A stretch of 64,000 nt of DNA, taken from assembly GCA_963664705.1 (NCBI GenBank), contig OY761556.1, forward strand, positions 2,240,001 to 2,304,000, read 5' to 3'. The stretch is from Acidobacteriota bacterium (lineage in GTDB: Bacteria; Acidobacteriota; UBA6911). The position numbers and the translations under genes are program-made. This document shows, one piece after another, positions 1 to 64,000 of the stretch (within the stretch, counting starts at the first letter, position 1; each line of letters starts with the position of its first letter). The notes under the pieces are model-generated. The model saw only the letters and a program-made list of their open reading frames with translations, searched no databases and was not told the DNA's origin.

Positions 1-485
1 CGCCATCCTGGCCAAGAAGCTATATGCCTTCCGATCAGTCCACGCGTGACCTGATCGCAAACATGAAGCTCATTGCCATCCCGGAATTGATCCGGGGCAA
101 ACGCATCGTCATCTGCGATGACTCTATTGTGCGCGGCACGCAGCTCCGCAAAATGATCAAAGATAAGCTTCTGGCTCACGGAGCCAAAGAGGTGCATCTC
201 CGAATCGCCTGCCCGCCGCTGATGTTTCCGTGCATTTTCAACCAGTCCACACGAACGACAAAAGAACTGGCCGCGCGAAAAGCGATCCGCATCCTGGAAG
301 GAGAAGACATCCAGAGCACCGGCGAATATATCGACAACAAATCAGCCGGGCACGAAAAAATGGTGGAAACAGTGGCGAAGGAGCTTGGAGCAAATTCGCT
401 GATGTATCAACGCCTCGATGACATGGCCGCGGCAATCGGGCTGCCGACGGACCGTCTGTGCACTTATTGCTGGATGGGGAAATAA
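1..485 (+). CDS. purF: amidophosphoribosyltransferase, C-terminal part (5' truncated by window edge)
   Basis: Frame open from position 3 (PSWPRSYMPSDQ...); PRPP-binding motif ICDDSIVRGT, HLRIACPPL..PC and terminal CTYCW Fe-S motif. Confidence 0.9.
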   Translation, partial: PSWPRSYMPSDQSTRDLIANMKLIAIPELIRGKRIVICDDSIVRGTQLRKMIKDKLLAHGAKEVHLRIACPPLMFPCIFNQSTRTTKELAARKAIRILEGEDIQSTGEYIDNKSAGHEKMVETVAKELGANSLMYQRLDDMAAAIGLPTDRLCTYCWMGK

Positions 486-493
486 TGGATTGG

Positions 494-528
494 GGACACG
501 GAAAGTATAAAGAAATCTTTCCGTGTCC
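494..528. terminator. hairpin between convergent purF and Mo-enzyme genes (bidirectional terminator or REP-like)
   Basis: GGACACGGAAAG ... CTTTCCGTGTCC 12-bp inverted repeat, followed by a T-rich stretch. Confidence 0.55.
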
Positions 529-555
529 TCCGTTTTTCTTCGGCGTTTTTCCCGC

Positions 556-2994
556 CTAGGCTTTGCCGAGCGCCTTCAAAACAGAGTCCGGTGTGACCGG
601 ATAGCTGTCGACCCAGACCCCCAGCGCATTATGGACGGCAGGCACGAGCAGTGCCGGAACCACGGTGGCAACATCTTCTGCAATTCCGATGATTCCGTAC
701 GGGCCATATCCCATGCCGGTTTCAACGAGATCAGTGTTTACCGATCCGATGTCCTCGATTGTGGCGATTTTGTAATCCAGAAGGTTGCCGTTGAGCATGA
801 CACCGGTGGCCGGATCGTGAATCACCTCTTCGCTGCGGCCGCGTCCTACGGCCATATAGGTTCCGCCGTACTGCTGCCCCTCGCAGCCCTCCCAGCTCAC
901 GACTTTTCCCACGTCATTGACATTTACAACCTTGGTGACCTCAACCTCGCCTGTCTCCGGATCCACCTCGACTTCCATAAAGTGCGCCTGCCGGCACAGT
1001 CGCAGACGCTGGCTGGCATAGGCTCCCTGCTGCACTTGCCAACCGTAGGCAAAGAGCGGTTCCGTAAAGTTGCTCCGCTGGGCGCCCTTTCCCATTTCCG
1101 GCTGCGTGGTGATCGGCCCTTCGCCGCCGGCGGGCCCCACCAGTTCCGCGATCGTTTTTCGAATGGAGGGATCTTTCCTGACGAATATGATGCTGTCCTT
1201 GATGTCCAGGTCTTCCGGGGTCATTCCCGGAAAAACCGGAGGGAAGCTTCCCCGGATCGTCTGCCCCTGGGGTTTGGTGGCCAGCTCCAGAATTCTGCTG
1301 CGAAGAATTCTCGCGGCATTCCGGACGGCAAATCCGTTGACAGACATATTCGTGGAAGAGTCCGGGGTCATGGTAAAAAAGCCAGGATCCGTATGGGGAC
1401 GATAAAACACATCTTCCATTTTCAGCCCAAGCTCATCCGCGGCAATCTGGCAATAGGCTGTTTCAGCGTTTACACCGATATCGCATCGCATGCCCAGGAT
1501 GTTGGCGGTGCCGTCATTCCGCTCAATTCGTATCGCAATTTCACTCGATCCGGAAGAATCCTCCCACTCGTGAGTCCAGGCAAAAGCCATGCCGTGCATT
1601 TTTCCGTTCGGCAATCTTCTGGCGCCGGCGGCATGCCATTTGCCGTCCCAGTCGATTGCAGTCTTCCCTTTCTCCACACATTCCTGGAGACTGTCTCTGA
1701 CCTGGAATCCCATCGCGGCTTTCTGCTCATTCAGCCAATCTATGTCGTGCCCCTCGGCTCCGTCATTCTTGAGCGCAATCTCGACGGGATCCATCCCGAG
1801 AGCTTCCGCGACACGGTTGGTAATCAGCGTAAGCGTCAGGCAGTTTGAGTTCTGCTCACATCGAGTCGGAACATTGGGTCCTTTGTTCACCTGGATTGCT
1901 TCCAGCTTCGCGGCAATATTTTGAATTTTTGTATTTTCGCCAAGATGATGGAACGCGCCGAAAACGGGGAACCATTGATTGGCAACCATCGCTTTCCCCT
2001 CGACAGCGGTGATGGTTCCATCCTTTTGAAATCCCACTTTGATCCAATAGATTCCTTCGTCCATCTCGCCGCCGTAGAAATCTTCTCTGCGGTCGAACAC
2101 CCACTTCACCGGCCGGCCGGTGCGTTTGGCAATCATGGACGCACAGAAGTACGGTCCCATGTTCCACGAACAATGGCTCCAGCCGCCAAAGCTGGCTCCC
2201 TGATAAAGACAATGGACTTGGACTCGGTTCATAGGAACACCGGACCATTCCGAGATTGCCTTCTTGCTGATGAGCGGGTGCTGGTGTTTCAGCCAGAATT
2301 CAGGATATTCGCCGTTCCAGCGAACCACGCCACACGGCCGTTCCGGCCCCATCCAGGTATTGGCGGTGCGCGTCACTTTAAACTCGATCGTCTGATCCGC
2401 TTCGGAAAATCCGCGGACAACATCCCCGTGCTTTTCGACATCGAGGAATCCTTCGTTGTAATGATTCCCGTCCGGAGACATTTCGGGATTTGCCAATGGT
2501 GCGTCCCTCAGGGCTGCCTTCTCCGGATCAATCACAAAGGGCCTTTCGTCCCACTCAACCTCAATCAAGCTCAGCGCTTCATCCACAATTTGCTCGGTAT
2601 CCGCGGCAACCATGACCCCAACTTCCTCTCCCTGGAAGTAAGCGGTATCCGGCAGCACGGTAACCTGGTTCGGCACATGCCCACCCAGGTTGGCCAGTTT
2701 GGGAATCTCCGGATCATCGTAGCGCAGCACCGCGCGGACTCCTGGATAGGATTCGGCCTTACGGGTGTCCATGCTTCGAATCCTTGCACTCGGATAAGGA
2801 GAGGTGAGGAATTTGGCATGCAGCATTCCAGGGAGTTGCAGGTCAATTGTATACACGGCGCGTCCGCTTGCCTTTTCATAGCCATCCAGACGCCGGACTC
2901 CGCGTCGGCCTATGGCAGCGTAGTCCTGCAGCGGGAATTGGTCGGAATTCAGATTGTCCAGCGTTTCCGCGATCTTGCGCATTTCTTCGTTCAT
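556..2994 (-). CDS. xanthine dehydrogenase/aldehyde oxidoreductase family molybdopterin-binding subunit
   Basis: IGRRGVRRLDGYEKASGRAVY, LPGMLHAKFLTSPYPSARI, EVEVDPETGEVEV, EGQQYGG, NGNLLDYKI; start taken at ATG 2994 (MNEEMRK) with GGAG RBS. Confidence 0.88.
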   Translation of the reverse strand: MNEEMRKIAETLDNLNSDQFPLQDYAAIGRRGVRRLDGYEKASGRAVYTIDLQLPGMLHAKFLTSPYPSARIRSMDTRKAESYPGVRAVLRYDDPEIPKLANLGGHVPNQVTVLPDTAYFQGEEVGVMVAADTEQIVDEALSLIEVEWDERPFVIDPEKAALRDAPLANPEMSPDGNHYNEGFLDVEKHGDVVRGFSEADQTIEFKVTRTANTWMGPERPCGVVRWNGEYPEFWLKHQHPLISKKAISEWSGVPMNRVQVHCLYQGASFGGWSHCSWNMGPYFCASMIAKRTGRPVKWVFDRREDFYGGEMDEGIYWIKVGFQKDGTITAVEGKAMVANQWFPVFGAFHHLGENTKIQNIAAKLEAIQVNKGPNVPTRCEQNSNCLTLTLITNRVAEALGMDPVEIALKNDGAEGHDIDWLNEQKAAMGFQVRDSLQECVEKGKTAIDWDGKWHAAGARRLPNGKMHGMAFAWTHEWEDSSGSSEIAIRIERNDGTANILGMRCDIGVNAETAYCQIAADELGLKMEDVFYRPHTDPGFFTMTPDSSTNMSVNGFAVRNAARILRSRILELATKPQGQTIRGSFPPVFPGMTPEDLDIKDSIIFVRKDPSIRKTIAELVGPAGGEGPITTQPEMGKGAQRSNFTEPLFAYGWQVQQGAYASQRLRLCRQAHFMEVEVDPETGEVEVTKVVNVNDVGKVVSWEGCEGQQYGGTYMAVGRGRSEEVIHDPATGVMLNGNLLDYKIATIEDIGSVNTDLVETGMGYGPYGIIGIAEDVATVVPALLVPAVHNALGVWVDSYPVTPDSVLKALGKA

Positions 2995-3181
2995 TGGCTG
3001 CTCCGGATTTGTTGCCACAATATGACAAATGCCTTCGCAAATTCCACTGTATTCGTTATCCGCTTGAAATGGGAAAAGTCCCTGAGGCGATCGGATCGTC
3101 AAGGCATAAATCGTGAAATGCCTTTGACTTGGACCGGCGTCCATTTTAGCATTAGGGCACAGGTATAGGGAGGACAGGTGA

Positions 3182-3583
3182 ATGCCGCATAATGATAAAG
3201 ACGATTCGAAACAGACGGTTTCCAAAACGATCTCGCGCCGAGACTTCGCAAAAGGCTCGATGGCCGTGGTGGGGGCCTACTCCTCTTTTGCCCAGGAACC
3301 GCCTCCGCCTCTGTCCGATGCGGCCAAAGAAATAAAGCTCGAACTATCCGACGATGTGCAAAAGGTTCTAGATGAAAGGCACATCACCGAGGAGGATATC
3401 AAGCGGGTGATTGAAAATGCCGAGAGTACCGGGCTGAAGCTCTACCTGCCGGGAACGCAGAACTTCCTGTCAAAGCTGCGGATATACCAGGCATTGTTCT
3501 ATGTGGAGTATACGCTGGTGGAGAAGAATCGCTTTAAGGTTCATACGGCATATCTGCACCGATTCAAACTGGGGGAGGAATGA
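3182..3583 (+). CDS. small protein with Tat-like leader; domain resembles C-terminus of DVU_1558-like dicluster oxidoreductases
   Basis: SRRDFAK then short hydrophobic stretch; LDERHITEEDIKRVIENAESTGLKL..FYVEY..VHTAYLHRF resembles that C-terminal domain (from memory). Confidence 0.6.
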   Translation: MPHNDKDDSKQTVSKTISRRDFAKGSMAVVGAYSSFAQEPPPPLSDAAKEIKLELSDDVQKVLDERHITEEDIKRVIENAESTGLKLYLPGTQNFLSKLRIYQALFYVEYTLVEKNRFKVHTAYLHRFKLGEE

Positions 3584-3584
3584 C

Positions 3585-3770
3585 ATGGCCGACTGGTATT
3601 GCTTTCAGGATAAGGAGAAGATGGTCGAGGCCCAGGTAACCCTAAGCTATATGATGCTCTCGCAGAGAGTCCCTGGACTCAGATGCCCGGTTTGCGGCAC
3701 CGAGTATCTTACCGAAAAGACGGTCATGTCGATTGTGAAGGAAGCGGAAAACATACTCGAAGGAAAATAG
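3585..3770 (+). CDS. DVU_1557-like small zinc-ribbon/redox protein
   Basis: MADWYCFQD...LRCPVCGTEYL...EAENILEGK, 61 aa; GGAGG RBS; starts 1 nt after upstream stop. Confidence 0.7.
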   Translation: MADWYCFQDKEKMVEAQVTLSYMMLSQRVPGLRCPVCGTEYLTEKTVMSIVKEAENILEGK

Positions 3771-3779
3771 TCTCCACGC

Positions 3780-5093
3780 ATGGCCATTGCTCAAAACCAA
3801 ACCGAGAGCCTCTGTCCTTATTGCCTCCGGCAAATCGACGCGCGCAGAGTGCGCGACGAAGATTCCGTGTACCTGGAAAAATCGTGTCCCGAACACGGAG
3901 ACCTCGAAAGAGTTCTTGTCTGGAAAGATTCCCCCTGGCCTTATGAAGCATGGGACCGCGGAAGATCCAAACCGCACGCAACCGTCGCGCAATCTCAAAC
4001 GGATCCGTCCCAACTGCAGGGCTGCCCCCTCGATTGCGGAATCTGCAGCCGCCACGAACAAGCCACCTGCACGGCTATTATCGAAGTGACGCGGGAATGC
4101 AATCTGCAATGCCCGGTTTGCTTCGCCTCAGCGCCAACCGGAACCGGAGCAGGTCCGGATTTGTCCACAATCGAGGAAATGCTGATCACCGTGCGAACGA
4201 CGCGGGGAATTTGCCCTATTCAGCTCAGCGGGGGCGAACCGACGCTTCGGAATGATCTGCCTCAAATCGTGGAGCTTGCCCGAAAACTGGGATTCGATCA
4301 TATTCAAATCAACACCAACGGCATCCGCATTGCCCGGGATGAGTCATTCGCGCAATCACTCAAGGACGCAGGTGTCACCGATTTCTTTCTCCAGTTTGAC
4401 GGCCTGACCGACGATGTCTATGCACGGATTCGAGGCGCGCGACTTTTGACGGTCAAGCTTCAGGCTATCGAACGCTGCGCTCAACTAAAAGTGGGGGTCA
4501 TTCTCGTTCCAACCCTGGTCCGCGATGTCAATGACATGCAGATAGGACAAATCATCCAGTTTGCAAAAAAATGGATTCCCACGGTGAAGGGCGTCCACTT
4601 CCAGCCAATGACCTATTTGGGCCGGTACCCGGATTCACCCTGCAATAGCGAGCGTATCCTGATCCCGGAAATTCTGATAGCGATAGAGGAACAGACGGAG
4701 GGAGAGCTGCTCGCCGAAAATATGGTACCGCCTGGGTGAGAGGAGCCTCACTGCTCCTTTTCCGCCCTCTCCGTGCTGAGAGAAGATGGGATCCTGACGG
4801 CCACGACACGCTTTGACACTCCGGCGGGAGCAGTCTATTCCCACGAAAATGCTGCCGAGAAATCAAAGGACTATGTCCGCCGCCACTGGAGATATCACGA
4901 ACCCGCGCCCGACTCCCAAGACATCCTGGAAAGAGCCAAAAGTCACACTCTGTGCATTTCAGGCATGGCATTTCAGGATGCGTGGAATATTGACCTTGCG
5001 CGGCTCAGGCGCTGCTGTATTCACGTTGTTACGCCGCAAAAAAAAGTGATTCCCTTCTGCTCCTATTACCTAAATACCGGAGTCAGGCCCTGA
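3780..5093 (+). CDS. radical SAM (seleno)protein, TrsS-like; in-frame UGA at 4737-4739 read as Sec
   Basis: TESLCPYC..KSCPEHG, CPLDCGIC..H, CNLQCPVCF (CxxxCxxC), LSGGEPT; after PPG-UGA the frame continues EEPHCSFSAL...MAFQDAWNIDLARLRRCCIHVVT..IPFCSYYL. Confidence 0.85.
4740..4782 (+). promoter_or_regulatory. candidate bacterial SECIS hairpin(s) downstream of the UGA
   Basis: GAGGAGC-CUCACU-GCUCCUU immediately after UGA and CUCUC-CGUGCU-GAGAG about 30 nt downstream; which one is functional, if either, cannot be decided by eye. Confidence 0.4.
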
Positions 5094-5099
5094 AAAAAT

Positions 5100-6437
5100 A
5101 TGATTTATTTGGAGGGGTGGATCCGTCAGATTGTTGCACAGGTGTTGAACCGGACGGCTGTGGATCGTGCGGCCATCGATGCCTATCAATGTCTCCGGCT
5201 GCGCCAGACGCTGCGCTATGCCTATGAACGAAGCTCCTTTTACCGGCAGCATTTTAGCAGCGCCGGTGTCACTCCCGATGACATTCATGATATAAACGAT
5301 CTTTCCCGCCTGCCCTTTACGGAACCGGAGCATTTGGCCGCCTCGCCTTATCGGTTTCTTTGCATTTCCCAATCCGAAATTGCCCGCCCGCATGCTTTTG
5401 TTACCTCCGGTACAACGGGACCGCAAAAAAAAGTTTTCTGGAGCCAGCGCGATCTGGACCGGATTGTCGAGTTTATGGCTGCAGGCATTGCGACGGTTGC
5501 AGACGAAGAGGATGTTGTGCAGATCCTCCTTGCAGATGGACGCCCGTACAGCCAGGCGGATCTGCTGTACCGAGGCGTGCAAAGGCTTGGAGCCAACCCT
5601 GTGATCAGCGGTATGGATATTGGCTCGGATGAACAGCTGCGCATCCTCGAGGAGTCTCACGCGACGGTGCTCTTCGGATACACCCACCAGATCTTTCGCC
5701 TTTCAAAAGACCTTCAAAACAAAACGGACCTTGCCGCCAGGAAAGTAAAGGCGCTTTTCCTCGCCGGAGCTTACGTACCGCCATTGATGCGTCATGAACT
5801 GGAGCATATCTGGAATTGCCGGGTTCACACTCACTACGGATTGACCGAGATGGGATTGGGCGTAGCGGTCGAATGCGATGCGCATGCGGGGTATCACTTC
5901 AATGAAGCCGGCCTTCTTATCGAAGTTGTGAATCCGAAAACAGGGATTGCGGCAGCTCCCGGGGAAGAAGGAGAGCTTGTGTTTACAACGCTTGCCCGCG
6001 AAGCCATGCCGCTCATCCGCTACCGTACACGTGATCTGTCGCGAATACTCCCGGATCCGTGTCCGTGCGGCGCACACAGCCTGCAGCGAATCGACTATGT
6101 CCGCAAGCGGCTGGAATCCATGATTTCGCTTGGCGGGAAAGAAGAAATCTATCCAGCGCTGCTGGATGATGCGCTCTATGGGATTCCTGGCTTGGTGGAC
6201 TACCAGGCGGTGCTGATGCGGGGGGAGAGCCTGTCCCGGCTGAAAGTTACGGCGGATATGTTGTCGGAGAATGCCCATGCATCGGAACAGATCCGTATGC
6301 AGCTACAATCAATTCCGGCCATTGCCAGGAGCATGGCAGCCGGAAAACTGGCCCGTCCAGAGGTCTCTATTGCGGCTCCCGGCGCACTGAAATCAGCCGG
6401 TCGCGAGAAGAAGCTGATAATAGTCAACAGCCAATAG
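5100..6437 (+). CDS. phenylacetate-CoA ligase-like AMP-dependent ligase (DVU_1553-like)
   Basis: TSGTTGPQK, HYGLTEMG, GELVFTTLAREAMPLIRYRTRD, PCPCG. Confidence 0.85.
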   Translation: MIYLEGWIRQIVAQVLNRTAVDRAAIDAYQCLRLRQTLRYAYERSSFYRQHFSSAGVTPDDIHDINDLSRLPFTEPEHLAASPYRFLCISQSEIARPHAFVTSGTTGPQKKVFWSQRDLDRIVEFMAAGIATVADEEDVVQILLADGRPYSQADLLYRGVQRLGANPVISGMDIGSDEQLRILEESHATVLFGYTHQIFRLSKDLQNKTDLAARKVKALFLAGAYVPPLMRHELEHIWNCRVHTHYGLTEMGLGVAVECDAHAGYHFNEAGLLIEVVNPKTGIAAAPGEEGELVFTTLAREAMPLIRYRTRDLSRILPDPCPCGAHSLQRIDYVRKRLESMISLGGKEEIYPALLDDALYGIPGLVDYQAVLMRGESLSRLKVTADMLSENAHASEQIRMQLQSIPAIARSMAAGKLARPEVSIAAPGALKSAGREKKLIIVNSQ

Positions 6438-7112
6438 TCATCTTCGCCCCGTTACCGGGTGCGGATAGTGAAATGGGACAATCACGGCGTTCGGCCAGAA
6501 ACGAAATCCTCCCGGCTTCAGTTCATCCGGGCCGCGCGGGTCTTCCGGATACGTTCGGGTATACGGCGAAACCATCAGCAGGTCTACCGGAGAATGCGCC
6601 CAACCCTTGGCATATTCCGCCTGCCATACGAGGTTGTAATTAAAAACTTTTATCTTCCACACGCCATTTTCTTTTATATACGAATTCTCATAAACGCCCC
6701 CTTCCCAGAACTGGCTGGGTATGGGGGTATCCTCCAGCCGGGTTTCATGAACGCCACCAACCATGAAGCAGCGGAAGCGTGCCTTTGCCTTCAGCCGGTC
6801 TGAAGACACATCAATGATGTCCTGCGCCATCAGGTGCTCTGTCAGGACGCCATAGGATGGGCCGTTGATATCGAACCCGGAGCCCCACATCCTGCGCGCT
6901 CCTTTCTTTCCTTTGAAAATACCGTTCAGAAAATAAACCTCGCAATCCTCTGAGAACAAATCGACAACATCCGCAAAGAGCCATTTGTCGAAGTAATAAC
7001 CATATTTGAAATGGAGCGTGCGAATCGCCTGGATGTCCTCCAGCACGCCTGTGCGGTACATCAATTCAGCGACCTGTGCTTTCAAAGCGATAACTTCTTC
7101 CTCAACGGACAT
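6438..7112 (-). CDS. SnoaL-like / NTF2-fold protein (LdpA/LinA/BaiE-like lyase or dehydratase)
   Basis: LEDIQAIRTLHFKYGYYFD, GVYENSYIKENGVWKIK, PFHYPHPVTG. Confidence 0.8.
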   Translation of the reverse strand: MSVEEEVIALKAQVAELMYRTGVLEDIQAIRTLHFKYGYYFDKWLFADVVDLFSEDCEVYFLNGIFKGKKGARRMWGSGFDINGPSYGVLTEHLMAQDIIDVSSDRLKAKARFRCFMVGGVHETRLEDTPIPSQFWEGGVYENSYIKENGVWKIKVFNYNLVWQAEYAKGWAHSPVDLLMVSPYTRTYPEDPRGPDELKPGGFRFWPNAVIVPFHYPHPVTGRR

Positions 7113-7121
7113 GGAGATCTC

Positions 7122-7967
7122 CTAACCCCGAAGTGCGGGAGGCAATGGCAGGCCAGTAAGCTTCGCGAAATCCGAGCTTTCGTGCAGCATGGCGTCCAGG
7201 TTGTCCGATAATTCAAGATATCTTCCTGATAATGTATCATAGCGACCCGAGGCAAGATCAATACATCGTTGCGCACATCTTTCCAGGTCGAGCTCAGACG
7301 CCGGGTCCGCTTTGCGTGCCTTCAGGTGTTCAATCATGTGCGGAACCCATCGCTGAGCACCGGCATCCCGCATTGTTGCCTCGGCCATTCCGGTTATTAC
7401 GAAGCCTGGATCGATCGCAAAGGCGCTGATCCCGTATTCCTTTGTTTCCATCGCGACATACTGGATCAGGCGGTTTTGCGCGCTTTTACCCAGGCAATAG
7501 GCCGACATACTGTGATCGAGCCGGTACGATCCTATGGCGGAAACGCAAATGATTCGGCCGGAACGTCTTTCGATCATGGATGGCAGCACGGAGCGGATAA
7601 ACAGGAATGGTGCCCGAATGTGCACTTCCTGGGCAAACCACCATTCTTCCGGATCAGCCGCAAAAGTCGGTGCAAAGGGCCCGGGAATTCCTGCATTATT
7701 TACCAGGATTGTGGCCGGACCGAAAAATTCCTGAGAACGGCTTACGATTTCCGCCACATCTTCGGGCCGGGTCACATCGCCGCAGACACCAAGAGCTCGG
7801 CCTCCTGCCGCCTCAATTTCCTGAACAGTCTGGTTCAGCTCCGATTGCGTGCGCGATGTTAACGTAACCATTGCGCCTTCCCGCGAAAACCTCAGGGCAA
7901 TGGCTTTGCCAAATCCGCGCCCCGCACCGGTTATGATGGCCACCTGGCCGGCAAGTTCCTGTTTCAT
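7122..7967 (-). CDS. short-chain dehydrogenase/reductase (SDR)
   Basis: TGAGRGFG, VNNAG, YCLGK (YxxxK); start at MKQELAGQ with GGAG RBS. Confidence 0.88.
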   Translation of the reverse strand: MKQELAGQVAIITGAGRGFGKAIALRFSREGAMVTLTSRTQSELNQTVQEIEAAGGRALGVCGDVTRPEDVAEIVSRSQEFFGPATILVNNAGIPGPFAPTFAADPEEWWFAQEVHIRAPFLFIRSVLPSMIERRSGRIICVSAIGSYRLDHSMSAYCLGKSAQNRLIQYVAMETKEYGISAFAIDPGFVITGMAEATMRDAGAQRWVPHMIEHLKARKADPASELDLERCAQRCIDLASGRYDTLSGRYLELSDNLDAMLHESSDFAKLTGLPLPPALRG

Positions 7968-8221
7968 GTTTCGCTCCATGGACAGAGGTCGTATATCGAC
8001 GGCTTTCGCTGCAAATGCAGGCGGATGCGCCGCAGGCTTCACACAATTTTGCAAATTAGGTCAGGACTGCCAGGAACTTTCCGACGGTCTGCTCCGTATT
8101 GCTTTCTTTCGAAAGCAGCTCCCGGCTTCTAATGTTTACGTAACAACGAAATATTTGACCCTATTGTAGCGTAGTATCTATATTAAACACAAACTGAGGA
8201 GATCGAATCATACTGGACGAG

Positions 8222-8246
8222 CGATAGCGGTTGACAATCACTATCG
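8222..8246. promoter_or_regulatory. imperfect 25-bp palindrome containing TTGACA; candidate operator upstream of ferredoxin-AOR
   Basis: CGATAGCGGTTGACAATCACTATCG, 20/25 identical to its reverse complement, in an AT-rich divergent intergenic region. Confidence 0.4.
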
Positions 8247-8356
8247 ATTTGCAGCACAGTAAGCTCGCCATCCCATAATCGGAGTATAGGTTGAGCCTTG
8301 TACGTGGGATCCAACCCAAACGAGATAAATACAATCATTAGTGAAGGAGTAATCCT

Positions 8357-9148
8357 ATGCCTGGAGGCAAAAAAGCTGAAAGCGAAGAAGTTGCTGCCAA
8401 GAAGACATTCTCGAGACGCGATTTTATTGTCACCGGTAGCACAATAGCAGCCGTTGACGCACTGATCGCAACAACTCCTGCAAAAGCCGCCATTCCCGCT
8501 GCCACGCCAGCCAAGGGGACCGCGCTTCCGGAATCCAAAGGTTATCTGATTTATGACAGCAAGAAGTGTGCGGGCTGCACCACCTGTATGCTTAGCTGCT
8601 CGCTGACACACTATGGAGTTCAGAGCTTATCGCTCTCGCGCATCCAGATCATTCAAGACTCCTTCGGCAAATTCCCCACCGATATCAAGATGGCCCCGTG
8701 CCGGCAGTGCAAAACGCCTCCCTGCGTCGAGAATTGCCCGGTCGGCGCTGCCTTTGTGGACACCAAAAACGGAAATATCCGGCGAATCGACAGCAAGAAA
8801 TGTATCGGCTGCCGAACCTGCCTGGCGATGTGTCCGCAACAGCCGCATCGGACCGTCTGGAACCATGTCGAAGGCAAGTCTTCCAAATGCGATCTTTGCC
8901 TGGATACTCCACACTGGAATGAAAAAGGCGGGCCAGGAGGAAAGCAGGCTTGCGTTGAATCCTGTCCGATGAAAGCCATCAAGTTTGTAGCCCAAATCCC
9001 GGATCAGACCGAGACCGATGGCTACGATGTCAATCTGCGAAATGATCACTGGCTGAATCTGGGCTTGGTCGAAAACAGCACGATTATTCCGCCGGCTATG
9101 GCGGCGCAGGCCAAAGCAAAGAAACCCGCACCGAAACCGAAGGAATAG
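8357..9148 (+). CDS. 4x[4Fe-4S] ferredoxin-like subunit with Tat signal (AorA/DmsB-like)
   Basis: SRRDF + Ala-rich leader; CAGCTTCMLSC, CRQC..PCVENCP, CIGCRTCLAMCP, KCDLC..ACVESCP. Confidence 0.9.
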   Translation: MPGGKKAESEEVAAKKTFSRRDFIVTGSTIAAVDALIATTPAKAAIPAATPAKGTALPESKGYLIYDSKKCAGCTTCMLSCSLTHYGVQSLSLSRIQIIQDSFGKFPTDIKMAPCRQCKTPPCVENCPVGAAFVDTKNGNIRRIDSKKCIGCRTCLAMCPQQPHRTVWNHVEGKSSKCDLCLDTPHWNEKGGPGGKQACVESCPMKAIKFVAQIPDQTETDGYDVNLRNDHWLNLGLVENSTIIPPAMAAQAKAKKPAPKPKE

Positions 9149-9161
9149 GGAGGAAGACATT

Positions 9162-11261
9162 ATGTCAGGCGGATATACCGGTAAAATTGCACGAGTCAAC
9201 CTTACCACGAAAACAATCAGTACGATCGAGACCGCGAAGTATGAGGAATTTGGCGGCGGGCATGGGATGGGTTCTGCCATCTTCTTCGACCTGGTCGGCG
9301 ACCAGCTCCCTTTTGAGGCCTTCGATCCCAGAAACCTGATCATCATGATGGCTTCCCCGTTCTCCGGCACATTCATGCCGGGCTCCGGCCGCTGCGAAGT
9401 GCAGGGGCTTGGACCGGGCCTCTATCCGGTTGAATGGTTTGGGCACAGCAACTTTGGCGGCAGATTCACCGCCCAGCTGAAGTTTGCCGGTTGGGATGGC
9501 ATCGTTGTTGAAGGTGCCTCCGACAAGCCAGTCTGGATCAATATCGCGGACGATAAAATCAAGATTGAAGATGCCAACGGGATCTGGGGCATGGACACCT
9601 ACGATGCGCAGCAGGAAATTTCGCGGCGCGTCATGCCCAACCTCAGATACGGCGAATGGGCAGAGCTTGCCAACAGCTGCTTCACCACGCAGATTCCTGC
9701 AGTTGTCACTTGCGGCCCGGCCGGAGAGAACCTGAGCCGAATCGCCGGTCTGCTGCACGGTCCCGGTTCGCAGGCTGCTCTTTGCGGATTCGGATCGGTG
9801 TTTGGATCCAAAAAGCTGAAAGCCATCAGCGCGATCGGAACCGGCGGGATACCCATTGCCGATCCGAAGGCGTTCATGGATGCCCGTCTGTGGTTCCGAC
9901 AGTTCCAGTGGGACGTCGACAACCCGCGCGAACCCGAGAAGTTTGCGGGCCGCGGCTACTCCCTGATCAACGGAGCTCCAAGCGGCGGCAACGTCAGCAA
10001 TGGCAGTCTTCCTCTTGTGCCCGCGCGCGCTGCCGCGTGCGCCTCTTGCCCAAGAGGTTGCCGTATGCGCCTGGCTTCGGCCGACAGCAATGAATCGGTT
10101 TGCGCAGGAAGCATGTTTGCGCGCATCGGCGGCGGCGGGTTTGGCATGGCTCCGGGTGGTGCCGGCGCCAATGCAATGCCTCAGGCACTCAGCGGAAAGC
10201 TGACCCGACAGGGCAACGATTTGATGCACCGCTATGGTCTGGGCCACTGGCAGTTGATGGCTACTCAAGGCTACATCCAGTTCCTGGAACGAGCGGGAGT
10301 CTTCGGGAAAGGAAAGGAAATCGATCCCGATCTGCCACCCGCCGGAACTTTCGCCTACTATGAAGCGCTCATGAGAAAGCTGTCGCTCCGTGAAGGCAAG
10401 TTCGGCCAACTGGCCGGCGAGGCCGCCGCGAGAATGGCGGAAAAGCTCGGTCGGTACAAAGAAGATGTGAACTCCGGCAACGTGAGATTGACCTACTGGG
10501 GAACGCAAGAACACTACTCCTCCCAGGTGGAAGTCGAATGGGGCTTCGGTTCGCTGCTCGGAGAACGCGACCTGATGCTGCACCAGATTGCCAACTATCC
10601 GCTTCACTGGATGGCGGCTTCCGGCGCACCATACCTGACTGCAGAAGAAGCTTCCAAGCTTTATGCGGAAGCCATGGTTCCATACAATGACGATCGGTAC
10701 CTCGTGGATTATGGCGAAGGCCCGACCGGAGTTTACTCCGATTCCAAGGTCAAGCAGGTTGCCTGGGTCAAGCACTACGAAAAATTCTGGGTTGGCGCCG
10801 GCGGCTTCTGCGGATGGAGATGGCCCCAGTGCATCACCAACAACACCGCCGACCGGAGAGGCGCCACGCCGCAGGCAGAACCCAGGTTCTGGAACGCGGT
10901 TACCGGCAAGAAAGGTACCTTCGGGGACTATATGGCACTCGGGCACAAGATCTACACTCTTGACCGCGCCATCTGGGTCCTGCAGGGACGGCATCGCAAT
11001 ATGGAAGTCTTCCCGGATTACGTTTATGACAAACCAGCCGGCGGCGGAAGCGAGCTGCCCATGGTCGTCGACGGTGTCTGGAAGTATGACGGCGGCCGCG
11101 GTCGGAAGCTGGATCGCGAAAAAGTCGAAGACTTCAAGACGCGGTTCTATAAATTCGAAGGATACAACTCCGAAAACGGGTATCCGACCAGAGCCACTCT
11201 CGAAAAGATGAATCTCAAGAAGGTGGCTGACCTGTTGCAAAGCAAAGGCAAACTCGGGTAA
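9162..11261 (+). CDS. aldehyde:ferredoxin oxidoreductase family (W/Mo bis-pterin) catalytic subunit
   Basis: GGYTGKIARVNLT, SNFGGRF..LKFAGWDGIVVEG, GPAGENL, FGSVFGSKKLKAI, CASCPRGC, GYPTRATLEKMNL. Confidence 0.9.
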   Translation: MSGGYTGKIARVNLTTKTISTIETAKYEEFGGGHGMGSAIFFDLVGDQLPFEAFDPRNLIIMMASPFSGTFMPGSGRCEVQGLGPGLYPVEWFGHSNFGGRFTAQLKFAGWDGIVVEGASDKPVWINIADDKIKIEDANGIWGMDTYDAQQEISRRVMPNLRYGEWAELANSCFTTQIPAVVTCGPAGENLSRIAGLLHGPGSQAALCGFGSVFGSKKLKAISAIGTGGIPIADPKAFMDARLWFRQFQWDVDNPREPEKFAGRGYSLINGAPSGGNVSNGSLPLVPARAAACASCPRGCRMRLASADSNESVCAGSMFARIGGGGFGMAPGGAGANAMPQALSGKLTRQGNDLMHRYGLGHWQLMATQGYIQFLERAGVFGKGKEIDPDLPPAGTFAYYEALMRKLSLREGKFGQLAGEAAARMAEKLGRYKEDVNSGNVRLTYWGTQEHYSSQVEVEWGFGSLLGERDLMLHQIANYPLHWMAASGAPYLTAEEASKLYAEAMVPYNDDRYLVDYGEGPTGVYSDSKVKQVAWVKHYEKFWVGAGGFCGWRWPQCITNNTADRRGATPQAEPRFWNAVTGKKGTFGDYMALGHKIYTLDRAIWVLQGRHRNMEVFPDYVYDKPAGGGSELPMVVDGVWKYDGGRGRKLDREKVEDFKTRFYKFEGYNSENGYPTRATLEKMNLKKVADLLQSKGKLG

Positions 11262-11286
11262 CCATTCCCTATAAGCCGGGTATATC

Positions 11287-11323
11287 AGGCCAGATCGGTG
11301 CAAGCCGGTCTGGCCTTTTTTTT
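11287..11323 (+). terminator. rho-independent terminator
   Basis: AGGCCAGATCGG-TGCAAG-CCGGTCTGGCCT followed by a run of T. Confidence 0.85.
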
Positions 11324-11398
11324 CATGAATTCCCCAATTGCGCAAATGGCGTAATAATATACAAGTGAAGTTTCGATCCGACTGCTGAGGTGAGAGCC

Positions 11399-12604
11399 AT
11401 GAACAAACCAGTCTTCATAGCGGCCTATCATCAATCAAAATTCGGCAAGTTGATGAATCTCTCGATTCCGGAAATCGTAAGCAAAGCGGTGATGGAGGCT
11501 TGTACGGACATAGGGATTGAGCCGTCCGTCATCGATGTCGGATCCATCGGCGCGGTCTGCAATATGTCTCTGAACGGACAGGGCTTGCTGGCGGGCCTGA
11601 TCGCCATGGTTCCCGGCATGCAGGGAAAACCCATTGAGGCGGTTGAAAACGCATGCGCCACCGGTGGCCAGGCGATTATTTCCGTGATCCACAAACTTCA
11701 GCTCGGACTCGGAGATATTGGAATTGCCGTCGGTTTCGAAAAGATGCGTGACGACCAGGGGAATATGGATGGGAAACAGATCGGAAAAGTTCTCGGCTAC
11801 TTTTCCATTCCTGAGGAACGCGAGGGCAAAGTGTATGTCTTCCCTCACCTCTTTGCCGAAGTCATGGCCGCATATCTCGATCAGCATGGCGTCAGTGAGC
11901 GACAGCTTGCTCAAATCGCCGTCACCGAATATGCCAATGCAAGGCAGAATCCATACGCGCAGATGCACATCAACCTCACGGTAGATCAGGCGGTTACAAT
12001 CGGCGGCATCAATCGCTATATCGTAGATGGACTGCCTTTAAAAACCTACGACTGCTCCCAAATCACCGATGGCTACGCGTCCATCATCCTCACAACAGAA
12101 GCAGGCCTTGCCCAATTGGGTATTTCCAAACACGATTGCGTTGAAATTGCCGGATATGCACAGGCGACGGATCCGTTGAAGAAGGCGGGCCGCGATGTAT
12201 TGCGACCGGCGGGAGCCTATCGAGCTATGAACAAAGCCTACGAGATGGCAGGAATTTCGCCACGCGAGATCAATGTTGCGGAGGTGCACGATTGCTTTAC
12301 CGTTATGGGCGCCCTTGCGACCGAAGTCATCGGAAAGGCGGAATACGGACAGGGCGCCCGTTATTGGGAGGACGGGAAAGCGAGGCCCGATGGCCTGTGC
12401 GGCATCAACACTTCAGGAGGCCTCATCGCAAAAGGCCATCCCATCGGCGCTACGGGAATCGCCATGGTTGGATGGTGCGCATTGCAGCTCCTGGGAAAAG
12501 TGCCGACGGCACTCCAGGTCCCGAATGCCCGCGCGGCCGCCACCTTCAACATCGGCGGACCCATCTGCGCCTCCGTCTGCACGGTTCTTAAAGCGGCAAC
12601 CTAG
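11399..12604 (+). CDS. thiolase family protein (SCP-x/archaeal type)
   Basis: ENACATGG, EVHDCF, INTSGGLIAKGHPIGATG. Confidence 0.88.
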   Translation: MNKPVFIAAYHQSKFGKLMNLSIPEIVSKAVMEACTDIGIEPSVIDVGSIGAVCNMSLNGQGLLAGLIAMVPGMQGKPIEAVENACATGGQAIISVIHKLQLGLGDIGIAVGFEKMRDDQGNMDGKQIGKVLGYFSIPEEREGKVYVFPHLFAEVMAAYLDQHGVSERQLAQIAVTEYANARQNPYAQMHINLTVDQAVTIGGINRYIVDGLPLKTYDCSQITDGYASIILTTEAGLAQLGISKHDCVEIAGYAQATDPLKKAGRDVLRPAGAYRAMNKAYEMAGISPREINVAEVHDCFTVMGALATEVIGKAEYGQGARYWEDGKARPDGLCGINTSGGLIAKGHPIGATGIAMVGWCALQLLGKVPTALQVPNARAAATFNIGGPICASVCTVLKAAT

Positions 12605-12765
12605 GAATTCACTCAATTTCCCGATTTGCCTCCGGGAATGCCTGGTGCTATATTCCTATCAAATTGCTTTACCATGCCTTCATTCGATTCAAAGCTTTAA
12701 TGATGGAGTAGTTGACTGCGTTTGGTCTTGTCTCATGCGTCTACCCTTTTCCAGCGGAGGGGCAA

Positions 12766-13884
12766 ATGAGCTTGATTCAGGCTTGCGTCAGATCCGTTAC
12801 TCTCGCTATCGCTGCACTCGCAGCTGCCTTATCTCCATGGCCCGACGCCTGCGCTCTATCGAGTACAGACCGCGGCGATAGCGAACTGACTGTTTCCGGC
12901 ATCGTGGTGCGCGATGACGGAACACCGCCGCCTTTTGGCACCATCCTGGAGCGCGACTGCGGCAATGGATTCACAAAAGAGGGGGACGTGCAGCCATCCG
13001 GATATTTTTCTTTCTCCAGCAGCAGAAATGTTCTCTCGAATCGCGCCAAGGCTGATTTGAGCGGCAGTGTTCCATCAACCTGGGCGCTTGCCATGGAAAA
13101 AAGAGAGCAACCGCCTCCCTTTGAAATGCGCTTTTGCCTGCTGCGGGCACACCTATCCGGGTATCGATCCGCAACCGCACGCTTGCCCGCAGACCCGGGA
13201 ACCACAAAAGTCGATATCGGCAAAATAGTGCTCTACCCCGAATTGAGATCCAAGGAATCCTCGATACGCCTGACTGCGATTCAAATTCCGGCACAGGCCC
13301 GGAAGTCCTTGCGGCACGCAGTAACGTCCATGCGGAAACTCAAACTGGATAAAGCGCTGGAGGAGCTGACGTCGGCGATCAGCCTGTATCCGACCTATGT
13401 TGAGGCCTGGTACCAAATCGGGCGAGTGCACCAGTATTCCCGGCAATATTCCCAGGCGCAAAAAGCGTTTCAGGAAGCAATTGCCCTGGACCCGGATTAC
13501 CTGCCCGCCTGCCTTGGGCTCGCATCCGTTGCATGGCACCAGCAGGACTGGCCGATGATGCTGCATTGGAGTTCCCGCTGTCTGAAGCTCAGCCCGTTGG
13601 CCTCACCGGAAGCCTACTTTCTGAATGCAATGGCTCTCTACAGAATCGGCATGCTGGATGCAGCAGAGGAGATCGCCAGAAAAGGGATGAAGGTAGATGT
13701 CAAAACGGAATATAGGACATTGCATTTGCTTCTGGGAGAAATCCTGCTGGGCAGGCGTGACATGCAGGGATCCATCCAGGAACTGCGAAGCTATTTGCGG
13801 CTGGCGCCAAAGGCTCCGGATGCAGCCCAGGTCCGGGCTGTCATGGAAAACCGGGAGAAGCAGCTGATCGTCGGCAGCCGGTAG
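12766..13884 (+). CDS. secreted TPR protein with N-terminal beta-sandwich (carboxypeptidase regulatory-like) domain
   Basis: Signal-like N-terminus; VSGIVVRDDG; TPR pattern AISLYPTYVEAWYQIG, YLRLAPKAPDA. Confidence 0.7.
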   Translation: MSLIQACVRSVTLAIAALAAALSPWPDACALSSTDRGDSELTVSGIVVRDDGTPPPFGTILERDCGNGFTKEGDVQPSGYFSFSSSRNVLSNRAKADLSGSVPSTWALAMEKREQPPPFEMRFCLLRAHLSGYRSATARLPADPGTTKVDIGKIVLYPELRSKESSIRLTAIQIPAQARKSLRHAVTSMRKLKLDKALEELTSAISLYPTYVEAWYQIGRVHQYSRQYSQAQKAFQEAIALDPDYLPACLGLASVAWHQQDWPMMLHWSSRCLKLSPLASPEAYFLNAMALYRIGMLDAAEEIARKGMKVDVKTEYRTLHLLLGEILLGRRDMQGSIQELRSYLRLAPKAPDAAQVRAVMENREKQLIVGSR

Positions 13885-13957
13885 CGAGCGCCAGGCCAGG
13901 GCCTTTAAGATTAGTCGGGGTCTACCGGGAGTTCGGCCAGTAGCCCCTGTCTTCGTC

Positions 13958-13997
13958 TGGAATTTGGAATCTGAAATCTGGAATCCGAAATTCCGCA
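13958..13997. repeat. degenerate 7-bp tandem repeat (AATYTGR-like)
   Basis: GGAATTTGGAATCTGAAATCTGGAATCCGAAATTCC between convergent genes. Confidence 0.6.
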
Positions 13998-14028
13998 AAT
14001 AGGCGAGACGCCGATCGTTCCTCCTGGC

Positions 14029-16830
14029 CTAGTGAATAAGGCGCAAACCGGGAGGCAGGGACTCACCGAACACCTGCTTCTCGTCCGCCTCTCCCAGTTC
14101 TGCCAACTGTTCCACCATGAAGATCCACGTAGGGGATGCGCCTGCGGCATGGAGCTTTTCGACCACCAGTTTTCGCAAACCTTCATCCAGATCGCGTTCA
14201 CGGTCTCCGCTCATCCGGGCCAGAAGAGTGGCCGCAAAGCCGGCCGGCTCTGTTTCGCGCCAGTTCTGCTTCAACGCCTGTTCCAGCCACTGCGCCGCGA
14301 CCGCGCGGGGAATCACATTGCTGGCAGATCCGTAAAATGGCACGCGAGCGCCCAACCTTCCGACTGCCCACCAGGTCTGAATGGACTCCGATGGGCTTTT
14401 CAGCCGTTCCAGCAGCCATTCTCCCGCCTCAATCTTGTGCTCGTAATGAATCCGCTCCAACCCGCCGACCAGTCGAACCATGTTGTCATAGCTTGGATTC
14501 CGAGGTTTGCGTTTTCTGGCAGGCACCTTTGACTGCGGGCGCAACTCTTCGGATATCTCGCCAAAGAGCTTTTCCTGTGCCTGCCGGTCCAGCCCGCCGG
14601 CAATCCGCCGCCATAATATCCACCATTCAGACCACACTTGCGCTTCCTGGCTGTACTGCACGCCCTGATCATGGATGGACCAAAGCTGTTGGATTCTCCA
14701 ATCATCGAGCGGAAAACCAAATCCGGGGCGAAGACAGAATCCTGCCAGGTTAAGCCAGACACGCTCGTGGTCCGCAGATCTCCTTCGATGCCGACTCCCG
14801 CTCCAAATGGCGGAGAACAGTTCTCTCAAGGCAGCCGTCTCCCACAGAATCCGGTCGCCCAGAAAACTCTCCAGATCGCGCCGCAAATTGCGCACTTCAC
14901 GGGCATCGACATTGTGTCTGCGCGCTCCATAAACAAGGTCCACGCGATCGGCTGCCTCGCCGAAGCGCGGCGGAAGCTGTCCAGTCATCCCCAAAGCCGC
15001 TCTTCCCGCTCCTCTCAGCTGAAATTCCAGCAGCCATCGATGCTCCGGGTTCTGCTGTTCCACACAGCTCATCTGCAGCGTACCTACCTCGGTAAGAACC
15101 GCGGCCAATTGCACCGGAAGCTCTTCAGAAGCAGATTCCTTCGGGAGCACCGTAGCAATCGGCGGGAGCTGCGAAAAAGACTCTTCCTCAATCCTCGCCA
15201 GTTCGCCTGGTATATAGGTTGTATCTCCAGTAGAGGTTGCCAGATGAAATCGAACCGGTTTGCCCAGGCGAAGCGAGAACACGCGCTCGGGCAGTTGAAT
15301 TTCCCGGCCCTCTTCAATGCCGCGCGGCAATATGCAAACTCCTGTCTTCTTGGTTTCCTCCTCATCTTCGAGAAGGAGAAAGTAGCTGCGTGCGGATCCC
15401 GCGCTGATGCGGATGCCGCTGCCGTGCCGAGTCAGCCCATAGGAAACAGCTCCCCGCGCCACAGCCAGATCAGGGCTGTCGGTATCCAGCCGCCGAACTT
15501 TGCGGCCTGCCCAGTCCTGCACTACCTCAATCAGGCGCTCCGAAAGGAGCGAGCTGTTGAAGACTCCTCCATTCAGCAGGACGGCATCCGGAGCCGGGAT
15601 TCCGGCCTTAGCATCCGGTGGTCTGGCTGCTCCGGAGATTGCCATTTCGCGATTCTCATTGCCCAATGCTTCCCGGGCTACGTTTTGGTAACGACTCAGA
15701 AACGCCGCCAGATGCCTTGTCACCGCTGGATCGGCAACATAGGGGAGGCCAAATTCGACGATGCCTCCTCGCACTTTTTGCGGTCTGTCTTCGGCAGCAG
15801 CGCGCGGATAAAAACCCTCCACCAGCATTTGCTGAACCTCTTCACGCGTCAGTTCCGTGGAACGCGCACCGGCAACAAGTCTTGATCCGGCTCCCACAAC
15901 GGTAACGGTGGTTCGTTCGGGGGCATTGGGTGCCAGCAAAACCTCTTTGGCATGGCGGCATTGTTGTACCAGTTGTGACAAACTTGCGGCTCCAAGCTTT
16001 CCGCCCGCGCTCATGATCCGGCCCTCGGCAAGATGGGCCAGCGCGAGGTCCATATTATCTCCGCCCAACATCAGGTGATCCCCGACCGCAATGCGGCTGA
16101 GTTTGGGCGATTTTCCGCCGGAACCTACCTGGATCAGGGTGAAATCGGTCGTCCCCCCGCCCACATCACAAACAAGGGCCAGCCGGACGCCCTCGAGCAG
16201 CCTGTCCAAATGATGCTCATTTCGCGAAAGCCAGTCGTAGCAGGCGGCCAGGGGTTCCTCAATCAAACGAATGGCCCCCAACCCGGCGATCCGGGCAGCC
16301 TCGACCGTGAGGGCGCGTGCGCCTTCATCGAAGGATGCCGGCACCGTCAACACAATTTCCTGTTCATGCAGCGGAGCGCCGGGAAACCGGTGATTCCATG
16401 CCGAGCGCACGTAGGAAAGGTAGCTTGCGCTGGCATCCACGGGCGAAATCTTTGCAATGTCTTCATGGGCGCCCCATGGCAAAATCGCCTCGGTGCGATC
16501 CACCGCCCTGTGAGAAAGCCAGCTCTTGGCGCTGGTAACCAGCCGTCCCGGCACGCGGGAACCCAGTTCCCGAGCAAGTTCGCCGACAATACCCGGATCG
16601 CTTTGCGGCCATGGAAGCAGGCGATCCGGTTCGGCGAGTTCCCCCGCGGCGGGATGATATCGGACCGAAGGAAGCATGGGGCGAGGCGCGATCTCTCCAG
16701 GCGCAATCAGCTGCTCGATGGCAAACAATTGGACTCCAGGCTTCTCTCCCTGGCGCAATCCACCCAGGTCCACGTAGGCAACAACCGTGTGGGTTGTTCC
16801 CAGATCTATTCCGACGAGATATCGCCGCAT
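14029..16830 (-). CDS. Hsp70/DnaK-like ATPase with C-terminal DUF3731-like domain
   Basis: VGIDLGTT, LTVPASFD, IEEP, DVGGGTTD, LGGDNMD; Trp-rich C-terminus WLNLAGFCLRPGFGFPLDDWR, WRRIAGGL, GESLPPGLRL. Confidence 0.85.
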   Translation of the reverse strand: MRRYLVGIDLGTTHTVVAYVDLGGLRQGEKPGVQLFAIEQLIAPGEIAPRPMLPSVRYHPAAGELAEPDRLLPWPQSDPGIVGELARELGSRVPGRLVTSAKSWLSHRAVDRTEAILPWGAHEDIAKISPVDASASYLSYVRSAWNHRFPGAPLHEQEIVLTVPASFDEGARALTVEAARIAGLGAIRLIEEPLAACYDWLSRNEHHLDRLLEGVRLALVCDVGGGTTDFTLIQVGSGGKSPKLSRIAVGDHLMLGGDNMDLALAHLAEGRIMSAGGKLGAASLSQLVQQCRHAKEVLLAPNAPERTTVTVVGAGSRLVAGARSTELTREEVQQMLVEGFYPRAAAEDRPQKVRGGIVEFGLPYVADPAVTRHLAAFLSRYQNVAREALGNENREMAISGAARPPDAKAGIPAPDAVLLNGGVFNSSLLSERLIEVVQDWAGRKVRRLDTDSPDLAVARGAVSYGLTRHGSGIRISAGSARSYFLLLEDEEETKKTGVCILPRGIEEGREIQLPERVFSLRLGKPVRFHLATSTGDTTYIPGELARIEEESFSQLPPIATVLPKESASEELPVQLAAVLTEVGTLQMSCVEQQNPEHRWLLEFQLRGAGRAALGMTGQLPPRFGEAADRVDLVYGARRHNVDAREVRNLRRDLESFLGDRILWETAALRELFSAIWSGSRHRRRSADHERVWLNLAGFCLRPGFGFPLDDWRIQQLWSIHDQGVQYSQEAQVWSEWWILWRRIAGGLDRQAQEKLFGEISEELRPQSKVPARKRKPRNPSYDNMVRLVGGLERIHYEHKIEAGEWLLERLKSPSESIQTWWAVGRLGARVPFYGSASNVIPRAVAAQWLEQALKQNWRETEPAGFAATLLARMSGDRERDLDEGLRKLVVEKLHAAGASPTWIFMVEQLAELGEADEKQVFGESLPPGLRLIH

Positions 16831-16896
16831 GTCAAATCCCTGCCAATCGATCAATTCGCTGAATTCGCAGCCGCAGGAAAATGCCCTGGAGATCCA

Positions 16897-18726
16897 TTAG
16901 TTCCCTCGAACATTGAATTCCACGGTCCAACGATCCTTCCCGCTTAAAGGCAAAGCCTCCAGCGTAAGGGTCCCAATTTCCGCCAGGCTGGCCCGAAGTC
17001 GGACGGGCACAATGTCTCCCGGATTCCGATTGTCGGCCGGCAGCGTCGCCTCGATATTCTCCAGCTCCTCGAGTTCATCCGGTTTCCAGGACTCTAACGT
17101 GGTCCCCACCGGATCCGTGCGTCGCACCGAGGAACCAAAAAATCTGAACCGCACGGGCTCCCCGACTACCAGCCCGAAGGTCTGCGGCGGAAGCTCTGCC
17201 TCACTTCCCTCTTCCATCCCAAACGGCGCCACACACAAAGCCTGAATGGGCGGCTCTATACCGGGCACTGCCGGCATGGCGCTTTCGATGCCGATATAAA
17301 AAGACCTTGCAGCGCCGCCGCGAATCCGGACGCCCCTTCCACGACGAACGTGCCCGTAATAGGCGGCTCCTTTTGAAACCGCCATATCAAGATCTACTCC
17401 CCTCAGAAGTCTTGCTTCCGGACTTCCTGCTTCACGAAGCCACTTATTCAAGGTCTGCAATGTGCGCTCGGAAAGACTCTGAGCCTTGAACACGCCGCCA
17501 TTGAACAGTACGGCCGAGGGGCGCAAAAAGCCGCCGCGCCCGGCATCCGCGAACCCGGCAAGATCCTCCGCTGCATCCACCTGCCGTGTCAGAAAAGCCG
17601 CCAGATGCTTTGTAATCGCGGGCTCCTGAGCGTATGGCAAACCGACTCTCGTGAGAGCACTGCGTGATCGTGTTACGGGCAAATCGGTGATGTCGACAGA
17701 AGGAAAAAAGCCGTTGATCAGCGTCTGCTCCACTTCCTCCTTTGTCAGTTCAGTGCGCAGCGTCCGCCCAATCAATTTGGATCCGCGACTTGGGACAACA
17801 ACCGGAAACACCGCCAGATCAGGATTCGACAGCAAAGCCTCTTTTGCAGCGCGGCAGCCATGCGTTAATGCCTGCAACTGCCAGAGGTCCATGGTGCCTT
17901 TGTCGGCAAGCTTTTCTTTGAGCAGATGTGCGAGCGCCAAATCCATATTATCTCCACCCAGGAGGATGTGGTCGCCCACCGCTATCCGTCGCAATTCGAC
18001 AGCGCCGTTGCTTTCTGTAACCGCTATGAGCGAAAGATCGGTGGTACCACCACCCACATCAACCACCAGGATGATCTCGCCGACTTTCACCTGTCTTCGC
18101 CAGTCGTTCCCGCTCGACTGAATCCAGTTGTAAAACGCGGCCTGCGGCTCTTCCAGCAACACCAGATTTTCAAATCCGGACACACGGGCGGCTTCGGCCG
18201 TCAATTCCCTGGCCGCCGGATCAAAGGATGCAGGCACCGTCAGTACGACATCCTGCTGCTGAAGCGGCGCATCGGGATGATGATGGTTCCATGCCTCCCG
18301 CATATGCTCCAGGAAATGAATGGATGCCTGAAGTGGAGAAACCGGTCCGATCTCGGCAGGTGCCTCGGGAGGTAGAATCGGGCTGCGCCGGTCCACGCCA
18401 GGATGACAGAGCCAGCTCTTGGCGCTCGACACAAGTCGAATCGGCGTTGTAATCCCCCGCACGCGCGCCAACTCCCCGGCAATAAAGCGCATCGCCGCAT
18501 TCCACGGCAACGCCAGATCGGCAGATGCGAATTCATCGGAGTGAGGAAGATAAAGAAACGATGGCAGCAGCGGCCGCTCCTCAATGGCACCCGGGGCAAC
18601 CAGCTGAGGGATTGGCATCACTTCCACCTGTATCTCCTCCGGCTTTTCTGAATCAGGCCGGACAAAAGCAATGGCACAATTCGTCGTACCTAAATCCATG
18701 CCGACGGAAAATCGCCCCTGGCTCAC
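16897..18726 (-). CDS. Hsp70/DnaK-like ATPase
   Basis: VGMDLGTTN, LTVPASFD, LEEPQAA, DVGGGTTD, LGGDNMD; paralogous to the downstream gene. Confidence 0.88.
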   Translation of the reverse strand: MSQGRFSVGMDLGTTNCAIAFVRPDSEKPEEIQVEVMPIPQLVAPGAIEERPLLPSFLYLPHSDEFASADLALPWNAAMRFIAGELARVRGITTPIRLVSSAKSWLCHPGVDRRSPILPPEAPAEIGPVSPLQASIHFLEHMREAWNHHHPDAPLQQQDVVLTVPASFDPAARELTAEAARVSGFENLVLLEEPQAAFYNWIQSSGNDWRRQVKVGEIILVVDVGGGTTDLSLIAVTESNGAVELRRIAVGDHILLGGDNMDLALAHLLKEKLADKGTMDLWQLQALTHGCRAAKEALLSNPDLAVFPVVVPSRGSKLIGRTLRTELTKEEVEQTLINGFFPSVDITDLPVTRSRSALTRVGLPYAQEPAITKHLAAFLTRQVDAAEDLAGFADAGRGGFLRPSAVLFNGGVFKAQSLSERTLQTLNKWLREAGSPEARLLRGVDLDMAVSKGAAYYGHVRRGRGVRIRGGAARSFYIGIESAMPAVPGIEPPIQALCVAPFGMEEGSEAELPPQTFGLVVGEPVRFRFFGSSVRRTDPVGTTLESWKPDELEELENIEATLPADNRNPGDIVPVRLRASLAEIGTLTLEALPLSGKDRWTVEFNVRGN

Positions 18727-19265
18727 AATTCCACCTCTGCTGAAGCCAGAACGCGAACATCGTGTCCGGATGCGATCTTCGGCAGCGTGACGTTGTTTAC
18801 TCGCCAGCCACGATGGATGAGGTTGCCTGTATAGGGAGGCTTTCCGATGACATTCCCGGTCAGGCGCAGGGAGGACGCGTCAAAACCCTCCGGCAAGGTA
18901 ACGCGGCTTCCTTCTGGTTCATTCCGTATTGGAACTATCTTGAAATGATCGCGTACGGCCTTTCGACAACCCTGATGGACCACGCGCGCGGCGGCTCCGA
19001 TATCGGAATCTGAAACACCGGTGATGTCTTCCTCCAGGAAATCCACAAAGCGCCCCTCTTGCTGCAACAGTCCCAATAATTGAACTGCCGCATCCGGCAG
19101 AGCCTCCTTGAATGCAGCTTGCGGGGTCGATGGCTGGGTTCGCGGCTCCGGTTCCGGTGAAATCGACCGTTTCATCTGTGATGCAAAACCCGCATCGCCC
19201 AAAATTTTAAAGAACAGCTTCAATGCCAGCGACAATCGTTCAAAAAATGACGGATCGTTATTCAC
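18723..19265 (-). CDS. DUF2760 family protein
   Basis: QLLGLLQQEGRFVDFLEED, IGAAARVVH, RLTGNV.G.PPYTG.L.HRGW, AEVEL; GTG start with AAGGAG RBS. Confidence 0.8.
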   Translation of the reverse strand: MNNDPSFFERLSLALKLFFKILGDAGFASQMKRSISPEPEPRTQPSTPQAAFKEALPDAAVQLLGLLQQEGRFVDFLEEDITGVSDSDIGAAARVVHQGCRKAVRDHFKIVPIRNEPEGSRVTLPEGFDASSLRLTGNVIGKPPYTGNLIHRGWRVNNVTLPKIASGHDVRVLASAEVEL

Positions 19266-19358
19266 GGCTACTCCTTTAAAAGAACAGCTCCCGGTTTTCG
19301 GTTTCCGGTTCATATGCCGGAATTGGACCAAAAGCCGGGAACTTCAAGACAGCAGGCT

Positions 19359-20330
19359 CTACCAGGCGTAGGCTTCCGGTGCTTCCCCTCCGGGGCCCGG
19401 CCAGATCTCATCCAGTTTCCTCAGAACCTCCGGGGATAGTTTCAGCTCCAGAGCCCGGGTTGCACCGGACAATTGCTCCATGGTGCGAGGCCCAATAATG
19501 GGTGAGGTTACCGCCGGGTTCTGAAGCAGCCAGGCAAGGGCAACATCTCCAGGCTGCGCACCGATCTCCGCGCACAGTGGTTCATATTTTTCCAGCTTGC
19601 TCCGGTGCTTCTCGATCAGCTTCCCGGTTCTTTCCTCGCTTCGACGCCCCTCTTTGGCTTTCTGCAGGGCGCCGCTCAGCAGGCCTCCTTCCAATGGGCT
19701 CCATGGAATCAAACCCAGCCCGTATTCCCTGCATGCGGGAATGACTTCGAGCTCAATGCTCCGGGTTGCGAGGTTATAAAGGCTCTGTTCGGAAACCAGC
19801 CCCAGAAACGAGCGCTTCTGCGCTTCGCTCTGCGCCCGCGCAATATGCCATCCAGCAAAATTGCTGCTACCCACGTACAGAACTTTTCCCTCGCGAACCA
19901 ATTGCTCCATGGCCTGCCAAATCTCCTCCCATGGAGTACTCCGGTCGATATGGTGCATCTGGTAAAGATCGATGACATCCGTTTGCATCCGCCGCAGGCT
20001 TCCCTCGCAGGCTCTGCGAATATGGTATGCCGAGAGACGGCGATCGTTCGGCCCGCTTCCCATTTCATTGTAAACTTTGGTCGCGAGAACAATTTTCTCC
20101 CGTCGCCCTCCGCCTTGAGCCAGCCATCGGCCGATGATCTGCTCGGTTATCCCTTCCCCTACCTTCCAGCCATAAACATTTGCGGTATCGAAAAAATTGA
20201 CACCCAGTTCCAACGCCTTGTCCATGAGGGCAAAGCTGTCCTGCTCTGATGTGTGCCAGCCAAAGTTCATTGTGCCAAGGCACAAAGGACTAACCTTCAA
20301 CCCTGTCCTGCCCAAGTTTCTGTATTCCAA
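19359..20330 (-). CDS. aldo/keto reductase
   Basis: YRNLGRTGLKVSPLCLGTM, FFDTANVYG, LATKV, IDLYQMH, PWSPL.GG.L, PIIGPR; TTG start with GGAGG RBS. Confidence 0.92.
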   Translation of the reverse strand: MEYRNLGRTGLKVSPLCLGTMNFGWHTSEQDSFALMDKALELGVNFFDTANVYGWKVGEGITEQIIGRWLAQGGGRREKIVLATKVYNEMGSGPNDRRLSAYHIRRACEGSLRRMQTDVIDLYQMHHIDRSTPWEEIWQAMEQLVREGKVLYVGSSNFAGWHIARAQSEAQKRSFLGLVSEQSLYNLATRSIELEVIPACREYGLGLIPWSPLEGGLLSGALQKAKEGRRSEERTGKLIEKHRSKLEKYEPLCAEIGAQPGDVALAWLLQNPAVTSPIIGPRTMEQLSGATRALELKLSPEVLRKLDEIWPGPGGEAPEAYAW

Positions 20331-20522
20331 GATCCACCTCCTGGACGGTTGCTGATTTCCAATCCTCGACGCCAATGCCGCTAAAATGAAATCATGAATG
20401 GTACCAGACTCCAAGCCTCAATTTTGGCATCTGCGCGCAGCAATTTATTCTAATACCGGATACGAATGCACAACTGCTATACTCGTCCCGCTCCAATCAA
20501 TCTGTAATCTGGAAGGGCGACT

Positions 20523-21071
20523 ATGCGCATACACTTTTTTGCCATCCGCATTCTGGCCGCATTTGCAGTTATTGGAATTTTTTCAAGCCTTCCGCAGCAC
20601 TCCCGGGCGCAAAACCAACCAATTCAGAGCCAGGAATCCAGGATTCGCACCCTTGAAGATCGGGAGGGAATCAGACAACTCCTGTTGAACTATGGACAAA
20701 CGCTGGATCGCAGGGATTTCGTGGCCTTCGCCGCCCTTTTTACCGAAGATGCCGAATATGTGGGCGGCGCGGCCAGTATTGTCAAAGGCCCGGCTGCCAT
20801 TGCAAAAATTCTTGAGGATACATTTAAAAAGAACCCAACGGGAGTGCGATCCCCGAATTTTCATTTGTTTGCCAACGAGATCATTCAGGTGCATGGGAAC
20901 GAAGCCAGGGCCGCGAGCAAAGGGCTTTTTGTGGTACCGAACGCGGCCAATGCTCCCCAGATTGAGATGATGGCATCCTATGAAGATCTCCTGGTGCGCA
21001 GCGGATCGGGTTGGAAATTCAAAAGGCGCATCGTACACGCGGAGATCCCCTATTTCCCGGCAAAGAAATAA
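20523..21071 (+). CDS. secreted SnoaL-like/NTF2-fold protein
   Basis: Signal peptide; LEDREGIRQLLLNYGQTLD, LFTEDA, YEDLLVR..GWKFKRR. Confidence 0.8.
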   Translation: MRIHFFAIRILAAFAVIGIFSSLPQHSRAQNQPIQSQESRIRTLEDREGIRQLLLNYGQTLDRRDFVAFAALFTEDAEYVGGAASIVKGPAAIAKILEDTFKKNPTGVRSPNFHLFANEIIQVHGNEARAASKGLFVVPNAANAPQIEMMASYEDLLVRSGSGWKFKRRIVHAEIPYFPAKK

Positions 21072-21092
21072 CTCAATTCGGATTGTTCGGCA

Positions 21093-21494
21093 ATGTCAAA
21101 GCAGGGTGCCTACATTCTTTTTCTCAAGCTTCACAAAACAGCCATTATCACTGCCGGCGCACTCGGAACATGCCGGCTTGCCGCCGGATTTTATCTTTAC
21201 GTGGGAAGCGCCAACAGAGGAATCGCGCCGCGCATTGCCAGGCACCGGCGCCTTGCCGAATCAAAAACAGGAAAGATGCACTGGCATATTGACTTCCTTC
21301 TCACGCATCCGAATGTGAGGTTGGTTCGCACGAAGGAACTGGAGGGACGCAATGAATGCGCTATATCGCGCAAAATTGCATCCCTGAAAGGTATCAAAGT
21401 TCCTATTCCTAAGTTCGGCTCTACCGACTGCCGGGCGGGCTGCGCTGCGCACCTCTACCGCATGCAGTCGTTGAACATGATTTTGCCTGAATGA
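21093..21494 (+). CDS. DUF123 / GIY-YIG (Uri) endonuclease-like protein
   Basis: GAYIL..GFYLYVGSA, RIARH, HWHIDFLL, FGSTDC...CAAHL. Confidence 0.8.
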   Translation: MSKQGAYILFLKLHKTAIITAGALGTCRLAAGFYLYVGSANRGIAPRIARHRRLAESKTGKMHWHIDFLLTHPNVRLVRTKELEGRNECAISRKIASLKGIKVPIPKFGSTDCRAGCAAHLYRMQSLNMILPE

Positions 21495-21621
21495 TCCAGA
21501 GGGAACGTGGATCCTCGCTGAATTCACCGGGTCATCAGGATCGTTAAACGCATGAGATGGCTTGAAAGACTGGCACCTGTGCATAAATAGCGGGCGTATT
21601 CATTCATCGGGAGAATTCATC

Positions 21622-22857
21622 ATGGACAAAGCTACTGAGCAGCTATACCGGGAGCGTGAAAAGAGGTTTATCGATGCGGTCGAACTCAGAGTCCCGGACA
21701 GAGTTCCGAGTTCCATACATCTGAGCTATTTCCCGGCAAAATTTACCGGCATCAAATTTCGCGATGCTTACTATGATTTTCCGAAGTGGAAGGAGGCTTA
21801 TGTAAAAACGGCGCTCTGGCTCCAGCCGGATCGCTGTGAATATTTCCCAAACAGCTGCGGCAACGCCATGGCCGCCCTCGATCAAAAAACGATGGTTTGG
21901 CCCGGCCATGGAGTCGGGGATAACTCGTCGCATCAGTTTGTCGAAGGCGAGTACATGAAGGCAGAGGAATACGATCACTATTTGAATGATCAGGGAGACT
22001 TCAACATCCGGTGCATGCTGCCCCGCACCTTCGGCTTTCTGAAGCCGTTGGCTCAACTGCCACCGCTCCACAGCATGGGCAATTTCCTGCCCTTCGATCT
22101 GCTCGCATCGCCCGAATTTGCCGACATGCTGCAGAAGTTGAGCGGCATCGCCCAGGAAGCCGTGGAATGGCAGAAGCAGGCATTCGGTATGTGGACCGCG
22201 CTGAATGAGGCGGGTTTTCCAGGAAAGCCTGTCGGCATCGGCGGCGGTGTCCCTTATGACATGATCTCCGATTTCCTGCGTGGAATGCGCGGAGCCATGC
22301 TGGATATGTATCGATGCCCGGATAAGCTGATGGCCGCCATTGAGAAAAATATGGCGCAAACGGTAGCGCGCATCGCGATGGGCCCCAAAGCCACAGGATT
22401 TACCACAGCATTCATCGCACTGCACCGCGGCGCAGATGGGTTCATGTCGCTGAAACAATTCGAACAGTTCTACTGGCCCTACCTGGTTAAGCTTGTCAAT
22501 GCACTGGTGGAGGCGGGATATACGCCGGAAATATTCTTTGAAGGCGACTATACGAAGCGCCTGGAATACCTGACCCAATTGCCCAGGGGCAAATGTATTG
22601 GACGTTTTGATCGCTCCGACATGGCCAGAGTCAAGGAAATCCTTGGCGGCCACATGTGCATCCAGGGCAACATGCCCTCCTCCCTGCTTCAGACCGGGAC
22701 GAAGGAGGATGTAATTCAGTACTGCAAATGGCTCATCGATGTGGTGGGGAAAGACGGCGGCTATATCATGGGTACGGGATCGGTTGTAGACGAAGTAAAG
22801 CCCGAGAATCTGAAGGCTATGATCGACTTCACGCGTGAATATGGAGTGTATCGGTAA
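21622..22857 (+). CDS. uroporphyrinogen decarboxylase / MtaA-CmuA methyltransferase family protein
   Basis: PDRVP, EYMKAEEYD, LHRGADGFMS..QFEQFYWP, CIQGNMP, GGYIM, KPENLKAM. Confidence 0.82.
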   Translation: MDKATEQLYREREKRFIDAVELRVPDRVPSSIHLSYFPAKFTGIKFRDAYYDFPKWKEAYVKTALWLQPDRCEYFPNSCGNAMAALDQKTMVWPGHGVGDNSSHQFVEGEYMKAEEYDHYLNDQGDFNIRCMLPRTFGFLKPLAQLPPLHSMGNFLPFDLLASPEFADMLQKLSGIAQEAVEWQKQAFGMWTALNEAGFPGKPVGIGGGVPYDMISDFLRGMRGAMLDMYRCPDKLMAAIEKNMAQTVARIAMGPKATGFTTAFIALHRGADGFMSLKQFEQFYWPYLVKLVNALVEAGYTPEIFFEGDYTKRLEYLTQLPRGKCIGRFDRSDMARVKEILGGHMCIQGNMPSSLLQTGTKEDVIQYCKWLIDVVGKDGGYIMGTGSVVDEVKPENLKAMIDFTREYGVYR

Positions 22858-22866
22858 AGCGCAAAC

Positions 22867-22895
22867 GCTCCCCTGTTTTGAGTAAATAGGGGAGC
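22867..22895. terminator. hairpin between convergent genes
   Basis: GCTCCCCTGTTT ... AAATAGGGGAGC inverted repeat. Confidence 0.6.
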
Positions 22896-22905
22896 AGCCC
22901 CGCTT

Positions 22906-24132
22906 TTAAAAGTGTGTCTGCTGAATCAAGGTCAGAGCGTCGGCTCGCGGTGCATTCCGCTCATTGTCCCAATAAGGCGAAAGCTTTCGCAAGTTAGCCA
23001 CGATCTGTGGAAAAACCTCGAGCACCTTGTCGACATCCGCATCCGTATTGTATCGGCTGAGGCTGAAGCGGACGGACCCGTGAATCGCGGTAAATGGAAC
23101 TTTCATTGCCCGCAGCACGTGAGATGGTTCCAGCGAACCTGACGTGCAGGCTGATCCGCTGGATGCACAGATACCATATCCGCTTAGCTGAAACAGCATT
23201 CCCTCGCCTTCGATGTAATGGAACGAGATGTTCAGGGTATTCGGCAGTCTGTCGGCACCTTTGCCATTCACCTGAACTGATGGAATTTTCTCAACGAGCG
23301 ATTTCTCCAGCCGGTCGCGCAGCCTCTCAATTTCCGTTTCGTCCTTCACGCGATTTTCCATCGAGAGTTCCAGCGCTCTGGCAATCCCGATGATGTAGGG
23401 AACATTTTCGGTTCCGGCCCGCCGGCCATCTTCCTGGTGTCCGCCGAGCATGTATGGACGGCAGCGTGTGCCGCGCCGGATGAAGAGCACGCCCACACCC
23501 TTCGGCGCATGCAGCTTGTGTCCGGAAAACGACAACAGATCCACATAAGGCAGCCCCAAAGCAAGGTCGATGGGAAGCTTGCCGACTGTCTGAGTGGCAT
23601 CCGTGTGAAAAATAATCGCCGAATCCGTCTGCTTGGTAATGCGTGACAGTTGATCAATCGGAAAAATCACGCCGGTTTCATTATTGGCATGCATGATGGA
23701 GACGAGAAGGGTTTCCGGAGTCAGCGCCCGGATAAATTCCTTTACATCCAGTTTCCCATCACGATCAACACTGAGGTAGGTAATCTTGTAGCCATTCCGC
23801 TCCAGTTCCCGGCAGACTTCCAAAACCGCAGGATGCTCGACGGAGGTCGTGATGATGTGCCGACGGTTCGGATTGGCGTGAGCGGCGCCCAGAATTGCCG
23901 TGTTATTGCTTTCCGTGGCGCAGCCGGTAAACAGGATTTCTTTCGGATCGACGTGTCCGAGGCAGTCGGCGATTTTCTTGCGGGCAGCGGTCAAAGCCTG
24001 GCCCGTCTGCCGCGCCGGCTCATACATTGAGCTCGGGTTGAAATAATACTCGGTAAAATAGGGCACCATCGCTTCCACTACTTCCGGCGCCACCTGGGTC
24101 GTCGCGTTGTTATCGAGATATGTTATTTTCAT
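22906..24132 (-). CDS. nifS: cysteine desulfurase
   Basis: YLDNNATT, HANNETG, HTDATQ, SGHKLHAPKG, SSGSACTS; follows nifU. Confidence 0.92.
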   Translation of the reverse strand: MKITYLDNNATTQVAPEVVEAMVPYFTEYYFNPSSMYEPARQTGQALTAARKKIADCLGHVDPKEILFTGCATESNNTAILGAAHANPNRRHIITTSVEHPAVLEVCRELERNGYKITYLSVDRDGKLDVKEFIRALTPETLLVSIMHANNETGVIFPIDQLSRITKQTDSAIIFHTDATQTVGKLPIDLALGLPYVDLLSFSGHKLHAPKGVGVLFIRRGTRCRPYMLGGHQEDGRRAGTENVPYIIGIARALELSMENRVKDETEIERLRDRLEKSLVEKIPSVQVNGKGADRLPNTLNISFHYIEGEGMLFQLSGYGICASSGSACTSGSLEPSHVLRAMKVPFTAIHGSVRFSLSRYNTDADVDKVLEVFPQIVANLRKLSPYWDNERNAPRADALTLIQQTHF

Positions 24133-24140
24133 AGCGTGTT

Positions 24141-25094
24141 TTACACCTCGATGACACGAATCCGCTCATCAACCTGATCTTTAAGGTTTCGCTCTATCAT
24201 CATCTTGAGAGTCTGGCTTGCACCCGCGCAGTTGGAACAGGCTCCACGCAGACTGCAGTAAACCAGCGTTCCCTTGATGTCCATGATCTCTACATCGCCG
24301 CCGTCCGCTCTCAAAGCGGGACGAATGTATTCGGCAATCACCCTCTCAACCTTTTTCGCAAACTGATACGGAGAGAACTCCGGCGAAACAGGTTCTGCCT
24401 GCAACACCGGAAGCTGCACCGGGCTGGAGACTGCCGCAGCCTGGCCTTCCCATACCTGATCCAAAAGATCCTGTAGACCTCCGGGCACATGATGACACGA
24501 GGCACATCCGCCGCCGGCCTTGATGGCATTCGTAATCTGCGGAATGGTTCTCAGATTCAGTTCGCGAATCTTGCGTTTGATATAGGGCTCAGTAAGGGAA
24601 AAGCATTTGCACACCATCCGCCCCTCATCAGTCTCCTCATCGTGCATATCGATTCCGAGCTTTTTGAGATCGACGCCACGACGCTGCGCCCAGTTGTATA
24701 CGGCCGCCTCAAGAGCCTCCGCGCCCATGACCGAACAATGTATCTTCTGTTCGGGCAGTCCATCGAGATAGTCAACGATGTCCTTGTTCTGGATCTGGAG
24801 GGCGGTCAGGGGCGTATAGCTTCCCTTTTCGATGATCTCGCAAAGCGCTTCCGAGGAGGCTATCGCCGACGTGCATCCAAAGGTCAGATATTTAGCCTCC
24901 GAAATGACGTCCTGCGTCGGATCAGAGGGGTGTCGTATGACGCGGAAAGTGAAACGCATGGCGTCTCCACAGGCAATAGACCCGTGCTCTCCCATGCCAT
25001 CCGGATTCTCGATCTCGCCCAGATGCGTTCCCGGTTTTCCATGAACCGCATCCATGAACAACTGTTTCGTTTTTTCGCTGTATTCCCAACCCAT
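24141..25094 (-). CDS. nifU: three-domain Fe-S scaffold protein
   Basis: IscU domain (ACGD, FGCTSAIAS, KIHCS), Bfd-like CKC...GGCASC, Nfu domain IRPALRADGGD..GACSNC. Confidence 0.9.
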   Translation of the reverse strand: MGWEYSEKTKQLFMDAVHGKPGTHLGEIENPDGMGEHGSIACGDAMRFTFRVIRHPSDPTQDVISEAKYLTFGCTSAIASSEALCEIIEKGSYTPLTALQIQNKDIVDYLDGLPEQKIHCSVMGAEALEAAVYNWAQRRGVDLKKLGIDMHDEETDEGRMVCKCFSLTEPYIKRKIRELNLRTIPQITNAIKAGGGCASCHHVPGGLQDLLDQVWEGQAAAVSSPVQLPVLQAEPVSPEFSPYQFAKKVERVIAEYIRPALRADGGDVEIMDIKGTLVYCSLRGACSNCAGASQTLKMMIERNLKDQVDERIRVIEV

Positions 25095-25224
25095 GTCGCG
25101 ACTCCCTCAAATAAACGAATAGTGAAGAGATACTATACTCCTACTTGCCGACATGGGCAAATACAGGATGCAAATTAGGTTACGGGTTCCAGGCGGGATT
25201 CCCGGCTTATCCCGCAACCCTATT

Positions 25225-25256
25225 GGGAATATTGAATCTGAAATCTTGAATCTGCA
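25225..25256. repeat. degenerate 7-bp tandem repeat
   Basis: GAATATTGAATCTGAAATCTTGAATCTG, same family as at 13958. Confidence 0.5.
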
Positions 25257-25260
25257 GCTG

Positions 25261-28200
25261 TTACCCCTGGTTTGCTATTGGCTGCGTTGCCTGTTTCCTG
25301 CGCGAAAATCTGAGCGCGAGGTCGTCGAGGAGCGAATATACCACCGGGACCGCGATCAGCGTCAGCAGGGTTGAAGTAATCAGGCCACCGATTACGGCTC
25401 GTGCCATGGGGGCGCGCATCTCCGAACCGGCTCCGATCTCAAATGCCAGAGGAAGCATGCCGAAAATCATAGCCATGGTGGTCATGACAATCGGGCGGAA
25501 ACGAGTTCGTCCCGCTTCTATCAGGGCGGCCGATCGATCCTTTCCTTCCAGCCTCAATCGCTTTGTGTAATCAATCAGCAGGATGGCGTTTTTCGTCACG
25601 AGCCCCATGAGCAGGATAAGTCCGATCATCGACATGATGTTCAGCGTATCCCCCGTGGTCAACAGGACCGCAGCCACGCCTATCAGGGACAGCGGCAGGG
25701 AAAGCATGATCGCGAGCGGATGAGTAAAACTGCCGAACTGGGAAGCCAGGATCAGATAAATGAACACAACAGCCAGGATGAGTGCGTCATAAATGGAGTC
25801 AAAGCTTTCCGACATATTTTCCGACTCGCCGGTAAAGGCAACCGAATATCCGGTCGGGAATTTGTAATTCTCCAGTTTTGCCTTAATATCATCCTCCACA
25901 TTCCCCATGGGACGGCCGGCAGTATTGGCCAGGACGCGGACCTCTCGCACGAGATCCAAATGTCGGATCTGGGCAGAACTCGATCCCCTTTGGAAATTGG
26001 CCACCTGGCCCACAGGAATCAGGAGATCTCCGCCACTGGAATTTTTTTTCGAGCTCAACAGGTCGATATCCCCTAGAGTGTCGATCGACTTCCGTTGCTC
26101 GTCCGAGAGCCGAACTCTTACATCATAGGAATCGCCGTCCTTGTCCTCGTATTGCGTGGCGACTTCTCCATTCAACAGCGTTCGCAGCGTCATGGCCAGC
26201 AGTTCAAGATTGATCCCAAGGTCCGAAGCCAGCTTGCGGTCTACCTGCACGCGTATCTCCGGCTTATCCCGATCCAAGCTCCTGTCAACATCCACCGCGC
26301 CGGGAACACTCCGGACTATGGCAGCTACCTCCGCAGAAACCTTGTCAATGCCCTCCATATCGAGCCCTTTGACACTGATCTGCAGCGGTCTGGAATCTCC
26401 CATATCCGCGACATCTTCAAGGCTGATAATGGCACGGCCATAATCGGTCAGCTCACTTCTCAACTTGCTGCGAAGCGCATCATCCGATAATGGGCGTTCC
26501 TTGGCCGACTTCAGCTTCACATAGATCACTCCCTCGTTGAGAGCAGAACTGGAACCGGCGCCAATAGTCGTGAAGGTATAGGCTATCCCCGGCTTGCTCG
26601 CAATATGTCGGACAATCTCGTTGGAGATCTCTTCTGTCTGCTCCAGTGTATTGCCGGGATTGGTTTTAAAACTTACCTGGAATTCGCCGCGATCATAGGA
26701 CGGCATGAAATCCTGTCCCAGTCGATCAAGGGCAAAAAGGCTGACGGCAAATACCGCCAAGGAAACGACCATGATCCAGCCGCGATGTCTCAATGAAAGA
26801 CCGATTGATTTTTCATATACATCCCGGAGTTTCATAAACTGGTTATCGAAGGATTCCAGAAGCCGCGACAGGCCGCGCCTCCGGCGGTTGGTTTCAACCG
26901 CGGGATCATACCAGCGGGAGGAGAGCATCGGGTCCATGGTAAACGATACGAACAGCGAAACCAGGACGGCGAAGGCGATGGTGATTCCGAATTCATAAAA
27001 GAACTGTCCGACAATTCCCTTCATGAAGGCGATCGGCACGAACACCGCGATAATAGAAAAGGTGGTGGCCATAACCGCAAGACCGATTTCAGAGGTTCCA
27101 AGCCTGGCCGCCTCGAAGTGATCCCGTCCGAACTGCATATGCCGAACAATGTTTTCCCGTACAACGATGGCATCGTCAATGAGCAGGCCGACAGACAAAG
27201 ACAGTCCCATCAGCGTCAGGATGTTCAGAGAAAATCCCAATACCCGCATGACGATAAACGCCGAAATAATTGAAACCGGCAAGGTAAGGCCGGTAATCAC
27301 CGTGCTGCGCCAGCTATTAAGGAACAGAAAGACAATAAAAATCGTGAAAATGGCGCCCAGGACCAGTGTGTTCTTTACATCATCGACCGATTCGCGAATG
27401 AAAAGAGACGAATCCCGAACCACGCTCAGATGAGCCTCGCCCGGCAGTTCCTGGTTCAGCTTCGGAAGCGCGGTCTTGATGGCTTCGGCAACATCCACCG
27501 TGTTGCTTCCCGACTGCTTGCGTAATTCAATCGCGAGCGCCCGTTTTTCATTGATAAGAGCCAGTGTTCTCTGCTCTTCATATCCATCGGAAATCCTGGC
27601 TATTTCTCCCAGATAAACCGGGACTCCCCGGATGGTTTTTACGATCAGGTTCTGGAACATTTCGGGATCTGTGATTTTGCCCTCTACTCGAACCAATTCC
27701 TCGACCGCGCCGCTGTTGATCTTGCCCGCGGGGACTTCCAGGTTTTCCTTTTTCAGTGCCAGCACAACTTCCGGCACAGTCAGGCTGTACGCTTTCATGC
27801 GCTCCGGGTTGAGAAAAACCTGGATCTCGCGTCGTTGGCCTCCGACAATGGAAAGCGATCCGACTCCTTCGATATTTTCGAGCCGCTTCCGAATGACCTT
27901 TTCGGTCAGAGAGGTCAGTTCCTTGGGCGAGAGCTTGGAGGAGCTCACCGACAGAGAAACAATCGGCATGTCGGCAGGGTCCATCCTCTCGATCACAGGA
28001 TCTTCCACTCCCGTCGGGAAATCCCGGCGGAGCGCACTCACTTTGCTCCGTACGTCCTGCGCGGCCGTATGCACATCCGTGCCGAGTTCAAACTCAATGA
28101 CCACAACCGAAACCCCCTCGGTGGTGGTGGAGGAAATGTGCTTGACCCCTTCAATCGGGTTGACCGACTCTTCGACCCGTTTGGTTACTTCGGTCTCCAC

Positions 28201-28374
28201 AGTTTCCGGTGCAACTCCCGGATAAATGGTCTGGACCGTTACCACCGGGAAATCAACATTCGGAAACAGGTCGATGGAAAGCTCTTTGTAGGAAAACACA
28301 CCCAGGACAACCAGGGCCACCATCATCATCGTGGCAAACACCGGCTGCTTCACCGAAAGGTCGGACAAAATCAT
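25261..28374 (-). CDS. RND efflux permease (AcrB/AcrD/AcrF family)
   Basis: 1037 aa; [38 protein letters not shown]. Confidence 0.95.
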
Positions 28375-28387
28375 GAGACAAACCCCG

Positions 28388-29539
28388 CTACTTTATTCGA
28401 ACCGAAATACCATCTTTCAAAGAAGGTCCAAGCTCCGTAATCACCATGTCTCCGGCGTCGAGACCGCGTGCAATCCATACGCGATCCTGCTGGGTCCCAC
28501 CGATCTGAATGGTCAGACGTCGGGCTTTCCCCTCCCGGATGACATAGACTCCCGCCGACTCGGATCCTTCTTTTTCAGGAATCAGGGAATCACGAGGAAT
28601 GATCAGTACATTCTTTTCTCGGCCCGTTGTGATCTCACCGCGCGCATACATTCCGCTGCGCAATTCCCCGCTGGGATTGCCGATCTTCAGCTTCAGCTTC
28701 ACCGAGCGGTTATCGGATTCCACCGTGGGATTGACAGCGGCGACAATTCCCGAGAACTTTCTCTCGGCCCAGGTAGGCGTGGTGAATTCGGCGGACTGGC
28801 CGACTCGAACCGTCGCCAGCTGATACGACGGGACCACGCATTCCAGCTCAAGCTGGCTGTTATCCACCAGGGTGCACACAGCGGTCCCCGGCGAAATCAG
28901 AGAGCCCTGATCCAGCAGCTTTTTCTGGACATGCCCGGATGCCGGCGCAAAAATCCGACAATCCTTCAGCGCTTTTGCGGCAATGGCAAGAGCCGCTCGA
29001 GCCTGGTTGCATTGAGCCTCCGCCAATCGAACCTGGGAATCCGCTTCTTTGACGCCGGTCATCGCCGCCTGGTGATCCTTCTGGGTAATTCCTCCGCTGC
29101 GCAGCAGATTATCGGCCCGCTCCTTTTCCGTTTTTGCATGCTCTGCTCCGACTTGCGCCCGTTCAACCCCGGCTTGCGCCACCGAAAGCGCAGCCTGCGC
29201 CTGATCATAGGAAAGTTGGTAATTGGTCGGGTCGATTTCAGCCAGGAGCTGATCCTTCCGAACCAGGTCGCCTTCCCTGAAATGAACGGCAATCAGGCGG
29301 CCTCCGACCTCCGGTTTTACATCGACCATTGAAAGAGAGCGCAGATCCCCGGATATGGAAACCGTCGAAACCCAGTCGCTTTTCTCCACCGCGGATGCCT
29401 TGACCGTCAGTGAGTCTTCGCCGGCCGCAAGCGGCTTTTCGGGACTGTTTTCACCTTTAGAATTGCTGCAGTTCCATTGGCTGCCCAACAACAGCAACAG
29501 AAAAGGCAGAAGCAATTGACGCAAATTCCAAGTTCTCAC
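28388..29539 (-). CDS. RND periplasmic adaptor (MFP)
   Basis: Lipoprotein-like leader; VKPEVGG..V.FREGDLVRKDQLLAEID, LRSGMYA, GLDAGDMVIT. Confidence 0.92.
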   Translation of the reverse strand: MRTWNLRQLLLPFLLLLLGSQWNCSNSKGENSPEKPLAAGEDSLTVKASAVEKSDWVSTVSISGDLRSLSMVDVKPEVGGRLIAVHFREGDLVRKDQLLAEIDPTNYQLSYDQAQAALSVAQAGVERAQVGAEHAKTEKERADNLLRSGGITQKDHQAAMTGVKEADSQVRLAEAQCNQARAALAIAAKALKDCRIFAPASGHVQKKLLDQGSLISPGTAVCTLVDNSQLELECVVPSYQLATVRVGQSAEFTTPTWAERKFSGIVAAVNPTVESDNRSVKLKLKIGNPSGELRSGMYARGEITTGREKNVLIIPRDSLIPEKEGSESAGVYVIREGKARRLTIQIGGTQQDRVWIARGLDAGDMVITELGPSLKDGISVRIK

Positions 29540-30894
29540 CGATCCCCCTCCTGGTCCAGCACTGGACTGCCCGAAGCCAGACGCAGACGTGCCTTTGCCA
29601 CTTCATAATCATAGGTTGCAAAAATATTATTGTTCTTGGCTTCCGCGACGGCCGTCTGAGAATCGACAACATCAAGCGTGGTGGCAGCTCCATACTGATA
29701 GTTGGACTGCATCATCGTCAGCACCTTTTCAGCCTGGCTGACGCTGAGTCTGGCCGCGGCAATTGCCTTTTCCGCGGATTTCATGTCGTCATACGCCTGC
29801 TTTACTTCCAATCGGACGTCGTTTTCCATCTGAGCCAGACGCTGTTCAGCGGCATGCATCCGGGACTGAGCCTGGTAAATCAAGCCCGCTTTGCGCCCGC
29901 TATCAAAAAACGGAAGCTTAAAATTGAATGTCAGATTCCAGCTTGAAAAATCGGTATTGAAAAAATTCTTTGGTTCTCTGACGGAGTATCCGTACGCCGC
30001 AGACATATCGACACTGAGCCTGTTCTCGGCGTTGGCAAGAGAAACCGTTAATCGAGACGCCTGAACCAACCGGCGGGTAGCCGTAAGCTCCGGACGGAAT
30101 TCAACCGCATGCCGCTGCAATTCCTCCAGCGATCCCGCCGCCCAGGGCTTATAAGCAAGTGATCCATCAATCTCCGTCGGCGTATCGAGGTCTACGACGA
30201 TCAGGCTGTTGATGCGGGCGCGCGCCAATTGAACTCTGTTTTCAGACCGTATCAGTTCGGGCTCGAGATTGGCGAGATTCACCTCAGATCGCAGTACATC
30301 GACCTCAGTCGCAACGCCGTCCTTGAATCGAACACGGGCCTGATCCAGGTGGTGCAGACGCTGGCGCCGTGTTTCCTGGGTCACTTCCCGGTTTGCCTGC
30401 ATGAGCAGAAGATTCTTAAAGGCCTGGAAGACCTTGTACGTCAACTGCTGCCGGACCGCTTCCTTGGACGCAGACTTTTCCTCCAGGCTTTCTTTGGCAA
30501 GCTGAAGAGCGGTTCGCACTTTTCCTGCCGTATAGAGGGGCTGCTTCACTTCAACATTCATGTTGAACATGTTGCTGGCCGTCGGCACCAGGGCATCCTT
30601 GAATTCCTGCGGCACTTTGTCGAAGCTGGAACTATTCAAAATACTGGGATCCCGGAGCCTTAAACCATACCCCTGAAAGGTGACCTGCGGGAATGCCCCC
30701 GATCTCACTTCGGTAATCTTTCCCTTCAGCTCTTCCATTTCATACTGGGCGATATGCACCTCAGGGTTACGCGATAACGCCAGTTTCACCGCTTCTTCGA
30801 GCGTAAGCTTCTGCGCCTTTTCCTCTGCGGGGCTGGCAACAGGAACAACTCCCTGCACCAGGAGCCCCAGCAAGAGCACTCGCATCCATTTCAT
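29536..30894 (-). CDS. TolC family outer-membrane efflux protein
   Basis: Signal peptide; LTLEEAVKLALSRNP, QPLYTAG, RFKDGVATEVDV, YQYGAATTLDV. Confidence 0.9.
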   Translation of the reverse strand: MKWMRVLLLGLLVQGVVPVASPAEEKAQKLTLEEAVKLALSRNPEVHIAQYEMEELKGKITEVRSGAFPQVTFQGYGLRLRDPSILNSSSFDKVPQEFKDALVPTASNMFNMNVEVKQPLYTAGKVRTALQLAKESLEEKSASKEAVRQQLTYKVFQAFKNLLLMQANREVTQETRRQRLHHLDQARVRFKDGVATEVDVLRSEVNLANLEPELIRSENRVQLARARINSLIVVDLDTPTEIDGSLAYKPWAAGSLEELQRHAVEFRPELTATRRLVQASRLTVSLANAENRLSVDMSAAYGYSVREPKNFFNTDFSSWNLTFNFKLPFFDSGRKAGLIYQAQSRMHAAEQRLAQMENDVRLEVKQAYDDMKSAEKAIAAARLSVSQAEKVLTMMQSNYQYGAATTLDVVDSQTAVAEAKNNNIFATYDYEVAKARLRLASGSPVLDQEGDR

Positions 30895-31502
30895 CTTCTG
30901 CCTCCGGCAGCTATACCTTTCGGTAAGGCATTTTTCTTTGGACTAGCGTCAGGCAGAATCATATCTACCAGCTTTTCAGCCTTTCCCCGAGTCAGGCTTG
31001 ACCGTCCGGTAAAGAAATATTCCAATATTTCGATCAGTACCATCCCCATCAGCGCGGTCGAGATGAGTTCAGAATCCTGTGAAGAGGAATCCCGATCATG
31101 CTCTCGTATCATCTTTGCAATGGTGAATCGTTCCCGCTGGCACTCCTGAAGGAAGTTGAAGCTCGGATACTCTCCCTCCGGGGAAAACATCATGCGGAAC
31201 AGCAGGCGAACGCTATTCGGATCCTCTTTGCTGTTGTTGAATTCGGAGTAGATATACCAGACCAGCTTGTCCCGCAGATTCCCGGGAAATTCCGATAAAG
31301 TCTGAAGATTTTTTTTGGTCCGGCTGAAGATATCGAGCATCAATTCCTGATACATATGCTCTTTGCTGTCAAAGTGATAATACAGGACCGGCTTAGTTAT
31401 CCCTGCAGCCTGACAGATCTCACGAATGGATGTCCCGGCATACCCCTTCCGGGCAAACAGCCCCTTAGCCGCATTCAGTATAGCGTCGCGTGCATTTTTC
31501 AT
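30891..31502 (-). CDS. TetR/AcrR family regulator
   Basis: ILNAAKGLFARKGYAGTSIREICQAAGITKPVLYYHFDSKE; start at ATG 31502 preferred over GTG 31511. Confidence 0.9.
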   Translation of the reverse strand: MKNARDAILNAAKGLFARKGYAGTSIREICQAAGITKPVLYYHFDSKEHMYQELMLDIFSRTKKNLQTLSEFPGNLRDKLVWYIYSEFNNSKEDPNSVRLLFRMMFSPEGEYPSFNFLQECQRERFTIAKMIREHDRDSSSQDSELISTALMGMVLIEILEYFFTGRSSLTRGKAEKLVDMILPDASPKKNALPKGIAAGGRR

Positions 31503-31513
31503 AGCGGACACTA

Positions 31514-31541
31514 ACTATACCGATCGGTAAAGATTTGTCAA
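31514..31541 (-). promoter_or_regulatory. sigma70 promoter with overlapping TetR-type operator
   Basis: TTGACA (31541-31536), 16-nt spacer, TATAGT (31519-31514); perfect palindrome TACCGATCGGTA at 31518-31529. Confidence 0.7.
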
Positions 31542-31610
31542 GGGCGATTGGAGTATTGAACATCATGGTCGCCCGTGAACATATTCCGGCGCCATGATAT
31601 GCTGGAACTC

Positions 31611-31949
31611 ATGGGATATTTTGAGGACATTCAGCGCGCGGTAAAAAAGATTCCGCACGGCAAGGTCGCAACCTATGGCAGCGTGGCCAGCGCCGCGGGA
31701 TATTCCGGAACTGCCCGCCAGGTATCCTGGGCCCTGCGTGCGCACAATGCGGTAAGGCTTCCCTGGCAGCGGGTTCTTGGTTCAGGCGGAAAGATTCTTC
31801 TACCGGGAGAGTCCGGTTTGCACCAGCGTACGCTGCTGGAACTCGAAGGAGTACATTTTCGAGGAAACCGCGTGGATATGAACCGCCACGAATTTCACTT
31901 CGGGCTTCCCAAACAATCCGACAAAAAGCGGGCCCGGCGCTCCCCGTAA
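31611..31949 (+). CDS. alkyltransferase-like (ATL/YbaZ, MGMT family) DNA-binding protein
   Basis: IPHGKVATYGSVA, ARQVSWAL, PWQRV (Trp in place of the catalytic Cys of PCHR), LELEGV. Confidence 0.85.
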   Translation: MGYFEDIQRAVKKIPHGKVATYGSVASAAGYSGTARQVSWALRAHNAVRLPWQRVLGSGGKILLPGESGLHQRTLLELEGVHFRGNRVDMNRHEFHFGLPKQSDKKRARRSP

Positions 31950-31971
31950 GCCGCCGGCAATTCGAGGCCGG

Positions 31972-32976
31972 TTATGGCGCTTCTGTCTTCAGCGTGCGCT
32001 CCATCAACTCACGAATGGCCTCTTGAGGGGAGATCATCCCTCCCAGTATTCGGTGCACCTGCTGCGTTATTGGCATCTCGACTCCATGCTTCCGGGCGAG
32101 AGCCACAGTAGCCCCTGTTGTCTTTACTCCTTCGGCCACCATCCGCATGGATCCGATGATCTCCGGAAGCGCACGGCCTTTGCCCAATTCTATCCCGACA
32201 CTGCGATTGCGGCTCAGATTGCCCGTGCAGGTCAGTACGAGGTCACCCATGCCGGCCAGCCCGGCGAGAGTTTCACCACGCGCCCCGCAGGCAATTGCCA
32301 GCCGTGCCATTTCCGCCAGGCCCCTTGTTATCAGTGCCGCCATCGGATTATGGCCCAGGCCAAGCCCCTCGATGACACCGGCGGCAATCGCAATGACATT
32401 CTTTACTGCGCCTCCGATTTCAACGCCGACCACATCGGTAGAGGTATATATCCTCAGGGCGCCGGAGGAAAATTCTTCCTGTACAATCTGGGCTAAGTCC
32501 TCATTATCCGAGGCCACAACCACAGCCGTTGGATCCCCGCGCACCACTTCCCGCGCAAAGCTCGGTCCCGAAAGAACCGTCAGACGCGGAGTGAAATGGG
32601 GTTCAGTGACATCCCGGATTACCTCGCTCATCCGCATCAAGCGGTCTACATCCAGGCCCTTCGTGGCGCTTACCAGAATCATCTCCGGCCGGAGGTGGGG
32701 AAGCATCTGTTCGTAGATGGACCGGCAGACATGCGAGGGTACTACATTTACCGCAAACTGTGCCCCATCGAGCGCCTCGGCAATAAGATTGGTAGCAAGG
32801 ATGCGGTCGGAGAGAATGATGCCGGGCAAAAACAGCCGGTTTTCGCGATGAGCCTGGATGCTCTCCGCAACCGATTTTTCATAGGCCCAGAGCTTGACGG
32901 AATGCCCGGCTCCCGCCAGGGAAATGGCCAGGGCCGTTCCCCAACTTCCTGCACCTATAACGGAAATGGATGACAT
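31972..32976 (-). CDS. gpsA: NAD(P)H-dependent glycerol-3-phosphate dehydrogenase
   Basis: GAGSWGTA, ATKG, LSGPSFA, GAVKNVIAIAAG, GMGDLVLTC..SRNR. Confidence 0.95.
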   Translation of the reverse strand: MSSISVIGAGSWGTALAISLAGAGHSVKLWAYEKSVAESIQAHRENRLFLPGIILSDRILATNLIAEALDGAQFAVNVVPSHVCRSIYEQMLPHLRPEMILVSATKGLDVDRLMRMSEVIRDVTEPHFTPRLTVLSGPSFAREVVRGDPTAVVVASDNEDLAQIVQEEFSSGALRIYTSTDVVGVEIGGAVKNVIAIAAGVIEGLGLGHNPMAALITRGLAEMARLAIACGARGETLAGLAGMGDLVLTCTGNLSRNRSVGIELGKGRALPEIIGSMRMVAEGVKTTGATVALARKHGVEMPITQQVHRILGGMISPQEAIRELMERTLKTEAP

Positions 32977-33003
32977 ATAGAAGGCACTAAATCAGAAAAA
33001 AAC

Positions 33004-33206
33004 AGGAGCCTGCAGGAGCGATCAGTTAGTAGCCGGGGGTAAAGTGTAGCGAAGCTCCCGATTGGATATTAGACTAATAACAAGTCCCGTGGGGGCAGCA
33101 GAACACCAATCTTTCTCCTAAACTTCGGGGCTCTTTCTCTCGCTCATCTCTACCGGGGGTTTGCTGCGCTTCACCCCCGGCTACTCGCTTTCGGCCCTCC
33201 GGGCCT
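33004..33206. repeat. REP/REPIN-like nested inverted-repeat element (about 200 bp)
   Basis: AGTAGCCGGGGGTAAAGTGTAGCGAAGCTCCCG (33028-33060) pairs imperfectly with CGGGGGTTTGCTGCGCTTCACCCCCGGCTACT (33154-33185); short GC palindromes at ends and middle. Confidence 0.65.
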
Positions 33207-33298
33207 GTTGCTTTACTCGCGTCGCAGGACATAGAACAAATAAAGCAAGTGCTTCGGCGACGCTCCAGTGAACACCCTGCAATTCCCCAAAACCGTTG

Positions 33299-35011
33299 CT
33301 ACTTCTGCTCCGGAGGGAATACGCTTATTTCCACGCGTCGGTTGAGCGCCTGGTTATTCGGATCGTTCGGATCCGCCGGAGATTCCCACCCTTTGCCCTG
33401 AATACTGAATTTGTTCGGATCGAATTTGAATTTTTCGACCAGCGCCCGCTTGATAGCTTCGGCGCGCGCCTGGCTCAATTCACGCACAGCCTGGATTGGG
33501 ACACGTCCCTTCATGCTGGAATCCGTATGCCCTTCAATCAGAATCACTGCGCGGGCGAACTGTCCCGACAGCCTCGCAACCTGTTCGAGGGTTGCATCCA
33601 CGTTCGGATCATACAATTTCCCGGAAACTACGCTCCCATATTCATCCCTGGCCGGCTCATAGGGATTGGCCGAGTTGGGATAAAAATTGATCCGGATAGT
33701 CTGGGTAAGAATCGGAGATTCAGCCGGCATCTTCCGGAAGTTCGAGGGTGTAAACGCCGCAATGCTCTCATCCTTCTGATGAGCAAAGGTTCCCTTCTGC
33801 TGCAGCTTCTGAACAAAGGTAAAGTCCATGACCTGGTCGAACGGAATAGGCGCATTGATACGGCCAAGTTCACGGTAGATATAGCTCGCATTTTTCCATG
33901 TACGTTCGAAGTTGGTCGGATTGGATGAATTCAGAAAGAACTGAACATTCTCGGCAAAGTTGGTCGGGTGCGCGTCATTGCGCATGGACATCACTTCTTC
34001 CTGCTTCATGCCGAAAGCATCGGCCATCCATTTGGCGGCCTGGTCAGGGTTCTGCTTTACAAAATCCATCCCATCAAAGATCCCTGCAACCAAACCATCC
34101 ACAATCTCCGGATGATCTCTCGAGAAGTCCGCGCGCACGGCATAGACATCCGCAATCAACTTGTTTGCATCGCTGGTACTCGACAACACTTTCGTTCCGG
34201 CCACGCGTTCCGGAATTTTATAGATATCCGGCGCCCACGACACACAGGCATCCACTTTCTTATCCGCAACGAAGGCGGCCGCGGCTTCAAATGCCGTAGC
34301 CGTGTATTTCACCTTGATATCCGATGGCCGGAGGCCTGCGGACAGAAGCAGCGATGTCAGGTAGTATTCGCTGGGAGAATTCTGCGCCAGGGCCACTGTT
34401 TTGTTGCGGAGATCCGCGACAGACTTGATCGAATTTCGGACTACAATGCCGTCACCGCCGCTGGACCAGTCAATCTGCTGCGCAATTCTTGGGGATGTGC
34501 GCGAATCCTTGATCAGTTCCGGAGCCAGCAAGACCATCATATCGGCTGTGCCCCAGAGCGTGTGGACCTGGCCTGCCGCAAATGCATCTCGGGCAGCCAC
34601 CGGATCATCCATCAACACCATCTCGACCCGGAAGCCATACTTCTTGGCAAATACGCTGTCCGCATTCGGTTTGGTGCCATGATTGGCAGCAATCACCGGA
34701 AGCCATCCGGCCCAGACGTTATAGCTGAACTTCAGGATTTTCTCTTTTTCATCCCAACGATACTGGCTGACGCCCTTTACTGCGGGCAGTCTGTCGGCCG
34801 GCACATACTTATATTCTTTGACGGTTGTAACGCCGGCGGTATCCGGAGCTTCCGTTTCCACGGTTTGGGCATCCTTGTCACCACCCGAGAGGATCTTGCC
34901 ACCCGGGCTTCGCTTCATGACAATAAAGATGCCGAATCCGATCAGACCGAGTATCAAAACAATAGAAATCAGTTTTCCCAACGGCGTGAGTCTAGCAGGC
35001 TGATCAGCCAT
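33299..35011 (-). CDS. membrane-anchored ABC substrate-binding protein (NMT1/SsuA-like) fused to OmpA-like peptidoglycan-binding domain
   Basis: N-terminal TM helix; WAGW, DWSSGGDGIVV, DACVSWAPD; C-terminal IEGHTDS, LSQARAEAIK, NRRVEI. Confidence 0.85.
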   Translation of the reverse strand: MADQPARLTPLGKLISIVLILGLIGFGIFIVMKRSPGGKILSGGDKDAQTVETEAPDTAGVTTVKEYKYVPADRLPAVKGVSQYRWDEKEKILKFSYNVWAGWLPVIAANHGTKPNADSVFAKKYGFRVEMVLMDDPVAARDAFAAGQVHTLWGTADMMVLLAPELIKDSRTSPRIAQQIDWSSGGDGIVVRNSIKSVADLRNKTVALAQNSPSEYYLTSLLLSAGLRPSDIKVKYTATAFEAAAAFVADKKVDACVSWAPDIYKIPERVAGTKVLSSTSDANKLIADVYAVRADFSRDHPEIVDGLVAGIFDGMDFVKQNPDQAAKWMADAFGMKQEEVMSMRNDAHPTNFAENVQFFLNSSNPTNFERTWKNASYIYRELGRINAPIPFDQVMDFTFVQKLQQKGTFAHQKDESIAAFTPSNFRKMPAESPILTQTIRINFYPNSANPYEPARDEYGSVVSGKLYDPNVDATLEQVARLSGQFARAVILIEGHTDSSMKGRVPIQAVRELSQARAEAIKRALVEKFKFDPNKFSIQGKGWESPADPNDPNNQALNRRVEISVFPPEQK

Positions 35012-35026
35012 ATATCCCCCATTTCA

Positions 35027-35061
35027 AATGACGAATGACGAATGACGAATGACGAATGAAC
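35027..35061. repeat. 7-bp tandem repeat (AATGACG)x4 + 1 imperfect
   Basis: Direct reading; lies within an operon just upstream of the RBS of the SBP-OmpA gene. Confidence 0.9.
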
Positions 35062-35086
35062 GGCATTAACCTCTACTCGTAATTCG

Positions 35087-35824
35087 TTATTGCTTTGGTC
35101 CGATTTCCTTTGAAGCAGCGGGTGTATCCGTCGAAGCGGGAGCCTGGATTCCCTGGCTTGCCAGGAAATCCGCGAGCGCTGCCTGTTCCAAAGCCTTGCG
35201 CTCGTTCTCCTTTTCAACGACAGCATCCATGTTTACCATATCCTTGGCAACGCGGGCTTTGCCGGCGGACTTCTCATAGCGCTTTGCCAGGATGTCTTCG
35301 ACCGTCTTCATGGTATCGCCCAAGTCGCCGACTTTGAATGCCGCGCTGCCGAGGGCGGCGGCCGCTTCCGCTTGTGCTTCCTTGATCTGAACCTGCGAAA
35401 GCTGTTTCTCCAGCTTCTGCACTTTTTCTTCAAATTCCTTTTGCGCCACTTTGGCCTGGCGCAGATTTCCCTGATAGGCTTCCTCGGTTTCCGCCAGTTC
35501 CTGAGTATCGATGGCGAGGTCGGCCTTCAGCTCCTGCAGCTCCCTGGCCAGGCTGCCCGCAAGATCCATATTTCCGGCATGATGGTTGGCAATGATGCGT
35601 CGTTCGAGATCCTGGGCTCGAATGGTTTTGGCCTTGACCTGGGTTTTCAGCCGTTCCGCAATCCCGGCCATGCGGGCGAGCGCAGTATTGTATTGCACCA
35701 TTTTATCCCGGAATTCCTGGCGCGCGGCCTCCATGAGCGCTTCGGGATTCCGCTCTTCAATGCCGCTGACGAAAAGTCCCAAAAGACCTCGAAAAAGCCT
35801 TCCCAAACGAGCAAATACCGCCAT
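35087..35824 (-). CDS. PspA/IM30 (ESCRT-III superfamily) protein
   Basis: Amphipathic N-terminus MAVFARLGRLFRG, E.RNPEALME (EDP-like), long coiled coil, LAGSLARE, AGKARVA. Confidence 0.8.
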   Translation of the reverse strand: MAVFARLGRLFRGLLGLFVSGIEERNPEALMEAARQEFRDKMVQYNTALARMAGIAERLKTQVKAKTIRAQDLERRIIANHHAGNMDLAGSLARELQELKADLAIDTQELAETEEAYQGNLRQAKVAQKEFEEKVQKLEKQLSQVQIKEAQAEAAAALGSAAFKVGDLGDTMKTVEDILAKRYEKSAGKARVAKDMVNMDAVVEKENERKALEQAALADFLASQGIQAPASTDTPAASKEIGPKQ

Positions 35825-35930
35825 ATCCCACCCCTTTCCGGGATCAACCCCAATAATACGAATTACAGTATGGTTTTGTTCTCACAGTCCCACCGGCACG
35901 CCGTGGACAGACGGCGCTTCCGGCCATCCT

Positions 35931-36575
35931 TCATTCCTCTTCATCCGTCGTAACAACCGGATGATCCACTATATAGCCGGCTGAGGATGCCATGACGCGC
36001 TCCTGCGATCGCTTCATCCGCTTCCACTCACGCCATTTCCTGCTGTCCGCATCCAGGCTTGTCTCGATCTGGGTTTTCTCCTGGCGGAGACTGGCGATCT
36101 GGGCATCGATTTCGGCCATCCGCTTGCCGCAGGCCTGATTCCTGGCCTGCATTTTGTCAGCCACGCGAGCCTCGAAAGCATCCAGAGCCTGATCCCGGGC
36201 GATGGCGTCCCGAATCAGCGCTTCGGTCGACACTCCTTTGGCCTGCAGGCGATCCAGCACCGCCTTTTGAATGTCTTCTCGCGATTTCGCTTTTTCAGAC
36301 TCCTCGGCAACCATCAATCCCAGTTTTTCGATTGTCCAGTCGTCCGGTTTCCCGGATATACCCGCGGCGGTATAGATCTCTTCCAATGGAATCGAAAGCT
36401 CCGATGGAGTATCGGCCAGGGCCTGAATGTCGCCCGATCGGATTTCGCCGGCCAACTCACGAAGTTTTACCGTTCTGGTCTGAATTCGCCTGGCTGGAGT
36501 GGATTCGGAAGATGCCACCGATTCCAGAATTCCCAGTTTATCGCCAATTCCCTGCAATAGCTTGATAAAGGACAT
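35931..36575 (-). CDS. hypothetical alpha-helical/coiled-coil protein
   Basis: 214-aa ORF abutting the AAA gene; amphipathic N-terminus, DAIARDQALDAFE, C-terminal coiled coil. Confidence 0.75.
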   Translation of the reverse strand: MSFIKLLQGIGDKLGILESVASSESTPARRIQTRTVKLRELAGEIRSGDIQALADTPSELSIPLEEIYTAAGISGKPDDWTIEKLGLMVAEESEKAKSREDIQKAVLDRLQAKGVSTEALIRDAIARDQALDAFEARVADKMQARNQACGKRMAEIDAQIASLRQEKTQIETSLDADSRKWREWKRMKRSQERVMASSAGYIVDHPVVTTDEEE

Positions 36576-38297
36576 CTATACAAATCTCCGCAGATCTTCG
36601 ATTCTTTTATCCAGTTCTTCCGGTGATATGGTGCGAAATCGCTCCGGAAGGAACCGGGCATCCGTGCATTCCTTGACGGCCACCAGATCCATATACTCCA
36701 GCTTGAGCTTGTGCGCGCTCGGACGAATTTCCGTCAATACATCCTTTAGTATTTCCAGAAACGGCTTCGGTGCCGATGCCAGCGCCTGCACTCGCAGAGC
36801 CCGCACCAGAATGCCCTCGATTTCGTTTCCGCCCAGTTCAAGGCCCTGCGGAATCGGAGGAATATCCGATGCGGTCAATTCCACTTTCAGTTTTCGCGCG
36901 ATAGAGAGGAACAGGCTGTTGATTTCATCCTGTGTTTCCGGTGGAAACAACGGGATGTGCACATCCAGTCGTCCCTGCCGTTTCAGATCTACCTCCAGCA
37001 GGTCAGGGCGCGACGTCGCAAACACCCAGATGATCCGTCCCCGGTTGCGCGTGTCGGACATTTCCTTGGCCAGCATTGCATAGACGCGGCCGGAGAGACC
37101 TCCATCCCCATCCCGTCCTTCACGTTTCCCGGCAGCTTGATCCGCTTCATCGACAAACACGACCACCTGCCCCAGGGCGTGCAGAATCGAAAATATCTTC
37201 TCCAGGTTCGATTCCGTAGCCCCGACCCATCGGTCACGAAAATTCTTGAATATGACGCAGGGGATCCCCAATTCTCCCGCCCAGCACTGAATCAGGAATG
37301 TCTTACCGGTCCCGATTCGTCCGGTGATCAGATAGCCCATCGGCAACGCGGAAAAGGCTCCGCGCTTCATCAGCGTAGCATCTTCTCTGAGCCAATTCTT
37401 GACCGCATCCGCGCCCGACAGGTTTTCCAGACCGAATGGAGATTCAAGAAACTCCAGCAAGCCCTGGCATTCCTTTTCAATGCGTTCCTTCTTCATTCGG
37501 GTCAGCCAGGCTTGGGTGATGGATTGGCCGTTTCTGAGCGCCCTTGCGAGAACTGTATGAGCACCGACACGGCTGAGCCCTGTCATACGGCGGCCAAGGA
37601 CTGGCAGCGGCAACTCGGATTTTGAGGCCAGTTCCGGCAGGACGCCCGATCCCAGCGCCTGGACATAATCCGCCATCTCCTGTTCTCCGGGCAGCGGAAT
37701 ATTCAGAGCGGCAGCATGCGGATTTTCCACGGCAAGGCTATTCAGATCGTGCAATCCCTCCGCAATCAGAACCGTCACGATATCGGAGCGAAGGATTGCC
37801 GGATCATTCGCCCACCCCAATACCTTCACGACATTGGAACTGAACGCGCCGCCCAGTTGCAGCGCATCGCCCCGCGGGATCACGAACTCGGCGAAATCAA
37901 TAATGACGGCTATTTTGCGCGGAGTATATTCATTCCCCCTCAAGGATTGCAGATTCAGACTGCGGAGGAGATAGCGATCAATCAGCTCCATCGCCGCTCC
38001 AGGCTCGCGAAGCTGTATCATGCTCGAAGCCTGATCGCCCAGCGCCATGCGAAGCCAGTCACCCCAATCTTCCGCCCCTCGCGTCGCCCGGATTCCCTTG
38101 CCGCGATCGTAGTGCAGAATGACCTCATACTTTTCGAACATGACGTCGTCGAGAAAAGTGCCGAGCGGCAACAGCCTGGGCTCCGGAATTCCAGGAGTTG
38201 GGATTACATCGAAAACATTCCCATGCAAAAGGAACTGGGATACAGATCCGGATTTGAACAGGTCCCGCATCTCCTCAGCCCATGCCGGCAATTCCAT
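36576..38297 (-). CDS. classical-clade AAA+ ATPase with degenerate N-terminal AAA-like domain
   Basis: Walker A GRIGTGKT, Walker B VVFVDEAD, pore loop WVG, SRH ATSRPDLLEVDLKRQGRLD. Confidence 0.9.
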   Translation of the reverse strand: MELPAWAEEMRDLFKSGSVSQFLLHGNVFDVIPTPGIPEPRLLPLGTFLDDVMFEKYEVILHYDRGKGIRATRGAEDWGDWLRMALGDQASSMIQLREPGAAMELIDRYLLRSLNLQSLRGNEYTPRKIAVIIDFAEFVIPRGDALQLGGAFSSNVVKVLGWANDPAILRSDIVTVLIAEGLHDLNSLAVENPHAAALNIPLPGEQEMADYVQALGSGVLPELASKSELPLPVLGRRMTGLSRVGAHTVLARALRNGQSITQAWLTRMKKERIEKECQGLLEFLESPFGLENLSGADAVKNWLREDATLMKRGAFSALPMGYLITGRIGTGKTFLIQCWAGELGIPCVIFKNFRDRWVGATESNLEKIFSILHALGQVVVFVDEADQAAGKREGRDGDGGLSGRVYAMLAKEMSDTRNRGRIIWVFATSRPDLLEVDLKRQGRLDVHIPLFPPETQDEINSLFLSIARKLKVELTASDIPPIPQGLELGGNEIEGILVRALRVQALASAPKPFLEILKDVLTEIRPSAHKLKLEYMDLVAVKECTDARFLPERFRTISPEELDKRIEDLRRFV

Positions 38298-38349
38298 GAA
38301 TAGCTCCTCATCTCCCGATGATTGCGGTTGCTTCCTGAATGGTGTCTCG

Positions 38350-39195
38350 TTACTCGTCGATCGTCAACTTCACCGCGGGCGGTTCGGACATCAAGTCCTC
38401 AACGGCGCCATAAATCTTTTGCTGATCGGTTACCCACTGGGATGTGCTGCCCAGAGTGGTGGTGATCTGATCCACCCGCTGCGAAATGGTCACCGGATCA
38501 GCTGTCAGCACAGCCTGCTCCCTGACAAGCTCAATCTGCTCCTGGATGCGCGTGAGTTCTGCATCGAGGAAATCCAGCTTCTCCTTAGCCTCCCGGCGGC
38601 GCACCAGGCGCTGTTCCAGGATTTCGACCTGTCCGGAATAGCTTTTTCGCAGGTCTTCGGTCAGCTGCTCACTCAACTTGCCTTTCAGCTGAGTAATCCG
38701 CTCCTCCAGATCCTGGGCTGCGTCCAGGGATCCTTGCCCCAGGAGCATTCGATTGATGGCCTGGCGTGTCGACAGCAGCCGCAAATAGAGCCACAGCAGC
38801 CGCCCTAACCCCTCATTCTGAGCCTGCAGCGCCTGGGTTGGAGCCGTTTGCAGCTGCAGTTGTTGATCCAGCAGTGAACGGCAGCGCCCCTCCAGCTTCC
38901 GGTACCGCTGCTGGTCTTCGCTATTCAGCTGCTGCACGAGGAGATCCACTTTCGATTGCCATTGCTTACGCGTCGACACCTGCTGCGACGCCCCGACGAA
39001 CCGTTGAAACCGCTCGTTGTTTCCGAGCACCCAGAGGTAGCCCAATTCCAATCCCAGCCCGACAAGCCAGAACCCGGGATTGAGAATCCCCAGCATGCCG
39101 AATACGCCAAGACCGATCCAGTTGGGCGGAATAAACATGCCGATGGGTCGGGCGTTGAAGGCTTTGCGAATATAGTCCCAGGGGCTGGGATTCAC
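38350..39195 (-). CDS. hypothetical membrane protein (2 TM + long coiled coil)
   Basis: NWIGLGVFGMLGILNPGFWLVGLGLELGYLWVL followed by Q/E/L/R-rich heptads. Confidence 0.78.
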   Translation of the reverse strand: MNPSPWDYIRKAFNARPIGMFIPPNWIGLGVFGMLGILNPGFWLVGLGLELGYLWVLGNNERFQRFVGASQQVSTRKQWQSKVDLLVQQLNSEDQQRYRKLEGRCRSLLDQQLQLQTAPTQALQAQNEGLGRLLWLYLRLLSTRQAINRMLLGQGSLDAAQDLEERITQLKGKLSEQLTEDLRKSYSGQVEILEQRLVRRREAKEKLDFLDAELTRIQEQIELVREQAVLTADPVTISQRVDQITTTLGSTSQWVTDQQKIYGAVEDLMSEPPAVKLTIDE

Positions 39196-39226
39196 GGTAC
39201 ACTCCTTTTATTTCTTTCGACCGGGA

Positions 39227-40045
39227 TCAAGGCGCGGTTGCCTGCTCCGAAACGCGTCGAAAAGCCTCAGTAACGACATAGACAGCATTTTTAAACTCAG
39301 ACCGCTCCTGTGCAACCAGGGGTGGAACTCCAATCGTATTCGGAATGGTATCGCTGATATCATAGGCGATTTGCCCCGGAGCATGGGTAAAAATCCAAAC
39401 GCGCTCCCCCAGGTAAACCGCTTCGGTAACATTGTGGGTCACACAGAGGATGGTGGGTTTGATGCGATGCCAGAGCTGCACGATCAGTTCCTGCATTTCC
39501 ATGCGAGTGGGTTCATCCAGCGCTGAAAAGGGCTCATCCATCAGCAGGATCTGAGGTTCCATTACCAGCGATCGGGCAATCGCGACGCGCTGCTGTTGTC
39601 CGCCCGATAGCTGATGCGGGTATTTTTTCATGTGCTGCACCAACTCCACCTGCTCCAGAATAGCCTCCGCGCGTTTTCGCCGCGCCTCACGACTTCCCTC
39701 TTCCCCATTGATTTCCAGACCGAACATCACATTCTCCAATACCGTCAGATGGGGAAATGAGCTGTACTGCTGAAATATCATCCCGCGGTCGCGGCCGGGA
39801 TCCGTCACCGGTTTGCCTTTAACCAGCACTTCACCCTCGGTAGGTTTCAGGAATCCTGTAACAAGATTCAGGAGCGTGCTTTTCCCGCAGCCTGATGGGC
39901 CGATGATTGTGATGAACTCGCCGTGCCCGGGGGTGTCCATGACGCGAAAGGAGATGTCGGTAATGGCGGTAAATGTGCCAAACCGAACACTCACATTGCG
40001 AAACTCAACGATCGGCGCTGCCTGTGAAGCATTGGTGTTGTTCAA
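39227..40045 (-). CDS. ABC transporter ATP-binding protein (NitT/TauT family)
   Basis: GPSGCGKST, LSGGQQQR, LLMDEPFSALD, VTH; TTG start overlapping the permease stop. Confidence 0.93.
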   Translation of the reverse strand: MNNTNASQAAPIVEFRNVSVRFGTFTAITDISFRVMDTPGHGEFITIIGPSGCGKSTLLNLVTGFLKPTEGEVLVKGKPVTDPGRDRGMIFQQYSSFPHLTVLENVMFGLEINGEEGSREARRKRAEAILEQVELVQHMKKYPHQLSGGQQQRVAIARSLVMEPQILLMDEPFSALDEPTRMEMQELIVQLWHRIKPTILCVTHNVTEAVYLGERVWIFTHAPGQIAYDISDTIPNTIGVPPLVAQERSEFKNAVYVVTEAFRRVSEQATAP

Positions 40046-40866
40046 GACCGACTCCGGCGATAGGGGAAAAACAGCGTGCCGAGCCGAGCCCATAGCAGGT
40101 CCGCGACCCAGGCAATCACCGTAATAATAACGATAACAAGATAGACTCTCCCGGACATTGCCCGGCGCCGGGCCGTATCAATCAGGTCTCCCAGCCCGCC
40201 GCTTTTAACCACCACTTCGGCCAGCACCAGATAGGACCAGCCGATGCCGAATGCCAGCCGCATGGAATGCCAGATATCCGGAAGCGCCACCGGGACAAGA
40301 ACTCTCCGGATAAGCTGCCATCGCGTGGCACCCAGCGTATACGCGGTTCGAAGATAGATTTCCGGCACCGAGTCTATAGCCCGAACAATCATCGGAAGGA
40401 GAAAGATACAAAATGCCAGAGCAAGAAAGACAACTTTCTGACTTTCATCCAGGCCGAACCAAGACATTGTCAGCGGCACGAGAGTTGCGATCGGAATATA
40501 GCCGCTCGCGGTAACGACGGGGGCCATTATGGATCGGGCACTGCCAAAGGAACCCATCAGGATCCCGATCGGAAGCGCCACAGCAAGCCCGAGCAGGAAG
40601 CCGAACGCCACGCGACGCAGGCTCAGCCCGACATGGTCGAGCAACCCTCGGTTATCCTGATCGCTCGAAGACAGAAGGTCGCCCAGGCTCTGCACCACTT
40701 CCGATGGGCTGGGAAGAATGGTGGGCCCGAGGATTCGCTCCTCCGGCATTCCCCGGGTGAGCATCCACCAGAAGACGACGAGCAGGATGATAGGGATGAA
40801 TCCCAGCATTATCGAAACAGATGAAGGCACCTGTCCCCGAATTTCCGAAAACCATTTAGGAATCAT
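40042..40866 (-). CDS. ABC transporter permease (SsuC/TauC family)
   Basis: LPSPSEV, SLRRVAFG, TAYTLGA (EAA-like), W..LVLAE....GGLG. Confidence 0.9.
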   Translation of the reverse strand: MIPKWFSEIRGQVPSSVSIMLGFIPIILLVVFWWMLTRGMPEERILGPTILPSPSEVVQSLGDLLSSSDQDNRGLLDHVGLSLRRVAFGFLLGLAVALPIGILMGSFGSARSIMAPVVTASGYIPIATLVPLTMSWFGLDESQKVVFLALAFCIFLLPMIVRAIDSVPEIYLRTAYTLGATRWQLIRRVLVPVALPDIWHSMRLAFGIGWSYLVLAEVVVKSGGLGDLIDTARRRAMSGRVYLVIVIITVIAWVADLLWARLGTLFFPYRRSRS

Positions 40867-40872
40867 GGTTTG

Positions 40873-40914
40873 ACATTAAGCAAGTTAAACGGTTCTGTCA
40901 ATTGACGATTGACA
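40873..40914 (-). promoter_or_regulatory. near-consensus sigma70 promoter, probably leaderless, overlapped by an inverted repeat
   Basis: TTGACA (40901-40896), 17 nt, TAATGT (40878-40873), ATG 6 nt later, no SD; TGTCAAT-N5-ATTGACA at 40896-40914. Confidence 0.6.
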
Positions 40915-41280
40915 AAACTGAGAGCTCGATAATCCGATCGGGCGGGCGGCGCCCCCATATCATCTCCGATCAAACACTGGATTACAGTAGAGCCGGTAGG
41001 ATAGTTCCGGCCAATATCCGTTTCTTGAGAGGCCTTGTCGCTTGAATTTGACCCGGCGGAATCCAGTGCGCGAGCAGGATGCTCCCGATCCTACCGTGGT
41101 AAGCGGCCGTGAATTTTCGCGAATTGATGCACTGGAATCGCCGGCAAGAGCGCAGCAACTTCCATGACAGATCTGTCCGCCTGTTCCGTTTTGGTGGACA
41201 AAAGATGCCGTCAAAATTTACAGTGTACAATTGAATCCTGATTGGAGCCGTTATTCCATCGCAAATATCCGGGAGGTCCT

Positions 41281-41922
41281 ATGAAACAAATCCGCACTTC
41301 TCTTTGCCTCGGCGCTTTTCTGCTGGCAAGTACTCTTTGCGCCATGGCGCAGGACATCATCAAGCTCCCCGCTCCGAAAACAGAGGGGGGCATGCCACTG
41401 ATGCAGGCTTTGAAGGAACGCCAATCACGTCGGGAATTCAGTACGCAGAAACTGCCGCTCCCGGTTCTTTCCAACCTGCTGTGGGCAGCCTGGGGTGTAA
41501 ATCGCCCGGATGGGCATCGCACCGCGCCATCTGCCCGGAATTCCCAGGAAATGGACGTTTATGTTGCGATGAGCGACGGGCTTTTTCTCTATGAGCCCAA
41601 AGAGCATCAACTGAAAAAGATATTGAGCGAGGATATCCGTGCGGCGACCGGCGTGAACGATTATGTCAAAGATGCCGCACTCAACCTGGTATACGTTGCA
41701 GACCTTACGCGTGGGAATCTGAAGGAACCGGATGCAATCGAATTCTATTCAGGAGCGGATACTTCCTTTCTTGCGCAAAATGTCTATCTGTTCTGCGCAT
41801 CCGAAGGCCTCTCCGTGGTAGTGCGAGGCGCCATTGATCGGCCGGCACTGGCCAAGAAGATGAAACTCCGGCCGGATCAGAAGATCACGCTGTCGCAATC
41901 GGTCGGCTACCCCAAGAAGTAA
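41281..41922 (+). CDS. nitroreductase family (SagB/ThcOx-like) protein with signal peptide
   Basis: Signal ..AMA|QD; LKERQSRREF, LSNLLWAAWG, RTAPSA, AQNVYL, QSVGYP. Confidence 0.88.
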   Translation: MKQIRTSLCLGAFLLASTLCAMAQDIIKLPAPKTEGGMPLMQALKERQSRREFSTQKLPLPVLSNLLWAAWGVNRPDGHRTAPSARNSQEMDVYVAMSDGLFLYEPKEHQLKKILSEDIRAATGVNDYVKDAALNLVYVADLTRGNLKEPDAIEFYSGADTSFLAQNVYLFCASEGLSVVVRGAIDRPALAKKMKLRPDQKITLSQSVGYPKK

Positions 41923-41926
41923 TCGG

Positions 41927-41966
41927 GCGGGAGGGTCGCGGTCCATATATCCCGTGGCCCTCCCGC
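41927..41966. terminator. GC-rich hairpin between convergent genes
   Basis: GCGGGAGGGTCGCGG ... CCGTGGCCCTCCCGC. Confidence 0.6.
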
Positions 41967-41999
41967 AATTCGATTTTCTCAACGGTCTCAAACTGGCGA

Positions 42000-42725
42000 T
42001 TACGGCTCATCGCCAGGTACCATGGCATTGCAGCGGTGAGCACTGGCTCCCAGCTCAAAAATGCGGACCAACACCGTCTCCACCATTCGATTGCAGCGCG
42101 GCTTTTCAAAGCTGTATACCTGCTGCCGCGTGATGCCGGCGCGGGCGTACAGGTCTTTTCTCATCAAAGCCCGCGCACGATGCAGCCTGGTTTTGACCGA
42201 TTCCTCGGAAATGGAGAGACACTCGGCTGTTTCTGCGGTGTCCAGGCCTTCCACCTCCCTCAATACAAAGACGCTCCGGTAGTGTTCCGGCAAATCGTCT
42301 ACGGCTGTCTCGAGCAGATTTTTGAGTTCATCGTTGAGAGCCTCCTTTTCAGGAGATTTATCTGCTGTGCCGAGCATACGTTTTCCTTTCTCCGACTCGG
42401 CGAATGTTTCTATATCGACAAACCGGGATCGCCGTCGAAGCCGGGCAAGAGCTTCGTGGACCGCAATGCGCGTCAGCCATGTCGAAAATTTTGACTTACC
42501 CGCAAATTGAGCCAGATGCGTATAAGCGAGAAAATAGGTTTCCTGCATGACCTGCTCGGCCTCCATCTCGTCGTGGATAATGGCACGCGCAGTGCGGTAC
42601 AGGCGCTGGTTGTATCGGCGCATGATGATTTCAAACATCTCGGTCTGACCGGCCAGAACCTTTTCGAGGACCTCGGAATCCGTCATAGAAGAGTTAATGG
42701 ATTCGCCCAGCATCGCATTGGACAT
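42000..42725 (-). CDS. ECF sigma factor with C-terminal RC motif (ECF29-like)
   Basis: EAEQVMQE, FSTWLTRIAVHEA, LPEHYRSVFVLREVEGL, VKTRLHRAR; extension FEKPRCNRMVETV. Confidence 0.88.
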   Translation of the reverse strand: MSNAMLGESINSSMTDSEVLEKVLAGQTEMFEIIMRRYNQRLYRTARAIIHDEMEAEQVMQETYFLAYTHLAQFAGKSKFSTWLTRIAVHEALARLRRRSRFVDIETFAESEKGKRMLGTADKSPEKEALNDELKNLLETAVDDLPEHYRSVFVLREVEGLDTAETAECLSISEESVKTRLHRARALMRKDLYARAGITRQQVYSFEKPRCNRMVETVLVRIFELGASAHRCNAMVPGDEP

Positions 42726-42766
42726 GTTTCACCTTCCCTGCCTATTGGAGCAGTCTCCTGAAAAAA

Positions 42767-42792
42767 GGTTACAGCGATTTGCTGCTGTAACC
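42767..42792. promoter_or_regulatory. back-to-back TGTAACC elements, candidate divergent ECF -35 boxes
   Basis: GGTTACAGC-N8-GCTGTAACC inverted repeat between the ECF sigma and DoxX-like genes. Confidence 0.55.
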
Positions 42793-42831
42793 AAATACCG
42801 CCGGGTTTCTCTGTTTCAGCGGAGGTGGAAA

Positions 42832-43278
42832 ATGAATCGTTTCGAAACCAAAATGACTGCAGCCTGGTGGGCATTGCGCATCGGATTGGGCTCTGCCGCA
42901 TTCCTCGCCGGATTGGACAAGTTCTTCAACCTGCTGGCCAACTGGGAGGCCTATCTGAGCCCCCTGGCCATAAAAATGCTGCCGGTCAGCGGTGCGGTAT
43001 TCATGCACGCGGTCGGTATTATTGAAATGGCCGTGGGACTTTTGATCCTGACTCGTTGGACCAGGACAGGAAGCTATGTCGCAATGATTTGGCTTTCGGC
43101 AATTGCGCTAAATCTGCTGACAACCGGCAGATACTTTGACATCGCGGTTCGGGATCTGGAGATGGCCATCGCCGCATTTACACTCGGCCGTCTGACTGAA
43201 GCGCTCCGTCCGGCGGAAGCTGCGGACCCTGGAGTGACGAGAATCCCGGACGTCCCCGGTCATCATGCGAGAGCATAA
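42832..43278 (+). CDS. DoxX-like membrane protein
   Basis: AGLDKFFNLLANWEAYL, VGIIEMAVG, YFDIAVRD; four hydrophobic segments. Confidence 0.78.
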   Translation: MNRFETKMTAAWWALRIGLGSAAFLAGLDKFFNLLANWEAYLSPLAIKMLPVSGAVFMHAVGIIEMAVGLLILTRWTRTGSYVAMIWLSAIALNLLTTGRYFDIAVRDLEMAIAAFTLGRLTEALRPAEAADPGVTRIPDVPGHHARA

Positions 43279-43440
43279 TCTACTGGGAGCGCCCGTCCCG
43301 GCGGTATCAGCGGCCATGGAAATAGCCGCGCGCTTGCCGGCGAGGCGCTGGCGCTCCCTGAGGTCCCGGCACCATATTGCGCTTCATCGCCAATCCAAAT
43401 GTCTATTCCTATTTTCTCCAGGTCACGCCATAATGGATGA

Positions 43441-44286
43441 ATGTTTAGAAGACAGAAAAGCGGTTCGGTTCTTTGCCCATCCTGTGGAAAATTGGTCGGA
43501 GTCCAGGATGATATATGCCTGAATTGCGGACGAAAAAATCCCGGATTATGGGGATTCGGCTCGGCAATTCGGCATCTGGGGAATTTTGGATTCTCATCGG
43601 TTGTAACCTGGGGATGCGCCATCCTGTACCTTGCCACGCTGATCATTGACCCGCGCGGTATTGGGATGAATGGGATGTCGATTCTCTCCCCCAGCAGCCG
43701 CAGCGTTTTGCTGTTTGGGGCCAGCGGCGCCATTCCGGTCTTTGTATTGGGCCGCTGGTGGACGGTCCTCAGCGCGGCGTGGCTCCACGGGAACCTGCTG
43801 CATGTGTTCTTCAACATGCTCTGGATACGGCAACTTGCACCGGCGGCTTCGGATTTGTACGGATCATCACGCACCGTCATCATCTATACGGCAGCCTCTA
43901 TTACTGGTTTTTTCCTAAGCAGTTGGGCCGGATATGTTTTCGCCGGGTCCCCGCTTTTCTTCCTGAGGGGGGCGGCGATTACCATTGGGGCATCCGCACC
44001 GATTTTCGGGCTGCTCGGAGCCCTGGTGGCATATGGGCGACGCACCGGCAGCAGTCATATCGGCGGCCAGGCCATGTACTATGCCGTGATCCTTTTCGTC
44101 TTCGGATTCATCATGCCGAACGTTGATAACTACGCCCACCTCGGGGGATTCCTGGGTGGCTATGGAACCGCATGGTTACTGGATCCGCTGCGTCCCGAAC
44201 GCGTGAATCACATGGTCATTGCCGGGTTGTGTATTGCAGCCACAGCGCTCTCGGTAATTGCGTCCGTGGTAATGGCCTATGTATAA
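43441..44286 (+). CDS. rhomboid intramembrane serine protease with N-terminal zinc ribbon
   Basis: CPSC...CLNC; HGNLLHVFFNM, GASA, AHLGGFLGG. Confidence 0.9.
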   Translation: MFRRQKSGSVLCPSCGKLVGVQDDICLNCGRKNPGLWGFGSAIRHLGNFGFSSVVTWGCAILYLATLIIDPRGIGMNGMSILSPSSRSVLLFGASGAIPVFVLGRWWTVLSAAWLHGNLLHVFFNMLWIRQLAPAASDLYGSSRTVIIYTAASITGFFLSSWAGYVFAGSPLFFLRGAAITIGASAPIFGLLGALVAYGRRTGSSHIGGQAMYYAVILFVFGFIMPNVDNYAHLGGFLGGYGTAWLLDPLRPERVNHMVIAGLCIAATALSVIASVVMAYV

Positions 44287-44331
44287 TTCGGTTTTCTGTG
44301 GATTTTGGAGAGAGGGTTAGCGCTTTTCCGG

Positions 44332-45369
44332 CTAGCCGCCGAGACTGATCATCTCAATCTTTCTGCGCGACCCGGGTTGGTATTCCCCGGAATTCATGGC
44401 TTCGAGTCTTTCCTCGGAATATCGATTTGTCCTCGCCTGCCAGGCCGAGCGTATCGCTTCCACCAGATCCTCATCCGAGGCGCCTGACCGCATCATTTTC
44501 TTCAGGTCATGGCTTTGATCGGCAAAGAGGCACAATACCAGCTTTCCATCGGCGGTCAACCGGGCGCGCGTGCATCCGCGGCAGAAGGGCTCGGTTATGG
44601 ATGCAATCACCCCAACGTTCCCCGCTCCATCCAGGAATCGATAATTGACAGCCGGCGCGCTCATATCGTTTCGCCCGGCCTCTTCAATTGGAAATTTAGC
44701 GTGGATCCGGTCAATGATCTCCTTCTTGGAAACCATTCTCTCCGATACCCAGTTGTTTGAATTCCCCACATCCATATATTCGATGAACCGGACCGAATAG
44801 CCGTTGTTGCGGGAGAAATCAACCATATCAATGATATCCGACTCATTGATTCCGCGCTCGACCACAGAGTTGATCTTTATCGGCCTCAGGCCGTGGAGCG
44901 CTGCGGCGGAGAGTCCTTCGAGAACATTGGCCAGATCGTCGCGGCGGGTCATCATGCGGAATTTGTCCGGGTTGATCGTATCCAAGCTGACGTTGATCCG
45001 CTGCAATCCAGCCTGCGCCAGCAGGGCTGCCTTTTCCTTCAGCAGGGATGCGTTCGTGGTCAGGGAAAGATCCTTGAGCCCGTCCAGTTGGGCCAGTTGG
45101 GCGATCAGGTTCTCCACGCCATGGCGCAGCAGCGGTTCACCGCCGGTAATTCGTATTTCCTCAACGCCAAGCCGGACAAACAGATTAGCCAGACGCGTAA
45201 TCTCTTCAAATGAAAGGATTTCTTTCCGGTCGATCCATTCGTACTGGTCCAGTGGCATGCAATAGCGACAGCGGAAGTTGCAGCGGTCCGTTACTGAAAT
45301 GCGTAGATCCTTTACGGGACGATCCAGCGCATCCCTTAATCCTGCCCTCGCCCCGTCCGGATGTTCCAT
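44332..45369 (-). CDS. moaA: GTP 3',8-cyclase
   Basis: LRISVTDRCNFRCRYCMP, RITGGEPLLR, FCRGCTRARLTADGKL..CLF, terminal MISLGG. Confidence 0.95.
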   Translation of the reverse strand: MEHPDGARAGLRDALDRPVKDLRISVTDRCNFRCRYCMPLDQYEWIDRKEILSFEEITRLANLFVRLGVEEIRITGGEPLLRHGVENLIAQLAQLDGLKDLSLTTNASLLKEKAALLAQAGLQRINVSLDTINPDKFRMMTRRDDLANVLEGLSAAALHGLRPIKINSVVERGINESDIIDMVDFSRNNGYSVRFIEYMDVGNSNNWVSERMVSKKEIIDRIHAKFPIEEAGRNDMSAPAVNYRFLDGAGNVGVIASITEPFCRGCTRARLTADGKLVLCLFADQSHDLKKMMRSGASDEDLVEAIRSAWQARTNRYSEERLEAMNSGEYQPGSRRKIEMISLGG

Positions 45370-45588
45370 CTACTTCACAACCTCGCCATGCTTCTATTCA
45401 CTGGACCCATCATAACATAGGCATCGTAGGCTGTCAGCCAGTTCGAGATGCCCGGTTGGGAGCCTCTCTGCCCGGAACCCTCTGCCGCGGCGTTTTGAAC
45501 TCAAACATGACCGGCAGGCCAAAATTTGCATTCACGCGAGCTTTATTTTGTAATTCCGCATCTCTTCTTCTATTATCATGCGTCATTT

Positions 45589-46290
45589 ATGAACTTCAGG
45601 TTTAAGGGATATCTTAAGGAAACACGACGGCCCATTTACTCGGCGGCTTTGATCCTGCCATTCCTGTGCGTATACCATGTTGGCACGGTTCTGCTCCATA
45701 CCACCTATATCAACGGCGCGGATGCACTGATCATCCGGATCCTCAGCTCGTTGTCCGTTCACTCTATGTTCGGATCAGCGCTGGTTCTGGCTGTTTCCTT
45801 TACAATCTGGCAATTGAAGACCCGGGCAAGCTGGAAGGTTAAATCGGGAATCCTGCTGGTTTCGCTTCTGGAAAGCCTCTGTTTTGCCCTGATCCTGCTG
45901 TTTTCGTTTGGCTGGATGACCACACATTTAAGCATGTCCGCAGCCCCACGCAAATCCGGGCTGGCCAATCTGGTCTTGTACTGCGGAGCCGGCGTATATG
46001 AAGAGCTTGTTTTCAGAGCCTTTCTCTTGGGAATACTTATCGCGGGTTTCATGTTTTTCTTCCAGGTCAAACGACCTGTGGCCGCGACCTGTGCCGCAAT
46101 CATGGGTGCGCTGCTTTTTGCACTTTTTCACTATATAGGGCCCTCGGGCGATTCTTTTACGCTCAGCAGTTTTACACAGCGGACCATTGCCGGGCTGTTT
46201 TTCTCCGTTCTGTATGTCACGAGGGGCTTCGGCATAACGGCTGCCTCCCACGCCATCTATGACATTCTGGTCGGAATCATTCTTGCCTGA
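45589..46290 (+). CDS. CPBP (Abi/CAAX) intramembrane metalloprotease
   Basis: YEELVFR, FALFH, SHAIYD. Confidence 0.85.
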   Translation: MNFRFKGYLKETRRPIYSAALILPFLCVYHVGTVLLHTTYINGADALIIRILSSLSVHSMFGSALVLAVSFTIWQLKTRASWKVKSGILLVSLLESLCFALILLFSFGWMTTHLSMSAAPRKSGLANLVLYCGAGVYEELVFRAFLLGILIAGFMFFFQVKRPVAATCAAIMGALLFALFHYIGPSGDSFTLSSFTQRTIAGLFFSVLYVTRGFGITAASHAIYDILVGIILA

Positions 46291-46313
46291 TCGATTGAGT
46301 CAAAAGGATTTCT

Positions 46314-46985
46314 ATGTCTCCTGTAATCACGCACATCATCTATGATAATGACGGCCTCCTTCTCGATACGGAGCCCTTTTATACCAAAGCCCATGAGATC
46401 ATCTGCTCCAGGTATGGAAAGGTCTTTGACTGGACGATAAAGGCGAAAATGATCGGGCTGCGCGCCGAGGATTCTGCAAACATACTGATTACTTCCCTGC
46501 AATTGCCTCTGTCGGTCCCGGATTACCTTGAAACCCGCAAGCATCTCCTCGCGGAGATGTTTCCTCAATCCGACGCCTTGCCCGGAGCCGAAAAACTGAC
46601 CCGGCACTTGCACCATGCCGGCATTCCTCAGGCAGTGGCCACCAGTTCAGACCGGTTTAATTTTGATTTGAAAATCACGCGTCACCAGGAGTGGTTCCGC
46701 ATATTTCAGCTCGTCGTCACCGGGGATGACCCGGAAATCAAACGGGGCAAACCAGACCCGGATATCTTTCTTTTGGCTGCCGAACGGATGAAAGCCACTC
46801 CGGCCCGGTGCCTGGTGTTTGAGGATTCGCCGGCAGGTATCGATGCGGCAAAGGCGGCCGGCATGTTTGCCGTGGCTGTGCCGGATCCACATATGGCCGA
46901 CAGTGCCTACCCGCATGCGGACCAGTTGATCCGCGACTTGAATGACATCGATCTCGCTTCCTGGGGATTGCCGATATTCGAATGA
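46314..46985 (+). CDS. HAD phosphatase (pseudouridine-5'-phosphatase/HDHD1-like)
   Basis: DNDGLLLDTE, VATSS, GKPDPDIF, FEDSPAG. Confidence 0.88.
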   Translation: MSPVITHIIYDNDGLLLDTEPFYTKAHEIICSRYGKVFDWTIKAKMIGLRAEDSANILITSLQLPLSVPDYLETRKHLLAEMFPQSDALPGAEKLTRHLHHAGIPQAVATSSDRFNFDLKITRHQEWFRIFQLVVTGDDPEIKRGKPDPDIFLLAAERMKATPARCLVFEDSPAGIDAAKAAGMFAVAVPDPHMADSAYPHADQLIRDLNDIDLASWGLPIFE

Positions 46986-47008
46986 CGAATCGCGAATGGC
47001 GTGGTTTG

Positions 47009-47431
47009 CTATTCGCCGATGAGTTTGATCATGATGCGTTTTCTGCGGCCGCCGTCAAACTCGCCGTAAAAGATCTGCTCCCATGGTCCGAAATCCAATT
47101 TGCCATTGGTGATGGCGACGACGACCTCGCGACCCATGATCTGCCTTTTGTGATGAGCGTCGCCGTTGTCTTCGCCGGTTCGGTTGTGATGGTATCGCTG
47201 CGGGCTGGGATCAAAAGGAGCCAGGGCTTCAAGCCAGCGAGCATAATCTTCATGCAGTCCAGGCTCATCGTCATTGATGAAAACGCTTGCCGTAATATGC
47301 ATTGCATTGACAAGTGCCAGGCCCTCCTTGATGCCGCTGTCCCGGAGCGCCTCCTGCACATGTCCCGTGATATTTAAAAACGCCATGCGCGTAGGCAGGT
47401 TGACCTCGATCACTTTGCGATAACTCTTCAT
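47009..47431 (-). CDS. YjbQ/UPF0047 family protein
   Basis: [35 protein letters not shown]. Confidence 0.9.
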
Positions 47432-47513
47432 TTTCCACCTCGCTGCAAAAACCAGACGGTCTCCATTATAGCGGGCCTGTAGTAAAAAAAATCGGAAGCT
47501 TTGTGCCATTCGT

Positions 47514-47572
47514 GGCAATTGGTGGCTGCTTTTTGGCGACGAAGCTAAAGCAAGCCTGCAATCCGCTCCGCG
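47514..47572. repeat. left copy of perfect 59-bp direct repeat
   Basis: GGCAATTGGTGGCTGC...CAATCCGCTCCGCG identical to 49112-49170. Confidence 0.95.
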
Positions 47573-49111
47573 AGAAAATCTGGAAAAATCTGAAAAAATC
47601 TGGACACCCACAAAAAATCTGGACACCCACTATTTTTGAATATTTCTTCGCTCAATTCCCATGGTTCGCCATTAGTAACTATGCAAGGAGGCAAACCATG
47701 GGATTGGCAAGAAACAACTATGTCATCGAAGGGGAGGAAGGTGTTTATCACTGCATCAGCCGATGCGTCCGCAGAGCTTATCTTTGCGGATATGACCCGC
47801 TTAGCGGCCGGGACTTCTCCCATCGAAAAAAATGGATTCTCGATCGCTTGAAACATCTTGCCGGCATCTTCGCCATCGACGTATGCGCTTACGCCATCAT
47901 GGAAAACCACGTGCATTCCATCTTGCGCACTCGACCCGACATTCTTCGCTCCTGGTCTGATTCCGATGTCGCCGCTCGCTGGCTTGAGCTCTGCCCCAGG
48001 AAACCTCGCATCTGCAAACAACCCATTCCTTCTCTAGATAAACAGATCCAGGCATTAATCGATTGTCCGGAACGTATTGCTGTTCTGCGCAAGCGGCTGG
48101 GCAGCCTGAGTTGGTTCATGTCCAAATTCAATGAATTCATCGCGCGTAAGGCCAACAACGAAGACAAGGTCAAGCGCCGCTTCTGGGAATCCCGCTTCAA
48201 ATGCCAGGCACTCCTGGATCTCTTCGCTATTGTAGCCTGCATGGTCTATGTTGATCTGAATCTGGTCCGGACCGGCATTGCTCCCACTCCCGAGGACAGT
48301 GACTTCACTAGCATCCAGGAGCGTATCCGCGCCTGGCATTGCCAAACCTTAGCCCAGCAACCGGCCTCTCAACCCGGTGATTCGGATCCGGCTTCCGATC
48401 ACTCTCCTCTCGAAACCGCTTCCGACAGCTGGCTTTCTCCTATTCAGTCAACCCCCAGCCGACGGGGCATTCTCGACATAACCGCAGCTGAATATTTTGA
48501 TCTGGTCGACCAATCGGGACGCATGATTCGCTCTGATAAGCCCGGCTTCATCGACGCCCGCCTTGCCCCTATCCTGAATCGCATCGGAGCCGTTCCCAAG
48601 GGATGGAGGGAAAGCGTATCGCATTTTGGTTCCACATTCCTGCTAGCCGCCGGCAGTCTGACTCACATGCGTGAATTCGCGGCCCGGTTCAACCGACATT
48701 GGTTCAAGGGTTTGTCAGCCGCTCGAGCGGCTTTCATATAACCTTAAGGATAATCACATTCCAGATCAATAGGATCTGATCTAACCCAATCTACGCATCT
48801 CTTCTAGATTCCGTGATTCCTCCTCGCAATAATTTTGTCCGCCCGACTCCAGCAGAATAGCCAAGCCGGTCACAAGACCGTACTCCAACTTGTCGTAATG
48901 GTCCCTAAAGTGCCGGTCGCCCGATCGATGTCTTGCCTTCGTAGCAGGCTTAAGAACGGGGCAAGGGAAATAACGACGGATGTCCAAGTCTTCTCCCGGT
49001 TTTTCAGGTTTTTTTCGGCATGGGGGATCATGGGGAGCCAGGAATTCGATTTTGGGCAAATCATGGGTGTCCAGGTTTAGCCAGGTTTAGATGGGTGTCC
49101 AGGTTTAGGGC
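47573..49111 (+). mobile_element. 1539-bp HUH/Y1 transposase element with reiterated inverted termini
   Basis: Bounded by 59-bp direct repeats; CTGGACACCCA twice at left, TGGGTGTCCAG twice at right; single transposase gene. Confidence 0.85.
47698..48741 (+). CDS. Y1 (HUH) tyrosine transposase, long RAYT-like type
   Basis: YHCISRCVRRAYLCG, YAIMENHVH (HUH), FWESRFK, YVDLN; AAGGAGG RBS. Confidence 0.9.
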   Translation: MGLARNNYVIEGEEGVYHCISRCVRRAYLCGYDPLSGRDFSHRKKWILDRLKHLAGIFAIDVCAYAIMENHVHSILRTRPDILRSWSDSDVAARWLELCPRKPRICKQPIPSLDKQIQALIDCPERIAVLRKRLGSLSWFMSKFNEFIARKANNEDKVKRRFWESRFKCQALLDLFAIVACMVYVDLNLVRTGIAPTPEDSDFTSIQERIRAWHCQTLAQQPASQPGDSDPASDHSPLETASDSWLSPIQSTPSRRGILDITAAEYFDLVDQSGRMIRSDKPGFIDARLAPILNRIGAVPKGWRESVSHFGSTFLLAAGSLTHMREFAARFNRHWFKGLSAARAAFI

Positions 49112-49170
49112 GGCAATTGGTGGCTGCTTTTTGGCGACGAAGCTAAAGCAAGCCTGCAATCCGCTCCGCG
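49112..49170. repeat. right copy of 59-bp direct repeat (contains the 3' end of the glycosyltransferase-like gene)
   Basis: Identical to 47514-47572; encodes AERIAGLL-stop on the minus strand. Confidence 0.95.
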
Positions 49171-50225
49171 GCGATGCAGTCGCCGCCGGCGCTCAAATCC
49201 GATGGAGGCTCCGGCCGGCTCCAGATCGATTCCAGGCTCTCCCGAAGATTGCCCTCGTACAGCTTTTCCGCGGGAATGTGCAGATGCTTCATATACTTTC
49301 TTATGGATGCCTCGAGGATTGGATATTCGCGAAAATGACTTCGGTCGGCATAAATCAAAGGCTTCCGGTTCACGATGCAGTCGGAGAGGATGCCGAAACC
49401 TGGCTTGGATATCACCGCATCTACCGAAGCAATTGCATCCGAAAATGTCATTTGCTCGCGGCTGATGGCATGAATGTTCCTTCGATGCCATTCCAGCGGA
49501 AGAACCGTAATGAATTCGCAATCCTGAATGCGTTCCACGCGATCCAGCGTTTCTTCACTCCAATCCAGGGTCGTAAATGAAAGGAGGATCCACCTCTTGC
49601 GCTCGTCACAGCCCGTCGCCGCCGCAATTTCGGAACGGCGTGCAATGCCCGGAGAGGCAACCAGCGGAATATCCTCAATGCGTGGAAAAGCCTCCATCTC
49701 CTCGCAGAAAGGAAGACGCAACAGGAGACTCGTCTGTCTGTATTGTTCCTGGAACATTTTGACAACCGGTTCCCAGGCAGCATCACGGGGTACGAATTCC
49801 GAATAAATCCAATCCCAGCCGAAATTGCCCACAGCGATGGAAGGGATTCCCTTGCGAGCCGCAGCCTCGATCGGAATCCCAGGGATATCGGCCACCACTG
49901 CGGCAATCCGATTCGCGGTAAGGAATTCCGATTCTATTTGCACAAGCTCATTCCGCCGATGCCCAATGTGCGAGATTTTCCCAAGGGTGGCGTCGATATC
50001 CACTCGAATGGAGTCCAGTTGAACCATCCCGACATCATAAGATTCGGCGCGAATGGGATTTCGCGTCGAATCCGCCTGATTTGCGATGAAGGCGGCGGGC
50101 AACTGGCTGACGATATGGACAGTCCAATCCGGATACAGCCGGTTGATGGCCCGGATGATGCTGCAGGAGCGCACACCGTGTCCATAGCCATGCGACGTTA
50201 TGTAATAAGCGATGGAAGGAGGCAT
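49143..50225 (-). CDS. GT-B glycosyltransferase-like protein (resembles N-terminal domain of plant L-arabinokinase)
   Basis: YYITSHGYGHGVR, DVGMVQ.DS, NFGWDWIY, ISKPGFG, FREYP. Confidence 0.75.
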   Translation of the reverse strand: MPPSIAYYITSHGYGHGVRSCSIIRAINRLYPDWTVHIVSQLPAAFIANQADSTRNPIRAESYDVGMVQLDSIRVDIDATLGKISHIGHRRNELVQIESEFLTANRIAAVVADIPGIPIEAAARKGIPSIAVGNFGWDWIYSEFVPRDAAWEPVVKMFQEQYRQTSLLLRLPFCEEMEAFPRIEDIPLVASPGIARRSEIAAATGCDERKRWILLSFTTLDWSEETLDRVERIQDCEFITVLPLEWHRRNIHAISREQMTFSDAIASVDAVISKPGFGILSDCIVNRKPLIYADRSHFREYPILEASIRKYMKHLHIPAEKLYEGNLRESLESIWSRPEPPSDLSAGGDCIAAERIAGLL

Positions 50226-50230
50226 TCCCG

Positions 50231-51172
50231 TTACGCGTTCAAGGGGTGCATTTCAAGCCAGCGTTCGCTTCGCAGTGCAGCCATGCAGCCGAAGCCAGCA
50301 GCCGTAATAGCCTGGCGGTAATACCTGTCGTGCACATCCCCGGCGGCAAAAACTCCTTCCATGCTGGTTTCAACGCCGTTGTGGGTCACGACATACCCTT
50401 GCGCATCAAGATCGATGACCCCTTGCAGGAATTCCGTGTTGGGATGATGGCCGATTGCCATGAAGACACCGCCGATCTCCTGTGTCCATTCCTTGCCGGT
50501 CACAACATCCTTGAGTGCAACCGAGCGCAGGACATCTTCGCCCGTATAACCTGTGATAACCGTATTCCAGAGGAAGCTTATCTTCCCATTTTCAGTTGCG
50601 CGCTGCTGCATGATTTTACTGGCGCGCAAGGCATCGCGCCTGTGGACAACCGTCACTTTGGATGCGTGGTGCGCCAGTGTCAGCGCCTCCTCGAGCGCAG
50701 TATCGCCTCCCCCAACCACCATCACTTCCTGATTTCGGAAGAAGAGGCCATCGCAGACCGCGCATGCGGAAAGGCCTCGGTTGCGATATTTCGATTCATC
50801 GGGAAGTTGCAGCCATTGCGCAGTGGCTCCGGTGGCAATGATCACGGCTCGCGCCTCGCGCCAGCCTGAACCGGAACGTATCCGGAAGGGGCCGCCGGGC
50901 TTGAATTCCACTTCCTCGACATCCTCTTCGATGACCTCGGTGTTGAAACGAAGCACCTGTTTTTGCATGAGCTCCATCAATTCAGGCCCTTGTACGCCCT
51001 TCGGGAATCCGGGAAAATTCTCCACCTCAGTCGTAAACATGAGCTGGCCGCCGGGCATCTGCTGCCCCCTGGGCTCCGATGCAAAAAGAACCGGGGACAG
51101 ATTCGCCCGAGCTGTGTAAATCGCTGCAGTATATCCGGCCGGTCCGGAACCAATAATGATCACGTTATGCAT
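50231..51172 (-). CDS. trxB: thioredoxin-disulfide reductase
   Basis: GSGPAGYTAAIY, VENFPG, SACAVCDG, GGGDTALEEA, FAAGDV, QAITAAG. Confidence 0.95.
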   Translation of the reverse strand: MHNVIIIGSGPAGYTAAIYTARANLSPVLFASEPRGQQMPGGQLMFTTEVENFPGFPKGVQGPELMELMQKQVLRFNTEVIEEDVEEVEFKPGGPFRIRSGSGWREARAVIIATGATAQWLQLPDESKYRNRGLSACAVCDGLFFRNQEVMVVGGGDTALEEALTLAHHASKVTVVHRRDALRASKIMQQRATENGKISFLWNTVITGYTGEDVLRSVALKDVVTGKEWTQEIGGVFMAIGHHPNTEFLQGVIDLDAQGYVVTHNGVETSMEGVFAAGDVHDRYYRQAITAAGFGCMAALRSERWLEMHPLNA

Positions 51173-51312
51173 AGTTCAGCACCCTGTAAGTAATTGAAGA
51201 TTCATGACCCGCTGATTATATGCGAAATCCACGGGAGAAAAACAGAGGTCTCTCCGGCTCGCCTATCTGCCACTGCTTAAGACGGATGCAACGCAGTAAA
51301 CTGCATTTTGGG

Positions 51313-52956
51313 TTAGGTAATCACGGACGGAGCATCGCGATGAAATCGCATTTTCAACTGAAACAAATCGCCGGCGGCAGCGATCAGCGGCTGCAGCATG
51401 GGCTCAATGGGAGCATCTCCGCCGGCCATATAACGCTCGAAATAAAGACGGAGCGTGGCTCCTTCGGTGCCGGTGCCGGAGAGACGGCCGATAATCCGCG
51501 AGCCGTCGGCAAGCCGGATGCGAATACCCTGGCGCAGGCTGACGCTGCCGTCCACAGGATCGGTATATTGGAAATCATCCGCCTGAACGATCCGGCTTGC
51601 AGCCATGGAAATCCCCGTCATTTTTCCAACTTTCTCACGCAGCTCGCCAATCATTTCGCCCGCCGACTTCAGGTCCAATTGTTCGTAATCATGCCTCTGA
51701 TAATAGCTTCGTCCAAATATCCGCCAGTGGTCTTGAACCAGCCGGTCCACGGAGGTACGACGAACCGCAAGAATGCCCAGCCAGACGAGGACCGCCCAAA
51801 GCCCATCTTTCTCCCGAACATGGTCCGAGCCGGTGCCAAAGCTCTCCTCCCCACAGATTGTGCACAAGCCTGCGTCCATGAGATTGCCGAAAAACTTCCA
51901 GCCGGTCGGCGTCTCGTGGCAGCGGATCCCGAGTTTCGCTGCAACACGGTCCACAGCCGCACTGGTCGGCATTGATCGCGCAACGCCCTTCAATCCGGAT
52001 CTGTATCCCGGAAGGCATTCTGCAGCATGCTGGGCAATGACCGCGAGAGAGTCACCCGGGGTGACGAAAAAGCTACGGCTAAGGATCATATTTCGATCGC
52101 CGTCACCATCGCACGCCGCCCCCAGGTCCGGAGCATTCGGCAGAGACATGCTGCGTACCAATTCGGCCGCGTGCAACTGGTTGGGATCAGGATGGAGTCC
52201 GCCGAAATCCTCGAGCGGTTCTCCTCGAATAACAGTCCCGGAAGGAGCACCCAGGAGATTTTCGAAGATGTGCCGGGCATAAATCCCGGTAATGCCATGC
52301 ATGGCATCAAAACACAGGCGAAATCCGCTTTGAAACAGCGATTGCATCGCGCCGAAATCGAAAAGGGTTTGCAGCACTCCCGTATAATCCTGCAGGGGAT
52401 CGATGATGGAAACTTCCGTGCGGCCAAGGATCGTCGTACCTTCCCGATCCAGGTCGATATCGTTCGATTCCAGCGTCAGGTATCGCTCGATTTTGAGGCT
52501 TTGCTCGTAAATGCGCTCCGTGATCCCTTCCGGCGCGGGTCCGCCGTTGCGAATGTTGTATTTGATTCCGAAATCCTCATTGGCGCCGCCGGGATTATGA
52601 CTGGCAGTAAGCAGGATCCCTCCCATGGCGTTTCTGCGGCGAATCAGCGCCGACATGGCGGGAGTAGAAAGAAATCCACTTCGCCCCACCAGGACACGGC
52701 GAAAACCATTCGCTGCGGCAATCCGGATGATTTTCTGAATAGCCGCGCGGTTGTAATACCGCCCATCCCCGCCAATGGCGAGAATCTCCCCGGAAAAATC
52801 GGTGCTATCGCGCAGAGAGTCGAAAATGGATTGCGCAAAGTTTTCGACATAGTGCGGCTGCTCGAAAATTCTTGTCTTCTTGCGCAGTCCGGAAGTCCCT
52901 GGTTTCTGGTCATTGAACGGTTTTGTCTGAATAATCCGAATGGAATCGTCTGTCAT
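51313..52956 (-). CDS. pgm: phosphoglucomutase (PGM1-type)
   Basis: DQKPGTSGLRKK, TASHNPGG, DGDGDR, CGEESFG, RLSGTG. Confidence 0.93.
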   Translation of the reverse strand: MTDDSIRIIQTKPFNDQKPGTSGLRKKTRIFEQPHYVENFAQSIFDSLRDSTDFSGEILAIGGDGRYYNRAAIQKIIRIAAANGFRRVLVGRSGFLSTPAMSALIRRRNAMGGILLTASHNPGGANEDFGIKYNIRNGGPAPEGITERIYEQSLKIERYLTLESNDIDLDREGTTILGRTEVSIIDPLQDYTGVLQTLFDFGAMQSLFQSGFRLCFDAMHGITGIYARHIFENLLGAPSGTVIRGEPLEDFGGLHPDPNQLHAAELVRSMSLPNAPDLGAACDGDGDRNMILSRSFFVTPGDSLAVIAQHAAECLPGYRSGLKGVARSMPTSAAVDRVAAKLGIRCHETPTGWKFFGNLMDAGLCTICGEESFGTGSDHVREKDGLWAVLVWLGILAVRRTSVDRLVQDHWRIFGRSYYQRHDYEQLDLKSAGEMIGELREKVGKMTGISMAASRIVQADDFQYTDPVDGSVSLRQGIRIRLADGSRIIGRLSGTGTEGATLRLYFERYMAGGDAPIEPMLQPLIAAAGDLFQLKMRFHRDAPSVIT

Positions 52957-53077
52957 GTATTCATGATACCCCTAAAACCTGCATTTATTAACCTTAGACC
53001 GGAGCAATCCGAATAAAAAAATCTTTGATCCGCAAGATCCGAAAATTTCGCATTACCGAATGGAAGGAGATTGGATC

Positions 53078-53752
53078 ATGAAAGAAACCGTTACAATGCA
53101 TGTTCGGGAATATGGGGGGTTGCTGGCGGCTCCGGAGAAAAAGGCTCTTCTATGGCTGGCTCAGCGAACGCCCCGATGGATAAACTCGGATCACCTGACC
53201 CTCCTCGGCCTCTTCTCCATGGTTGGCGCAGGGTTGGCCTACTGGACTGCAAGCCGAAACAAATATGCTCTGCTGCTTGTTGTTGTTTCGCTGTTCCTGA
53301 ATTGGTATGGCGACAGCCTGGATGGAACCCTGGCAAGGTTCCGCAATTGTCAGCGGCCCCGCTATGGCTATTACGTCGATCATGTGATCGACCTTTTCGG
53401 CACAACAGCTCTGCTTGCCGGACTGGCTTTCTCCGGATATATGAATCACCTGATCACGCTGGCTTTGCTTGCCGCCTTTGTGCTTGTCGAAGCAGAGGTA
53501 TTCCTGGCAACCCATGTCCACCAGGTATTCAAGCTTTCCTGTTTCAGGATCGGGCCTACGGAACTGCGCATCGTCCTGGCGATTGGAACCCTGTATCTCC
53601 TTCACAGCTCAAAGGTGCACCTCGCAGGGCGGGAGTTTCTGCTCTTTGACATTGGAGGCATTGTCGCCATCGCGGGACTCTGCGCGGCTTTCGCCTTTTC
53701 ATCCATTCGAAATACGCTGGCGCTGTACAAGGCCGAACCCATGCCGCGCTGA
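53078..53752 (+). CDS. CDP-alcohol phosphatidyltransferase family protein
   Basis: DSLDGTLARFR...YGYYVDHVID signature; GPTELR. Confidence 0.88.
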   Translation: MKETVTMHVREYGGLLAAPEKKALLWLAQRTPRWINSDHLTLLGLFSMVGAGLAYWTASRNKYALLLVVVSLFLNWYGDSLDGTLARFRNCQRPRYGYYVDHVIDLFGTTALLAGLAFSGYMNHLITLALLAAFVLVEAEVFLATHVHQVFKLSCFRIGPTELRIVLAIGTLYLLHSSKVHLAGREFLLFDIGGIVAIAGLCAAFAFSSIRNTLALYKAEPMPR

Positions 53753-53764
53753 AGGACGGACCGG

Positions 53765-54184
53765 ATGAATGAAATACACACAAAGATACGAGCGGTATCG
53801 CACCGGTGCCTGATCTTCTACACGGTCGGAGCAATGGGGATTGCAGTTCAAATCACAGTGCTTTTTGCACTGGCGCATTGCGCGCGCCTGGGATACCTGC
53901 TCTCCACCGCCCTGGGAGTTGAAGCGGCAGTATTGCACAACTTTGCCTGGCATGAACGATGGACATGGGCGGACCGCATAGGTCCGCACGGATCGGTTCT
54001 GAAACGACTGCTGCGGTTTCACATCGCAAACGGTGTGGTATCGCTGGCCGGCAATGTGATTTTGATGCAATTTTTCGTAGGCCATTTGGGTTGGAGCCTC
54101 CTCTGCGCCAACGGCCTGTCGATTGCTATCTGTTCCGTTCTCAACTTTGTCGCCGGAGACAGGCTTGTCTTCAGGAGAAGTTAA
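53765..54184 (+). CDS. GtrA family membrane protein
   Basis: FYTVGAMG, HNFAWHERWTW, NFVAGDRLVF. Confidence 0.85.
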   Translation: MNEIHTKIRAVSHRCLIFYTVGAMGIAVQITVLFALAHCARLGYLLSTALGVEAAVLHNFAWHERWTWADRIGPHGSVLKRLLRFHIANGVVSLAGNVILMQFFVGHLGWSLLCANGLSIAICSVLNFVAGDRLVFRRS

Positions 54185-54257
54185 ACATGCGCTTCTCCAG
54201 GGTCTTTACGACTTTCTGAAGAGCCTCGGAAGTGCTCGAAAAAGGAGTGGTATAAAC

Positions 54258-55121
54258 ATGGCATCTGCTATTCGTCTCTTTCCCATCTCAGTCCTCGCCC
54301 TGCTTTTTGGAGTGATGCAGGGATACGCTGCCGACTTGAAACCGGAGACGCTGCGGGCATGGGATACTGCGGTGGAAAAACTCGAGAAACGCATTGCTTC
54401 CGAAGTGGCATCAAACAAGGGCTTCCTGTCATTGGATTTTCAGAATACAACAACTGCGGCCGCAGACCGGAAACGTCTGTTATCGGGGGAAGTCCCGGTT
54501 GAACAGATCAACAGCAGTGCGGAAACGGTGCCGGTCCCGAGCGGTATGCTGCACCACTGGAGAGGGCTGGTGTTTATTCCGGGCGTCAGTCTCGATTTTG
54601 TTCTGTCGAGAGTTGCCGATCCCAGGCTGGAGGATACGCGACAGGAAGACGTGCTCGACTCCAGAGTCCTGGAGAAACAGCCCGGTCAGCTCCGGCTCTA
54701 TCTCAAGCTGCACCGATCAAAGATCGTAACCGTGGTCTATAACACCGAACACCTGGTTCGATACCGCAAACTAGAAATCGCCCAGGCTATCAGCAGCAGC
54801 ATCGCAACCAAAATTGCGGAGATTGATAATGGGGACAACGGCGTGGAATATGAAAAGCCTCAGGGACACGATCACGGCTATCTCTGGCGCATGAACTCCT
54901 ATTGGCGTTACCAGGAAGTCCAGGGAGGCGTCATTGTGGAATGCGAGTCCATGACCCTGAGTCGATCCATTCCCAATATTCTTGAATACATGATTCGGCC
55001 GATCATCAAAAGCGTGGCCCGCGAATCGATGAAGAGAACGCTGGAATCGCTTCGCGCAAGGATGGTAAAAGCGCACAGACAGGGAACGCTACCAGGCTGC
55101 GCGCCAACTTGCCCGACGTAG
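54258..55121 (+). CDS. conserved hypothetical secreted protein
   Basis: Signal ..GYA|ADL; HHWRGLVFIPG, DHGYLWRMNSYWRY, VECESMTLSR. Confidence 0.7.
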   Translation: MASAIRLFPISVLALLFGVMQGYAADLKPETLRAWDTAVEKLEKRIASEVASNKGFLSLDFQNTTTAAADRKRLLSGEVPVEQINSSAETVPVPSGMLHHWRGLVFIPGVSLDFVLSRVADPRLEDTRQEDVLDSRVLEKQPGQLRLYLKLHRSKIVTVVYNTEHLVRYRKLEIAQAISSSIATKIAEIDNGDNGVEYEKPQGHDHGYLWRMNSYWRYQEVQGGVIVECESMTLSRSIPNILEYMIRPIIKSVARESMKRTLESLRARMVKAHRQGTLPGCAPTCPT

Positions 55122-55134
55122 ACTTTTTTGCCGA

Positions 55135-56622
55135 TCATTCGTCCCGGCCAAAGGCAGCTTTTGCCGTTGTCGGTTCAATCAAGAGGAATCCAACAAGCGC
55201 CCCGATAGCAACAGCCAGGAGAATGGTGGCATAGACGGCATGCATCGTGTGCATGCGGGCAGCGGAGATTGCCAATTCAAGCACAAAAACCCAGTCTGCC
55301 CACCGGATCCACCGGTGAACCTTATGGCGCTGCGGGGAGAGCTCCGACTTATAAAAACCGGATGTGAACCAGAGATGCAGCCGCAGATTGGCAGCTATCC
55401 CCACCGCAACAATGGCAGGGAAAAAATAAAGGGATCCTTCGATGCCTGGAAGCGACTGCTTGACGACCCAGAGCGGATACAGCATTCCGTAATAGCCAAA
55501 ACCGGCGACAGCCTGATGGAATTGCCACCACCAAAGCGCGGGGCTGTGGCGCAGCGCCGGCATCGCATTTCCACCGTCGGAAAGCCGAACCAGGGCAGAA
55601 AGGAGCTCCTCCGCATCCGCGTATCGCTCGCCGGGATCCTTCTTCAAACAGCGGAGCACGATCTCCTCCACGCCTTTCGGGACTTTCGGGTTCGCCCGGC
55701 ACAGATCAGGAACATTCGCCTCCAGGATTCGGGCAACCGTGGATACGGAGTCAGAAACTCCAAACGGGTGCTTCCCTGCCGCCAGTTCATAGAGCATTAC
55801 CCCAAGCGAAAATATATCCGTACGCCGATCAACGGTCGCACCCAACAATTGCTCGGGCGAAGCGTAAGCTGGTGTGCCAAGAAATGCGCCGGAGCGAGTG
55901 ATGCGGGTATCCGGATTCGCTCCATTTCCTGATTCAATCCTGGCCAGGCCGAAATCGAGTATTTTAATAGAACCCGAATCCGACAATATGACATTCTCGG
56001 GTTTCAGATCTCTGTGGATGATTCCCTGGGCATGTGCTGCCGCCAGCGCACGGGTGATCTGGATGGCAATGTCGATAAGCTGATGCATCGGAACCGGTCC
56101 GCTCTGCGCCAATTTGAGCAAAGTGGATCCCTGGACATACTCGGAAACGATAAAAAATGCATCCTCCAACTCCTCCAGGGAATAGACAGTGGCAATCCCT
56201 GGATGAGACAACCTGGCGGCTGCCCGGGCTTCTCTTCGCAGGCGTTCGCGAAACTGCGGATCGCTGGTATATTTTGGAGCCAGCATCTTGATCGCTACGA
56301 GGCGATCCAGCCGGTTATCCCGCGCCATATACACAATTCCCATCCCGCCCTGACCGACCTTGCCTGTAATCTCATAGCCGCCGATTCGCTGCCCTATCAT
56401 GGAACCGCCGCTCTCACTCTGAAACAGTTCGGGGACTGCCGCATATACCGGCTTTTCCAGAAAACTGTCGGCGCCGTAGCTCTCCAGCAATACCTGAACT
56501 TCCTTCCGAAGCTCAGGATCTGATTGACAGGCCTCGTCAAGAAATGCCGCGCGGGAGCCCGCATCCTTTTCGATGGCGGATTCGAACAGCCGCTTCAATA
56601 ACTGCCAGCGCTCAGGATTCAA
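55135..56622 (-). CDS. Hanks-type Ser/Thr kinase with C-terminal membrane helices
   Basis: GQGGMGIVY, VAIK, HRDLKPEN, DFGLA, GTPAYASPEQ; TTG start overlapping the ECF gene end. Confidence 0.92.
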   Translation of the reverse strand: MNPERWQLLKRLFESAIEKDAGSRAAFLDEACQSDPELRKEVQVLLESYGADSFLEKPVYAAVPELFQSESGGSMIGQRIGGYEITGKVGQGGMGIVYMARDNRLDRLVAIKMLAPKYTSDPQFRERLRREARAAARLSHPGIATVYSLEELEDAFFIVSEYVQGSTLLKLAQSGPVPMHQLIDIAIQITRALAAAHAQGIIHRDLKPENVILSDSGSIKILDFGLARIESGNGANPDTRITRSGAFLGTPAYASPEQLLGATVDRRTDIFSLGVMLYELAAGKHPFGVSDSVSTVARILEANVPDLCRANPKVPKGVEEIVLRCLKKDPGERYADAEELLSALVRLSDGGNAMPALRHSPALWWWQFHQAVAGFGYYGMLYPLWVVKQSLPGIEGSLYFFPAIVAVGIAANLRLHLWFTSGFYKSELSPQRHKVHRWIRWADWVFVLELAISAARMHTMHAVYATILLAVAIGALVGFLLIEPTTAKAAFGRDE

Positions 56623-57169
56623 CAGCTTTCTCCATCTCGGTTCGAAGCCAGGCCTTTGCCAGGCTCCAGTTGCGTTTAATGGTAGCCGGAGACGAACCAA
56701 GGATTTCCGCCGTCTCCTCGACGGTTAATCCGCCAAAAAACCTGAGCTCCACAATCCGGGCTAATTGGGGATCCATTGCATCCAGACGCTCCAGGGATTC
56801 ATGCAGGGCAAGCATGTCGATGGAAGCCTCTTCCTGGGCTACCACCGCATTTTCGAAACTGACGCGCACTCGCGATCCTCCGCGCTTGGTGGCAGCGCGC
56901 GCCCGGGCTCTCTCCACCAGAATCTCTCGCATGGCGTGCGCGGCAATTGCGCAGAAATGCGCCCGATTCTGCCAGAAATGCGCTCGTTCCTTTGCCAGGC
57001 GCAGGTAGGCTTCATTGACTAATGCGGTTGCCTGCAGGGTCTGGGCGGCCCGTTCCCGGGCCATATAGCGGCGAGCCAGCCGTCTTAATTCGTCATAGAC
57101 AGCAGGCATGACATTGGAAAGGCTGAGGGGTCCCGCTTCATTGTCGAACTGGTTTTTGACCATGGTCAT
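56612..57169 (-). CDS. ECF sigma factor of the kinase-associated type
   Basis: VYDELRRLA, TLQATALVNEAYLRL, IVELRFFGGLT, WSLAKAWL. Confidence 0.9.
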   Translation of the reverse strand: MTMVKNQFDNEAGPLSLSNVMPAVYDELRRLARRYMARERAAQTLQATALVNEAYLRLAKERAHFWQNRAHFCAIAAHAMREILVERARARAATKRGGSRVRVSFENAVVAQEEASIDMLALHESLERLDAMDPQLARIVELRFFGGLTVEETAEILGSSPATIKRNWSLAKAWLRTEMEKAVES

Positions 57170-57284
57170 GTCCCGGTATTTTAATCCGAATTGCTATCCC
57201 TTTGCACAGCCGAAGACATGGAAAAGATCTTATGGTACTCTGGTCAGGAACAGGACTTTCATTGACAGTATAGGAGAAAAAACT

Positions 57285-57758
57285 GTGAAAAAGGACGAGT
57301 TTTTCCAATATGCGCTGGATGCGTTCAAGCCTGCCGAGACAATGCTGAAGATGGTTCCCGCTGATAAACTGGATTGGAAGCCCGGCCCGACTTTCATGAC
57401 CATGGGCCAGCTCATCTGTCATCTCAGCAGCGGCATCGGCACCGAATTGAAAATGGCGATCGACAACAGTTGGCCGACACCGGGCGAAGGCGGCATGCCG
57501 CAATTCCCCTCCTGCGGCGTTGCGGAAGCGATTGCGAATCTCGAAAAGGACAAAACCACACTTCGCGCCATTCTTGACGGCATGTCCGAAGAAGAATTCG
57601 CGACCAAAATTATCTCGGTCCCATGGGGATGGAAATCGAAAATAGAGAAGATGTCCCTCGATTTCCGCGATCACTTCATCCATCACAAGATGCAGCTCTT
57701 CACCTACCTCAAGCTGCTCGAACTCCCCGTCAACACCGAAACGCTGTACATGGGATAA
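57285..57758 (+). CDS. DinB/YfiT family protein
   Basis: LDWKPG..FMTMGQLICHL, HFIHHKMQLFTYLKLL; GTG start with AGGAG RBS. Confidence 0.85.
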   Translation: MKKDEFFQYALDAFKPAETMLKMVPADKLDWKPGPTFMTMGQLICHLSSGIGTELKMAIDNSWPTPGEGGMPQFPSCGVAEAIANLEKDKTTLRAILDGMSEEEFATKIISVPWGWKSKIEKMSLDFRDHFIHHKMQLFTYLKLLELPVNTETLYMG

Positions 57759-58255
57759 TGATGATTGTTCGAGTATTCGTAACCGGCGGAACCTTCGACA
57801 AAGAGTACGATGAGTTGGAGGGAAAACTCTATTTCAGGGATACGCATCTGCCCGAAATGCTCGAGCTTGGCCGGTGCAAAGTAAAGGTGGATATCCGGAC
57901 GCTGATGATGATCGACAGCCTCGATATGACCGAGTCCGACAGGAACATCATCCTGGACAACTGTCAAAAGTGCAAAGAGGATTGCATCGTCATTACCCAC
58001 GGTACCGATACAATGGAAGAGACCGCTCGCGTGCTGGGTCAAGCCTCTTTAGATAAGACCATTGTTCTGACGGGCGCGATGATTCCCTTCAAGTTCGGGA
58101 GTTCGGATGGACTCTTTAACCTTGGCAGCGCCCTGGCCTTTGCACAGTGCCTTCCCCGCGGAGTTTACGTGGCAATGAACGGCCGGTATTTTCGCTGGGA
58201 TAATGTCCACAAAAATCGCCAAGTCGGGGAATTTGAGGAAAAACAGAATGCATGA
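57758..58255 (+). CDS. short-chain L-asparaginase (N-terminal domain only)
   Basis: TGGTFDK, DSLDM, THGTDTM, LTGAM.P, SDGLFNL, VYVAMNG; 165 aa. Confidence 0.88.
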   Translation: MMIVRVFVTGGTFDKEYDELEGKLYFRDTHLPEMLELGRCKVKVDIRTLMMIDSLDMTESDRNIILDNCQKCKEDCIVITHGTDTMEETARVLGQASLDKTIVLTGAMIPFKFGSSDGLFNLGSALAFAQCLPRGVYVAMNGRYFRWDNVHKNRQVGEFEEKQNA

Positions 58256-60878
58256 CCGCCCGAGCCTTCGAGACTTTGAGTTCTCAAGGGTCTTTCGAAA
58301 ACTCAAGATCTCGAAGGCTCGAATTGTATCCTTTCTTTCCGCCGCATTGTTTTGTTCCCTTTTCTCATTCGCCAAGGAGCCGACCGGGGATTGGACCGAA
58401 AGAACGCTGAAAAGCCTGTCTTTGCGGGAAAAGATCGGCCAGTTGGTCCAGATCCGCGTTCCGGGAAAGTTCCTCAACCGGCAAGGATACGAATACCGTT
58501 CGATCCAGGAACAGATAAAAAGGAATCATGTCGGCGGAGTTGTGCTGTTTGCAGGCAGCGTGTATGAATCCGCTATTCTACTGAACGAACTGCAGGTTTC
58601 ATCCAAGGTACCGCTGCTCGTCGCAGCCGATTTCGAGCGTGGATTGTCGTTCCGAATCAATGACACAACTCCGTTTCCATGGACAATGGCTCTCGGGGCT
58701 GCGGGATCCGAAGAGTTTGCGTACGAACAGGGCTTCATCACAGGGAAGGAATCAAGGGCGCTGGGAGTCCACTGGATCTTCGCGCCGGTTGTCGATGTAA
58801 ACAACAATCCCGACAACCCTGTCATTAATATCCGTTCATTTGCGGAAGATCCGGCGCTTGTTGCGCGCCTCGGCACGGCCTTTATCCGGGGGGCGAAAAA
58901 AGCGCAAGTCCTGACAACGGCAAAGCACTTCCCCGGGCATGGAGACACCAACACGGATTCTCATCTCGGGCTGGCTGTAGTCGAGTCCGATCTGGAACGG
59001 CTGCAGTCGGTCGAATTCATACCCTTCAAGGAAGCCATCCAGGCCGGCGTCGACTCCATTATGACCGCGCATGTAGCGGTCCCGAATCTGACGGACTCTC
59101 CGACCATCCCGGCAACGCTCTCATGGAAGGTTCTTACCGATGTGCTGCGAAACAGGTTGAAATTCGATGGACTCGTTGTCACCGACGCCCTGGAAATGGG
59201 AGGCATCACGGAAAGCTACTGGGGAGGGCTGGCGGCGGTGCGGGCCTTGGAGGCCGGCGCCGATGTTCTGCTCCTGCCCCCCAATGCAACGGTGGCTATC
59301 AACGAAGTGGAACGCGCCGTGCTGCGCGGGGATATTCCCGAATCCCGGATCAATGAGTCGGTACGCAAAATTCTGAATGCAAAATATCGTCTGGGGCTTC
59401 AGACCGTACGGACCGTACCGCTCAAGCAGGTCGCGGATGTCATTGCCTTGCCGAAAAGTGCGCAACTGGCCCAGCAGATTGCCGATCACTCCATCACGGT
59501 CGTCAAAGATGACCAGCGGCTGCTTCCGGTAAGCCCGTTGAAAGATCCACAGATTTTCAGCCTGGTCCTCGCCTCCGATTTCGAGTCGACTCCGGGATCT
59601 GCCTTCCAGTCGGAGCTAAAACGTCACTTCAGCACCGTGCGCACCGCCTGGGGCAATGCCCGAATCCCCGACGACGTGATCGCCGGAATTGAAAAAGGCA
59701 TTGCCGGGTCCGACCTCGTCATCTGCTCCACGCTTGCCCGTCTCAGCTCGGGACAGGATTCGCTGGCCCTGCCAATCGTTCAGCAGAGCATTTTAAAGAA
59801 ACTGGCGGACTCAAAAAAACCCTTCATCTGGATCGCCTTCGGCAACCCTTATGTGCTCCGCCTCGTTCCGGAAACAGGCACCTACATTTGCACATTCAGC
59901 TATTCGGAGGTTTCCCAGATCGCCGCAGCGAAAGCCATCGCGGGGGCTATCCCGGTCGCGGGTAAAATGCCGGTTTCAATTCCCGGGCACTCCAGGATTG
60001 GGGATGGTCTTCAGATTCCCAAGCTGCCCATGTTGCTCCCCTGGGCCCCTTCGTCCGATCGTTTCATTTCCAGTACGCAGTTGCTGGACTCACTCATCCG
60101 TAACGGCGTCTTCAGGAGCACAGAAGTCCTCGCTGGATACAAAGGCCAAGTGATATTCGATTACTGCGCGGGTAAAACAGGCTCAGGAAATCAGGCAAAC
60201 AATGTCTCGCCAAAGACGACTTTCGATTTGGCCTCGTTATCCAAAGTTATTGCCACCAGTTCGGCTGCAATGATGGCCATCGATTCCGGCATACTTCTAC
60301 CCAGGACTCTTGTACAGGACTATTTACCCGAGCTCGCATCTGATTCGGTGTCAAAACTTCGAGTACAGGAATTGCTGAAGGATTTTTCCCAGGCCAATAC
60401 CGCAACTATGAATTCCCGTGCGGCTATCCTGAACAAGATAGTGGCGCGCGCCTCGGGCATGTCCACAGAACGCTACCTGGCGGAAACGCTTTGGGAACCT
60501 TTGGAAATCGAGACCCGCACGACACCCGGATCAGCAAATCTGAGGCTCAACGGTCACGATCTGGCCGTCCTGGCCCAGATGATAATAAATAAAGGAATGT
60601 ATGATCATCATCGCTTCCTGAAGCCCGACACAATAGCCCGGTATACATCAACCCAAGGGCTCTGGTCGAAACCGGCCGATTATAGCTGGATGATTCCACT
60701 TTTTTCGACATCCGCATTCGGCCATTTCTCACAATCCGGCCCGATGCTCTGGATTGATCCGGCAAGACAGCTGTTTGTCATTTTGCTGACGGAACCGAAT
60801 TCTGAAGATGCGTCGCGGTCAGAGGCGCAAAGACGACTGATGGAATCTATCCTCGCGGAAATTGCGGACAATAAATGA
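58248..60878 (+). CDS. GH3 beta-N-acetylglucosaminidase with degenerate C-terminal beta-lactamase-like domain
   Basis: ADFERG, APVVDVNNNP.NPVINIRSF, KHFPGHGDT..DSH, TDALEM; C-terminal FDLASLSK, FGH, LWIDP. Confidence 0.88.
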   Translation: MHDRPSLRDFEFSRVFRKLKISKARIVSFLSAALFCSLFSFAKEPTGDWTERTLKSLSLREKIGQLVQIRVPGKFLNRQGYEYRSIQEQIKRNHVGGVVLFAGSVYESAILLNELQVSSKVPLLVAADFERGLSFRINDTTPFPWTMALGAAGSEEFAYEQGFITGKESRALGVHWIFAPVVDVNNNPDNPVINIRSFAEDPALVARLGTAFIRGAKKAQVLTTAKHFPGHGDTNTDSHLGLAVVESDLERLQSVEFIPFKEAIQAGVDSIMTAHVAVPNLTDSPTIPATLSWKVLTDVLRNRLKFDGLVVTDALEMGGITESYWGGLAAVRALEAGADVLLLPPNATVAINEVERAVLRGDIPESRINESVRKILNAKYRLGLQTVRTVPLKQVADVIALPKSAQLAQQIADHSITVVKDDQRLLPVSPLKDPQIFSLVLASDFESTPGSAFQSELKRHFSTVRTAWGNARIPDDVIAGIEKGIAGSDLVICSTLARLSSGQDSLALPIVQQSILKKLADSKKPFIWIAFGNPYVLRLVPETGTYICTFSYSEVSQIAAAKAIAGAIPVAGKMPVSIPGHSRIGDGLQIPKLPMLLPWAPSSDRFISSTQLLDSLIRNGVFRSTEVLAGYKGQVIFDYCAGKTGSGNQANNVSPKTTFDLASLSKVIATSSAAMMAIDSGILLPRTLVQDYLPELASDSVSKLRVQELLKDFSQANTATMNSRAAILNKIVARASGMSTERYLAETLWEPLEIETRTTPGSANLRLNGHDLAVLAQMIINKGMYDHHRFLKPDTIARYTSTQGLWSKPADYSWMIPLFSTSAFGHFSQSGPMLWIDPARQLFVILLTEPNSEDASRSEAQRRLMESILAEIADNK

Positions 60879-60944
60879 AACGGAGCATCGCTTCGAAATT
60901 CGTCGCATCCATTCCGGCATGCGCCATTCCCTGCTTTTAATTGC

Positions 60945-63473
60945 ATGGACTTGCTTCCCATTGACCGGCACCTGCCGGAAATAGTTGCCACTTTGCAAAC
61001 CGAGCGCGCACTGGTCATTTCTGCCCCGCCCGGGGCAGGAAAGACGACCCGCATTCCGCGAGCCCTCTATGATGCCGGATTTGCCGGCAAGGGCGAAATC
61101 GTCATACTGGAGCCCAGAAGGCTGGCGGCCCGCCTGTCCGCAGCCCGCGTCGCTCAAGAACTTGGAGCCCGGATCGGAGATACGGTGGGGTATACCATCC
61201 GCTTCGAAAATGCGGCTGGTCCAAACACGCGGATGCGATTTGTTACCGAAGCCATCCTGGCGCGCCAGATGGTTCGGGATCCCAACCTCAAAGGGATTGC
61301 GACCGTCATTCTGGATGAATTTCACGAACGCCATCTTGCCAATGATCTCGCTCTGGCGTTTTTAAGGCGATTGCAGGCGGTAAAATCCGGTCCGAAAATT
61401 GTTGTCATGTCGGCGACACTGGATGTTGAGCCTATTTGCAAATTCCTGCAAGCGCCGTCCCTGTCGGCGCCCGGTTCGCCTTTCGATCTATCGATTGAAT
61501 ATGAAGAGAGAGCCAGCGATCGCCCGCTTCACGAAAAAATCGCATTTGCGGCCACGCGGCTCATCCGCTCCGGATTGGCAGGCGATGTCCTGGCATTCCT
61601 TCCCGGTTCGGCGGAAATCCGCCGTGCGGCAGAAGCGCTGAAACCCGTGGTCGAAAAACACGGAATGCTGCTTTTCCCTCTTCACGGTGACCTTCCGATT
61701 GCGGAACAAAAACGGGCTATTGAACCGACGCATGCAAAGAAAATCATTCTTGCAACCAACGTAGCCGAAACCTCGATCACGATTCCAGGAATCGCCGCTG
61801 TCATTGATTCCGGGTTCGCCAGAATAGCAGGACACTCCCCCTGGAGCGGTTTTCAGACGCTCTCAACGATGAAAATTGCGAAATCGTCCGCCATTCAAAG
61901 AGCGGGACGGGCGGGGCGGACGCAAGCCGGGCAGGTTCTTCGCCTGTACACACGAGCGGATTTTGAATCGCGTCCCGAATATGAAACACCGGAAATCCGG
62001 AGAGTGGATCTTGCTGAAACAGCCCTGCTGCTGCACGGCGCGGGCATCCGTGATCTGCAATCCTTTCCATGGTACGAATCCCCTGCGCCGGCATCGATAG
62101 AGGCGGCAGAAACGCTTCTGCACAAACTGAATGCCCTTGACGATTCAGGCGCGATGACAGCCAGCGGCAAACAGATGCTTCAACTGCCGATACATCCTCG
62201 TCTGGCCAAGCTTGTAATTGAAGGTACGCGACTCGGTCTCGCCGAAGAAAGCATCCTGCTTGCGGCTCTTTTGTCGGAACGGGATATCCGGCTGAGCACA
62301 AGAACCAGTTTTGCTTCACCATCAGGAAGGCACCATGCGGCCGCGGCAGAATCGGATTTGATCGAACAACTGGATTCGTTTCAAAGTGCGGAAACCACGG
62401 GATTCGATGCAGCGAGCATGAAAGCATCCGGGCTGGATCCAGCCGCTATTCAAGCGGTTCGAAGGGGGCGCCTCCAATTACAGAAATTGCTTTCCCCCGG
62501 CCATCCAGCCGAGTCCGGCTTGCTGAGAACCGAGGATGAGGGTCTGCTCATCGCCACCCTGTCCGCATTCCCGGATCGGGTTTTTAGAAAGCGGAAACCA
62601 GACTCACGAGAACTGCTCATGGCAGGAGGAGGATCGGCCACTCTCTCCCAGACAAGTGTTGTCCATGCTCCCATGTTTGGCGTTGCCGTCGCCGCCGAAG
62701 AGCGTCGGGATCCGGCACAAAAGACAGCAGGCATCGTCGTTCGCCTCGCCTCGGCGATTGATATGGACTGGCTCGGAGCACTCTTCCCGAATGATATTCT
62801 TGAGAAGAAGGAGTTGATCTGGAATGATCGCGGCGGGAGAGTAGAAGAGGTTCGCAAAACCTCCTTTGGACAGATCCTATTGGAGGAAAGAATTCTTCCG
62901 GCTGAACCATCCGATGAAGCGGCGGCGATTTTGGAATCCGCCTTGTGGGCGCGTCAACTTGCCGATATTCGCGATGCCGATGCCCTCCCCGAACTCCAGG
63001 CCAGGCTCTCGCTGCTTTCTCAATATCTTCCTGAAGAAAAAATTGCAGAACCCGGGCAAGGAGAAATTCGGGAGGTCGTTCATGCTTTGTGCCGCGGCAA
63101 GACACGGCTGGATGCGCTTTCGAGTCTATCGCTGCCAGGCGCATTTCTGGCGACACTCACCGATCGAGAGCGTTCTCTGGTCAACCGGGAGACTCCGGAA
63201 CGAGTCAAACTCAAGGCAGGACGTTCGGTAAAGATTCACTATGAGTCCGGAAAGCCGCCGTGGATTGAATCCAGGCTGCAGGATTTTTTTGGGATGTCGG
63301 CATCCCCTGCCATTTGCAATGCACGGGTGCCCCTGACTATTCATTTGCTTGCCCCCAATGGCCGAGCAGTGCAGGTAACCAGCGATCTCGCCGGATTCTG
63401 GAAAAAGCACTATCCTTCCATCCGAAAGGAACTGCAGCGCCGCTATCCCAAACATGCCTGGCCGGAACTGTGA
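60945..63473 (+). CDS. hrpB: ATP-dependent DEAH RNA helicase
   Basis: APPGAGKTT, DEFHER, MSAT, ATNVAETSITI, QRAGRAGR, RYPKHAWP. Confidence 0.95.
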   Translation: MDLLPIDRHLPEIVATLQTERALVISAPPGAGKTTRIPRALYDAGFAGKGEIVILEPRRLAARLSAARVAQELGARIGDTVGYTIRFENAAGPNTRMRFVTEAILARQMVRDPNLKGIATVILDEFHERHLANDLALAFLRRLQAVKSGPKIVVMSATLDVEPICKFLQAPSLSAPGSPFDLSIEYEERASDRPLHEKIAFAATRLIRSGLAGDVLAFLPGSAEIRRAAEALKPVVEKHGMLLFPLHGDLPIAEQKRAIEPTHAKKIILATNVAETSITIPGIAAVIDSGFARIAGHSPWSGFQTLSTMKIAKSSAIQRAGRAGRTQAGQVLRLYTRADFESRPEYETPEIRRVDLAETALLLHGAGIRDLQSFPWYESPAPASIEAAETLLHKLNALDDSGAMTASGKQMLQLPIHPRLAKLVIEGTRLGLAEESILLAALLSERDIRLSTRTSFASPSGRHHAAAAESDLIEQLDSFQSAETTGFDAASMKASGLDPAAIQAVRRGRLQLQKLLSPGHPAESGLLRTEDEGLLIATLSAFPDRVFRKRKPDSRELLMAGGGSATLSQTSVVHAPMFGVAVAAEERRDPAQKTAGIVVRLASAIDMDWLGALFPNDILEKKELIWNDRGGRVEEVRKTSFGQILLEERILPAEPSDEAAAILESALWARQLADIRDADALPELQARLSLLSQYLPEEKIAEPGQGEIREVVHALCRGKTRLDALSSLSLPGAFLATLTDRERSLVNRETPERVKLKAGRSVKIHYESGKPPWIESRLQDFFGMSASPAICNARVPLTIHLLAPNGRAVQVTSDLAGFWKKHYPSIRKELQRRYPKHAWPEL

Positions 63474-63590
63474 TGCCCCGGCAGTTCGTGGCCACCCGCT
63501 TGAACTTGCATGAAAGTTGGCCGATACTACACCCGTTCGCAGTTGTGAATTCAAAGCTATAAACGCATCATGCACCTGAAGGAGTATTCG

Positions 63591-64000
63591 ATGAAAAAGT
63601 CAGTAACGCGTACCGCTGTTTTTGTTCTTTCCGCCATACTCATACTGGCGGCCGGCGCTTTGCAGAATGCCAAAGCGCAGATTTTTACCCAGGACCTGAC
63701 AATGCATACAACAAGCACAAGCCCGGGCATGGGCGGCAGAGGCGGCGGCACAACGACTGGAACCGAATATTTCAGCAAGAATGCTACCAAAGTGACCTCT
63801 TCGGATGGAAACGATACCATCGTTCGTTTTGACGCCGAGAAGATCATTCTTATCGACAATAAACAGAAGACCTATAGCGAGATGACCTTTAAACAGTTGC
63901 AGGAGATGGTCAGCCAGGCAAGCGCCGTCCTCGGTCAATTGAGCGGAGAACAGGCTGCGGCGATGAAGAAAATGATGGGAGGCCAGATGTCTGCTCCGGT
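63591..64000 (+). CDS. secreted DUF4412-like protein (3' truncated by window edge)
   Basis: Not in the ORF track; MKKSVTRTAVFVLSAILILAAGALQNAKA|QIF..., IILIDNKQKTYSEMT; AAGGAG RBS; open to window end. Confidence 0.7.
   Translation, partial: MKKSVTRTAVFVLSAILILAAGALQNAKAQIFTQDLTMHTTSTSPGMGGRGGGTTTGTEYFSKNATKVTSSDGNDTIVRFDAEKIILIDNKQKTYSEMTFKQLQEMVSQASAVLGQLSGEQAAAMKKMMGGQMSAP

Follow-up and report, generated by a model that had tools for sequence, protein, structure and literature searches.

A TrsS-family radical SAM gene with an in-frame UGA, very likely read as selenocysteine, and its reduced gene cassette in an Acidobacteriota genome

The trsS locus and its neighbours

The window, a stretch of 64,000 nucleotides from the genome of an Acidobacteriota bacterium (contig OY761556.1; positions are those of the window unless a genome contig is named), carries on its forward strand at 3780..5093 a gene that runs in a single frame from an ATG at 3780 to a TGA at 5091-5093 and whose only internal stop is a TGA at 4737-4739. 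An earlier note, made without database searches, had taken this gene for a radical SAM selenoprotein hidden by the UGA, and its description of the reading frame stands: two ORFs of one frame, 3780-4739 (319 aa) and 4773-5093 (106 aa, with a GTG start), are parted solely by this triplet in the context NMVPPG*EEPHCSF, and the second half contains the motifs MAFQDAW, LRRCCIH and IPFC. If the UGA is read as selenocysteine (Sec320), the product comprises 437 residues. The trsS stretch is without differences in two public assemblies from one sample, which may themselves be the source of this DNA and so are not independent.

The read-through protein reaches 557.6 bits on the NCBIfam model NF045646, 'radical SAM (seleno)protein TrsS' (cut-off 490), covering model positions 2-432 of 441, or 552.3 bits when scored from the DNA; it scores 77.7 bits on the radical SAM model PF04055, and on the Tes model NF045702 its 364.3 bits fall under the cut-off of 450. 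The family name given in the note is borne out. The excerpted text of a 2026 review citing Haft & Tolstoy 2025 (PMC13188914) catalogues TrsS (NF045646), with one Sec for which it gives no motif, among the known prokaryotic selenoproteins; the note's reading was correct, but it describes nothing new, and one more selenoprotein contributes little where the family is already catalogued and reviewed. The Acidobacteriota form and its SECIS may likewise already be described in Haft & Tolstoy 2025 or its supplements. A literature search, in which PMC13274423 and PMC13326102 yielded nothing on TrsS, found no reaction for TrsS or for DVU1551-1558, in keeping with the note's remark that none is known. 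What is new here is a member of the family with a lineage-specific reduced cassette.

This cassette consists of four genes. The first encodes a 133-aa protein (3182..3583, forward strand) in which a twin-arginine-like leader precedes the ~86 C-terminal residues of the dicluster protein family NF045663. The second encodes a DVU_1557-type protein of 61 aa, similar to a zinc ribbon with four ligands (3585..3770, forward strand), that matches Pfam DUF7479 over cut-off and the YgiT finger model TIGR03831 with 21.5 bits (over 20.2), and reaches 38.8 bits on NF045645 (under the cut-off of 60). Then follow trsS and a DVU_1553-family AMP-dependent CoA ligase (PaaK-like; 5100..6437, forward strand; NF045666, 358 bits, cut-off 300). 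Further out lie a divergent xanthine-dehydrogenase-family (XDH) molybdopterin large subunit on the reverse strand (556..2994, the start being placed from orthologues) and, on the forward strand at 8357..11261, an Fe-S subunit with a twin-arginine-like leader together with an AOR-family (W/Mo) aldehyde ferredoxin oxidoreductase. The reduced four-gene cassette recurs in 17/17 close loci; an XDH-like or AOR gene stands near it in only 9/17. The TGA that ends trsS is in frame with the ATG of the ligase (5091-5100), and natural TrsS-ligase fusions exist. Read-through of this final TGA at 5091 into the ligase was considered and rejected: an in-frame continuation is found in only 4 of the 17 close loci with a ligase gene, and the stop codons are mixed.

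The wider family neighbourhood was surveyed in 70 loci of at least 7 kb, which include the window and the locus of a paralogue in the same genome and some of which are cut by contig ends; one representative of each neighbourhood cluster was checked against NCBIfam. The AMP ligase is present in 67 of these loci, the dicluster protein or its tail in 63, DVU_1557 in 63, C-GCAxxG-C-C in 48, a DVU_1556-type methyltransferase in 48, Mop/XDH in 46, MocA-like in 40, XdhC in 35 and a phosphatase in 35. The methyltransferase beside 9/17 close loci had clustered with DVU_1556, but by sequence reading it is a convergent ArsM-like gene, so that the DVU_1556-type count is 48 and not 57 of 70; this ArsM-like gene follows the cassette at L032:10773-11606 and at eight other close loci and is absent at the window. 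Two usual members of the cluster, the DVU_1556 methyltransferase and the DVU_1551 NTP transferase, have no over-cut-off match in our genome. Fusions of TrsS were looked at in 12 long hits picked from 150: 4 join it to an AMP ligase, 3 each to a methyltransferase and to a MocA-like transferase, and 2 to DUF5714; some of these long fusions could be assembly artefacts. The TrsS gene cluster is widespread in anaerobes, and DVU_1559 is listed as an aldehyde oxidoreductase in the consulted portion of a D. vulgaris proteomics study (PMC10920352).

The in-frame UGA, its hairpin and the selenocysteine machinery

Homologues were aligned at the UGA codon, as the note had proposed. From 108 loci, 103 aligned over position 320 and 85 of these were distinct; once three Tes-like rows had been set aside, the column of the remaining 82 held Cys in 54, TGA in 20 and another residue in eight (Ala 3, Ser 2, Arg 2, Gly 1), in agreement with the cysteine that the note gives for homologues. 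Among more distant representatives 138/150 could be aligned at this position and 73/138 have Cys; judged from these alignments, position 320 is not essential family-wide. The two arginines belong to L054 and L107. Tandem pairs of TrsS-like genes were seen at L031:6558-9340 and L054:7724-10370. That standard gene callers split such genes, as the note had warned, is seen in 2/150 database representatives, which stop at ...PPG.

In the genus, an over-cut-off TrsS is found in 24/25 genomes and a form with exactly one TGA in 18/25, a recurrence beyond chance; 8 of the 18 TGA-form genomes have an uninterrupted TrsS paralogue as well. In the genome of the window a Cys TrsS lies in a fuller Mop operon elsewhere. 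The named close relatives are Acidobacteriota. A quick maximum-likelihood tree of 78 rows places the window's gene with 19 Acidobacteriota records on one branch (SH-aLRT 100) of 20 rows, 17 with Sec and 3 with Cys, the three Cys rows forming a single sub-branch. A further TGA row outside this branch, L034, comes from a Thermodesulfobacteriota genome in which selA is present.

Selection does not stop at the UGA. Over 18 pairs of the window's trsS and its relatives the median pN/pS is 0.35 upstream of the UGA and 0.31 downstream, and the sequence after the UGA is constrained equally to the part before it; pS against the same 18 relatives is ~0.7-0.8, synonymous sites being ~70-80% diverged. Against this saturated background a predicted SECIS upper stem-loop stands out at 4767..4782 (forward strand), with a 5-bp stem and a 6-nt loop that has G at loop position 2 and then U. 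Its loop lies 32 nt past the UGA, and for the extended hairpin 4760-4791 the folding energy is -7.8 kcal/mol; the hairpin thereby satisfies all four constraints (loop size, G in the loop, spacing and energy) of the SECIS consensus taken from the excerpted review (PMC13188914). The 16-nt hairpin is present in 19/19 close TGA genes and in 0/62 non-TGA genes, the three closest Cys genes included, and it is absent from one TGA homologue, L034. In the 19 genes only 4 of 63 amino-acid-invariant columns of 4-6-fold degeneracy are also invariant in their codons, and all four lie inside the hairpin, a freeze that is as expected for a SECIS while synonymous sites elsewhere are saturated, and that narrows the element to 16 nucleotides. 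The 19 close genes are kin and represent one lineage's history, not 19 independent events, and the stem shows invariance only, with no covariation.

The note had also pointed to hairpins after the UGA, and this claim holds for 4767-4782, which is conserved together with the TGA, but not for folding energy as such. The energy downstream of the UGA is not unusual in any of five windows (z -0.6 to +1.0), and a loose SECIS model is met by 25/150 random TGA sites of the same genome; energy was consequently dropped as evidence, and we judge the hairpin to be real from its conservation. An Rfam search of 3000-6600 returned no match, and promoter and terminator scans gave results at chance level.

The note had implied a selenocysteine machinery elsewhere in the genome, and two copies each of selA, selB, selD and tRNA-Sec were found, one selD having a TGA of its own. 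One set is compact (genome G000, contig C1:3072600-3079100) and the other scattered (C1: 3461774, 3657373, 2046792 and 6559014). The compact cluster holds selB, selA, a Cys-type selD with extra N- and C-terminal parts, tRNA-Sec and a TGA-bearing ArsM-like gene, and adjoins corrinoid and methyltransferase genes; a second selA occurs in 4/24 relatives and a second selB in 2/24, and the two SelBs might recognise different SECIS types. Among the 25 genomes of the genus, 23 contain selA and 24 contain selB, and all 18 TGA-form genomes have both. The close Cys form occurs in three genomes, of which two show selA along with selB; the third, 76% complete, has selB, and no selA was seen in it. A genome-wide self-search for Cys/TGA pairs returned mostly noise outside coding frames, and only matches recognised by motif were used. 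They give further likely Sec codons at C1: 4604377 (-), 4401710 (-), 3819864 (-), 45074 (-), 2046822 (+) and 3078482 (-), in genes that we take by their motifs to be MetE-like, formate dehydrogenase, two MvhD-like, SelD and ArsM-like. The hairpin loop of the MetE-like gene is much like that of trsS.

Two other readings of the UGA have to be weighed. That it is a nonsense mutation, leaving a pseudogene or two separate proteins, could appeal to the intact Cys paralogue in the same genome (G000:203683), which could supply the function, and to the GTG at 4773 as a second start. Yet no purine-rich ribosome site precedes this GTG, a split would exclude the invariant C325, selection after the stop equals that before it, the TGA occupies the same codon position in 19 genes so diverged that their synonymous sites are saturated, the hairpin co-occurs with the TGA, and the genome has Sec machinery; the nonsense reading is exceedingly improbable and already largely refuted. 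That an unusual tRNA or code inserts Cys or Trp at the UGA in place of Sec is scarcely more credible. This reading might draw on three tRNA-Cys genes in the genome and on a third element called by ARAGORN, 72 nt long and tRNA-like, with a UCA triplet (C1:1625651-1625722, reverse strand), but the triplet of this element sits in a 6-nt loop, its acceptor stem is mismatched and it falls outside the Rfam tRNA-Sec matches. The element lies between what we take to be an RtcR-like activator and SPFH/RtcA-like genes and is likely a tRNA-like RNA of an rtc operon. Two good tRNA-Sec genes are at hand in the genome, and both trsS and neighbouring genes end in TGA as their ordinary stop.

The preferred reading is that 3780-5093 is a single gene for a TrsS member and that its UGA is very likely decoded as selenocysteine; with much the same confidence, judging from the sequence, insertion at 4737-4739 would be SelB-dependent. 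SelB would bind the hairpin at 4767-4782 and deliver Sec-tRNA to the UGA.

Structure, partner proteins and possible roles of TrsS

The closest solved protein to TrsS is GDGT-MAS/Tes (E 7e-87). An AlphaFold2 model of TrsS (pLDDT 86.5) matches the Tes structure 7TOM with Z 43.7 and an rmsd of 2.3 A over 398 residues; the next-best fold is that of MoaA (Z 22). In Tes, according to the consulted portion of Lloyd et al. (PMC9433317), a rubredoxin iron is combined with an N-terminal cluster, a radical SAM cluster and a C-terminal cluster, and the last has a labile Met439 and captures the substrate radical via an S-C bond. TrsS has a rubredoxin-type site at C12/C15/C36/H39, N-terminal cluster ligands at C82/C86/C89/H92 and the radical SAM motif CX3CX2C at C107/C111/C114, which is found in 76/76 rows and with which the fold agrees, including its partial TIM barrel; each of the Tes metal-ligand positions is retained in 74-76 of the 76 TrsS rows. 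For the C-terminal cluster we infer the ligands C325/C412/C427/M396, the three cysteines being common to TrsS and both Tes sequences. The helical insert, part of which is missing from TrsS, would form the second lipid pocket of Tes. Sec320 lies at the junction of a deletion, five residues before the invariant C325 and at the site where Tes has a 20-residue segment, a position that makes it a likely reactive helper by the pocket; since about half of the distant members have no Cys at 320, a structural ligand is unlikely at this residue.

Of the small proteins encoded upstream, the domain of the 133-aa protein was modelled as well. This model (pLDDT 93.9) finds its best structure matches among RelE/BrnT/MqsR-type proteins (Z 7.4, rmsd 3.4 A, 78 residues aligned, where the tool calls a Z of 8 reliable); most of its top matches belong to this fold class, MqsR itself with Z 5.4, at identities of 7-18%. 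Pfam DUF4258 is found in 1/14 of these proteins, under cut-off (E 6e-4), and PDB sequence searches with the profiles of both small proteins gave nothing informative. In predicted fold, the pair of 133-aa and 61-aa proteins resembles MqsR with the finger of MqsA. A [ST]RR[DEK]F motif marks the leader in 16/17 close loci; the hydrophobic stretch of the leader is short, and no Tat model was over cut-off on the 133-aa proteins (best Pfam E 0.3 in 1/14; none in NCBIfam).

By extension from Tes, TrsS would carry three [4Fe-4S] clusters and a rubredoxin-type iron, cleavage of SAM would yield a 5'-deoxyadenosyl radical, and the substrate radical would be trapped at the C-terminal cluster, with Sec320 acting as a reactive helper thiol or selenol by the pocket and not as a structural ligand. 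What TrsS makes can be put forward only tentatively: the adjoining AMP ligase may activate a small acid on which the enzyme then builds a C-S or C-C bond, with electrons from Mo/W aldehyde oxidoreductases passed on via the two small upstream proteins, the substrate being a guess from gene context only.

Three other roles compete with this proposal. TrsS might tailor or mature the molybdopterin cofactor or the metal site of Mop/XDH-family enzymes, which we consider rather unlikely. Mop/XDH, MocA-like and XdhC genes are frequent neighbours (46, 40 and 35 of the 70 loci), 3/12 long hits join TrsS to a MocA-like transferase, and the genome holds 21 XDH-family molybdopterin matches; against this, the Sec cassette is without MocA or XdhC in 17/17 close loci, and the Mop of the cluster is the crystallised Desulfovibrio aldehyde oxidoreductase, whose cofactor we take to be ordinary MCD. 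For Tes itself, the claim of a pterin methylase could not be corroborated (PMC9433317). A protein substrate, namely a cross-link or thioether in a small upstream product, possibly made before Tat export, appears improbable: it would fit the presence of both small genes with trsS in 63/70 loci, also in those that have lost the remainder of the dicluster protein, and the twin-arginine motif of 16/17 close loci, but it leaves the AMP ligase without a role, and neither the Tat models nor the short hydrophobic stretch of the leader speak for export.

That TrsS is a Tes-like enzyme of lipid C-C coupling, for instance for the branched GDGT lipids of Acidobacteria, is more doubtful still. The fold and ligands are the same as in Tes, the adjoining ligase could activate a fatty acid, and bacterial Tes homologues in general have been proposed as brGDGT synthases, as an excerpt of PMC8941075 has it. 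Yet TrsS stays at 364.3 bits where the Tes cut-off is 450, and the genome has a separate, true Tes over that cut-off (C1:2012421-2013860; NF045702, 552.1 bits). TrsS also lacks the 20-residue segment after PVP/PPG and much of the helical insert found in both Tes, Tyr459 of Tes is Val416 in TrsS, and the surrounding genes are those of redox enzymes and not of lipids. A more distant Tes-like gene lies at C1:773503-774909, and both it and the true Tes are relevant to the origins of branched GDGTs.

We note a bolder reading as well, which we regard as a long shot. TrsS would be derived from Tes with loss of the lipid pocket, and Sec320 (Cys elsewhere), beside the C-terminal cluster, would trap the substrate radical covalently; its partners would be a domesticated pair with RelE-like and zinc-ribbon toxin-antitoxin folds that serves as an electron-docking or substrate module, equipped with a twin-arginine leader in this Acidobacteriota lineage. 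If true, this would amount to radical capture by a selenol and to the metabolic reuse of an MqsR/MqsA-like pair. One genome unites TrsS in its Sec and Cys forms with a true Tes, a clean test case in which residue 320 and the difference between TrsS and Tes can be compared side by side. There is also a warning here: TrsS will turn up when lipid-biomarker genes are sought with loose criteria among bacterial "Tes homologues".

Comparison with known systems

With bacterial selenocysteine insertion the locus shares a consensus hairpin after the UGA and the presence of selA, selB, selC and selD. It differs in spacing, the loop of trsS lying 32 nt from the UGA compared with 18-27 nt in the six other Sec genes of this genome, and in that the genome holds two sets of sel genes.

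The D. vulgaris neighbourhood DVU_1551-DVU_1559 is recognisable in the over-cut-off DVU_1553 ligase, the DVU_1557-type gene and the NF045663 tail. In contrast to it, the window has of the dicluster protein just its final domain, placed behind a twin-arginine-like leader, and its locus is without DVU_1555, DVU_1556, MocA, XdhC and phosphatase.

Tes/GDGT-MAS (MJ0619; PDB 7TOL, 7TOM; NF045702) has the same fold as TrsS (Z 43.7), with 38% identity over 398 residues. The rubredoxin site, N-terminal cluster ligands and radical SAM motif are likewise the same, Met396 of TrsS corresponds to Met439 of Tes, and three cysteines of TrsS are placed for the C-terminal cluster. TrsS differs in being ~70 residues shorter, with the segment behind PVP/PPG and some of the helical insert missing, in the replacement of Tyr459 by valine, in its extra conserved Cys/Sec positions 97, 233, 320 and 413, and in its redox-gene context and its score under the Tes cut-off.

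The two small upstream genes, finally, resemble MqsR/MqsA and the DUF4258 plus YgiT-finger pairs of toxin-antitoxin type in their order, a domain whose predicted fold may be RelE-like being followed by a YgiT-type finger. The 61-aa finger encoded at the window differs from these pairs in having no DNA-binding domain, and the domain before it differs in being, in most loci, the tail of a flavo-Fe-S protein.

Follow-up and report, generated by a model that had tools for sequence, protein, structure and literature searches.

The window analyzed here, a 64,000-nucleotide stretch of an Acidobacteriota contig, contains a putative mobile element of 1,539 bp (47573 to 49111) that encodes an HUH/Y1 transposase and carries the same short core, in inverted orientation, at both of its ends, with partial copies of its own tip stacked outside that core. 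We read this stutter, with guarded confidence, as the probable scar of abortive rolling-circle starts, in which a strand would be nicked some 8 nt outside the core, extended over a short distance, and resealed.

Architecture of the element and its tips

The stuttered stretch from 47573 to 47630 constitutes the left tip of the element (Table 1) and, as the initial annotation had claimed, consists of two truncated and two full units: two of 10 nt (47573 to 47582 and 47583 to 47592), each made up of about 9 nt of sequence preceding the core ("pre-core" bases) and 1 to 2 nt of the core itself, and two identical units of 19 nt (47593 to 47611 and 47612 to 47630). The companion claim, that the core is inverted at the far end, was borne out as well, with GGACACCCA found at 47602 (the outer left core, 47602 to 47610, inside the third partial copy) and at 47621 and its inverted counterparts at 49064 and 49092. 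The distance from the innermost left core to the start codon of the transposase gene is 77 nt (family mode, -74 to -78). The older right tip listed in Table 1 sits about 80 bp further in than the present right end, and an opposite-strand joint, 47639/48981, is present in contigs. This internal tip, the stuttered right end, and the 59-bp direct repeat had gone unmentioned in the initial annotation.

Table 1. Features of the element and its immediate surroundings (positions within the window)
Feature	Coordinates	Strand	Remarks
Host gene, YjbQ/UPF0047 family, left neighbor	47009..47428	-	
Left copy of perfect 59-bp direct repeat	47514..47572		Likely target duplication
Two outer 10-nt truncated tip copies	47573..47592	+	Unit positions -39 and -29
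Third partial left copy (-9 to +9 relative to core)	47593..47611	+	Perfect tandem duplicate, microhomology of zero
Innermost left tip	47612..47630	+	Core GGACACCCA at 47621-47629
HUH/Y1 transposase gene, 347 aa	47698..48741	+	H71-V-H73, Y184; fits TnpA-Y1 subclass 2.3
Older right tip, decayed, internal to the present element, with three stutter units of its own	48977..49015	-	Read from sequence
Inner right core	49064..49072	-	Inverted relative to left core
Right-end stutter	49073..49111	-	Three units, each from -8; outer core at 49092-49100
Right copy of 59-bp direct repeat	49112..49170		Carries the intact 3' end of the neighboring gene
Host gene, glycosyltransferase-like	49143..50225	-	Weak TIGR00661 match, under cutoff

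The transposase and its class

No Pfam model matched the 347-aa protein, and the NCBIfam RAYT model NF047646 matched it weakly (26.5 bits, with a cutoff of 80). Residues H71, H73, and Y184 are conserved at ≥90% in an alignment of 117 sequences (the query plus 116 of the 150 hits listed). A search of PDB sequences gave no match; the predicted structure (pLDDT of 93.7) has TnpA-REP (4ER8; E value, 2.5e-4) as its best fold match, followed by IS200/IS605 transposases. In length (347/367 aa), in the distance between the HUH motif and the tyrosine (113 aa), in the extra core segments of the model (one after the strand spanning residues 16 to 23, the other between residues 78 and 137), and in its long C-terminal tail, the protein fits TnpA-Y1 class 2 (RAYT-like) subclass 2.3, the description of which by Quentin et al. 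(2018) served as the yardstick (length near 325 aa, distance near 110 aa). The class 2 signature, Y---NP, takes the form YVDLNP in the family consensus, yet all nine full copies in this genome read YVDLNL or YVDLNM. A C-terminal helix-turn-helix (HTH) is a trait of the TIRYT proteins of subclass 2.1; here, no Pfam HTH was found, nor did any HTH protein appear among the listed whole-model fold matches.

Membership of the IS200/IS605 family, with which the initial annotation had compared the ends of this element, is not borne out, and class 2 subclass 2.3 fits better, in view of the protein length of 347 aa, the Y---N signature, the lack of hairpins, and the inverted cores. DNA folding gave no sign of subterminal hairpins, with z-scores averaging -0.1 to -0.3 over 76 left and 63 right ends on both strands, and the Rfam search returned one chance-level match (23 bits, with a cutoff of 60) and no structured RNA. 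There is no tnpB-sized open reading frame within the element, and a search of the genome with PF01797 identified one other gene and none of the ten copies described below.

Ends across the family

The protein is encoded in 24 of 41 genomes from a search for relatives and in 8 of 201 from a draw across the phylum (own genome counted in both), and the family amounts to 1,110 clusters at 50% identity, with E values up to 1e-30. Ends were surveyed at 104 loci from relatives and metagenomes plus 9 from this genome, and 5 core calls were later dropped. The core is present at 83 of 90 left ends with enough flank (in 55 cases at -74 to -78) and, inverted, at 69 of 72 right ends, and it recurs in distant relatives, so that the motif is tied to this transposase family, a link that the initial annotation had left to be checked. 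Because a degenerate pattern was used to define the core, the letter frequencies within it are partly set by construction; its fixed position is not. Among distant records (Colwellia, Neptuniibacter, Parasalinivibrio, Ectothiorhodospiraceae, and planctomycetes), of which 25 loci were examined out of 39 fetched, inverted variant cores, read by eye, stand at both ends of 13 of the 25 loci, several of them stuttered, while the strict core pattern is found in only 2 of 25 per side.

Stutter itself was analyzed at 137 ends, once 5 calls on motifs that were internal or pointed the wrong way, 8 with flanks that were short or contained N, and 2 duplicates had been set aside; as these ends are related and were dereplicated only on identical 60-mers, the counts overstate their independence. 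An exact outer copy of the tip (at least 7 nt) is present at 85 of the 137 ends and an inner-side copy at 12, with controls at about 3 to 10% (6 to 11 of 109 for far-flank anchors and 3.6 of 137 for shuffles). Given that 52 of the 137 ends are without an exact copy by this test and that the nearest copy is not a perfect tandem in 37 of the 85 that have one, older layers must have diverged or have been made otherwise.

Copies in the genome and reality of the arrays

The genome holds ten copies of the element at unrelated sites, nine full and one truncated (copy 10). The left core lies 77 or 89 nt ahead of the start codon in all ten, and the inverted right core is present in the nine full copies. 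The initial annotation had proposed to see whether unit number varies around a fixed core, and it does: the stacks differ at every copy, in number (from one unit to six or more) as well as in sequence, while the core stays in place. Two or more units are found at 15 of the 19 ends and a single unit at the remaining 4; the core is missing from the majority of the partial units. Only 1 nt in 1,335 separates copy 4 from copy 5, but they have unlike stacks and flanks. The copies are mosaic, with the first 500 nt common to copies 1 and 2 and the first 1,100 nt common to copies 4 and 6; no long repeats or swapped flanks were found within 6 kb of other copies.

Perfect tandem duplications (period of 9 to 45) occur at 220 loci in the 6.9-Mb genome, and 18 of these lie within 15 nt of a GGACAYCCA core, with about 0.4 expected; given this enrichment of about 40-fold, the stutter is not a matter of chance. 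We give hardly any credence to the notion that selection maintains the units as an array of binding sites, or that they are an artifact of assembly, a reading that is already largely refuted. Multiple subterminal binding sites are common in DDE transposons, and the genome is a single contig, probably assembled from long reads. Against a binding-site array stand the variation in unit number and sequence from copy to copy, the single-unit ends, and the coreless partial units. Long-read assembly error is excluded because short-read contigs, including those of another study, match the arrays exactly: in run X5 of study P3, record 18 covers 47406 to 47648 and record 22 spans 48979 to 49135, including the right array, both with 0 differences. 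Runs X2 and X3 are concordant with the arrays too, but they possibly represent the source sample itself; one depth-2 contig from X2 has an extra A at 47611. The arrays of two other copies were seen as loose ends in short-read contigs.

Several short, gene-less elements with two tips are also stuttered in this genome. Such mini-elements (about 35 to 170 bp) were noted in G000 at 1320210, 1360400, 1362938, 1431078, 2966479, 3307384, 4447370, 4483874, 4542468, and 4551756; their interiors are unrelated, they have stutters of their own, and at 2966479 the pre-core bases are identical in both tips. Beside several of them run degenerate 7-mer microsatellites (1320120 to 1320520, 1362820 to 1363080, and 1489100 to 1489200), which may be stutter from this or another enzyme family. 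Copy 10 (L134, at about 4155.5 to 4159.3 kb) is cut 390 nt into its gene by a tip in the same orientation, and between it and copy 3 lies a 1.9-kb cargo with a PEP-CTERM-like gene (by eye), possibly making up a composite unit. Copies 3, 6, and 9 lie within about 200 bp of tRNA-like genes (by eye). Cores cluster at 4.44 to 4.55 Mb, and within that cluster three solo cores with near-identical flanking bases (4479513, 4536755, and 4548009) sit in coding-looking sequence.

Geometry of the stutter

Of 168 outer copies, 90 begin at -7 or -8 and 117 within the range of -6 to -9; the distribution is unimodal, and its mode is the same whether the copies are short (64 of 113) or long (22 of 42). Their stops are multimodal: 82 of 135 lie 1 to 3 nt into the core and 26 at 9 to 14 nt, with a tail reaching 38 nt. 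The prefixes ahead of the core vary freely, with 121 different sequences from -9 to -1 among 137 ends, and the left and right prefixes of the same element resemble each other no more closely than prefixes paired at random do (P = 0.30 for -5 to -1 and P = 0.70 for -9 to -6; n = 44). The start of a copy is therefore set by distance from the core and not by sequence. Among the perfect tandem duplications, 28 of 48 have a microhomology of 0 and 9 have 1 nt, i.e., at most 1 nt in 37 of 48, a distribution near the no-homology expectation (0.49 and 0.29) and close to blunt joining.

According to the initial annotation, the terminus had been copied or joined repeatedly, by abortive strand transfer, re-nicking, or slippage. 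Repeated copying or joining is supported by the present data, but not as a product of strand transfer alone, at least part of the growth having followed insertion (see below), and slippage is disfavored by the 28 duplications with zero microhomology. In a broader form, in which replication slippage or unequal recombination in the host expands an A-rich tip without the transposase, that explanation strikes us as very improbable. The pre-core bases are A-rich, slippage can change the number of units once two of them exist, and the copies clearly recombine; the first duplications, however, are without microhomology, their anchoring is by distance to the core whatever the local sequence, they are strongly one-sided (the 85 outer versus 12 inner copies), and tandem duplications are enriched at cores throughout the genome.

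The inner endpoint of the copies is, with its 82 of 135 cases at 1 to 3 nt, also sharply peaked, and which end of a duplication was cut is not distinguishable from sequence alone. The same enzyme could accordingly have worked with the opposite polarity, nicking the complementary strand 1 to 3 nt into the core, with an outward extension that stops about 8 nt outside it. We regard this as quite unlikely, given that a single mode describes the outer endpoint of short as well as long copies, whereas the inner endpoint has a second mode and a long tail, and given that joins to the target fall outside the core, at -7 to -11, with the pre-core bases of the window copy absent from its target.

Junctions and target sites

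A perfect 59-bp direct repeat hugs both arrays of the window copy and duplicates the 3' end of the glycosyltransferase-like gene; its left copy contains the last 28 nt of that downstream gene, with the stop codon, followed by 31 nt beyond it. The repeat fixes the junctions at -9 on the left and at -8 or -11 on the right, which is where the stutter units begin. Since the pre-core bases are absent from the repeat, they came with the element, and the idea that such bases always derive from the current target was rejected on that ground. The repeat is a single example, since in 42 of 43 elements no flanking direct repeat exceeded the permutation null, and there is no regular target duplication. 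It is also far longer than usual target duplications and the sole case among the 43 elements with both flanks. An 8-bp tip repeat at copy 4 was considered and dismissed as not significant (6-bp matches occurred in 0.4% of permuted pairs and in 1 of 43 observed). At copy 10, the join between the interrupted gene and the tip falls at -7 to -9; a duplication of 13 nt (-18 to -6) at that junction is not what a simple model with starts at -8 predicts.

The element is missing from the window site in syntenic loci of relatives in the genus (about 70% identity). A metagenome scan for same-species loci with empty sites gave 80 loci, all at 56 to 64% protein identity, and no joint skipping the element was found at two loci in the contigs of six runs (X7 was without coverage, and X5 was without coverage on the flanks of copy 4). 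Nor was a clean empty site found in a comparison of genomes G042 and G017: in G017, three alleles are free of the element, but about 30 to 150 nt next to it are likewise missing or different, and these alleles show no target duplication. The extra DNA on both sides of the G042 locus L159 has no convincing match elsewhere in five genomes, and one other G042 site has no orthologue in G017. In one metagenome locus, judged by eye, the left flank of one G042 site adjoins the right flank of a second one; unless the contig is chimeric, this pairing suggests deletion and rearrangement instead of intact empty sites. The element has presumably transposed.

Growth after insertion and exchange in place

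One inherited site is shared by G042 and G017, with flanks 94 to 97% identical and genes 95% identical. The duplication seen where this insertion ends on the right measures 9 nt in one lineage and 34 nt in the other, and the left stacks differ as well; because orthologous insertions thus carry different duplications at the same junction, units have been added in place after insertion. At two other sites shared by these genomes, the resident genes are only 79 to 90% identical, and five sibling copies in G042 differ by 14 to 40 nt, with a common inner layer beneath outer units specific to each site, a pattern that points to replacement or conversion in place. Near-identical copies had been taken as proof of recent jumps; that argument is weakened, since the copies are mosaic and replace one another in place, so that near-identity alone cannot date a jump.

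An explanation that we consider unlikely, though deserving of weight, is that the stacks arise mainly during insertion, the 3' end of the target being extended on the donor tip, falling off, and starting again (iterative template switching). The junction of copy 10, which duplicates known target plus tip, agrees with it, as do the inner layers common to the siblings in G042 and the window copy itself, which looks young (its 59-bp repeat is free of mutations) although its ends have already reached 4 and 3 units. Microhomology is the usual trace of template switching, however, and most joins have none, and the different duplications at one junction of orthologous insertions need events after insertion.

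Across species and samples, the same sites were also seen to be filled by elements 79 to 96% identical (L176/L015/L054, L168/L187/L055, and L172/L089/L090/L091). Divergence at these co-occupied sites looks much higher in the tips than in the flanks, which suggests long residence, replacement in place, and a mutation-prone tip zone. In G042, the open frames at L159, L172, L176, and L179 measure only 222 to 243 aa (4 of 6 copies), suggesting broken genes.

Proposed mechanism

Cleavage by HUH enzymes yields a 5'-phosphotyrosine together with a free 3'-OH (PMC3333891, in its accessible part). In the reading that we favor, the transposase would bind the core and nick the core-bearing strand about 8 nt 5' of it, with the 5' end on the element side held as phosphotyrosine; we infer both the position of the nick and the nicked strand from the pattern of the copies. 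A host polymerase would then extend the freed 3'-OH of the flank into the element, displacing the bound strand, and would in most cases come to a halt within the first 1 to 3 nt of the core, to which the protein is bound, and in fewer cases immediately beyond the core or up to about 38 nt in. When the new 3'-OH attacks the phosphotyrosine, the tip would gain one partial copy on its outer side, and the cycle could recur at a resident element long after insertion. With a foreign 3'-OH as the acceptor, the same nick would serve transposition, and the 59-bp direct repeat around the window copy would result if two joins of this kind had been made on opposite strands at a spacing of 59 nt.

Nicking, extension, and resealing predict a fixed start, a variable stop, and no microhomology. 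We count in favor of this scheme the polarity of the copies, the modes of their starts and stops, the low microhomology, the growth in place, the junctions, and the fold of the protein. The mechanism as a whole is drawn from patterns in the DNA.

More tentatively, and on balance doubtfully, subclass 2.3 might represent a large, uncharacterized family of insertion sequences with an undescribed chemistry, in which each of the two equivalent inverted ends would serve as a rolling-circle origin, with a nick about 8 nt outside the 9-bp core. The two 5' ends would be transferred to 3'-OH groups of the target, one on either strand, in a mirror image of DDE transposition that gives no fixed target duplication; re-nicking by the resident enzyme would let tips grow, graft new tips onto neighboring DNA, and have copies replace one another in place.

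Comparison with known systems

With IS200/IS605 elements (IS608 and ISDra2), the window element shares the HUH/Y1 core fold and the lack of a regular target duplication. The accessible descriptions of that family give it subterminal hairpins, no inverted repeats, and one active strand, whereas the window element has no hairpin signal, symmetric inverted ends, the class 2 signature, and no tnpB. IS91 uses a Y2 transposase. In the accessible part of PMC13181058, its two ends, oriIS and terIS, are unlike, its HUH enzyme is presumed to start rolling-circle displacement, and there is no target duplication; the presumed start of displacement at an end and the lack of a target duplication are likenesses, whereas the two ends of the window element are alike and inverted.

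TnpA-REP (REPtrons) provides the nearest solved fold (4ER8), and for it the same chemistry of nicking, extension, and re-ligation has been proposed: in the model of BIME amplification of Ton-Hoang et al. (2012) (PMC3333891), as far as its available text goes, a nick is followed by extension of the 3'-OH and attack on the phosphotyrosine, which adds a tandem unit, and the stop is set by a second cleavage. In the accessible REPtron literature (PMC3333891; Corneloup et al. 2021, PMC8266576), tnpA-REP is mostly single copy, with no evidence of mobility; here, in contrast, there are ten copies at unrelated sites and no GTAG-footed hairpins. Bertels et al. (2017), in the part available, describe RAYT group 1 as the most insertion sequence-like.

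Another close system is that of the TIRtrons (TIRYT) of Di Nocera, De Gregorio, and Rocco (2013) (PMC3733652), in the accessible text of which a RAYT-like Y1 gene is framed by inverted repeats and not by REPs. As in those elements, an inverted core is present at both ends of all nine full copies here, without REPs, and short two-tip mini-elements occur elsewhere in the genome; the core also fits the last 6 of the 8 positions of the consensus GGGGWSAS (the first two are usually CT), a consensus common to only some of the TIRs. In contrast, what is repeated here is confined to a short core, beyond which the sequences are unlike, and the same text, as far as accessible, contains no stutter, target duplication, or mechanism; its 26 examples fall in subclasses 2.1, 2.2, and 2.5, with none in 2.3. 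Quentin, Siguier, Chandler, and Fichant (2018) (bioRxiv 10.1101/279083, PMC6006769), in the portion available, describe subclass 2.3 as being without REP-like flanks and without high intragenomic conservation, whereas we find inverted cores and stutter across the subclass and copies that differ by as little as 1 nt in 1,335; the copies here moreover read YVDLNL or YVDLNM, not NP. A literature search, with subscription journals, figures, and supplements that may bear on the matter lying outside its scope, gave no account of stutter or of the ends of subclass 2.3.

Inverted-repeat Y1 elements are thus already known, in the form of the TIRtrons of 2013; what is added here is a genome with ten copies, statistics on starts, stops, and microhomology, divergence at the same site, and one junction fixed by a 59-bp repeat. 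The published classification (PMC6006769), in its accessible text, leaves the DNA substrates of subclass 2.3 undefined, and from the stutter one can predict, for an orphan HUH transposase and in a form open to experiment, which core is bound, which strand is cut, and where (at about -8). If right, our reading would explain how an enzyme that acts on single strands can deal with inverted ends that are symmetric, a question unanswered since TIRtrons were named in 2013, and it would lend sequence support to the nick-extend-reseal model of REP/BIME amplification.
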